NCBI GenBank assembly: GCA_020345705.1
Contig: CP070766.1
Span: forward strand, 908,070 to 936,790
Origin: Candidatus Zixiibacteriota bacterium
Lineage (GTDB): Bacteria; Zixibacteria; MSB-5A5; GN15; PGXB01
Length of the DNA stretch: 28,721 nucleotides
Direction: 5' to 3'
In this document: one piece after another, positions 1 through 28,721 of the stretch
How positions within the stretch are numbered: the first letter of the stretch is position 1
Layout of the letters: each line of letters opens with the position of its first letter
Notes under the pieces: model-generated
What the model saw: the letters and a program-made list of their open reading frames with translations, nothing else
What the model was told of the DNA's origin: nothing
The model's database searches: none
Made by a program: the position numbers and the translations under genes

Positions 1-1
1 C

Positions 2-232
2 CGTGTCTGCAACGTCAAGCTCAAAGAGCTCGTGAAGGCCGACGAAATCTTCATTACGTCATCGATAAAGCTGATTCTCCCCGTTCAATCGGTGACGTCG
101 GATCGAATTTACAGATATAAAACCGGTCCGCTGACCAAGAGACTGCAAAAGCTGCTCCGGGAACGAATAACCGAGGATATCCGAAAGGTCGTATTCGGGC
201 CACAGCGCCAAAAGACAAGGGTTTCTGAATAG
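2..232 (+). CDS. Class IV (PLP-dependent) aminotransferase, C-terminal fragment; 5' end lies outside the window
   Basis: Frame is open from base 2 (RVCNVKLKELVKADEIFITSS...). ADEIFITSS plus the later G-P-L-T-K-R-L match the C-terminal motifs of the IlvE/Dat/PabC family. The specific member cannot be told from this fragment. Confidence 0.8.
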   Translation, partial: RVCNVKLKELVKADEIFITSSIKLILPVQSVTSDRIYRYKTGPLTKRLQKLLRERITEDIRKVVFGPQRQKTRVSE

Positions 233-387
233 TTTAAGTGCACCCGGAGCGCCCGCTGGAACAAATATTGTGCCGACGGCGTGTCGGTCTGTCTTATAAG
301 CCATTGAAACACAGGCAGGTCTGACGCCCGTGCGGTTGGTATGGGAGTTGCTCTATATTGGTTTCGGATGACTGGCTTAGTTTTATG

Positions 388-416
388 TTGACCGAAGAAG
401 CTGTTTGAAATATCAT
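388..416 (+). promoter_or_regulatory. sigma70-type promoter for the outer-membrane operon
   Basis: TTGACC (388-393), 17-nt spacer, TATCAT (411-416), about 40 nt upstream of the next start codon. Confidence 0.6.
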
Positions 417-458
417 CGCCGGTAGGATGTTTGGAGAAATAACTTCATGGAGGATAAG

Positions 459-1271
459 ATGTTGAGGGCTTTTAAGATTTTTCTCCTGATCGCCGGTATA
501 ACGTGTGTGTCAATGAGTAATATCGCAGCACAGAAAGTAGGATATTCGGTGGATGAAGCCACCCCGTCGCTTTATGATATTCCCCCGCGCGACCTGATTG
601 ATGCCCCGACGGCGGGGACGCTCCCGAGGGGATGTTTCGATATTGAGATGCGGGTTTACAACAACGGCGGAATTCTGGGACGAACCTCGATCGGGCTTTC
701 CGATCGTTTTATGCTCGGTATGTCCTACGGAGCGGAAGGAATTATCGCCGAACGCTCGACCAATCGCAATCCCAGAATCGAATTCAACGTCAAGTTGAGG
801 CTTCTTGACGAGACCTACTATCTGCCGGCTCTCGCGATCGGCTTCAATTCCCAGGGATACGGGGCCTACATAGATGATATGGAGCGCTACACGTACAAGT
901 CGAAAGGCTTCTATATCGCGCTCAGTCGTTCGTATGACTTTCATAACATATCGACTGGCGGGCATGCTGGAGTAAATTACTCGCTGGAGAACGAAAAGGA
1001 TGACGAGGAGGAACCAACTTTTTTCTTTGGATTTGATGCGCGATTCAGCTACAACCTGGGCGTATTGCTTGAGTATGACATGGCTTTGAACGATGACAGG
1101 TCGTCGGTAGGATATGCCAAAGGCCGGGGCTACTTGAATTTCGGCCTGAAGTGGTTCTATTCCGAAAATCTTGAACTCGAAGTTATTTTGAAGAATCTAC
1201 TGTTGAACCGGCAGGAAGGGGCGTCAACTTTTGGCAGAGAATTGAGGTTTACATATATTGAATATTTTTAG
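459..1271 (+). CDS. Outer-membrane beta-barrel protein, YjbH-like
   Basis: N-terminal signal peptide (MLRAFKIFLLIAGITCVSMSNIAA), LIDAPTAGTLPRG segment, amphipathic beta-strand pattern and C-terminal aromatic signal (FTYIEYF). GGAGG at 449-453 favours ATG 459 over ATG 447. Confidence 0.6.
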   Translation: MLRAFKIFLLIAGITCVSMSNIAAQKVGYSVDEATPSLYDIPPRDLIDAPTAGTLPRGCFDIEMRVYNNGGILGRTSIGLSDRFMLGMSYGAEGIIAERSTNRNPRIEFNVKLRLLDETYYLPALAIGFNSQGYGAYIDDMERYTYKSKGFYIALSRSYDFHNISTGGHAGVNYSLENEKDDEEEPTFFFGFDARFSYNLGVLLEYDMALNDDRSSVGYAKGRGYLNFGLKWFYSENLELEVILKNLLLNRQEGASTFGRELRFTYIEYF

Positions 1272-1289
1272 AAGCATAACGGAGCCATT

Positions 1290-1826
1290 ATGAAAAAATA
1301 TCTTATCCTTCAAATACCGCTGCTGATTGTCCTCATGATAACCACCGGCTGCTACACGATCATAAGTCATCCGGGCGAAGAAGATGACTTCGTCGATCGT
1401 AGCGGCAGGTATGACAATTACAGCGAATACTACGGCTACACTCACTACTACTATCCGGACTACTGGAGCCATCACCCCCGATGGGGTCACTTCTGGGCCA
1501 CCCCCTGGTGGTGGGATTATTATGACTATTATGATGCGGGCTACTACGATGACACCGACTCGCCTCGACCGCCGCAGGGAGAGAGGGCGGTACCTTCTCC
1601 CGGCCGTTGGGAGGACGATGCGACCGTCAACAATCCGGGCATAATAAGAGGTGACTGGGGCCGAAACACCGGGCCTGAAACCAAACCCGGGAGCACCGGT
1701 GGAACGTCGGTCAAACCTCGCGGCAAAACCGAGGAAAAAACCGAGCAGCCCAAGGAGACTCGAGAAAAGGACAAACAGGAAGAAAGCAAGAAAACCAAAC
1801 GCGGCGGGAGGTGGCGGAAGAGATGA
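1290..1826 (+). CDS. Lipoprotein with a Tyr/Trp/Asp-rich low-complexity region and a charged disordered tail
   Basis: MKK plus hydrophobic stretch plus lipobox-like TTG-C (Cys21); GGAG upstream; its TGA overlaps the ATG of the next gene (ATGA). Confidence 0.75.
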   Translation: MKKYLILQIPLLIVLMITTGCYTIISHPGEEDDFVDRSGRYDNYSEYYGYTHYYYPDYWSHHPRWGHFWATPWWWDYYDYYDAGYYDDTDSPRPPQGERAVPSPGRWEDDATVNNPGIIRGDWGRNTGPETKPGSTGGTSVKPRGKTEEKTEQPKETREKDKQEESKKTKRGGRWRKR

Positions 1827-3094
1827 AACGAATAATAATACTGACGCTATCCATATGCATTATTACAGCACTGGGCTCCGGTTCCAAGGCCGGTTATCTC
1901 TTCGAAGTCGAGGAAATCCTGGCTGGTAACCATGCCGGATTCGGTGCCCGGCAAATGGCTATGGGCGGAGCGGGGATTATGGGCATGGACGGCACGGCGC
2001 TGTTCTATAATCCGGCCAACCTGGCCAGAATTCCCAGGATAGAATTTAACCTGGGTTTGTCCTATCAGAAATTCAAAGATGAGTCATTTACACGAGTTCT
2101 TGGTCCCGGGACAGTGCTTGATGATGGAGACCAGAAGACGAATACCCGTCTGAATACTGCCATTCTGTCCATACCGTATCCGACCTATCGCGGCTCCCTG
2201 GTCTTCGGGGTCGGCATGGTCCGACAGGCCGACTTCGACAAGGTCTCCACCCTGCTCTACGAGGAGGACGACGCAGGGACTTTAATCTCCAATCCTCAAA
2301 GAACTTTTGAATCGGGGGGATTGAATCAGTGGGGATTCGGGATGGGGATTGATCTTTCGCCGCGTCTCTCATTCGGCGTGACGGCGCTCTTGTATCGAGG
2401 CAAGCATGAGTTCAATCTGCAATCGGACATTTACGAATCGGGTCAACTGGTCGATCCCTGGTCCCAACTTCTGGAATACAGGTATATGGGTATCGGCGGC
2501 AAGCTCGGTCTGGCCATGCAGCTCTCGCGATATGTCGGTCTGGGTCTCACCGCAGAACTGCCCGTCAATCTGCATGTCGATTGGGAAGAGACATTCATCA
2601 CTGACGGCGTCATGTATGAAAGCGATGAGTATGACCTGAAAAAGCCCTTTGTTTTCTCGGCTGGTGTTCTTGCGCGATTCAATAATGTCTCATTGCTGGC
2701 TGACGCGGATTACGCTGACTGGACGCAGCTTCAATACGGCGACAACGTTATCATGGAGCTGGATAATGAGTTGTTCAAGGAATACTACCGCGAAGTCCTG
2801 GGCTACAGGATCGGCGGTGAGTACGTTCTGCCGACGGTCGGACTTTCACTCCGAGCCGGATACTTCCACGACCCGCTTCCCTATAAGAAAGAATTCTTCG
2901 ACAAGGATCGCAGGGGCTACAGTTTCGGGTTCGGAATTCTCGTCGATCAGGTCATGACGATTGACTTTGCTTACGTACGCGGAAACTATAAGACTTTTAA
3001 CGAGCTTGATTCGCAGGATTTCACTTATAAAATTGCTCTCAACAACGATGTGGCATACAGCCGGGCCTTTGTGACCGGTGCCTACAGATTTTAG
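1823..3094 (+). CDS. OmpP1/FadL/TodX-family (PorV-related) outer-membrane beta-barrel protein
   Basis: Signal peptide from ATG 1823. GFGARQMAMGGAG...DGTALFYNPANLA is the hatch motif of the FadL/PorV superfamily. Ends in YRF. Confidence 0.8.
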   Translation: MKRIIILTLSICIITALGSGSKAGYLFEVEEILAGNHAGFGARQMAMGGAGIMGMDGTALFYNPANLARIPRIEFNLGLSYQKFKDESFTRVLGPGTVLDDGDQKTNTRLNTAILSIPYPTYRGSLVFGVGMVRQADFDKVSTLLYEEDDAGTLISNPQRTFESGGLNQWGFGMGIDLSPRLSFGVTALLYRGKHEFNLQSDIYESGQLVDPWSQLLEYRYMGIGGKLGLAMQLSRYVGLGLTAELPVNLHVDWEETFITDGVMYESDEYDLKKPFVFSAGVLARFNNVSLLADADYADWTQLQYGDNVIMELDNELFKEYYREVLGYRIGGEYVLPTVGLSLRAGYFHDPLPYKKEFFDKDRRGYSFGFGILVDQVMTIDFAYVRGNYKTFNELDSQDFTYKIALNNDVAYSRAFVTGAYRF

Positions 3095-3120
3095 TCTTTA
3101 AGCGGAATATTGAAGTGATG

Positions 3121-3143
3121 AAGGCGGCCGCCGGGCCGCCTTT
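3121..3143. terminator. GC-rich hairpin between convergent genes, probable intrinsic terminator
   Basis: AAGGCGGCC-gccg-GGCCGCCTT is a perfect 9-bp stem lying between the FadL-type stop (3094) and the creatininase stop (3145). The U-tail is short. Confidence 0.6.
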
Positions 3144-3144
3144 G

Positions 3145-3885
3145 TCATATCTTTTCCCAGCGACCGAGTACCTCAATCAGGAATTCTTCAATCTTCTTGA
3201 ATACCTTCTGCTGGTACTCACGCGACCGTTCGGCGTCAAAATCCGGTAGGCCTTCGTTTTTCTTGAAGAGCAGGATTGAACCGGGAATCGGATAGACATT
3301 TGCCCCCGGCCGGTAGAAGTAAACCATATCTTCATCATACAAAGATTCGTCGACCAGCGACTCGTCGATGGCCTGCACCATGGCATTCTCGTCCAGGCCG
3401 GCATGGGCGCCTGACTGGCCATAGAACTCCTCTACCAGATCGGCACAAAGCTCCCACCAGTGGATGACGGCGATCCTGACCCGGTAGAGATAATAAAATT
3501 CGTGGGCCGCCGACTTCAGAGCCGAGTTATTGCCGCCGTGCCCGTTGAGGACGATCACTTTTTCAAAGCCGTTATCATAGAATGATTTCAGAATATCCTT
3601 GACAATCGACTCGAAATTAGGGGGCTGAATCGTGATTGAACCGGGATAACCGTACAGCGATTTGGTTATGCCGTAGTTCAGCGTGGGTGCGATGAGGGCG
3701 TTGATTCTATCGGCCAGGTATTCGGCGATTGACTCCGGTATCAGATTATCGGTTCCGATTGCCGCGGGACCGTGCGCTTCTATTGTTCCCACCGGAAAAA
3801 GAACAGTGTCTACTTTGTCGGGCACAAGGTCGCGGACGCTCTTCCAGGAAAGTCTTTGAAGCTTTCTTTCCATGACTATGCTCAT
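3145..3885 (-). CDS. Creatininase (creatinine amidohydrolase) family protein
   Basis: Motifs PVGTIEAHG, GTD, NGHGGN and HAGLDE carry the family's metal ligands. The start overlaps the upstream stop (ATGA). Confidence 0.9.
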   Translation of the reverse strand: MSIVMERKLQRLSWKSVRDLVPDKVDTVLFPVGTIEAHGPAAIGTDNLIPESIAEYLADRINALIAPTLNYGITKSLYGYPGSITIQPPNFESIVKDILKSFYDNGFEKVIVLNGHGGNNSALKSAAHEFYYLYRVRIAVIHWWELCADLVEEFYGQSGAHAGLDENAMVQAIDESLVDESLYDEDMVYFYRPGANVYPIPGSILLFKKNEGLPDFDAERSREYQQKVFKKIEEFLIEVLGRWEKI

Positions 3886-4634
3886 GTGCCCAGTCTGTTT
3901 ATAAGTCTCTCCAGGACAAGTTCCGTTTCTTTCGTGGAGATTTCGTCCCCCTCCAGACGGTACTGGTTGATATCCCGAACCAGATATTCGAGGTCTTCAT
4001 GATGTTCCACGGCGTACCACAGCTCAAGCTCGCTCCACGAGAGACCTTTTTCCCTGAAGTGGTTGGCCACCTCGGAGTAAATGTTCGGTGACCTCCAGTC
4101 AAAATTCGACATCTTGACGTGACACTCCTGTGTCATGCCGATAAGGTAATACCGCCCCTCCACGGTCGGGCCGAAAACGGCGTCGGATTTTTTCAACAGC
4201 TTCAAAGCAGTCTTGAGCATATCGGCCTTGAGAGTCGGTGTCCGGCTGCCGATGAAGAGAACGTGGTTGTACCCATCCTCGAGACACCTGCAGATGGCCG
4301 TCTCCATCTTAATCCCCCACCTCTCGGGTGGCAGGCAGGTCAACTTCAGTTCCTCTTTGAGGACCCTTGCCTTTCGTCCTTTGAGTTTTCTGCCGAGGTA
4401 GTTCATTATCGTGTTGACCGCCTTTTTGGTCTTGGGCAGGTCGGCATAGAAGAGGTGGAAGTCAACCGAACGAAGTTCGAGCACGTTCACCAGAGTATCG
4501 GCAATGAAGGCCTGGTGAAGGAAGTCGATTTCTTCCGGGCTGAGTGCTTCACTTATATTCAGCTCCGAGCCGTCCTCCATCACTTCCTGTATACAGACGG
4601 CCAGGACGGCATCATTTGCTCTTGATTTAGACAT
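3882..4634 (-). CDS. DUF2064 / TIGR04282-like (CofC-related GT-A fold) protein with degenerate motifs
   Basis: VLFIGSRTPTL, AVFGPTVEGRYYLIGM and WYAVEHHEDL align with the family motifs IGSDxP, GPAxDGGYYLIG and DVDxxEDL. ATG at 4634; TTG at 4640 is an alternative start. Confidence 0.75.
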   Translation of the reverse strand: MSKSRANDAVLAVCIQEVMEDGSELNISEALSPEEIDFLHQAFIADTLVNVLELRSVDFHLFYADLPKTKKAVNTIMNYLGRKLKGRKARVLKEELKLTCLPPERWGIKMETAICRCLEDGYNHVLFIGSRTPTLKADMLKTALKLLKKSDAVFGPTVEGRYYLIGMTQECHVKMSNFDWRSPNIYSEVANHFREKGLSWSELELWYAVEHHEDLEYLVRDINQYRLEGDEISTKETELVLERLINRLGT

Positions 4635-4674
4635 AAGCAACGGTAGTTTGTCGTTTCCTCAATAATTTTGCGCC

Positions 4675-4703
4675 AATATAAGGAAGCCGGCAGACCGCGT
4701 CAA
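4675..4703 (-). promoter_or_regulatory. sigma70-type promoter for the DUF2064-creatininase pair
   Basis: On the minus strand: TTGACG (4703-4698), 17-nt spacer, TATATT (4680-4675). Confidence 0.65.
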
Positions 4704-4738
4704 GAGACGTGCCGCATTTTTTGGCCGACTCCGGTCGT

Positions 4739-5476
4739 TTAACCGAGATTCAGTGATGGAAATGCTTCGAGAAGATAGTTGGCGATAATCTGTAATATAT
4801 TGAAGAAAATGAGTACTCCGATTAGCATCAGTAATCCGCCCGATATAATTTCGACTGCACGGAAGTGCCGTTTGATGAAACCGAAGAAACCGACCAGGAA
4901 ATTGAACAGGAAGGCGGTCAAAATAAACGGGATACCCAGACCCGCCGAATAGAACGACAGCAATATTATACCCCTGGATACTGTCTCCTGATTGGCGGCG
5001 ACGGTCAGAATGGAGCCCAGGATGGGCCCGATGCACGGGGTCCAGCCGAAGGCAAAGGCCATGCCGATGACGACCGAACCGAGGATTCCGAATTTCTTGC
5101 TGCCGGAATGAAAGCGCTTTTCATAGTTGAGAAATTTTATCCTGAAGACGCCGGCGACGTGCAGACCAAAAATGAATATCAATAGGCCGGCGACCTTGTT
5201 GAAAACCGTCAAATTCTGAAACAGCCAGCTGCCGATGAATGAAGCCGATGCACCCAGAGCAATGAAGATAGCCGAGAACCCGACCACAAAGAATATCGTA
5301 TTGACGGTGACGCGGCCCAGATGTTCGGATGCCTTTTCCCTGTTCGTCAAGTCTTCGATCGAGACGCCCGAGATGAATGAGATGTAACCCGGTATCAACG
5401 GCAATACGCAGGGCGATATGAACGATAGACCTCCGGCAAGAAAGGCACTGAAATAGCTTATACTTGTTTCAAACAT
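4739..5476 (-). CDS. ccdA: Cytochrome c biogenesis protein CcdA (DsbD transmembrane domain family)
   Basis: SPCVLPLIPGY and GWTPCIGPILG redox-Cys motifs, about six transmembrane helices; AAGGA lies 6 nt before the ATG. Confidence 0.92.
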   Translation of the reverse strand: MFETSISYFSAFLAGGLSFISPCVLPLIPGYISFISGVSIEDLTNREKASEHLGRVTVNTIFFVVGFSAIFIALGASASFIGSWLFQNLTVFNKVAGLLIFIFGLHVAGVFRIKFLNYEKRFHSGSKKFGILGSVVIGMAFAFGWTPCIGPILGSILTVAANQETVSRGIILLSFYSAGLGIPFILTAFLFNFLVGFFGFIKRHFRAVEIISGGLLMLIGVLIFFNILQIIANYLLEAFPSLNLG

Positions 5477-5482
5477 CTGTGT

Positions 5483-5508
5483 TCCTTAGTTTCCTGTTAA
5501 ACTAAGGA
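5483..5508 (-). promoter_or_regulatory. Perfect 10-bp inverted repeat covering the ccdA Shine-Dalgarno sequence
   Basis: TCCTTAGTTT-N6-AAACTAAGGA. In the minus-strand mRNA the 3' arm contains the AAGGA RBS. Confidence 0.5.
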
Positions 5509-5534
5509 GAACCGGGTAGGGTTCCAAGCGGAAT

Positions 5535-6782
5535 TTATTTTTTGTCGGTGATCAGTCGAGCGATGTCGTCTTTAATCAATCGGTAAATCTCGTCCTTGTC
5601 GATCTTGTCGACAATCTTCTTGGCCAGCTTCTCCGACAGCAGCTCGACTAGATAATTGACGAAGTGCCTGATTTCGGCCGGGTCAACTTCCGTCTCCGGC
5701 TTAGCCTTCTTCTCTTCGACAGCGATCGTGCTGACCGGGCGGGCTCCAGCCTTCTCCACCTTCGGTTCGGGCGCCGGCTCGGAGCTGATCTTTTCGGCCT
5801 CCTGCTTGAACTCCGAGATAAACTCGTCCACACCTCCCGGCTTTATCTTCGGCTGCTCGGGCGGTTTTTCATCAGAAGGCGGCGGTTTGAGCGGTTCGAT
5901 GACGTCGCTCGTCGGGACGGATTCCAGCTTCTGAGAGTCATGCTGTCTGGTGCCGACAGCAGGCGGTTTCTCCACCGATTCCTTTTGCATCTCTTTTATA
6001 AACCAATCGTAGTCATGATCGGACTCGCCCTGAACTGCCTCCGGACTGCCTGCTTCATCCGGATTTATCAAACCATACTGATCATCGGTCAACTCGATTT
6101 TGGCTGAGGCCGGCGTTTGCTCTTTTTTCTTGACTTCTTTGTCTTCCCCCGGTGGGGCTTCATCACGTATCATACGCGATTCGACCTTGTCACTGTCACT
6201 CGGCTTACCGGCTTCATCGTATTCGGGTTGATGAATGTCAAAGAAATCTTTCTTGGCCGATTTACCGGCCGCCTTGACCCGAAGATTGGTCGCGGTTTTG
6301 TCCATTACCTCGGAGTCCTCAACCTCGATTCTGTCAAGCCCCAGGGCCTCATCAATGAGCTCGTCATCGACCGAACCGGCCGCGAACGGTTCCGCCGTTT
6401 TGACCTTCTCATCAGTTGCGCTTTCGACGCCGCCGCCCACGAACAGCCTGACGCGGCCGATGAAATCGTCGGGGTCGAAAGGCCTCGGGAGAATTACTTC
6501 TTCGGGGTACGAGAGCGACCGCCCTTCAGGATCGGCAATAAGAAGGAGAGGGATGGACGATGTGTTCTCGTTTTCCTCCAGAATATCGTACAGGTACTTG
6601 TTGTCGGCATCCTTCAAGTCGGCCCCAATAATCACCATATTGGGTTTCGCGGTTATAATGAGCTCCTTGGCTTTCTCAGTATTCGATGCCGCAACCACGT
6701 CATAGCCGTGCTGATGAAGGATGGATTCGGCAATGCTTCTGATAGCATCTGACTTTTCGGCAACCAGGATTTTCTTTCGCAT
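5535..6782 (-). CDS. Atypical (pseudo) response-regulator receiver protein with a long acidic/Pro-rich linker and a C-terminal helical domain
   Basis: The N-terminal ~115 aa follow the receiver pattern (KILVAE...GYDV...A...KPNMVII...IPLLLI...RPF). About 250 aa of D/E/P/K-rich sequence and an amphipathic helical C-terminus follow. AAGGAG precedes ATG 6782. Confidence 0.8.
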   Translation of the reverse strand: MRKKILVAEKSDAIRSIAESILHQHGYDVVAASNTEKAKELIITAKPNMVIIGADLKDADNKYLYDILEENENTSSIPLLLIADPEGRSLSYPEEVILPRPFDPDDFIGRVRLFVGGGVESATDEKVKTAEPFAAGSVDDELIDEALGLDRIEVEDSEVMDKTATNLRVKAAGKSAKKDFFDIHQPEYDEAGKPSDSDKVESRMIRDEAPPGEDKEVKKKEQTPASAKIELTDDQYGLINPDEAGSPEAVQGESDHDYDWFIKEMQKESVEKPPAVGTRQHDSQKLESVPTSDVIEPLKPPPSDEKPPEQPKIKPGGVDEFISEFKQEAEKISSEPAPEPKVEKAGARPVSTIAVEEKKAKPETEVDPAEIRHFVNYLVELLSEKLAKKIVDKIDKDEIYRLIKDDIARLITDKK

Positions 6783-6795
6783 CAAATACTGCTCC

Positions 6796-7623
6796 TTATT
6801 TCCGATTGTCGTCGTTTGAGAGAATTTCGCTGGCGTCCTCCAGGAACTTTCTGTCTTCCTTCGAGATATTCTCTATGCCGAGTTCATTTATCTTGTCCAG
6901 GACTCGATCAACCCTTTTCATTATTTCCTCGGCTTCTTGCCGGTTTTTCTCCAGCTTGGCAGTTTTACGTCTGTGGCGCAAAGACTTAAGCCACCGCCCA
7001 AAAAACTGCAAACGCCAGTCCAGCTTAATGTAGACCAGGCCGACCACGGCCCCTCCAAGATGGGCGAGATGAGCCACCTGGGGACCGGAGGCAAAGAAAC
7101 TCAATAGGCCGAATAAAGGGATGGCATATCTGACACGCATCGGCAGAATGAAAAAGACCAGAATCGTCCGGCGAGGAAACATCAGCCAGTAGGCGGCCAG
7201 GATTCCGTATATCGCCCCCGACGCACCGATGATCGGATAAGGGAGCCCGGGATTCAGAATCACGGAAAACAAGGACCCGCCCAGCCCGCAATAGATGTAA
7301 TACTTCAGAAACGCCCTGGAGCCCCAGGTATATTCGATTTCGGTACCGAACATCCAGAGAACAAACATATTGAAGAGGATATGCAAGAAATTGGCGTGCA
7401 AAAACATGTAAGTGAACAGTTGGTACATGTAATTGGGGAATTCGCTGTAAAACCTGGCGGGCGTCAGGCCAAAAGCGACCGCCAGATTTACAGTCGAAAC
7501 GTTCTGGATAAGATAGACGGCGCCATTGGCAATAAGAAGATACTTTATTACCCGGCTGACCGATCCCGGTCCAAAACGAAGTCCCGAGGATCCTTGAGAA
7601 TGTACGTTCCCGAACGACCTCAT
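6796..7623 (-). CDS. Rhomboid-family intramembrane serine protease with a C-terminal helical tail
   Basis: TYMFLHANFLHILFNM, catalytic GASG and AHLAHLGG motifs. The cytoplasmic tail (VDRVLDKINELGIENIS) resembles that of FCB-group rhomboids. ATG at 7623; GTG at 7626 is an alternative start. Confidence 0.93.
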   Translation of the reverse strand: MRSFGNVHSQGSSGLRFGPGSVSRVIKYLLIANGAVYLIQNVSTVNLAVAFGLTPARFYSEFPNYMYQLFTYMFLHANFLHILFNMFVLWMFGTEIEYTWGSRAFLKYYIYCGLGGSLFSVILNPGLPYPIIGASGAIYGILAAYWLMFPRRTILVFFILPMRVRYAIPLFGLLSFFASGPQVAHLAHLGGAVVGLVYIKLDWRLQFFGRWLKSLRHRRKTAKLEKNRQEAEEIMKRVDRVLDKINELGIENISKEDRKFLEDASEILSNDDNRK

Positions 7624-7659
7624 CACTCAAACTATCGGCAAATTCTGTTCGCCTCTTAA

Positions 7660-7688
7660 ATTATATAATTAAGCCGTGGCGGCGTCAA
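7660..7688 (-). promoter_or_regulatory. Near-consensus sigma70 promoter for the rhomboid / pseudo-receiver / ccdA genes
   Basis: On the minus strand: TTGACG (7688-7683), 17-nt spacer, TATAAT (7665-7660). Confidence 0.75.
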
Positions 7689-7721
7689 AGTCAAGCCCCG
7701 GTTGCCCTGCGGCAGATAATT

Positions 7722-7898
7722 TCATATGCGCTCGGAGTCCGGCTGTTTCGCCGTCGCATCCTCGATCTTTTCACCCAACTGGGTTTTGCAGGCAGGGCCC
7801 ATTCACGTCTTAATCCCGATCTTTGGAAGGATGAATCTCACCAGCGCATACCAGGCGGCGAGAAATACAATCAGGAATGATATATCATAAATGTCCAT
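7722..7898 (-). CDS. Small single-pass membrane protein with an in-frame TGA; putative selenoprotein (58 aa)
   Basis: Manual translation: MDIYDISFLIVFLAAWYALVRFILPKIGIKT-(TGA 7805-7803)-MGPACKTQLGEKIEDATAKQPDSERI-stop. ATG lies 8 nt after the stop of the CoA-binding gene. There is one hydrophobic helix, a Cys five residues after the TGA and a hairpin downstream. No strong SD. If TGA is a true stop the product is 31 aa. Confidence 0.65.
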
Positions 7899-7906
7899 AG
7901 AGGTAT

Positions 7907-8350
7907 CTATTGTCCGGAAAATAACCGTCGATGCTCCTTTAGCATGCATCTGTCCATTACCATCAACAAGCCGGCTTTCTCTCCCAGCCTGAAGGCTTCC
8001 GGCGACACGACCGCTTCCTGCATCCAGACGGCTCTGGCCCCTATTTCGACAGCCGCTTTGGTGATTTGCGGCGCCGCCGATGGCCTGCGGAATATGTCTA
8101 CAATATCGATCGGCTCAGGAATCGCTCTCAGATCGGGATAGGATTTCTCTCCAAGGGCCTCGGCGATGCCAGGATTCACCGGAATTACTCTGTATCCCTG
8201 GAGCTGCAGGTAATTCGCAATCCGGTTGCTGGGTCGGTCCGGGTCGGGGGAAAGCCCGACCACGGCTATGGTTTTGGAATTCTGGAGTATTCTATATATC
8301 TCGTCCGGCGATGGATTCTTCCAGCCGCCGGCACGCGGGTAAACGGGCAT
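7907..8350 (-). CDS. CoA-binding domain protein (YccU-like)
   Basis: KTIAVVGLSPDPDRPS, GYRVIPVNPG, IDIVDIFRRP, AVWMQE and VMDRCM are family motifs. Confidence 0.92.
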   Translation of the reverse strand: MPVYPRAGGWKNPSPDEIYRILQNSKTIAVVGLSPDPDRPSNRIANYLQLQGYRVIPVNPGIAEALGEKSYPDLRAIPEPIDIVDIFRRPSAAPQITKAAVEIGARAVWMQEAVVSPEAFRLGEKAGLLMVMDRCMLKEHRRLFSGQ

Positions 8351-8352
8351 TA

Positions 8353-8679
8353 TTATTCGAGTGTTTTTTTCACATGGTTAAGAAGCTGGGCTCGCGGAAG
8401 AGCGCCTACAACCTGGTCAACCAGCTGTCCCTTCTTGAAAAACAACAATGCTGGAATAGACATAATCTTAAACTGGCTGGCAACTTTGGTGTTCGCGTCG
8501 ACGTCCATTTTCGCCACTTTGAGCTTGCCGTCATATTCGGCTGCGATTTCTTCCAGAATGGGGGCAATCATTTTGCACGGGCCGCACCACTGGGCCCAGA
8601 AGTCAACTATAACGGGTATGTCGGATTGCAGTACTTCTGTGTCAAAGCTTCCGTCGCTTATAGCAATTGGCTTACTCAT
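8353..8679 (-). CDS. trxA: Thioredoxin
   Basis: DFWAQWCGPCKMIAP active site, 108 aa, cis-Pro segment SIPALL; AAGGA RBS. Confidence 0.97.
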   Translation of the reverse strand: MSKPIAISDGSFDTEVLQSDIPVIVDFWAQWCGPCKMIAPILEEIAAEYDGKLKVAKMDVDANTKVASQFKIMSIPALLFFKKGQLVDQVVGALPRAQLLNHVKKTLE

Positions 8680-8738
8680 TTGTTTCCTTTCCTGCCGTTG
8701 GGCATCTTAATTCTTGATTCTTTCTAACAAGCTGTCAC

Positions 8739-10394
8739 TTAATTTGTTCCCACCAGTTGCTCGTGTACCAATCTGATGGGAATCGTGCCGTAAGATAACA
8801 GCCTGTCATGAAAATCCTTCAAAGAAACATGTGGGTATTTTTTCCTGAAGTCATTATATAACCGCTCAATTTCTATCCTGCCGATCAGGTAGCTCATCGG
8901 TTGCGTCGGCGTTTGAGTGTACCTTCTTACCTCCGCCTCAGCGCTGACCTCCTCCAGCCTTGCCGTCCCGACCAGCATCTCAACGGCCTCGTCAAAGCGG
9001 AACTTGCCGGTATGAAGGCGGACGTCAATAACCACCCGGCAGGCACGCCACAGCTGGTCTTTCAACTGTATTATAATACTCCTGACGTCGGGGTAAAATC
9101 CTTTTTCTTTCATCAATTCTTCACAATATAATGCCCAGCCCTCGGCAAACACCGAGGTCGAGACAATGCGTCGGATCTTTGACCGAATCCCGTTGGCGCG
9201 GCACAGCTGAATATGATGCCCGGGGTATCCCTCGTGGAGAGCCTTCACCGCAACAGCCGCCTTGCAGTGGCCGGAGAGCTGCTGTTGTATTTTGCCGTCG
9301 GGGGCATTCATATCTATCGGAGTCACCCAGAAGAATCCCCGCTGATCGGTTTCAAATGGTGCCGGCATCAGGTACGCCGCATATGGATAGATCGAGCGGT
9401 GCATCGGTGGCGTCTCAATGATTTCCAACGACTCCCTGTCAGGAAAAGAGACCAGATCGTGATCCAGGACGAATTCTCTCGTGCGCGACATCTCACCCCT
9501 GTAATAATCGAGCAGATATTCAGGTGCGGGGGTGTCGGATTTTATATCCTCTACTATCTCGATCCAATCCCTGCGAGGGTCGATCTCAGCGGCCATCGTC
9601 TTGATCTGGTCTATCGCCTCGCCTATATACCTGAGTCCGATTGCCTCTATTTCGTCTCGCGAATAGTCGAGCATGTGATATTCCTTGAGGAGGAAATCAA
9701 AGTACTCCTCCCCCGCAGCGAAATTGCATTCGGGCTTTCGGGATAATTCCGTTTGAAGATACACCAGGTAGTCCTTGAAGGCTTTTGAAGCGAGAGTTGC
9801 CGCCGCCAGAAGGTCGTTTTTCAAACTCTCGATCTCACCGGATACGTTAAGAATGACGTCCGAAAAGAAATGCTGAGCCGATGACGTCATATGCTCTGCG
9901 ATATCCAGCCACACTCCGGGGATGGCCTCTGCCTGCCGGAGATTGTCCTTGGCTTCAATGAAAAATCGCGGTATCTCTTTCATCCGTGAGATCAGTGATA
10001 AAAGCCTCTGCTCCCGAGGAGCGAATTCGCGGAGAAGCAGCATAAGGCACGAGAACACGGCCGTATCGGGATAGACCGACGGGTCGTTTCGAAACCGGTC
10101 GAATATTCGGCCGGAGGTGATGTCATATTTCAATTTTGCCGAGAGTACCTCAAGGTCAAGGAAGGCGTCGGCCGAAAGCATCCCCTCTTTTCTCAAATCG
10201 CCCAGCTTCTCGAGAAGACTCGCCTCCTTTATCAGAAATTCCCGCCGCGTATTAAGATCAACATGATCGAGCCGGTCATCATATTTGTGGATTCCCAGAA
10301 ACGTGGCCTCGTGGGGAAACGCCCGGTAATATTCCTCCAGAAATTCGTCAATCAACTTCTGGAAGCTGGCGTCGTCCGGTTCACTCGGGTTCAT
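8739..10394 (-). CDS. DUF885 family protein (predicted metallopeptidase-like), no signal peptide
   Basis: HEGYPGHHIQ, FAEGWALYCE, LWRACRVVIDVRLH and PTQPMSYLIG motifs. ATG 10394 lies 4 nt after the upstream stop; the longer start in the ORF track overlaps the upstream gene. Confidence 0.9.
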   Translation of the reverse strand: MNPSEPDDASFQKLIDEFLEEYYRAFPHEATFLGIHKYDDRLDHVDLNTRREFLIKEASLLEKLGDLRKEGMLSADAFLDLEVLSAKLKYDITSGRIFDRFRNDPSVYPDTAVFSCLMLLLREFAPREQRLLSLISRMKEIPRFFIEAKDNLRQAEAIPGVWLDIAEHMTSSAQHFFSDVILNVSGEIESLKNDLLAAATLASKAFKDYLVYLQTELSRKPECNFAAGEEYFDFLLKEYHMLDYSRDEIEAIGLRYIGEAIDQIKTMAAEIDPRRDWIEIVEDIKSDTPAPEYLLDYYRGEMSRTREFVLDHDLVSFPDRESLEIIETPPMHRSIYPYAAYLMPAPFETDQRGFFWVTPIDMNAPDGKIQQQLSGHCKAAVAVKALHEGYPGHHIQLCRANGIRSKIRRIVSTSVFAEGWALYCEELMKEKGFYPDVRSIIIQLKDQLWRACRVVIDVRLHTGKFRFDEAVEMLVGTARLEEVSAEAEVRRYTQTPTQPMSYLIGRIEIERLYNDFRKKYPHVSLKDFHDRLLSYGTIPIRLVHEQLVGTN

Positions 10395-10398
10395 CTTC

Positions 10399-13300
10399 TC
10401 AGATATGCTCCGGCTTAAGTGAATGCATATTTTTGGCCTGATCGACAAAGGCCTCAAGCCGGGTCTCCTCACCGGTGTCCTTTAGACCCTCGTAGCTGAT
10501 ATTCAGCCAGGGAACGTCGCCGATGTCATGCGAGACTTTTCTGGAAAGAGACGTTACGATCGTCCCCGGCATGCAGTTAAAGGGCATACAATTGATGATA
10601 CCGGAAGCACCGTCGTGGGCGAATTCGACGGCTTTGCCGATCGTAAGAACAGCCTCGCCCCTGACATCGACCGACAGGTAGGGCGAAGCCAGCCTGATTG
10701 TATTTGACACGGGTGGTTCCGGGTCTATCGGGTAATGCTTCCGAAAGCTCCGTATGATCCTGAGCTCGTCACGATGCTGACAAAACTCCTGCAAGACGCC
10801 TTTTATAACATCCTTCCAGCGCTTTTCGTAGATGGAGTCAAGTTTGTATGTATAAGAAGTGTAGTTTATCCATTCGGCGAAGGTTGCCAGCTTTACTTCA
10901 AGGCCCAGCCGTTCGATCTTTGTTATCAGATGATTGTTGGAAAACCGGTTATTTCTGAGATAGATTTCGCCCACGAGCCCGATAAACGGCCGGCGCGAGG
11001 TCTCGCGGGCAATAGCGCTGAATTCGGCCGCGGCGCGCTCGGCCAATCCGGTAAAGCCACCCTCCTCAAGAATACACTCCTCGGCCTTCCTCAGATATTT
11101 GTAGTACACTCTCTCCGCCTGCCCGATCTCAAGCTCGTAAGGTCTGGTCTGCAGGAGCGCCTTTATCAGGCAGTCAACAAAAACGACTCCTTTCCAGCCC
11201 AGCCGCCGAAAGGTGTTTCCCTCCAGGCCGAAATCGGTGTAGGATGTTTTGGAGTTCGGCGAATAAATGGGCACATTCTTGTACCCCAGTTCATCGAGGA
11301 CAATTCGGTGATACTGGCTGTATTGGCCGAAGCGGCACGGCCCGTCGGCACCCGGCATGAAAAAAACAGTCCGGTCATGGTCAGCATCACCGGAGCGCAG
11401 CTTCTTTATCATGTCTCCGGTGGTAATCGTACAGGGGAAGCATTCTTTCCCTGAGGTGAATTTCTTGCCCAGCGTCAGGCTCTCCTCGTCCGGCTCATCA
11501 AGCACCTGAGCTTTGATCCCGCACTTCTCAAAGGCGGCACGAACGGGATAGGCGTGATCACACATGTTAGGAATATAGACGACCCTTTCTGCGGGAGAAG
11601 AGCCCTTGTTGCTGGGCGAGTATTCGGTAATCGGCGGCGTGTAGGTGTAAAACCGGAGTGAGTCAAGAAAGGCTTCCACCCTTGTGATCAAGCCGGCGTC
11701 GGCGGAGTGCTCATCCAGCTCAAGCTGAAGATAAGGTTTTCCACTCATGGTCCGTCTGAAAAAATGAATAATGAACGAATCCGGACCACAGCCAAACGAC
11801 GTCAGATAAATGGGATAAAGGTTAGGATGCTTGCGTATAAAGCTCGCCGCCGAAAGTATCTTGCGCCCGTAAAGCCAGTACATGGTCGAGAGATCCTCGG
11901 TGTCGAGGTCCAGCGGCAGGAAATCAATCGGGATTGCTTTTAGTCCCATTTTCTTCAGTCGAGACGGTATTTCCAGCGAGAGTCTGCGGTCGAAACCGGT
12001 GTATGGTCGGCTGACAAGGACCATGCATTTCTCATCCCGGCCGATCGAATCAAGAATCTGCCGGCCGGTATCGAGAAGCTGTTTCCGAAAAAGATCATAG
12101 GCCCGCATGCCGTTTCTGATAGCCTTCTTGAGCTCTCTTTCGGATAAACCCATCACTTTAAGTAACGGCTTTAATTGATTGAGCATTTTAGAGATATCGC
12201 GCAGGATTCTGATGGGTGAGCCGATGAATTTGACCCCGCGCCGGGAAAAATCAAATTTGGTCCGAACCGTGTTGGAGATTGTCTGGACGTAGGGACAGAT
12301 ATAAGTGCCGTCATCGCGGGATTCATCATCGGTGAATTTTATGATGCCCGGCAGGAAAATATAGTCGACCTGTTTTTTGATCAGATTCTCGACGTGCCCG
12401 AAGGCCATCTTGACCGGGAAGCAAGTTTCCGCGGCAAACATCTCCAGGGAGTTTTCCACGATTTCATGATTGGACAGATCCGAATTGATCACCTCGTAGC
12501 CGAGCGTCTCAAAGAATGCTTTCCAATAGGGATAATACTCATAAAAATGCAGGACCCTGGGAATTCCGATCCTTCCGCGCGGAACGTCTCTGGCGGGACT
12601 GACATCAATATAGCGCCGCAACAGCAGTCTTTGACGAAGATTGAGGTAGTCAGGAACGCGGGTTTTGTCCTCTTTTCGTTTGACGTCGTATTTCTCGCAA
12701 CGGCTCCCATAGTAAAGAGGCGCCTCGCCTTCGATTTCGACCTTGTGTATCTCGCACATGTTGGAGCAGTCTTCACAGGTGAACGCACTCAACTCGTACT
12801 TCTTTCTGGAGAGGTCGAATCCCTTGAAGCCCGTGCCCTTTCCGTCGTCGACCTCCATTGCCAGAATAGCCGCGCCGATGGCTCCGGTGACGTCATGATG
12901 CGGCGGGACCGTGACTTTCTTACCGGTCAGTTTTTCAAATGCCGCCACAACGCCCTTGTTCCACGCGACTCCTCCCTGGAAAAAGATATTGTCGCCGACT
13001 CTTCGGTCGCCGACGACTTTGGTCAGGTAGTTGGAAGCAATGGAATAGGCCAGCCCGGCGATGAGGTCATCGGTATCGGCGCCGGCGCGCTGGTGGCTGA
13101 TCAGGTCGGATTCCATGAAGACGGTGCACCTTTCGCCGCACCCGACCGGGCATCTGGCTTTCAACGCCCGGTCGCCAAACTCCCGCTCGATGTTTATCTC
13201 AAGCTTTTCGGCCTGTTCCTGGAGAAACGACCCGGTTCCGGCGGCGCAGGCCTTATTCATTTCGAAATCGATGACGGTTTTGTCGTCAAGGGAGATGTAC

Positions 13301-14583
13301 TTCGAATCCTGCCCGCCGATCTCAAAAATCGTGTCCACCGTGGGGTCGATATTGATGGCCGCCGTCGCTTGGGCAGTAATCTCATTTTTTATGATATCGG
13401 CTCCCACAAAGTCGCCGGTCAAATACCGTCCCGAACCGGTCGTGGCGACGCCCCTTACCCGAACCCTGTCGCCGACTTCGGCGCCGATCTCGGCCAATCC
13501 CCGGCGGACCGCCTCAATCGGGCGGCCTTCCGTCATGAGGTAGCGGCGGGCGACGACGTTCTTTTCCCTGTCAATCAGGACCAGGTTGGTTGACAGTGAG
13601 CCGACGTCAATCCCGAGATAGACCTCAAGATTTTCGACTCTCCCCGCGTATCGCTTCGAGGTCAGCTTATAATACTTCGAGTTCGGATAATCATAGGATA
13701 GCCGGTCGCGGCCGCTTGCGGGCACCTCTCGGTATTTCAAATAAGCTTCGATTTTGCCGGGATCTATCTGCACCGGTTCAATGTCATGTTTGGTGCCGGC
13801 CAGCATGGCCGAGCCGATAGCACCCATGACGTTAAAACGTTCAGGTATTACAAGCTGGTCGTTTTCCAGTTCCAGGATATCGACAAAAGCTCTCACAACT
13901 CCCGGATTGGCCGCAACTCCGCCCTCGAACGCAATCGGCGGGTCGAATTTCTTTCCCCGTGCTATGGCGCCCTTGAAGTTGCGTGCCACCGCATAGCACA
14001 GTCCGGCAACAATATCGTAATCGGGTGTGGCTATCTGCTGCAGATGAATCATATCTGATTTGGCGAAGACCGAGCATCGGCCGGCGATCCGCGGCGGATT
14101 TTTCGATTTCAGCGCCAGACGGCCGAATTCCTCCTCGATAGAGATTTTGAGGCGGCCGGCCTGCTGGTCAAGGAATGAGCCGGTTCCGGCCGCGCAAAGA
14201 TTGTTCATGCTGAAATCAAGGACAGCCTTTTTGTCGGGATCAATCTGGATAAACTTGGAATCCTCCCCCCCCATTTCTATTATTGTTCGAATCTGCGGCA
14301 GCAATTTGAAATTGGCCGTGCTGATCGCATTGATCTCGCCGAGGGGCTCCCCGCCCAGAATTTTCACGCCCGTCCGGCTGCCGATTCCGGTGAATGCGAG
14401 CTTGACCGGCTGTTTAATGAATGGAGCGAAATCCGTCTGAAGCAGCTGCATCAGCGTTTGGTACGGCCGGCCGTGAAAACGGCAATAAGCCGTCTTGACA
14501 ATCCTGCCGTCGGCATCAAGCACAGCTATTTTGACCGAAAGCGACCCGATATCGATTCCGATTGAGAGATTTTCAAAGTCCAT
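10399..14583 (-). CDS. Fused 2-hydroxyacyl-CoA dehydratase activase-related protein (two BcrAD/BadFG ATPase domains, DUF2229 and a dehydratase-like domain)
   Basis: Two copies of GIDxGS / IxxGGxDSK / CAAGTGSFL / CxVF (ASKHA Fe-S ATPase), a CEDCSNMC linker, then ETCFPVK, FGCGPD, ECFPC, GPCRFGQY and PFNCMPG. Start placed at MDFENLSIGID (14583). Confidence 0.9.
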   Translation of the reverse strand: MDFENLSIGIDIGSLSVKIAVLDADGRIVKTAYCRFHGRPYQTLMQLLQTDFAPFIKQPVKLAFTGIGSRTGVKILGGEPLGEINAISTANFKLLPQIRTIIEMGGEDSKFIQIDPDKKAVLDFSMNNLCAAGTGSFLDQQAGRLKISIEEEFGRLALKSKNPPRIAGRCSVFAKSDMIHLQQIATPDYDIVAGLCYAVARNFKGAIARGKKFDPPIAFEGGVAANPGVVRAFVDILELENDQLVIPERFNVMGAIGSAMLAGTKHDIEPVQIDPGKIEAYLKYREVPASGRDRLSYDYPNSKYYKLTSKRYAGRVENLEVYLGIDVGSLSTNLVLIDREKNVVARRYLMTEGRPIEAVRRGLAEIGAEVGDRVRVRGVATTGSGRYLTGDFVGADIIKNEITAQATAAINIDPTVDTIFEIGGQDSKYISLDDKTVIDFEMNKACAAGTGSFLQEQAEKLEINIEREFGDRALKARCPVGCGERCTVFMESDLISHQRAGADTDDLIAGLAYSIASNYLTKVVGDRRVGDNIFFQGGVAWNKGVVAAFEKLTGKKVTVPPHHDVTGAIGAAILAMEVDDGKGTGFKGFDLSRKKYELSAFTCEDCSNMCEIHKVEIEGEAPLYYGSRCEKYDVKRKEDKTRVPDYLNLRQRLLLRRYIDVSPARDVPRGRIGIPRVLHFYEYYPYWKAFFETLGYEVINSDLSNHEIVENSLEMFAAETCFPVKMAFGHVENLIKKQVDYIFLPGIIKFTDDESRDDGTYICPYVQTISNTVRTKFDFSRRGVKFIGSPIRILRDISKMLNQLKPLLKVMGLSERELKKAIRNGMRAYDLFRKQLLDTGRQILDSIGRDEKCMVLVSRPYTGFDRRLSLEIPSRLKKMGLKAIPIDFLPLDLDTEDLSTMYWLYGRKILSAASFIRKHPNLYPIYLTSFGCGPDSFIIHFFRRTMSGKPYLQLELDEHSADAGLITRVEAFLDSLRFYTYTPPITEYSPSNKGSSPAERVVYIPNMCDHAYPVRAAFEKCGIKAQVLDEPDEESLTLGKKFTSGKECFPCTITTGDMIKKLRSGDADHDRTVFFMPGADGPCRFGQYSQYHRIVLDELGYKNVPIYSPNSKTSYTDFGLEGNTFRRLGWKGVVFVDCLIKALLQTRPYELEIGQAERVYYKYLRKAEECILEEGGFTGLAERAAAEFSAIARETSRRPFIGLVGEIYLRNNRFSNNHLITKIERLGLEVKLATFAEWINYTSYTYKLDSIYEKRWKDVIKGVLQEFCQHRDELRIIRSFRKHYPIDPEPPVSNTIRLASPYLSVDVRGEAVLTIGKAVEFAHDGASGIINCMPFNCMPGTIVTSLSRKVSHDIGDVPWLNISYEGLKDTGEETRLEAFVDQAKNMHSLKPEHI

Positions 14584-14669
14584 TTCAAAATATTCCACTG
14601 TTATCAGGTTGCTGAAATTGATAAGAATTTTTACAGTCAATTGCAACGACAAATTAAAGGAAATTTATT

Positions 14670-14697
14670 TTGATTGAATTAACGTATGTTTTATATT
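14670..14697 (+). promoter_or_regulatory. Possible sigma70 promoter of the dtd-rlmH operon in the AT-rich divergent region
   Basis: TTGATT, 16-nt spacer, TATATT; ends 16 nt upstream of the dtd ATG. The region is AT-rich, so a chance match is possible. Confidence 0.35.
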
Positions 14698-14713
14698 CAC
14701 GGCCTGTAATACT

Positions 14714-15160
14714 ATGCGTTTGTTGATACAAAGAGTAAACGCGGCCTCGGTCACGGTTGACGGCGAGACGGTCGGTCGGATAGGCCGCGGATTTCTTGTT
14801 CTGGCCGGGTTCAAGAAAGGAGACGAAGAGGCCGCGATAGCCAGACTGGCGCAGAAGTGCCTTAATTTGAGAGTATTCGAAGACGACGAAGGCAAAATGA
14901 ACCGCTCGCTTATTGACTTGGGCGGTGAGCTTCTGGTGGTCTCTCAATTCACTCTTTACGCCGATTGCCGCAAGGGCCGGCGGCCCGGTTTTGATCGAAC
15001 CATGCCGCCCGATGAAGCCGAGCGGTTTTACAATTTACTTCTAAATGAACTGAGAAAGTCAGGTTTGGATGTCCGGGAAGGCATATTCGGCGCACGAATG
15101 ACAATCGACCTGACAAACGACGGTCCTGTCACGATTTTACTGGATGACGAAGAAATATAG
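14714..15160 (+). CDS. dtd: D-aminoacyl-tRNA deacylase
   Basis: MRLLIQRV, LRVFEDDEGKMN, SQFTLYAD and NDGPVT motifs. Confidence 0.97.
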   Translation: MRLLIQRVNAASVTVDGETVGRIGRGFLVLAGFKKGDEEAAIARLAQKCLNLRVFEDDEGKMNRSLIDLGGELLVVSQFTLYADCRKGRRPGFDRTMPPDEAERFYNLLLNELRKSGLDVREGIFGARMTIDLTNDGPVTILLDDEEI

Positions 15161-15746
15161 AAACCTCGCGAGACTGCTGGAGAAATACAGGCTTGTCCTG
15201 GCCTCCGGTTCGCCCCGGCGCGTTCACCTGCTGAAAGAAGCCGGCATCGATTTTCGGCAGATTATTCCGGATATATGGGAAGATGACAGCCGACATGAGG
15301 ACCCTTATGAGCTGGCGACTTTTCTGGCCGTCGAGAAATCCCGGGCGGTGAGAGAGAAGCTGGCCGAGGATGAAGTCGCGCTTGGATGCGATACGATTGT
15401 CGTCCTGGGTAAAAGGATACTGGGCAAACCGGTATCGGAAAAAGAAGCTTTCGAAATGCTCTCCGAATTGTCGGGTCGGATGCATACCGTCTGCTCGGCC
15501 GTGGCGCTGCTCTCAAGGACCGGTGAAGCGGTCAGCGGTTATGAACTGAGCGACGTTTATTTCAGGAACGTCAGTGCATCAGATATCCGGCAGTACATAA
15601 AGACCGGTGAACCACTGGATAAGGCGGGATCTTACGGTATACAGGAACGCGGAGTTTTTTTGGTTGACAGGGTAGTGGGAAATATTGATAATGTCATCGG
15701 TCTGCCGAGGACACTGCTGAACTCATTGGCCGGCAGAATGGCTTAG
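15144..15746 (+). CDS. maf: Maf family nucleoside triphosphate pyrophosphatase
   Basis: LVLASGSPRR, GCDTIVV, ILGKP and DKAGSYGIQ motifs. Confidence 0.95.
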   Translation: MTKKYRNLARLLEKYRLVLASGSPRRVHLLKEAGIDFRQIIPDIWEDDSRHEDPYELATFLAVEKSRAVREKLAEDEVALGCDTIVVLGKRILGKPVSEKEAFEMLSELSGRMHTVCSAVALLSRTGEAVSGYELSDVYFRNVSASDIRQYIKTGEPLDKAGSYGIQERGVFLVDRVVGNIDNVIGLPRTLLNSLAGRMA

Positions 15747-15759
15747 AGAAAGGGCTCGT

Positions 15760-16560
15760 ATGGATTACGACTACAAATCGATCGGGGACATACTGAAAAA
15801 GGAGCGACTCAGACTCAATAGGGAACTGAAGGATATCGCCGACGACATTAAGATTACGGAAGCGTACCTGGAGGCCGTTGAAAATGGTGAGTCGGGCGAA
15901 CTGCCCTCCCTGGTGTATTACCAATTGTTTGTACGTTCCTATGCTACTGAACTCGGCATTGATCCGGAAGAGTTGTTCAATGAGCTGGCGCGCTCTGAGG
16001 GTACTGCCGATGATGAAAAAGCGGATGCCCGGCGGTCCTCGAAGCCGGAGAGCGACACCGCTTCTGCGGAAAAGACATCGCGGCTGAAAGTCGTTTTATG
16101 GTCCGGTGCCGCCGTAGTTGTGATTGCGCTGATTTTGTACTTCACACTGCTGAGGGGCGGCCGCGATGAGCCCGGGGCATCCGAAGGGCATGCCGGCGAC
16201 CTGGCGGCCGCCGATAGTACATCCGGGGCCGGAGCAGATTCGGCCGAAGCCGCGCCGGAGCCGATTCCTCCCATGAAGCTGGACATCAACATTAGTGAGA
16301 CAAGCTGGGTCCTGGTCATGGCCGACGGCGACACAATCCTCAACCGTAACCTGGAGGCGGGTTCCACTCGAAACCTGGAGGCCGATGAAAGCTTTGTAAT
16401 ATCGGTCGGAAATCCGAAAGGGGTCGAGATGCGGATGGATGGGACTCCCCTTCGTCCTCTATCCTCAAGCGGCCGGCCGGTTCGAGACCTGGAGCTCAAC
16501 CGGGACAATATCAAAGACTTCTACCTCATACCGGAGGTCGGAACAATTGAGAGGAATTAG
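15760..16560 (+). CDS. rodZ: RodZ-like protein (HTH domain, one TM helix, DUF4115-type periplasmic domain)
   Basis: IGDILKKER...YLEAVENG...LFVRSYATELGID HTH domain, a transmembrane segment, and a C-terminal SWVLV...ISVGNPKGVEM domain. Confidence 0.85.
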   Translation: MDYDYKSIGDILKKERLRLNRELKDIADDIKITEAYLEAVENGESGELPSLVYYQLFVRSYATELGIDPEELFNELARSEGTADDEKADARRSSKPESDTASAEKTSRLKVVLWSGAAVVVIALILYFTLLRGGRDEPGASEGHAGDLAAADSTSGAGADSAEAAPEPIPPMKLDINISETSWVLVMADGDTILNRNLEAGSTRNLEADESFVISVGNPKGVEMRMDGTPLRPLSSSGRPVRDLELNRDNIKDFYLIPEVGTIERN

Positions 16561-17125
16561 AAATCTGCTGGCCAGACTGAGATTGAAAATGCTATGCCGC
16601 AAATATCGCCCTTCCGCAATTTCCCTGCCCGGCGGCCTGCGCGGCCTCAAGAATATCCTGGTATGTCTTCCTCCCGGCCAAAGAGAGTTGACAATGGTCA
16701 AACAATTTCTGCCTGATCTGTCCAGGATTTTTGCCGAGTCCGAGATATATTTGATGGCCTCACCCGGTAGCAGTGTGTACGACATATTCCCCCGGAAGGG
16801 GTATCGGATAATGACCCCTTCTTCGGACCACGTTGACTGGAAGGGGATGGCCAGCAGGAAGTACCTGAGGCTCCTCAAGGAGAATGAGTATGGACTGATT
16901 CTGGACTTCAACCTCTCCCCCAACCATTTTTCTCAGTCAGTCCTTCTTTCCTTTCCAGACGCGGTAAGGATTGGCAAGGGCAACAGCCTCGGGACGCCGT
17001 ACTATAATCTCGAGATTAAAACCAGGTACATCCGCGATGAAAAGAATATCTACAAATCGATGGTGTTGACCATAGACAAACTCAAGAATCCGGCGCCAGC
17101 TGAAACAAACCGTAATGTTCGTTGA
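16547..17125 (+). CDS. Hypothetical protein resembling the N-terminal Rossmann half of GT9 heptosyltransferases
   Basis: TTG 16547 with GGAGG 9 nt upstream. The pattern KNILVCLP...YGLILDFN...RIG...YYNL follows the GT9 N-domain, but no second GT-B domain is present. Confidence 0.55.
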   Translation: MRGIRNLLARLRLKMLCRKYRPSAISLPGGLRGLKNILVCLPPGQRELTMVKQFLPDLSRIFAESEIYLMASPGSSVYDIFPRKGYRIMTPSSDHVDWKGMASRKYLRLLKENEYGLILDFNLSPNHFSQSVLLSFPDAVRIGKGNSLGTPYYNLEIKTRYIRDEKNIYKSMVLTIDKLKNPAPAETNRNVR

Positions 17126-17140
17126 TTCCCCGGAGGAAAT

Positions 17141-20100
17141 GTGTATCTAAAAAGATTGGAACTGCTTGGATTTAAATCTTTTCCCGATAAAACGGTCATC
17201 AAGTATACTCCCGGCGTGACCTCTATCGTCGGGCCGAACGGGTGCGGCAAGACAAACATCCTCGATTCCATCAGATGGGTCCTGGGCGAACAGAGGGTCT
17301 CTTTGCTTCGAGGAAGCAAGATGGAAGAGGTCATTTTCAATGGTACTCGTGAGGTGAAACCGCTGGGCATGGCCGAGGTCACCCTTGTGATTCAAAACAA
17401 CAAGGGTCTCCTGCCGACCGAGTATAGCGAAGTTCAGATTACCCGGAGACTGTTCCGTTCGGGCGAATCGGAGTATCTACTTAACAAGGTTCCCTGCCGT
17501 TTGAAAGACATAGCCGACCTGCTGATGGATACCGGGGTCGGCTCGCACGTCTATTCGGTTATTCAGCAGGACATGACCGAAGCCATCCTTTCCGACCGGG
17601 CCGATGAGAGACGATTTCTCTTTGAAGAAGCGGCCGGCATTTCAAAATACAAGAACAGAAAAAGAGCCGCCCTCAGAAAGCTGGAGGCGACCGAAAGCGA
17701 TCTGCTGCGGCTCAGAGACATCGTAGCCGAAATCACCACCCAGGTCAACTCGCTCAGGCGGCAGATGAACAAGGCTCAGCGCTATCAAGACCTCTCCGAA
17801 GAGCTGAAGGGATGGGAGATTTTTCTGGGCAAGTCCTCCGCTGAAGCGCTCGTGCAGGAAAGAAAAAGGCTTCTGGCGGAAAGAGACAGGCTCTCCGATG
17901 ATCGTGTGAAGTGCGAAACCTCGATTGAGACCCTGTCGGCGACTCAGGAAAAAGAAAGAATGGATTTGACCGACCTGGACAAAAGGCTGGCCGAGATTTC
18001 AAACGAGATTTTTGAGAAGTCAGAGGCGGCGCATTCGGTTGAAAAAGAAATCACCGTCTTGAATGAAAGGCGTGAAAACGCCCGGCAGTTAAAAGAGAAA
18101 AATCTGATAGACGTCGAGGCCTTCAAGAAACGGAAGGCCATCCTGCTGGAGCAGATTGAAGAAACGGAGAGCGATCAGAGAAACCTCGACGACGAGCTTG
18201 TTGAGCTAGGCCGGGAGGTGACGGAGGCGGAAGGGCGCCTTTCGGAAGCCGATGAAGAACTCCTGAAAGCACGTCAAAAGCGAGAGGGTGTCAACAAAGA
18301 CCTCATCGACCTTGAGGGCCGCTTATCGGCGGGAAAGACAGATGACACCAATCTGGCCCGGCAAAAAGATGAGGTCAGCCGGAGCATTTCCGATCTGGTG
18401 CAGCAATCCCAAGAACTGGAGGCAGAGAAGAGAAGTCTTTCCGAAAAGAAATCAGGCCTGGAGAGCGAGATATCCGACCTGAACGGAAAGCTCAAGCAGC
18501 TTCAGACGACGCAGCTGAATACTGAAGGCCAGATTGCCGGCCTCGATAATCAGCTTGATGAGTTGTCCGGAAAAATCTTTGACCTGTCGGCGGCCCTGGA
18601 AGCAGCCGAAGCGCGATGCCATCTCCTCGAAGAGATGGTTATGCACTATGAGGGGTACAGCTCTGGCGTTGTCGCCGTCATGGAAAACAAAGGGCGCTGG
18701 CCGGGGCTTACCGGTACCGTCGCTGATAATCTTACTCCCAGGCCGGGTTTCGAGGATGCCATTGAAGCGGCACTGGGCGAAATCGCCGGCTTCATGATTT
18801 GCCGGGACCGCGCCACGGCGGAGGATATCGTCAATTACCTCAGAAATGAAAATAAAGGTAAAGCCGGCCTGCTGATAATCGACGGCGTCACCGCCGATAC
18901 GGACGTGACCCGTCCAAGCCTAGACCGCGACGATTTCCTGGGATGGGCCGACGATCACGCGGTCATCCCGGAAGAAATGGCCGGGCTGGCGCGGCTGGTT
19001 CTTTCGAGAGTGGCGGTAATAAAACCCGAAAGCGCCAATAGTACTATCGAGCAGCTTCCCCCCTATTTCTCGGCCGTCAGTACTGACGGAAAGCTGTATC
19101 AGGGGAAGGCGATTATATCCGGCGGCTCGCGCGAAGGTATCTCGATGCTCGGGCGCAAAGAGAAGATTGCCGAGCAGATCAGGGCCATTGATGAGTTGAG
19201 GACGGAGATTCAAACCGTCAAGGAATCCAGAAACAGTCTTACGTCATCCCTCGGGGCGAAGCAAGCCGAGTTGAGTTCTCTGGCCTCCGAAGAGGCCAAT
19301 CTCAAGGAAGAAATCGATGACGCCAACAGGCGGCTGACCGAGTTGAGGTTTGAGATTCAAACGGCGGAAAACGAGCTGGCGAGAATCGGCGGGGAACGAC
19401 AAACGCTCTCGGAGAAGTTGGAAGCTCTCACCAGCAGGCAGTACAGCCTCAGCCTGGACTATGACCAACTGGCCAAAGACAAGGATACGCTAATAGAATC
19501 GATCAATCATCAGGACGGAATGATCAAGGAACTAGAGGCCGAATCGTCCGGAGCCGAAACGGCATATTCTAATCTTCAAATAAAGCAGATTGAGCAGAAG
19601 AGCCGGAAACAACAGCTGGAAAGCCAATTGGCCCATAACCGGGAGATTATCGCCGAATTGGAATCGAACATCACCGGCAAATCCGAGGAAGCTCTTCAGG
19701 CCGACAGCGAAATCGGCGCCGTTGGAGACAAGATCGTTCATCTTGAAGGCGATCTCAAGCAGATTTTCGATGCCCGTGCAGGAGTCGTCGAAAGGCAGTC
19801 AATACTTCGTCAGGATTACGCCATCCTGCAGGAGTATCTCGACGCCCGCGAAAAGGAGATCAAGACGTTCCGTCAGTCGAGGGAAGAAGTCGCTTCCAAA
19901 CTTCATTCTCATGAGATTCGAATCGCCGAGATTGACTCGGAGATGAAAAGCGTCAAGCAGAAAATTCGGGACGAACATAGCGTCGATCTTGATGATGTTT
20001 CACCGGCGCCGCCCAACACCGATTTATCTCCTGACGACAGGGTGAATCGCATGCATGAACTCAGAGAGCGAATGAGGGATTTCGGAGCAGTCAATCTTCT

Positions 20101-20812
20101 GGCCCTGGAGGAGTTTGAGGCCGCCAGGGAGCGGCAGGAATTTCTGACGGCCCAGATGAACGACCTTCTCAATGCCAAATCCACTCTGCAATCGACAATA
20201 TCCAAGATAAATCAGACAGCTAAGAGACTCTTTCTGGAGACATTCGAGCGAGTCCGCACCAACTTCAGAGAGGTGTTTGAAGAATTATTTACCGGCGGTG
20301 AGGCCGATATTCGCCTTCTGAATGAAGATGATCCGCTGGAATCCCCGATTGAAATAACGGCCCGACCGAGAGGAAAAAGGCTCCTTTCTATCGCTCAGAT
20401 GTCGGGCGGCGAGAGGGCCCTCACGGCCATTTCCCTTTTGTTCGCCATCTATCTGGCCAAGCCGTCGCCATTCTGCATTCTCGATGAGATAGACGCTCCC
20501 CTTGATGACGCTAATATTCATCGGTTCCTGAAGCTGATAAGAACTTTCTCCGAGCAAACCCAGTTCATTATCATCACCCACAACAAGATCACCATGGAGG
20601 CGGCCGACATACTGTACGGAATCACCATGGAGCAACCGGGAGTCTCGCGCGTTGTCTCCGTGAGGTTTAATGAAGAAGATGACAGTCCTTTGATCAATAC
20701 ATCCATAACTGACGACGATGAAGGATTCGACGATGAGATTCCTGCGGCCGTTAGAGACAGAATAACTCCAAAGATAAACATCAATCCGGCCGACAATCCG
20801 GATCAGAATTAG
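17141..20812 (+). CDS. smc: Chromosome segregation protein SMC
   Basis: Walker A GPNGCGKTN, long coiled coils, central hinge, signature MSGGE, Walker B/D-loop ILDEIDAPLD; GTG start with GGAGG. Confidence 0.97.
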   Translation: MYLKRLELLGFKSFPDKTVIKYTPGVTSIVGPNGCGKTNILDSIRWVLGEQRVSLLRGSKMEEVIFNGTREVKPLGMAEVTLVIQNNKGLLPTEYSEVQITRRLFRSGESEYLLNKVPCRLKDIADLLMDTGVGSHVYSVIQQDMTEAILSDRADERRFLFEEAAGISKYKNRKRAALRKLEATESDLLRLRDIVAEITTQVNSLRRQMNKAQRYQDLSEELKGWEIFLGKSSAEALVQERKRLLAERDRLSDDRVKCETSIETLSATQEKERMDLTDLDKRLAEISNEIFEKSEAAHSVEKEITVLNERRENARQLKEKNLIDVEAFKKRKAILLEQIEETESDQRNLDDELVELGREVTEAEGRLSEADEELLKARQKREGVNKDLIDLEGRLSAGKTDDTNLARQKDEVSRSISDLVQQSQELEAEKRSLSEKKSGLESEISDLNGKLKQLQTTQLNTEGQIAGLDNQLDELSGKIFDLSAALEAAEARCHLLEEMVMHYEGYSSGVVAVMENKGRWPGLTGTVADNLTPRPGFEDAIEAALGEIAGFMICRDRATAEDIVNYLRNENKGKAGLLIIDGVTADTDVTRPSLDRDDFLGWADDHAVIPEEMAGLARLVLSRVAVIKPESANSTIEQLPPYFSAVSTDGKLYQGKAIISGGSREGISMLGRKEKIAEQIRAIDELRTEIQTVKESRNSLTSSLGAKQAELSSLASEEANLKEEIDDANRRLTELRFEIQTAENELARIGGERQTLSEKLEALTSRQYSLSLDYDQLAKDKDTLIESINHQDGMIKELEAESSGAETAYSNLQIKQIEQKSRKQQLESQLAHNREIIAELESNITGKSEEALQADSEIGAVGDKIVHLEGDLKQIFDARAGVVERQSILRQDYAILQEYLDAREKEIKTFRQSREEVASKLHSHEIRIAEIDSEMKSVKQKIRDEHSVDLDDVSPAPPNTDLSPDDRVNRMHELRERMRDFGAVNLLALEEFEAARERQEFLTAQMNDLLNAKSTLQSTISKINQTAKRLFLETFERVRTNFREVFEELFTGGEADIRLLNEDDPLESPIEITARPRGKRLLSIAQMSGGERALTAISLLFAIYLAKPSPFCILDEIDAPLDDANIHRFLKLIRTFSEQTQFIIITHNKITMEAADILYGITMEQPGVSRVVSVRFNEEDDSPLINTSITDDDEGFDDEIPAAVRDRITPKININPADNPDQN

Positions 20813-20827
20813 GCTCGTATAACAGAC

Positions 20828-21745
20828 ATGATATCAGGGCTAAAGAAATTAAGGAATTCTCTTTCCAAAACCAGGGATAATCTTTTCGGAAAGATCAGCC
20901 GCGTTATCAAGGGCAGACGAATCGATGACGACCTTCTCCACGAGATAGAAGAAATTCTTTTGAAGGCCGACATTGGCGTTGAGGCTTCGGAAACGATTAT
21001 TGAGAATCTGCGCGCCGCGGCCAAAGAGGAACGGATTTTCGAATCCGAGGACGTTTTCAGTCTTCTCAAGAAAGAGATGTCGGACATTCTCGAAAGAAAC
21101 ATAAAGGCATCCCTGGTGGAAAACGAATTCAAGCCGGCCGTCTGGCTGATCACCGGTGTCAACGGAACGGGCAAGACAACGACCATCGGCAAGCTGGCCA
21201 AGTATTTCAAGGATAACGGCAAGAGCGTCATGATTGCGGCCTGCGATACATTTCGAGCCGCGGCCGTCGAACAACTGGCCATCTGGGCGGAACGATCGGA
21301 CGTCGGTTTCGTCAAGGCGCATTCGGGCGCGGACCCGGCCGCCGTCGCTTTTGATGCCGTCACCGCCGCCCGGTCACGAGGCATTGACTTTCTTCTGGTG
21401 GACACCGCCGGAAGGCTGCACACCAAGGCCAATCTGATGGAAGAGTTGAGAAAAATACGCCGCGTGACCGAGAAGGTAATCGCTTCCGAGCATATTTTTG
21501 CCAAGCTCATTATCGACGGGACAACCGGCCAGAATGCCCTCTCGCAGGTAAAGACGTTCACCGACGCCGTCGGCTGTGACGGCCTGATCGTGACGAAGCT
21601 TGATGGCACCGCCAAGGGCGGCATTGTTGTCGCAATCGCCCAGGAGCTTTCCATGCCCGTCGATTTCATCGGGATAGGCGAGGGTATTGATGACCTGCAA
21701 CCGTTCAACGCCAGTGAGTACGTGGAGGCGCTTTTTGAAGCTTGA
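20828..21745 (+). CDS. ftsY: Signal recognition particle receptor FtsY (short NG-domain form)
   Basis: GVNGTGKTTTIGKLA, DTFRAAA, DTAGRLH, TKLDGTAKGG and GIGE motifs; directly after smc. Confidence 0.97.
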   Translation: MISGLKKLRNSLSKTRDNLFGKISRVIKGRRIDDDLLHEIEEILLKADIGVEASETIIENLRAAAKEERIFESEDVFSLLKKEMSDILERNIKASLVENEFKPAVWLITGVNGTGKTTTIGKLAKYFKDNGKSVMIAACDTFRAAAVEQLAIWAERSDVGFVKAHSGADPAAVAFDAVTAARSRGIDFLLVDTAGRLHTKANLMEELRKIRRVTEKVIASEHIFAKLIIDGTTGQNALSQVKTFTDAVGCDGLIVTKLDGTAKGGIVVAIAQELSMPVDFIGIGEGIDDLQPFNASEYVEALFEA

Positions 21746-22136
21746 GCAACTGGAGATAAAGTCCCGCCGGCGCGAAGAACTGATCGACGTCACCGGCCCG
21801 GTTCAGAAGTATATTGAAAAGGCCGGCATCAGGGACGGCATCGTAATCCTCTACGTGCCGCATACAACGGCCGCCGTCACCATCAATGAGAATGCCGATC
21901 CGGATGTGACCCGCGACATACTTTACAAACTGCAAAAAGAAATCCCTCAGCAGGACGGCTATCACCACGGCGAAGGCAATTCCGATGCCCATGTGAAATC
22001 CTCTATTATCGGTGCTTCCACCCAGGTTATCGTCGCCGACGGCCGGCTTCTCCTGGGAACGTGGCAGGGTATCTACTTCTGCGAGTTCGACGGCCCCCGG
22101 ACCCGGCGGCTCCAGATAAAAGCAATCAGCGATTGA
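21735..22136 (+). CDS. yjbQ: YjbQ / UPF0047 family protein (secondary thiamine-phosphate synthase)
   Basis: HTTAAVTINENADPDV, HGEGNSDAHVK, LGTWQGIYFCEFDGPR motifs. TTG 21735 has GGAGG 6 nt upstream. Confidence 0.92.
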   Translation: MKLEQLEIKSRRREELIDVTGPVQKYIEKAGIRDGIVILYVPHTTAAVTINENADPDVTRDILYKLQKEIPQQDGYHHGEGNSDAHVKSSIIGASTQVIVADGRLLLGTWQGIYFCEFDGPRTRRLQIKAISD

Positions 22137-22606
22137 TGTTCAAAATAAATATCATCGCCCTGGGCAAGAATAAAGAAGGATGGGTTGATTGGGCAGTCGC
22201 ACATTATTTGAAACTCCTGAAGAAGTACGCCGCCGTTGAACTCGTCTATATCCCCGACGTAAAGAAGTCCAAAAATCTGCCTGAGACCGAGATTCGCCGA
22301 AAGGAAGCGCGCTTGATTGAAAACAGGAGCACATCAAAATGCAGAGTCGCTCTATGGAATAAGGGCCGTCGCCTGGATTCGGTAGGATTCGCGGAGTATC
22401 TGTCTAACTTGATGCTCGATGCGCGGGGACCTGTGGATTTCATTATCGGCGGCGTCTGCGGGCTTGATGAATCTCTGCTTGAATCCTGTGATGAGACTAT
22501 TTCCCTCTCCCCTATGACCCTCTCGCATCAAATCGTCCGGCCGGTGCTTCTGGAACAGCTTTACCGCGCGCTGTCAATCCTGGCCGGAGACAAATACCAC
22601 AAATAA
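22136..22606 (+). CDS. rlmH: 23S rRNA (pseudouridine1915-N3)-methyltransferase RlmH
   Basis: SPOUT motifs FIIGGVCG, SLSPMTLSHQIVRPVLLEQLYRA and C-terminal YHK. ATG 22136 overlaps the yjbQ stop. Confidence 0.95.
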   Translation: MFKINIIALGKNKEGWVDWAVAHYLKLLKKYAAVELVYIPDVKKSKNLPETEIRRKEARLIENRSTSKCRVALWNKGRRLDSVGFAEYLSNLMLDARGPVDFIIGGVCGLDESLLESCDETISLSPMTLSHQIVRPVLLEQLYRALSILAGDKYHK

Positions 22607-22634
22607 TAAGAGCCGGCCGTGGAACGACCGACTC
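22601..22634 (-). terminator. Rho-independent terminator of the giant repeat-protein gene
   Basis: Minus strand reads GAGUCGGUCG-UUCCA-CGGCCGGCUC (10 bp including two G-U pairs) followed by UUAUUAUUU. The wobble pairs form only on the minus strand. Confidence 0.75.
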
Positions 22635-22671
22635 ACCTTGAAGGAAAGCGTGCCGCAATCTGGCAACGTCT

Positions 22672-25600
22672 TTATTTCAAAATTGTCATTTTCCTGGTGG
22701 CCGTGAATCCTCCGGCATCGACCTTATAAAGATAAATCCCTGAAGCCACGCTCTGGCCGCCATTATCCCGACCATTCCATACCACTGTCACGATACCCGG
22801 GTCAGCATCGCCTTCAAACTGTCTGACGACCCGGCCGTTTATGTTGAAGATAGTTATCTGCCAGTGACAGGCAACCGGCAGAGACAGATCAATGGAGGTC
22901 ATGGGATTAAAGGGGTTGGGGTAGTTCTGGGATATCATAAACTGATCCGGGACCAGTTTCGAGTTTAAATCGGTCTCGACAACTTCGCCGTGGAAGCTCG
23001 CAAACGATGCTTCAACCAGAGAGATGTTTCCGGACCCGGTGTAGCCGATGCTGAGCAGATCGCCGACCCCTCCGGCGATAGCCGCGCCCGGATCAAAGCT
23101 GTAGATCAGGACTCTGAGTTCGCTATCGCGTGCCGAGTATGCAATGTGCATGTTCTCAGCCATTTCACCCGGCGTCGGTATTTCGGGGATGATACCGTCA
23201 TACCGGAATATAAGCAGTCCGGCCCCAAGCGGACAATCGGCATCGGCGTGAAGCGTAAGCGAATTGCCGTCGTCATGAACCGCCAGGTCAAGCTTCAGCT
23301 TATCCGGGGAGACTTTCGGAATCCGATCGGCATCACCGACGACCACGCGGACCAGATAAACCAGATCGGCGATAGTCAGTGTATATCCGTCGGCGTTGAC
23401 ATCGGTTGCCGCAATCTGTCCGTCAACGTTCTCCGTGAAGGCCGACAGACCGTAAATGAAATAATTTGTAAAAACAACCGCGTCGGCGATTTCGTAGGCA
23501 ACACCGTTCAGGTTGACGTCGCCGCGGGCGTCAATGGAATCGGGGTGCTTGACACAGATGCCGCCGTTATGGAAGTAAACGCAGCGAATCGGCGAAATCT
23601 CATCGCCGACAAGACAGCTGTCCCCGGCGCCGAAACCAATAGGTCGATTATCTTCAGGGAATAGTATATCATCAGCCTCGTCCCAGATCAGGTCGCCGGA
23701 GGCATTGTATATTCTCGATTCTATGTACTGCTCGGTCCCGCTGGGACTGGCGAAAGAGTTGTCGCCGCAGTCGATCCAGAAGAAGTAGATCGGCAGGAAC
23801 AGACCGCCGAGGTTCTGGTTGTTGGCGACCAGCATTTGCATTGTGGCCAGCACGCCCTGAGGATCCAGCTGATCTTCCGGCGGGTGAAACGGACCGTTGT
23901 TGATGTCGGCGATACCGACAATCCTGACCAGCATGGAGGGGCATCCCGGGCAATCTTCCTGCAGCAGCCGATGCGTGAAATATTCCCACCCGGCAATGGT
24001 GTCGCTCTTGAGGGCATACTGGAATGACATGACCGATGCATCATAAGCAACCAGGAGATCAAAGCCGCCGATCGGGTCAAGAGTTTGCACGACCAGATTG
24101 ACCGGAACACTCGAACCGACCACAACGCAGGAGTCAGTTTCAATCGCCAGGTCAACGCATACCGAACAGATCGGCGACGGATACACGGTTACGGAAAATA
24201 AACCGGTGTCGGCGCTACAGCCGTCGGTGGCCTCAAAGCAGAATTCGTAGGTCGTGTCGGTTATCTCCGGCGTGAAGCAGACCGTGCCACTGTCGTCACG
24301 ATAAGGGGTGAATTCACCCGGTCCGCAGACCTGGGTGATCGTCACGGGGTCTCCCTCGGCATCAACGGCAAAGATGCCGTCAAGGCATATCTGACCGGTG
24401 TCATCCTCGCACCATGTTATCAGGGTGTCGGCGGGAACGGTGAGTTCCGGGGTCATGTTGCCGATAACACTTATCGTCAGCTCGCAGGTATCAGCTCCGC
24501 AGGCGGAAGTCGCGACGACCCTAGTCTCATAGTCTCCGGATTCGGAAATCGGAATACACACCATGCCGCCGCTGTAGGATCCTTCGGGAAGCACCGTTAC
24601 CTCCACGCCGGACCCGATGACGTCGACATGGAAGCAGATTTCCGAAACCTCTGTCAGGCAGACGAGGGTGTCGAAGTCTCCCGGGCATACCAGCTCGGGA
24701 ACCTGGTTTATAACTACGTTGACCTGAACCACACACGTGTCAACGCTGCACGGAGTTTCCGCAATGATGGTTATATGATATTGGCCCGACGTATCGGCAT
24801 AGAAGGTCAGCTTCTTCGTGGCGAAGTCGTAAACGCCTATCGGCGTAATTGTCAGTGTTGCCGAAGGCGGACTGATCGGCACAAGTGCTGAAACCGGGCC
24901 GGGTGAACAGAGCGAAGCACTTATCGGCAGATCGGGACACATGATCTCGACATACTCATCAAAGGCGACGTTGACCGTGATCGTACACGTGTCGGCGCCG
25001 CAGACTTCAGAGGCAATCACCGTTATTTCGTAACTGCCGGCGGTATCGGCATAGAAACAGATCTGTCCGTCGGCATAAATGCCGAATGACACACTGACCT
25101 CGACGCTCGACGGGGTAACCGTCAACGGGAGACAGATCTGGCCGGGGTCGCACAGTCTCTCGGCGAAGGGCTCGCTCGGACAGTCGATCACAGCCACATC
25201 GCCAGTGGTTACGGTGATGCAGACCTCATCGCTTCCCGAAGCTCCGCATTCATCATAGGCAGTAACAGTCAGACAGTATGTTCCCGGAACGGTCGGAGTG
25301 AAACATAGCATTCCTGTCTGAATATCATAAAATCCGGTCGGTGAAACGGTGACCGAGTCAATTTCATTATCGGAGTCGAGCACCGCAGCCAGACGACAGA
25401 TTTCCTGGAAATCACACTGGAAATATGTGGTATCATTGCCGGCATCTACCGTGGGCGGCGCATTAAATCCAACCGTGACGTTGAATTCGCAGGTATCGGC
25501 CCCGCAATCAGTCTCAGCAATTATGGTGAGAGAATATATGCCGGCGGTATCTGCGGCAAAGCATAGACTGCCGTTTTCATAGTTGCCGATGGGCAGAACG

Positions 25601-28600
25601 GAAACCTGGGAATATTCCGGAGTGACCTCAACCGGGACGCAGGCCGTTCCGGCATCGCACAGGAAGACTGATGTATCCGGAGGACAGGCAATCTGCGGCG
25701 GCTGCCCGATCTCAACTACAATTTCGATTTCGCACGTGTCCGTACCACACAGGGCATCGGCGACGACCTGAATTATATAAATACCGGAAGTGTCAGCCAT
25801 GAAGCAGAGATAACCGTCTTCGTAGGTACCGTAGGAAGTTGACACGACAGCGGATGCCGGGGTTATATCCAGCAGATAACACAGCGTTTCCGGCTGGCAT
25901 ATAGTGAAACTCAATTGCCCGAGAGGACAGTCAATTGCGGCCGGCTCTTCAATGGTCAATGTCACAATTGAGGTATCAGCTGCGCTTTCGCCACATTCGT
26001 CAACGGCCGTCGTGATTATGGAGTATGTCCCGGCGGCTTCAGGAAGGAAACAGACGGTACCTGTAACGGGATCATATATTCCAAGATTAGCTGCAACGCT
26101 CTGCACGTTGTCTTCCTGATCAATGACATCGACATTGACACAGATTTCTTCAAGATCAAATGAGCACTGGATGACCGATGTGTCGCTGGCTGATACGACT
26201 ATCGGACATGTGTTCAAGACTATATCTATGACAAGCGTGTCGAATGTCCTGGCGTGACAGCAGTCGACGGCGGTAATGATGATCTCGTAGCTGCCGGGCT
26301 CCTGAGCGTCGATGCACACAAAGCCGTCCTGGTATTCCCCGCCGACCACGTAGACTGAATCCAGATCATCGTCTTGATCGACAATAGAAACCGGGACGCA
26401 GATTGGGGCGCGCTGCTGGCAGGTTATGATGGTCGTATCCGGGCCGGCGTCAACATCGGGAGGATGGTTTAACCGGACATTAACCTGCACGGTATCCTGG
26501 TCAATCATTCCGCATGAATCGGCTGCCGTTATGACTAATACATACATACCTGCATCGGTGGGAAGAAAGCAAACGGTACCATTATCAGGATCGTATGTGC
26601 CGGACGGCAAAACTGATACTGCGAGCACATTGTTGTCCGGATCGGGAATATCAACCGGGAAACAGACCTCCGAAGGCTCGCACAGGAAAGTGTCAATGAC
26701 AGCCTCCGCGACGATCTCCGGAGGACTGTTTAGGGTGACGGTAACCACCGTCGAGTCCAGATCCGCGGCGCCGCAGCCGTCAAGAGCCCGGATCTTAATC
26801 ACATATTCTCCTGACGTTGCCGGTGTGAAACAGACACGGTTCGTGATCGGATTGTATGTTGCCCCGCCAGAGGCGGAAACACTGACGACATTATTATCGG
26901 CGTCGCTGATGCCGACCGGGATACAGATTTCGCCGATCTCGCAAACCGTCATATTCATATCCGGGGGCATGATCACAAGTGGCTTGGAATTCATCGTAAC
27001 ATCAACACTGAACGTGCAGCTATCGGCCCCACACTCATTCTCCACGACGATCTTCAAGTTCTTTTCAACGGAACAGTTGGTGTAGAAGCAGATGGTGCCC
27101 TGTTGAGAGTCGTACCAAGCCGACTGCGGGAAAATAGTGACGTCAGCACCTATAGGAATACCGCCCACCGCGAAACACAGGGTATCCGGATCACAGATGA
27201 AGACCGATGTATCACCCGGGCAGATGAGACTGAACGGCTCACCGGCTATAACTGTGACAACGGTAGTATCCTGGTCCGTGGCTTCGCAGGCGTCGATGGC
27301 CGTGACGATGACGACGTAGGTTCCTTCCTCAGTCGGTGTGAAACAAATCTGGTCGTTTTCGTAGGTGCCGATATTGGTAGACACCGATACGACGTTGTCA
27401 TCGATATCGGTGACGCTCACCGGCAGACAGATCGGTCCCCAGAGACAGGTTATAACCGAAGTATCCGGTGCAGACACGACCTGTGGCGGGCTGTTGAGGA
27501 CAACTTCCATGACCACGAATGCGGAATCTGCCTCAAGGCATTCATCCGTTGCTGTGACTGTCAGAACGTAAGTCCCGGATTCGGTCGGCGTAAAGCAGAC
27601 TGAGCTGGTAGACTCATTATAATAACCCTGGGGAGATACATTTATATCAATGATATTGTTGTCAATATCGGAGATGCTGACAGGGACACATATCTCTTCA
27701 GGCTCGCAAAGGAATATCGGTCCGTTAATTTTATTCACCGGCGTTGTCACGGTCGGAGGCGAATTCATAGTGACGCTAATCGTAAAGGAGCAACTGTCCG
27801 CATGGCATCCGCTCTCCGCGATCACTGCTATCTCTTTGTCTTCAGTGGAGTCGAGAGTGCAGCATATGGTGTGATTAAGATCATCGTACCATGCTGATTC
27901 CGGCGTGACTATCACTGATGCGCCGTCCGGAATACCCTGAATGGGGAAGCAGATGGTGTCGGGTTCACAGAGGAACAGTGAGGTATCACCGGGACAGGTT
28001 ATCTCGAACGGTTCCTCAATAGTCACATTCAGGATAACCTGACAGGTATCGGACCCGCACTCGGCGTCCGCGATAATATCGATTGGATAGGTTCCCGAGG
28101 TGTCGGCAGGAAAGCACAGTCGCCCGTCGGCGTAGGAGCCAAACGAGGCCGATACGACAACATCGGGCGGCGTTATGCTTATCGGCAGACAAATCTGTCC
28201 CGGCTGGCACAGAAACGTATCGATTGGTGCCGTCGGGCAGTCTATCCAGGGGCCTTGACGAAGACGGACGTCGAAAGAGACGTAACATGTGTCGGCGCCG
28301 CATTCGGTTTCGGCGATGACTTGTATGACATACATGCCCGACGTGTCGGCGTAGAAACACAACTGGCCCTCGGCGTAAGTGCCGTAGGACGTCGTCACGG
28401 TCGCACCGGCCGGTGATATCTCAAGCGGGAAACAGACCTGTTCCGGCTCGCAGAGATAAATATTGGCCGGATCAATGGGGCAGGTTATGCTCGCCGGTTC
28501 CTCGATCGTTATATCTATCGATATGTTGCACGTGTCCGAACCGCAGTTGCTGGCGGCGACTACTTCAATCGTATATGTTCCGCTCGTATCAGCCATAAAG

Positions 28601-28721
28601 CACAGCGTACCGTCGGCGTATGTTCCGAACGATGTCGAGACGGCCGCATCGGCAGGTGTTATCTCCAGCGGTAGACAGAATTCCTGTGGACTGCACAGCA
28701 GAGTATCCAGCGGTCCTTCCG
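22672..28721 (-). CDS. Giant secreted Cys-rich repeat protein with cohesin-like, dockerin-like and FlgD-Ig / T9SS type A-like C-terminal domains; 5' end lies outside the window
   Basis: The frame stays open from 28596 to the window edge (EGPLDTLLCSPQEFC...), giving more than 2010 aa. Order: 18 repeats; a cohesin-like segment (GGFDLLVAYD, GWEYF); a duplicated EF-hand-like dockerin (GDVNLNG...IADAV / DVNADG...IADLV); SQNYPNPFNP...RKMTILK C-terminal domain. Confidence 0.88.
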   Translation of the reverse strand, partial: EGPLDTLLCSPQEFCLPLEITPADAAVSTSFGTYADGTLCFMADTSGTYTIEVVAASNCGSDTCNISIDITIEEPASITCPIDPANIYLCEPEQVCFPLEISPAGATVTTSYGTYAEGQLCFYADTSGMYVIQVIAETECGADTCYVSFDVRLRQGPWIDCPTAPIDTFLCQPGQICLPISITPPDVVVSASFGSYADGRLCFPADTSGTYPIDIIADAECGSDTCQVILNVTIEEPFEITCPGDTSLFLCEPDTICFPIQGIPDGASVIVTPESAWYDDLNHTICCTLDSTEDKEIAVIAESGCHADSCSFTISVTMNSPPTVTTPVNKINGPIFLCEPEEICVPVSISDIDNNIIDINVSPQGYYNESTSSVCFTPTESGTYVLTVTATDECLEADSAFVVMEVVLNSPPQVVSAPDTSVITCLWGPICLPVSVTDIDDNVVSVSTNIGTYENDQICFTPTEEGTYVVIVTAIDACEATDQDTTVVTVIAGEPFSLICPGDTSVFICDPDTLCFAVGGIPIGADVTIFPQSAWYDSQQGTICFYTNCSVEKNLKIVVENECGADSCTFSVDVTMNSKPLVIMPPDMNMTVCEIGEICIPVGISDADNNVVSVSASGGATYNPITNRVCFTPATSGEYVIKIRALDGCGAADLDSTVVTVTLNSPPEIVAEAVIDTFLCEPSEVCFPVDIPDPDNNVLAVSVLPSGTYDPDNGTVCFLPTDAGMYVLVITAADSCGMIDQDTVQVNVRLNHPPDVDAGPDTTIITCQQRAPICVPVSIVDQDDDLDSVYVVGGEYQDGFVCIDAQEPGSYEIIITAVDCCHARTFDTLVIDIVLNTCPIVVSASDTSVIQCSFDLEEICVNVDVIDQEDNVQSVAANLGIYDPVTGTVCFLPEAAGTYSIITTAVDECGESAADTSIVTLTIEEPAAIDCPLGQLSFTICQPETLCYLLDITPASAVVSTSYGTYEDGYLCFMADTSGIYIIQVVADALCGTDTCEIEIVVEIGQPPQIACPPDTSVFLCDAGTACVPVEVTPEYSQVSVLPIGNYENGSLCFAADTAGIYSLTIIAETDCGADTCEFNVTVGFNAPPTVDAGNDTTYFQCDFQEICRLAAVLDSDNEIDSVTVSPTGFYDIQTGMLCFTPTVPGTYCLTVTAYDECGASGSDEVCITVTTGDVAVIDCPSEPFAERLCDPGQICLPLTVTPSSVEVSVSFGIYADGQICFYADTAGSYEITVIASEVCGADTCTITVNVAFDEYVEIMCPDLPISASLCSPGPVSALVPISPPSATLTITPIGVYDFATKKLTFYADTSGQYHITIIAETPCSVDTCVVQVNVVINQVPELVCPGDFDTLVCLTEVSEICFHVDVIGSGVEVTVLPEGSYSGGMVCIPISESGDYETRVVATSACGADTCELTISVIGNMTPELTVPADTLITWCEDDTGQICLDGIFAVDAEGDPVTITQVCGPGEFTPYRDDSGTVCFTPEITDTTYEFCFEATDGCSADTGLFSVTVYPSPICSVCVDLAIETDSCVVVGSSVPVNLVVQTLDPIGGFDLLVAYDASVMSFQYALKSDTIAGWEYFTHRLLQEDCPGCPSMLVRIVGIADINNGPFHPPEDQLDPQGVLATMQMLVANNQNLGGLFLPIYFFWIDCGDNSFASPSGTEQYIESRIYNASGDLIWDEADDILFPEDNRPIGFGAGDSCLVGDEISPIRCVYFHNGGICVKHPDSIDARGDVNLNGVAYEIADAVVFTNYFIYGLSAFTENVDGQIAATDVNADGYTLTIADLVYLVRVVVGDADRIPKVSPDKLKLDLAVHDDGNSLTLHADADCPLGAGLLIFRYDGIIPEIPTPGEMAENMHIAYSARDSELRVLIYSFDPGAAIAGGVGDLLSIGYTGSGNISLVEASFASFHGEVVETDLNSKLVPDQFMISQNYPNPFNPMTSIDLSLPVACHWQITIFNINGRVVRQFEGDADPGIVTVVWNGRDNGGQSVASGIYLYKVDAGGFTATRKMTILK
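24180..28721 (-). repeat. Tandem array of 18 diverged 80-92 aa Cys-rich Ig/cadherin-like protein repeats (first one truncated by the window edge)
   Basis: Recurrent consensus xCP...LC.P..IC.P...G.Y...CF.(ADTS/P...)G.Y.I...A...CG.D(TC). The repeats are visible at protein level; the DNA is diverged. Confidence 0.88.

What the first reader, a model, noticed from the sequence alone, without database searches (positions are those of the whole stretch)
7722..7898. Unannotated small membrane ORF with an in-frame UGA in a U-M-G-P-A-C motif: probable selenoprotein
Seen: the 280-nt gap between the CoA-binding gene and the rhomboid hides a minus-strand ORF, MDIYDISFLIVFLAAWYALVRFILPKIGIKT-TGA-MGPACKTQLGEKIEDATAKQPDSERI-TGA. 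It starts 8 nt after the upstream stop and ends about 30 nt before the rhomboid promoter, so it fills the gap. It encodes one TM helix, then TGA (codon 32), Cys37 and a hydrophilic tail. The ORF track misses it because both halves are under 60 aa. Established: selenocysteine is encoded by in-frame UGA and often pairs with a nearby Cys. Many other genes here end in TGA, so this is not a genome-wide recoding. Inference: a membrane-anchored redox or metal-binding miniprotein with a UxxxxC centre. From memory only, not a search, short proteins with an LPxxGxxT-C-M-x(2,3)-C motif exist in other anaerobes and Planctomycetota; these would be the Cys orthologues.
Basis: partly seen in the sequence, partly recalled or inferred. 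Interest (0 to 1): 0.9.

Follow-up and report, generated by a model that had tools for sequence, protein, structure and literature searches.

The report
Hidden small membrane selenoprotein gene
The "empty" gap between two genes holds a real 58-codon gene for a tiny membrane-anchored protein whose internal UGA is almost certainly read as selenocysteine. It belongs to a widespread family that gene callers cut in half and that current selenoprotein catalogues do not list.

Summary
Window 7722-7898 (-) encodes one predicted membrane helix, then UGA at codon 32, Cys37 and a disordered hydrophilic tail.

- About 250 homologous loci carry TGA at this column: 152 of 285 Zixibacteria genomes and about 90 of 301 Acidobacteriota genomes. 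None carries TAA or TAG there. Among the 50 Zixibacteria loci extracted, the true terminal stops are mixed (27 TAA, 17 TGA, 6 TAG).
- A hairpin 18-37 nt after the UGA, with a G-U-containing loop, shows compensatory base changes in both phyla, like a bacterial SECIS.
- Full-length Cys homologues with the motif LPxxG(V/I)xT-C-MSGxC exist, mostly labelled Planctomycetota. Of the top 150 cluster representatives, 97 have Cys at the U column.
- The genome has selB, tRNA-Sec and two selD copies, one itself with an in-frame UGA. selA is cut by a 100-N run in the sequence provided.

The family matches no Pfam or NCBIfam model and is absent from a 2026 table of 119 prokaryotic selenoprotein families.

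Thioredoxin is a recurrent neighbour in three lineages, in different gene orders and once as a fusion. DUF2892, DsbD/CcdA and FmdB-like genes also recur.

The most likely function is a thioredoxin-coupled selenol/thiol centre at the cytoplasmic face of the membrane. This is inferred, not shown.

Earlier agents of this scan reported what appears to be the same family in other genomes.

The parts
7722..7898 (-). Whole gene: 58 codons plus terminal TGA (7722-7724). ATG at 7896-7898.
   Evidence: M1 and the MD-x-Y-D start are conserved in the 50 homologues.
7818..7892 (-). Single predicted transmembrane helix, residues 3-27. W16, L19 and P25 are conserved.
   Evidence: AlphaFold2 with alignment A7 gives helix 3-27, with mean pLDDT 92 and 93 for residue blocks 1-10 and 11-20. 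Conservation. Flank charges predict N-terminus outside, C-terminus inside.
7803..7805 (-). In-frame UGA, codon 32: predicted selenocysteine.
   Evidence: TGA at this column in 50 of 50 extracted loci, in all listed Zixibacteria and Acidobacteriota hits and in the 11 apparent exceptions on inspection. Cys sits here in 97 of the top 150 database representatives.
7788..7790 (-). Cys37, the +5 partner (U-x4-C).
   Evidence: At this position the codon is TGT in 22 and TGC in 21 of the 50 loci, a synonymous wobble. The column is invariant in the joint Sec/Cys alignment A7. It is absent in 7 of 50 Zixibacteria members.
7773..7784 (-). SECIS-like hairpin. In this copy it is only a 4-bp stem (ACCC/GGGU) with loop AGUU, at positions +22 to +33 counted from the U of UGA.
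   Evidence: Comparative support: alignment A3 (28 sequences) has 5 inner pairs that swap CG/UA/GC/AU, with 0 of 500 shuffles reaching the observed score. Alignment A4 (13 sequences) is 93% paired, with 7 of 8 pairs changed on both sides. Acidobacteriota have the same hairpin with GGUC or AGUC loops. On its own, the window's hairpin folds no better than shuffles (z = 0.64).
7725..7787 (-). Hydrophilic, poorly conserved C-terminal tail (residues 38-58), predicted disordered.
   Evidence: Mean pLDDT 52-57 for the last three 10-residue blocks. Among the 50 homologues, 16-37 codons follow the UGA, median 25.
8353..8679 (-). Thioredoxin (TrxA-type), two genes upstream on the same strand: the likely redox partner.
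   Evidence: PF00085 at 4.8e-34 and TIGR01068 at 133 bits. It lies upstream in 50 of 50 Zixibacteria loci. It is also adjacent in Acidobacteriota and in Cys-form contigs, and is fused once.
7907..8350 (-). CoA_binding_2 gene directly upstream. Its stop lies 8 nt before the miniprotein's ATG.
   Evidence: PF13380 at 2.2e-41. It is present in 36 of the 50 Zixibacteria loci (one only as a partial match) and once upstream in another genome, L128.
6796..7626 (-). Rhomboid intramembrane protease gene directly downstream, with its own promoter-like site at 7660-7688.
   Evidence: PF01694 at 1e-34. It lies downstream in 50 of 50 Zixibacteria loci, but in none of the Acidobacteriota loci or Cys-form contigs. 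Promoter-like site.
4739..5476 (-). CcdA/DsbD_TM-type membrane thiol-disulfide transporter, at the end of the same co-directional gene run.
   Evidence: PF02683 at 2e-12. One Cys-form homologue sits directly before a DsbD_TM+thioredoxin fusion gene.

Best explanation
Window 7722-7898 (-) is a genuine gene for a 58-residue selenoprotein that spans the membrane once.

Decoding (about 0.9 likely): SelB carrying Sec-tRNA(Sec) reads the UGA at codon 32. It is guided by a small SECIS hairpin that starts about 18-22 nt after the UGA, inside the coding sequence. That hairpin is why the residues x-Q-L-x after Cys37 look conserved. When decoding fails, the product would be a 31-residue helix-only peptide.

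Architecture (predicted): a short acidic N-terminus lies outside the cell. One helix covers residues 3-27. A basic stretch next to the membrane follows, with the motif LP-(K/R)-x-G-(V/I)-x-T-U-x4-C. This places Sec32 and Cys37 at the cytoplasmic face. A disordered charged tail follows.

Function (inferred, about 0.45): Sec32 is the reactive nucleophile of a membrane-tethered redox centre. After oxidation it forms a selenenylsulfide with Cys37, or with a partner thiol in the members that lack Cys37. The co-encoded cytoplasmic thioredoxin reduces it again. The centre would act on a membrane-proximal oxidant or on membrane partners such as DUF2892/YgaP-like proteins or CcdA/DsbD.

The substrate is unknown.
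For: Coding and Sec:
- One in-frame TGA sits at the same column in 50 of 50 extracted relatives, whose real stops are 27 TAA, 17 TGA and 6 TAG.
- 152 of 285 Zixibacteria genomes have the gene, as do about 90 of 301 Acidobacteriota genomes. All have TGA, including 11 apparent exceptions inspected by hand.
- The Cys37 codon varies only between TGT and TGC.
- Cys homologues are full length and align Cys to the UGA. P25, G28, C/U32 and C37 are invariant.

SECIS:
- The stems covary, and G27/U28 in the loop are nearly invariant.
- The same hairpin, with GGUC or AGUC loops, occurs in Acidobacteriota.
- No terminator-like site is present.

Machinery:
- selB scores 334 bits, tRNA-Sec 74.5 bits (confirmed by ARAGORN), and there are two selD copies, one with an in-frame TGA.

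Topology:
- The N flank has a mean net charge of -0.8 and the flank after the helix +1.5. The latter is the more positive in 92% of 159 members.
- AlphaFold2 predicts a helix at residues 3-27.

Thioredoxin link:
- Thioredoxin lies upstream in 50 of 50 Zixibacteria loci.
- It lies directly downstream in 7 of the Acidobacteriota loci.
- It lies upstream in one Cys-form contig and is fused in P0038.
- One Cys form sits next to a DsbD_TM+Trx gene, and ccdA lies in the window's own gene run.
Against: - There is no experimental evidence of translation or selenium incorporation. No RNA run holds the locus.
- The window's own hairpin has only 4 bp and folds no better than shuffled sequence. Its SECIS status rests on comparison with relatives.
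- selA cannot be confirmed in this assembly because a 100-N run cuts it.
- The frame staying open after the UGA is not discriminating by itself, because frame +1 is open about as long.
- The function is inferred from neighbourhood only. Cys37 is missing in 7 of 50 Zixibacteria members, so a fixed Sec-Cys pair is not essential.
- ArsR, Pyr_redox_2, cytochrome bd and zf-HC2 neighbours in other lineages fit metal, sulfur or stress-sensing roles equally well.
Confidence: 0.85

Rival explanations
1. The UGA is an ordinary stop. The product is a 31-residue membrane micropeptide, and the conserved downstream hairpin is a regulatory RNA element, for example one controlling the rhomboid gene.
For: Public protein collections hold the gene mostly as 30-32-residue fragments. 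The window's hairpin is weak. Frame +1 is also open after the UGA.
Against: The codon is TGA in about 250 of 250 loci, while the real stops are mixed. Cys homologues read straight through this position. The Cys37 codon shows only a synonymous T/C wobble. There is no U-tract terminator. The hairpin keeps SECIS-like spacing and loop in two phyla whose downstream genes differ.
Confidence: 0.04
2. It is a real selenoprotein, but the Sec/Cys pair is a soft-ligand binding or hand-off site. It would handle a metal or metalloid (Hg, As, Cu) or a persulfide or selenide species at the inner face of the membrane, rather than act as a thioredoxin-cycled redox catalyst.
For: One Cys form lies in an operon of an ArsR-type regulator, a YgaP-like_TM gene, the miniprotein and Pyr_redox_2. 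ArsR lies upstream in one Acidobacteriota locus, and a YgaP-like_TM gene lies upstream in 14 of the 33 loci. From my own knowledge: YgaP is a rhodanese-linked membrane protein, and MerT uses a cytoplasmic-face Cys pair to hand over Hg.
Against: No metal transporter or reductase is a consistent neighbour. Thioredoxin is the most widespread partner across lineages. Members without Cys37 would offer only one ligand.
Confidence: 0.25
3. In Zixibacteria the miniprotein is a substrate or cofactor of the adjacent rhomboid protease.
For: The rhomboid gene lies directly downstream in 50 of 50 Zixibacteria loci. The predicted N-out, single-pass topology is the one used by the known bacterial rhomboid substrate TatA of Providencia (own knowledge). 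The eukaryotic membrane selenoproteins SELENOS and SELENOK bind the rhomboid-like Derlins (own knowledge).
Against: No rhomboid gene is adjacent in the Acidobacteriota loci or in the 8 Cys-form proteins whose contigs were read. The rhomboid has its own promoter-like site. Synteny within one phylum may be inherited rather than functional.
Confidence: 0.1
4. TGA is reassigned to Trp or Gly in these organisms (genetic code 4 or 25).
For: Some database entries show W or G at this position.
Against: 12 of 29 long frames in the window end in TGA. The miniprotein itself ends in TGA. The genome has selB, tRNA-Sec and a UGA-containing selD. The W and G entries are most simply explained by gene callers having used those codes.
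Confidence: 0.01

Closest known systems
Bacterial selenoprotein genes decoded by SelB through an intragenic SECIS (prototype: E. coli fdhF)
   Same: There is an in-frame UGA. A hairpin lies inside the coding sequence a fixed short distance downstream, with G-U in the apical loop (GGUC in many relatives). Cys homologues exist. selB, selC and selD are present in the genome.
   Different: The gene is only 58 codons long. In this copy the hairpin is a minimal 4-bp stem, with its loop at +26 to +29 rather than about +22 to +25 as in fdhF (own knowledge). The protein is a membrane miniprotein with no enzyme fold.
Cys-form 'hypothetical proteins' with LPxxG(V/I)PT-C-MSGxC (P0013-P0159; the nearest ESM Atlas cluster is mostly labelled Planctomycetota)
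   Same: Clear homologues: same length, one helix, invariant P, G, C/U and C columns, and a disordered tail. They have redox-type neighbours (Trx, DsbD_TM-Trx, DUF2892).
   Different: They carry Cys instead of Sec. Their neighbours include zf-HC2 with cytochrome bd, or ArsR with Pyr_redox_2, and none has a rhomboid gene. They are themselves uncharacterised and match no Pfam or NCBIfam model.
Eukaryotic SELENOK and SELENOS
   Same: Small, single-pass membrane selenoproteins with a disordered cytosolic tail. Both associate with rhomboid-family proteins (Derlins; own knowledge), a parallel to the rhomboid neighbour here.
   Different: There is no sequence similarity: no Pfam family matched at all. 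Their Sec lies at the extreme C-terminus, whereas here it sits next to the membrane, 26 residues from the C-terminus. The decoding system also differs (3'-UTR SECIS).
YgaP-like_TM / DUF2892 (PF11127) small membrane proteins
   Same: Tiny membrane proteins with a conserved Cys. They are a frequent direct neighbour of this family. Earlier notes of this scan report Sec forms of DUF2892.
   Different: They have two helices and an N-W-C-P motif. There is no profile match. It is a different family.
MerT cytoplasmic-face Cys pair and other juxtamembrane thiol pairs (own knowledge)
   Same: A pair of soft nucleophiles held at the inner membrane surface.
   Different: No homology. No mer genes are nearby.

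Membership tests
Bacterial SelB/SECIS-decoded selenoprotein genes | In-frame UGA conserved at one alignment column among orthologues, while the true stop codons vary | tested here: met
   50 of 50 loci have TGA at the column, against 27 TAA, 17 TGA and 6 TAG at the ends. All hits in Zixibacteria and Acidobacteriota have TGA.
Bacterial SelB/SECIS-decoded selenoprotein genes | Homologues with Cys aligned to the UGA | tested here: met
   97 of the top 150 representatives have Cys there. The C/U32 column is invariant in alignment A7.
Bacterial SelB/SECIS-decoded selenoprotein genes | Stem-loop shortly 3' of the UGA with a G in the apical loop (bSECIS) | tested here: met
   Covariation in A3 and A4, with 0 of 500 shuffles reaching the observed score. 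G27 and U28 are at least 90% conserved. Acidobacteriota have GGUC or AGUC loops. Caveat: the window's own stem is 4 bp and is not thermodynamically distinct.
Bacterial SelB/SECIS-decoded selenoprotein genes | selB, tRNA-Sec and selD in the genome | tested here: met
   selB scores 333.9 bits, tRNA-Sec 74.5 bits (also found by ARAGORN), and there are two selD copies, one with an in-frame TGA.
Bacterial SelB/SECIS-decoded selenoprotein genes | selA in the genome | tested here: inconclusive
   Only the part matching residues 377-454 of the SelA model is present, next to selB, and it ends at a 100-N run at G000:C1:1757600-1757699. Of the 31 genomes searched (G000 included), 29 have a match above the cut-off.
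Bacterial SelB/SECIS-decoded selenoprotein genes | Selenium incorporation shown (75Se labelling or mass spectrometry) | not testable with these tools
   Only sediment metagenome DNA runs hold the locus.
Catalogued prokaryotic selenoprotein families (NCBIfam models; Table 1 of PMC13188914) | Match to any family model or listed motif | tested here: not met
   No NCBIfam or Pfam hit for Sec or Cys forms at E <= 1. None of the 119 listed families is a one-helix U-x4-C miniprotein.
YgaP-like_TM / DUF2892 (PF11127) | Profile match; two-helix hairpin with an N-W-C-P motif | tested here: not met
   No PF11127 hit. One helix is predicted. The neighbouring DUF2892 genes are clearly distinct.
SELENOK / SELENOS | Sequence homology and Sec near the C-terminus | tested here: not met
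   No Pfam family matched at all. Sec is residue 32 of 58. The resemblance is in architecture only.

The most novel reading that the evidence does not exclude
Together with the DUF2892/YgaP-like proteins, thioredoxin and FmdB-like zinc ribbons that keep turning up beside it, this family may form a so far undescribed membrane-surface selenol/thiol relay used by several phyla of sediment and soil bacteria.

In Zixibacteria, the miniprotein may in addition work with the adjacent rhomboid protease. That would be a bacterial parallel to the SELENOS/SELENOK-Derlin partnership of the eukaryotic ER.
Probability: 0.12. Interest if true: 0.85.

Novelty: new member of a known kind. Interest (0 to 1): 0.62.

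Why it matters
Bacterial selenoproteomes are mostly inventoried by looking for Sec/Cys pairs in proteins that have already been called. A 58-codon gene whose two halves both fall under ORF-length cut-offs escapes that approach.

This family occurs in about half of the Zixibacteria and about a third of the Acidobacteriota genomes sampled. Public collections hold it as 31-residue stubs, or with W or G in place of Sec. Adding it would:
- correct thousands of annotations;
- enlarge the selenoproteome of major soil and sediment phyla;
- give a very small, chemically synthesisable model of a membrane-anchored selenol/thiol centre with an obvious candidate reductase, the co-encoded thioredoxin.

It also shows how a SECIS inside a tiny gene constrains the amino acids that follow the Sec.

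Tried and rejected
- A word-indexed search with the single read-through peptide found nothing. With the alignment it found only 30-32-residue stubs. The exhaustive HMM search was needed to find the Cys forms.
A 10-sequence subset worked and named the phylum.
- Rfam had nothing meaningful in 7600-8000.
- Thermodynamic folding of the window's own 54 nt after the UGA is no better than shuffles. Only the comparative evidence supports the SECIS.
- The test "the frame stays open after the UGA" was rejected as weak, because frame +1 is equally open.
- My first hairpin register for the f4 subgroup was wrong (15% paired). The corrected register was 96% paired, but with little covariation. The SECIS of that subgroup remains less certain.
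- The apparent absence of selA was traced to a 100-N run. The SelA N-terminal-like hit at L004 belongs to a SAM-hydrolase-like protein, not to selA.
- No RNA-seq run holds the locus.
- No paper on the motif or the family was found.

Full report
OBSERVATION

It has 31 residues, mostly hydrophobic, then TGA (codon 32, window 7803-7805), then 26 more residues including Cys37, then a terminal TGA.

The ATG lies 8 nt after the stop of a CoA_binding_2 gene (7907-8350; PF13380, 2.2e-41). The gene fills most of the 280-nt gap before a rhomboid gene (6796-7626; PF01694, 1e-34). A thioredoxin gene (8353-8679) lies one gene further upstream.

A promoter-like site matching 11 of 12 positions lies at 7660-7688 (-), 33 nt after the stop. 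No terminator-like site is found in 7500-8000.

TGA is an ordinary stop in this DNA. It ends 12 of the 29 open frames of 200 codons or more in the window.

IS THE UGA READ AS SELENOCYSTEINE?

(1) Orthologues
- A six-frame search of 60 relatives found the gene in 52 of them. Every clear match had exactly one in-frame TGA and aligned past it.
- I extracted 50 loci. TGA sits at codon 30-34 in all of them, and at codon 32 in 45.
- The real stop codons of these 50 genes are 27 TAA, 17 TGA and 6 TAG.
- A profile search of the whole phylum found the gene in 152 of 285 genomes, always with TGA. Record titles identify the phylum as Zixibacteria.
- The same search centred on a Bryobacterales MAG found it in 90 of 301 Acidobacteriota genomes, again with TGA.
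- I fetched the 11 hits that appeared to stop before the codon. All carry TGA at the conserved column.
- No locus has TAA or TAG there.

(2) Coding signature beyond the UGA
- The codon five positions on is TGT in 22 and TGC in 21 of the 50 loci, a purely synonymous wobble.
- Seven members lack this Cys.

(3) Cys homologues
- An exhaustive profile search of 1.84 billion representative proteins returned 485 hits at E <= 0.001.
- Of the top 150 representatives:
  - 97 are full-length proteins with Cys at the U column, 90 of them also with Cys at +5; most are 45-100 residues long;
  - 38 are stubs of 33 residues or fewer, cut at the TGA;
  - 16 show W or G, meaning TGA read under another genetic code.
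- In a joint alignment of 14 Sec forms and 69 Cys forms, P25, G28, C/U32 and C37 are invariant.
- The nearest ESM Atlas cluster is a "hypothetical protein" cluster, mostly labelled Planctomycetota.

(4) SECIS
- Ungapped alignments anchored on the UGA show a hairpin whose stem occupies columns 19-25 and 30-36, with G27 and U28 nearly invariant in the loop.
- In 28 sequences of the window's family, the five inner pairs switch among CG, UA, GC and AU. There are 37 cells changed on both sides against 14 expected, and 0 of 500 shuffles reach the observed score. Every slid register falls to 28-40% paired.
- In 13 sequences, mostly from a second family, a 3-nt-loop version is 93% paired, with 7 of 8 pairs changed on both sides.
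- Acidobacteriota genes have the same hairpin at +18 to +37, with GGUC or AGUC loops and quite different stems.
- The covarying stem is why the residues flanking Q-L co-vary (T..G, V..D, I..D/N). That stretch is conserved for the RNA, not for the protein.
- Caveats: in the window itself the stem is only ACCC/GGGU and folds no better than shuffles. In a third family the best-conserved hairpin lies further downstream and hardly covaries.

(5) Machinery
- The genome (2.61 Mb, 83.8% complete) has selB (334 bits), a tRNA-Sec (74.5 bits, anticodon TCA by ARAGORN) and two selD genes, one itself with an in-frame TGA.
- Only the part of selA matching residues 377-454 of the SelA model is present, beside selB.
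- That is because a run of exactly 100 N sits at genome positions 1757600-1757699, where the gene should continue. The run may be an assembly gap or a withheld stretch.
- Of the 31 genomes searched (G000 included), 29 have a selA match above the family cut-off.

Together these results meet the accepted computational criteria for a bacterial selenoprotein. I put the probability at about 0.9.

WHAT KIND OF PROTEIN IS IT?

AlphaFold2 with the 83-sequence alignment predicts one helix (residues 3-27; mean pLDDT 92 and 93 for the first two 10-residue blocks) and nothing ordered afterwards.

Across 159 members, the N flank has a mean net charge of -0.8 and the stretch from the helix end to the U/C has +1.5. 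The latter is the more positive in 92% of them. By the positive-inside rule, the N-terminus is outside and the Sec/Cys motif lies at the cytoplasmic face. This is a prediction, not a demonstration.

GENOMIC CONTEXT

In Zixibacteria:
- The order Trx - (CoA_binding_2, in 36 of 50 loci) - miniprotein - rhomboid - receiver-like protein holds in all 50 loci, except that the receiver-like gene was not detected in 5 of them (4 loci end inside the rhomboid gene).
- A CcdA/DsbD_TM gene follows in the window.

Outside the phylum the order differs but the theme recurs:
- In 33 loci, mostly Acidobacteriota, a YgaP-like_TM (DUF2892) gene lies upstream in 14.
- Thioredoxin lies directly downstream in 7 of these loci; an eighth thioredoxin hit, upstream in L124, comes from a Zixibacteria-like MAG.
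- An FmdB-type zinc ribbon lies downstream in 15.

The contigs of 8 Cys-form proteins were read. They show:
- Trx - miniprotein - zinc ribbon;
- a miniprotein::thioredoxin fusion;
- miniprotein - DsbD_TM+Trx;
- ArsR | DUF2892 - miniprotein - Pyr_redox_2;
- zf-HC2 - miniprotein - DUF2892 - cytochrome bd, and a short contig with only zf-HC2 - miniprotein;
- one contig too short to show informative neighbours.

Thioredoxin adjacency arises in different gene orders in three lineages. That argues for a functional link rather than inherited synteny. The rhomboid link is confined to Zixibacteria.

MECHANISM PROPOSED (inference, about 0.45)

Sec32 is a membrane-tethered redox nucleophile. It is resolved by Cys37, or by a partner thiol where Cys37 is absent, and is recycled by the neighbouring cytoplasmic thioredoxin.

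Rival functional readings are a soft-metal, persulfide or selenide hand-off site (about 0.25) and a rhomboid substrate or cofactor in Zixibacteria (about 0.1). An ordinary stop (0.04) and code reassignment (0.01) are effectively excluded.

COMPARISON WITH WHAT IS KNOWN

Neither the Sec form nor ten Cys forms match any Pfam-A or NCBIfam model at E <= 1. NCBIfam release 20 contains the recent selenoprotein models.

A 2026 review tabulates 119 prokaryotic selenoprotein families and subfamilies. None is a one-helix U-x4-C miniprotein (PMC13188914).

The deep-Sep paper describes SECIS-independent prediction methods that work from collections of Cys-containing proteins, and notes that deep-Sep may miss selenoproteins lacking Cys homologues (PMC12013277). 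That helps explain why a gene this short was overlooked. Text searches found no paper on the family.

It works like any SelB/SECIS-decoded gene. Its architecture resembles eukaryotic SELENOK and SELENOS, but there is no homology.

Earlier agents of this scan reported what appear to be members of the same family next to trxA or DUF2892 in other genomes. I could not compare their sequences, so I count those notes as agreement only, not as independent evidence.

VERDICT

This is a new selenoprotein family within a known kind of system. It is widespread and systematically mis-annotated, and its function is still inferred. Interest 0.62.

Noticed in passing
G000:C1:1757360-1757699 (outside the window; loci L003, L123): selA is cut by a run of exactly 100 N right next to selB. 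Only the part matching residues 377-454 of the SelA model is readable. The 'single-contig' genome therefore contains at least one N run (an assembly gap or a withheld stretch), which fits its 83.8% completeness.
   Followed up: yes
G000:C1:122233-123153 and 2006013-2006936 (outside the window): There are two selD copies. One has an in-frame TGA, so SelD is itself a selenoprotein. The other lies in a 741-residue open frame, which suggests a fusion protein.
   Followed up: no
window 4739-5476 (-): A CcdA/DsbD_TM-type membrane thiol-disulfide transporter gene ends the same co-directional gene run (Trx - CoA-binding - miniprotein - rhomboid - receiver-like - CcdA).
   Followed up: partly
Loci L038, L039, L045, L048, L050, L051, L054, L055, L062 (Zixibacteria family f4), +36 to +50 after the UGA: A second, nearly invariant hairpin (GGCUCCGGAGGAGCC type, encoding A-P-E-E-P) lies further downstream than the usual SECIS position. 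A more variable hairpin lies at +10 to +33. Which of the two serves as the SECIS is unclear.
   Followed up: partly
Proteins P0011, P0012, P0021, P0022, P0029, P0030, P0052 and others: Public protein collections hold members of this family with Trp or Gly at the Sec position. These are evidently TGA translated under code 4 or 25 by metagenome pipelines.
   Followed up: partly
P0038 / L109:2057-2683: One metagenomic contig encodes the Cys-form miniprotein fused in frame to a complete thioredoxin domain (208 residues). A YgaP-like_TM gene lies nearby.
   Followed up: partly
Loci L135, L138, L144, L152, L154-L156 (Acidobacteriota): A compact module recurs: YgaP-like_TM (Cys form, N-W-C-P motif) - Sec miniprotein - thioredoxin - FmdB-type zinc ribbon. 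The genes abut or overlap.
   Followed up: partly
Loci L159, L161-L167 (Acidobacteriota): A subgroup has T-U-(A/G)-V-P-x-P-x-G... after the Sec and no Cys at +5. The next Cys lies 10-14 residues away.
   Followed up: no
L004:910-1884 (-) (G000:C1, about 659-660 kb): A 324-residue protein combines a stretch resembling the SelA N-terminal domain with an (R)-SAM hydrolase / fluorinase-like domain.
   Followed up: no
window 10399-14652 (-): A 1417-residue protein fuses BcrAD_BadFG ATPase, DUF2229 (CoA enzyme activase) and HGD-D-like domains. It heads the co-directional run that ends with the miniprotein.
   Followed up: no

Follow-up and report, generated by a model that had tools for sequence, protein, structure and literature searches.

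Why would a protein with no visible catalytic domain carry both a cohesin-like and a dockerin-like module in one chain, directly ahead of a T9SS sorting domain? This question is raised by the minus strand of a 28,721-nt stretch of DNA (the window) from a Candidatus Zixiibacteriota bacterium. The best-known setting of cohesin–dockerin pairs is the Gram-positive cellulosome, and the presence of both partners on one chain is not unusual, as in scaffoldins such as CipA. A preliminary description of the window, made from its letters, had listed Ig-like repeats followed by a cohesin-like domain, a Cys-containing linker, a dockerin-like module, a further beta domain and a T9SS-type terminal domain. 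Every module of this list was present, on the minus strand and close to the position assigned to it.

Gene and protein context

The host assembly was a MAG, 84% complete, with 416 contigs joined by 100-N spacers, and the window represented one whole contig. The gene of the giant protein (22672-28719, minus strand, as are all features given below) is an ORF with its 5' end open at the contig end. It had been proposed to retrieve the N-terminus from the upstream contig; the frame was indeed open, but it entered only a 100-N spacer and the N-terminus was not recoverable. Judged by the orthologue P0003 (2900 aa), in which the BLASTP alignment begins at residue 879, about 880 aa of the N-terminal part are lost here, and the complete product would be a non-enzymatic surface protein of about 2,900 aa. 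The neighboring genes, including those for SMC, FtsY, RlmH and UPF0047, have housekeeping roles, are convergent with the giant gene and gave no functional clue.

The chain consists of at least 18 Cys-rich Ig repeats, a 421-residue cassette (CohA, dockerin and X, also named CohB) and the T9SS sorting domain, with the cassette and anchor forming the final ~500 residues. The repeats, ~83 aa each and arranged in tandem, occupy 24178..28716 (residues 2-1514). An iterated HMM delineated 18 units, the E values lying between 1e-17 and 1e-35, and the Pfam matches within them were to PKD, Y_Y_Y and K319L-like families. The Pfam and NCBIfam scan of the full-length protein returned the Ig-type repeats and the sorting domain only, with no cohesin or dockerin above the threshold. 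Profile scans detected no catalytic domain in the present protein, as had been noted from the window, or in the full-length orthologue P0003, and no CBM or glycoside hydrolase in the present protein and three orthologues. The sole PDB matches of a single-sequence search with residues 1500-1940 were fragments of NfeD protease with E of ~0.08, and these were read as chance.

CohA is a divergent cohesin with a Cys-rich insertion

The first cassette module, CohA (23533..24174, residues 1516-1729), was recognized by its fold and family profile as a divergent cohesin with a nine-strand jelly roll. The AlphaFold2 model of residues 1515-1935, built from a 63-sequence alignment, had a pLDDT of 89.4 and a pTM of 0.61; set against the former, the latter value leaves the inter-domain arrangement undefined. 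Residues 4-210 of the model superposed on type I cohesins, the best being 5nrk_A (Z 15.4, rmsd 2.1 A, 140/143 residues, VIA), and all 50 VIA entries listed for CohA were cohesins (Z 11.2-15.4). Cohesins also predominated among the Foldseek matches of the cassette model, with a probability of 1.00. The cohesin call of the preliminary description was thus borne out by the fold, but the extent given there (23740-24156) was too short. What had been described as a Cys-containing linker is really a cohesin insertion of about 60 residues plus strand 9. The insertion lies between strands 8 and 9 (23590..23781, residues 1647-1710, from DSSP of the model and the cohesin-aligned ranges) and carries the invariant Cys1651 and Cys1702 as well as the motifs DCGDN and WDE..D...PE..R, which form invariant columns of the alignment.

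A search with the Pfam cohesin family, suggested earlier as a check, did reach the present copy of CohA (PF00963, 12.8 bits, E 0.14, segment scanned alone), yet below the gathering cut-off of 24.1 bits. Among the 63 family members, 25 matched PF00963 at E<=0.01 (best 5.6e-6), and no family other than Cohesin and Dockerin_1 appeared in the Pfam scan of these relatives. The multi-cassette paralogues P0002 and P0012 passed the PF00963 cut-off with 36.6 and 61 bits, respectively. When the family profile was compared with PDB sequences, the matches were weak and all 12 were cohesins.

A Cys1590-Pro-Gly-Cys1593 loop (23941..23952) was located between strands 5 and 6 from the alignment of relatives. 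It had been highlighted as a CPGC loop, but CPGC as such is no conserved motif of the family: the Cys pair is near-invariant across the 63 relatives, but its spacing is mostly CxxxC (50 sequences), with CxxC in 7 and C(4)C in 2, and the pair is absent in 4. Because of this varying spacing, a thioredoxin-like redox motif was rejected.

The residues of CohA are not conserved evenly. The mean top-residue frequency was 0.60-0.75 for strands 3, 5, 6 and 8 versus 0.37-0.46 for strands 1, 2, 4 and 7. The sheet of strands 8-3-6-5 is the canonical dockerin-binding face of cohesins, and it is predicted to play this part in CohA as well.

The cassette dockerin has two 13-residue calcium loops

CohA is joined by a conserved linker of ~9 residues (top-residue frequency 0.70) to a dockerin of two Ca-loop and helix repeats, assigned from its fold and alignment. 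It spans 23335..23523 (residues 1733-1795), in agreement with the two-EF-hand module placed previously at 23329-23526. Both loops, D1734-D1746 (loop 1, 23482-23520) and D1773-D1785 (loop 2, 23365-23403), are 13 residues long, with D, N, N/D and G at positions 1, 3, 5 and 6 and an invariant closing Asp. This Asp stands at position 13 in both loops and not at the usual 12, the HMMER alignment to 3ul4_B shows one extra residue in each of them, and they differ in this from the canonical dockerins of the same genome, the loops of which have the 12 spacing. The invariant residues of the domain are G, D, N, D / D, D, G, D.

A separate model of the dockerin (pLDDT 92.4) had dockerins as all of its top 26 Foldseek matches (TM 0.64-0.78). 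VIA gave 28 chains with Z>=2, all of them >5, the 20 entries listed being dockerins without exception, and the best match (Z 10.2, rmsd 2.2 A, 73/74 residues) displayed the three-helix dockerin fold. As with CohA, the Pfam profile recognized the module of the present protein, but under the cut-off (PF00404, 13.8 bits, E 0.067, segment scanned alone, versus 22.9 bits), and 3 of the 63 family members matched PF00404 (Dockerin_1) at E<=0.01. The best PDB match of the family profile was the dockerin 3ul4_B (E 0.016). A comparison with the genome's canonical dockerins by hhalign gave a probability of 20% (P 0.0012), a value too weak when taken alone. No other part of the cassette is as well conserved as the dockerin, its top-residue frequency being 0.76-0.80, and residues on helices 1 and 3 are among those conserved.

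X is probably a second cohesin-like module

The further beta domain noticed from the sequence proved real and corresponds to residues 1808-1919 (22963..23298), a small beta-sandwich defined by profile and fold matches. The X family profile had a single match in the PDB, the A. fulgidus cohesin 2xdh (E 2.1e-4, 24.4 bits), and the best Foldseek match of the whole cassette model was the cohesin dyad 3l8q (E 4.7e-12, versus 3.7e-7 for single cohesins). No similarity between X and CohA was detected by hhalign (probability 0.7%), and the member-by-member Pfam scan of X produced noise with no supported family, so the 2xdh profile match and the dyad fold match are the sole basis for the cohesin-like reading. 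Modeled in this way, X probably represents a further cohesin-like module of compact form, a reading that the preliminary description had missed. No other part of the cassette is conserved as little (top-residue frequency 0.41).

Sorting domain and T9SS genes of the MAG

The chain ends with a T9SS type A C-terminal sorting domain which, with the stop codon, covers 22672..22923 (residues 1933-2015). Its scores were 46.8 bits for TIGR04183 (cut-off 23), 33.3 bits for PF18962 (cut-off 27) and 32.1 bits for PF13860, the first of which upholds the earlier assignment of a T9SS-type C-terminal domain. The search for T9SS genes, also proposed at that stage, was successful in part. PorU was found in the MAG (NF033707, 668.7 bits, cut-off 420), with a PorV-like gene directly downstream (156 bits, under the cut-off of 250), and SprA_N was detected with 97.6 bits in an ORF of 1988 aa. 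The GldK/GldM profiles TIGR03525, TIGR03517 and PF12081 had no match in the 84%-complete MAG, and PF12081 (GldM_1st) had none in 31 genomes of the order, both searches being run without a positive control.

The Coh-Doc-X-CTD cassette is fixed across the phylum

The preliminary description had overlooked that Coh-Doc-X-CTD is a fixed four-part cassette across the phylum. It was found in 146 of the 151 sampled genomes of Zixibacteria, with 1-14 matches per genome. The cassette was matched by 755 cluster representatives at E<1e-30, most of the matches stopping ~80 aa short of the C-terminus. Among full-length relatives, 45 of 49 possessed the T9SS C-terminal domain, and the N-terminal parts were mostly Ig, PKD, cadherin-like or VWA. 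The annotation of named relatives does not go beyond "FlgD Ig-like" or "T9SS sorting domain". No paper in the literature collection searched combined Zixibacteria with dockerin, and in a wider search Zixibacteria was mentioned in none among the matches listed.

Most cassette proteins carry CohA, Doc and X in a 1:1:1 ratio. The relative L100 has four tandem CohA, one Doc and one canonical dockerin. The paralogue P0002 of the MAG is built as (CohA-Doc-X)x3-Doc-X-canonical dockerin without a sorting domain, which gives three CohA to four Doc; it passes both Pfam cut-offs, its Dockerin_1 match being to the C-terminal canonical dockerin and not to the cassette-type one. Partial matches also suggested proteins with Doc-X only, and the fetched sequences still held a shorter, more divergent cohesin. 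Within the MAG, cassette-type Doc and CohA are confined to cassette proteins.

A separate and far larger canonical dockerin system, likewise missed before, became apparent from the count of cohesin and dockerin proteins that had been recommended. The MAG encodes 84 canonical dockerins in 82 ORFs. In the eight ORFs sampled, they formed the very C-terminal end of peptidases (M1, C10 and S8), beta-propellers and Laminin_G_3 proteins; the modules seen were peptidase, propeller, lectin-like or PKD, with no GH among them. The whole MAG yielded eight weak Pfam cohesin matches, two of them in cassette proteins. Separate cohesin-plus-CTD proteins (L009 at 39.3 bits, L012-L014) were a better fit to canonical cohesins.

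Putative function of the cassette

The domain identities taken by themselves, i.e., a divergent true cohesin, an unusual true dockerin, a small, probably cohesin-like X and a T9SS anchor, are very probably correct. Folds and profiles agree with the structural reading offered at the outset, a cohesin and a dockerin in one chain before a T9SS domain on a non-catalytic stalk, and the accompanying suggestion that the protein polymerises head-to-tail or docks other dockerin-bearing proteins is plausible. Judging from sequence comparison, a binding role of the cassette, most simply between molecules, appears supported by two lines of evidence. Docking between molecules was favored over an obligatory internal clasp because conservation is highest in the binding sheet and the dockerin and because the CohA:Doc ratio varies among relatives.

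We infer secretion, anchoring, binding as such, the identity of the partner and its engagement in trans rather than in cis, as follows. The protein would cross the outer membrane by way of SprA and PorV, and PorU would cut off the sorting domain and attach the protein to the cell surface, leaving X, Doc and CohA adjoining the membrane with the Ig-repeat rod directed outward. The conserved 8-3-6-5 face of CohA would engage the equally conserved cassette-type dockerin of another cassette molecule in trans, and several cassette proteins per genome, together with multi-cassette scaffoldins, could be joined into a non-cellulosomal surface network. The whole model, a cell-proximal assembly-and-anchor cassette of a giant surface protein with docking in trans included, is in our estimation evenly poised. 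The predicted complex of CohA (alignment A3) and Doc (alignment A2) had a best score of 0.21 against a mark of 0.32, in a run without controls, and this outcome weighs on neither side. Against the model count the pTM of 0.61 of the whole-cassette model, the scores of both modules of the present protein, which fall under the Pfam cut-offs, and the lack of a match for the GldK/GldM profiles in the search without a positive control. Moreover, conservation of the one sheet may stem from folding or from packing on the insertion and not from a partner.

A wider version of docking in trans is possible, if doubtful, namely a phylum-wide, T9SS-coupled outer-membrane lattice of two tiers that would be unrelated to cellulose degradation. 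In the first tier, a private pair of CohA and the 13-residue-loop dockerin and the multi-cassette scaffoldins would cross-link the bases of giant Ig rods, and in the second the canonical pair would hang dozens of peptidases and binding proteins.

CohA might instead bind the 84 canonical dockerins of the genome. According to this rather unlikely alternative, the cassette is an enzyme-recruiting platform, in which CohA and/or X would bind the canonical C-terminal dockerins of ~80 other proteins and display the enzymes at the base like an anchoring scaffoldin, with the cassette dockerin serving another partner. The dockerins are borne by peptidases, propellers and Laminin_G_3 proteins, sockets for them appear scarce to judge by the few Pfam cohesin matches, the variability of X is such as a specificity module might show, and a scaffoldin-like protein with a T9SS CTD has been proposed for Cloacimonadota (PMC8542988). 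However, L009 and L012-L014 are more obvious sockets, CohA and the cassette dockerin are conserved together and are invariably found in one and the same set of proteins, and the CohA-array scaffoldins, which bear a canonical dockerin themselves, would self-bind.

Lower still we place an obligatory clasp within the molecule, i.e., a dockerin seated in cis on its own CohA (or X), which would set the Ig rod on a rigid pedestal stabilised by Ca2+ above the membrane anchor and would have no intermolecular role. The short, conserved CohA-Doc linker is equally compatible with such a fixed intramolecular arrangement, and the constant order of modules, their 1:1:1 ratio in most proteins and the high local confidence over the junction (pLDDT blocks 96, 75 and 91) point in the same direction. 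The ratios of L100 (4 CohA:1 Doc) and P0002 (3 CohA:4 Doc) depart from this expectation, and the pTM of 0.61 speaks against a confidently packed single body. From the known topology of cohesins, nine residues starting at the end of strand 9 are also unlikely to let the dockerin reach the center of the 8-3-6-5 face. Least probable is the idea that both folds are structural relics, mere stable spacers in a surface adhesin that bind nothing, which would suit the scores under the Pfam cut-offs, the atypical Ca loops of 13 residues and the existence of partnerless cohesin-like folds (C. perfringens glycosidase modules are among the structural matches of CohA), but hardly the conservation of the dockerin, helices 1 and 3 included, and of one CohA sheet far above the other, unexpected for a pure spacer, or the shuffling and multiplication of the modules in the manner of interaction modules.

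If the modules bind as proposed, Zixibacteria would have a plug-and-socket network that gives order to their outer surface and explains how their many giant adhesin-like proteins and dockerin-tagged peptidases stay on the cell. For protein engineering, the pairs could then supply new orthogonal Ca-dependent connectors in which the loops have 13 residues and the cohesin is rich in disulfides. With family models for the three modules, well over a thousand proteins would be better annotated.

Comparison with known systems

A precedent for the proposed mechanism is found in the amylosome protein R. bromii Amy4, the cohesin of which binds Amy4's own dockerin, giving multimers (PMC4611034). Akin to the cassette, Amy4 combines a cohesin and a dockerin in one polypeptide, and such docking into multimers is the mechanism put forward here. 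Amy4 differs in being a GH13 enzyme, its host in being a Gram-positive bacterium of the gut without T9SS, and the binding demonstrated for it is predicted for the cassette.

In the Ca. Stygibacter (Cloacimonadota) scaffoldin-like protein, an in silico proposal, cohesins are combined with a T9SS C-terminal domain, and dockerins are found on peptidases and other enzymes (PMC8542988). This is likewise a candidate phylum of the FCB group, and cohesins on a T9SS-CTD protein together with dockerin-bearing peptidases make the same picture as in the present MAG. The Ca. Stygibacter protein nevertheless combines its tandem cohesins with CBM2/CBM3 and lacks a dockerin in that cassette, and PMC8542988 does not describe the Coh-Doc-X-CTD unit or its 13-residue-loop dockerin. 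The non-cellulosomal cohesin of A. fulgidus (2xdh) was the only solved structure matched by the X profile and also matches CohA (Z 13.0); it is archaeal and without T9SS, and its likeness to X is weak, consisting of the one profile match and the dyad fold match.

Clostridial and ruminococcal scaffoldins such as C. thermocellum CipA, A. cellulolyticus ScaA/ScaB and R. flavefaciens ScaA/ScaB, which have cohesins plus an X-dockerin, likewise carry both partners on a non-catalytic chain. The cohesins 5nrk, 4uyp and 2vn5 are the best structural matches of CohA, with Z of ~15 and the nine-strand jelly roll in common, and the dockerins 5m2o_B and 4fl4_G match the cassette dockerin with Z of ~10, three helices and two loops. 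In both systems, a beta module lies beside the dockerin as its companion and multi-cohesin relatives occur. In the cassette, however, the beta module follows the dockerin instead of preceding it, the host is a Gram-negative organism, and a T9SS sorting domain stands in place of an SLH domain or sortase as the anchor. A CBM is lacking, none of the cargo seen was carbohydrate-active (8 of the 82 dockerin ORFs sampled), the cohesin has a Cys-rich insertion of ~60 residues, both Ca loops have 13 residues, and as a rule one fixed Coh-Doc-X-CTD unit is found at the base of an Ig-repeat rod. Coh-Doc-X-CTD is a divergent cohesin–dockerin pair fixed in one unit with a T9SS anchor, in an uncultured phylum.

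The cassette at the end of a long repeat protein

The cassette, composed of a divergent cohesin (CohA), a dockerin with 13-residue loops (Doc), a small beta-sandwich (X/CohB, here X) and a T9SS type A sorting domain (CTD), forms the 3' end of a single long minus-strand frame (22672..28719), open at the window edge. Its visible product, P0001, is 2015 residues long, and residue n corresponds to window positions 28720-3n to 28722-3n. The window is one entire contig of a 416-contig MAG (G000), whose contigs are concatenated via 100-N spacers, and the N-terminus is unrecoverable because the frame extends solely into a spacer. The alignment with a longer orthologue, P0003 (2900 aa, 50% identity), begins at P0003 residue 879, and about 880 residues are therefore absent from P0001.

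The stalk consists of 18 tandem Cys-rich Ig-like units of ~83 aa each (E 1e-17 to 1e-35; about residues 2-1522, window 24178-28716, minus strand), labelled by Pfam only as PKD, Y_Y_Y or K319L-like. The units are of types distinguished by their Cys pattern. No catalytic module was found in three full-length orthologues, whose domains, apart from the sorting domain, are all of Ig type, in line with the preliminary description of the window. Elsewhere on the minus strand (10399-14652), a 1417-aa fusion of the CoA-enzyme activase type with two BcrAD_BadFG ATPase domains, DUF2229 and an HGD-D trace adjoins a DUF885 protein; it has no relation to the cassette.

Identification of the cassette domains

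A Pfam scan of the whole P0001 reported no cohesin, and in the isolated segment a cohesin was the sole match, below threshold (12.8 bits, E 0.14). An exhaustive HMMER search for relatives of residues 1515-1935 revealed 1678 proteins at E<=0.001, 755 of them at E<=1e-30, and 63 cassette relatives were aligned (A1) and used for structure prediction (pLDDT 89.4, pTM 0.61). Foldseek matched the model mainly to cohesins with a probability of 1.00. In VIA-align, it was superimposed on 5nrk_A with Z 15.4 and rmsd 2.1 Å over 140/143 residues, and all 50 matches listed were cohesins, aligned onto model residues 2-215. Scanning the A1 members individually detected PF00963 at E<=0.01 in 25/63 and PF00404 in 3/63, with no other family; in the PDB sequence set, every match of the A1 profile was a weak one to a cohesin. 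Because the structural matches and family scans point to cohesins, residues 1516-1729 (minus strand) were assigned to CohA. The cohesin-like domain noted previously was thus recovered, and the two Pfam families are found among its relatives, P0001 itself scoring below threshold.

Strands 8 and 9 of CohA are separated by an insertion of ~60 residues, in which Cys1651 and Cys1702 are invariant; what had been described as a Cys-containing linker is this insertion together with strand 9. The Cys pair of the reported "CPGC" loop is nearly invariant, but its spacing varies, with CxxxC in 50/63 members, and a CxxC redox motif was rejected on this basis.

Doc (residues 1733-1795, minus strand), modelled separately, formed three helices (pLDDT 92.4). 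The best 26 Foldseek matches were dockerins (TM 0.64-0.78, rmsd 2.3-3.0 Å, 22-32% identity). VIA gave 28 chains at Z>=2, all above 5, every match listed being a dockerin (best Z 10.2, rmsd 2.2 Å, 73/74 residues), which bears out the suggested two-EF-hand module. Both loops show the ligand pattern D-x-N-x-N/D-G with an invariant closing Asp at position 13, and in the HMMER alignment each loop is one residue longer than its counterpart in 3ul4_B, a dockerin of C. thermocellum.

The further beta domain of the preliminary description corresponds to X (residues 1808-1919, minus strand), a seven- to eight-strand sandwich in the predicted model. Its family profile (A5) matched one solved structure only, 2xdh, a non-cellulosomal cohesin of A. 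fulgidus (E 2.1e-4), over most of both sequences, and the best Foldseek match for the whole cassette was a cohesin dyad (E 4.7e-12), five orders of magnitude ahead of single cohesins. No similarity between X and CohA was found by hhalign, nor any family in the per-member Pfam scan of X. With moderate confidence, X is probably cohesin-like.

The C-terminus of P0001 scored 46.8 bits with TIGR04183 (cut-off 23), as expected for the proposed T9SS-type domain, and 56 sorting domains of the cassette-family type were detected in G000 with their own profile. The secretion genes were found in part: G000 encodes PorU (668.7 bits, above its cut-off), a PorV-like protein directly downstream (156 bits; both at G000:C1:1098871-1104913) and SprA, but GldK and GldM models in G000, and the N-terminal GldM domain (GldM_1st) in 31 genomes of the order, gave no match in searches run without a working positive control. 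The motor of the T9SS may be missing there or have diverged too far to be detected.

Distribution and module architectures

The cassette was present in 146/151 genomes sampled across the phylum, usually with 5-14 matches per genome. In most HMMER hits the matched stretch stopped ~80 residues short of the C-terminus, and a T9SS sorting domain was present in 45/49 full-length relatives. Towards the N-terminus these relatives consist mostly of Ig, PKD, cadherin-like or VWA domains, a few having papain-like peptidases. Named records come from Candidatus Zixiibacteriota or "FCB group" MAGs, and their annotation goes no further than FlgD-Ig or T9SS sorting domain protein. Three TPA MAG records labelled uncultured Ignavibacteriaceae, Ignavibacteriales or Ignavibacteria (L022, L035 and L076; CAYVMO010000002.1, CAZILL010000001.1 and CAYQCE010000007.1) are probably mislabelled, since their match coordinates are identical to those of the phylum-sample genomes G076, G013 and G042; G076 belongs to the family of the window's MAG.

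In G000, CohA-Doc-X-CTD occurs three times, P0001 included, alongside one truncated Doc-X-CTD. P0002 (1644 aa; G000:C1:213784-218751, minus strand), a multi-cassette scaffoldin, has the order (CohA-Doc-X)x3-Doc-X-canonical dockerin (Pfam dockerin, 35.7 bits), a CohA:Doc ratio of 3:4 and no sorting domain; it could be an adaptor joining cassette proteins to canonical cohesins. Another relative, P0012, combines six cassette stretches with a sorting domain. L100, from another Zixibacteria MAG (G155:C890, ORF 1573-5019, plus strand), carries four tandem CohA, one cassette Doc and, at its C-terminus, a canonical dockerin, a classical scaffoldin arrangement made of cassette parts.

Canonical dockerins and the putative partner of the cassette

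G000 (2.6 Mb, 84% complete) encodes 84 canonical dockerins in 82 ORFs, with 12-residue loops (motif CGD.NGDG.INILDV..IINYLYK), a helix motif (INYLYK) differing from that of Doc and only marginal hhalign similarity to Doc. The proteins carrying them at the very C-terminus include M1, C10 and S8 peptidases, beta-propeller, Laminin_G_3 and PKD proteins (e.g., L001, L003-L006, L008), and no glycoside hydrolase was found among those sampled. Candidate surface sockets for them are four proteins of 442-791 aa with a Pfam cohesin and a sorting domain: L009 (G000:C1:842878-844203; 39.3 bits), L012 (G000:C1:19280-21652), L013 (G000:C1:1178671-1180941) and L014 (G000:C1:21959-24313), two of them neighbouring genes. 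That the cassette itself recruits canonical-dockerin proteins seems unlikely.

In solved complexes, cohesin strands 3, 5, 6 and 8 form the dockerin-binding sheet. The top-residue frequency of CohA was 0.60-0.75 in these strands and 0.37-0.46 in strands 1, 2, 4 and 7; Doc was the most conserved module of the cassette (0.76-0.80) and X the least (0.41). This pattern and the varying module ratios fit modules that interact between molecules, and docking in trans is therefore the favoured prediction. CohA of one cassette protein would dock onto the cassette Doc of another, close to the membrane, where the T9SS-anchored rods have their base. An intramolecular clasp with Doc bound in cis is somewhat less probable than recruitment of canonical-dockerin proteins: as an obligatory 1:1 arrangement it fits poorly with the conservation and with CohA:Doc ratios of four to one in L100 and 3:4 in P0002. 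A purely structural role of both domains is the least credible reading.

Comparison with known systems

Cohesin-dockerin modules are already known outside cellulosomes. In the literature searched, neither the fixed Coh-Doc-X-CTD cassette nor its 13-residue-loop dockerin and Cys-rich inserted cohesin was found. For Cloacimonadota, a scaffoldin-like protein that bears a T9SS sorting domain has been proposed (PMC8542988). In R. bromii Amy4, the cohesin was shown to bind the dockerin of its own protein (PMC4611034). L010 of G000 (Peptidase_S8 (subtilase)-PKD-cohesin-canonical dockerin; G000:C1:1997466-1999727, minus strand) resembles Amy4 as an enzyme bearing both socket and plug. For the CohA-Doc pairing, predicted in the cassette, Amy4 provides a demonstrated precedent.
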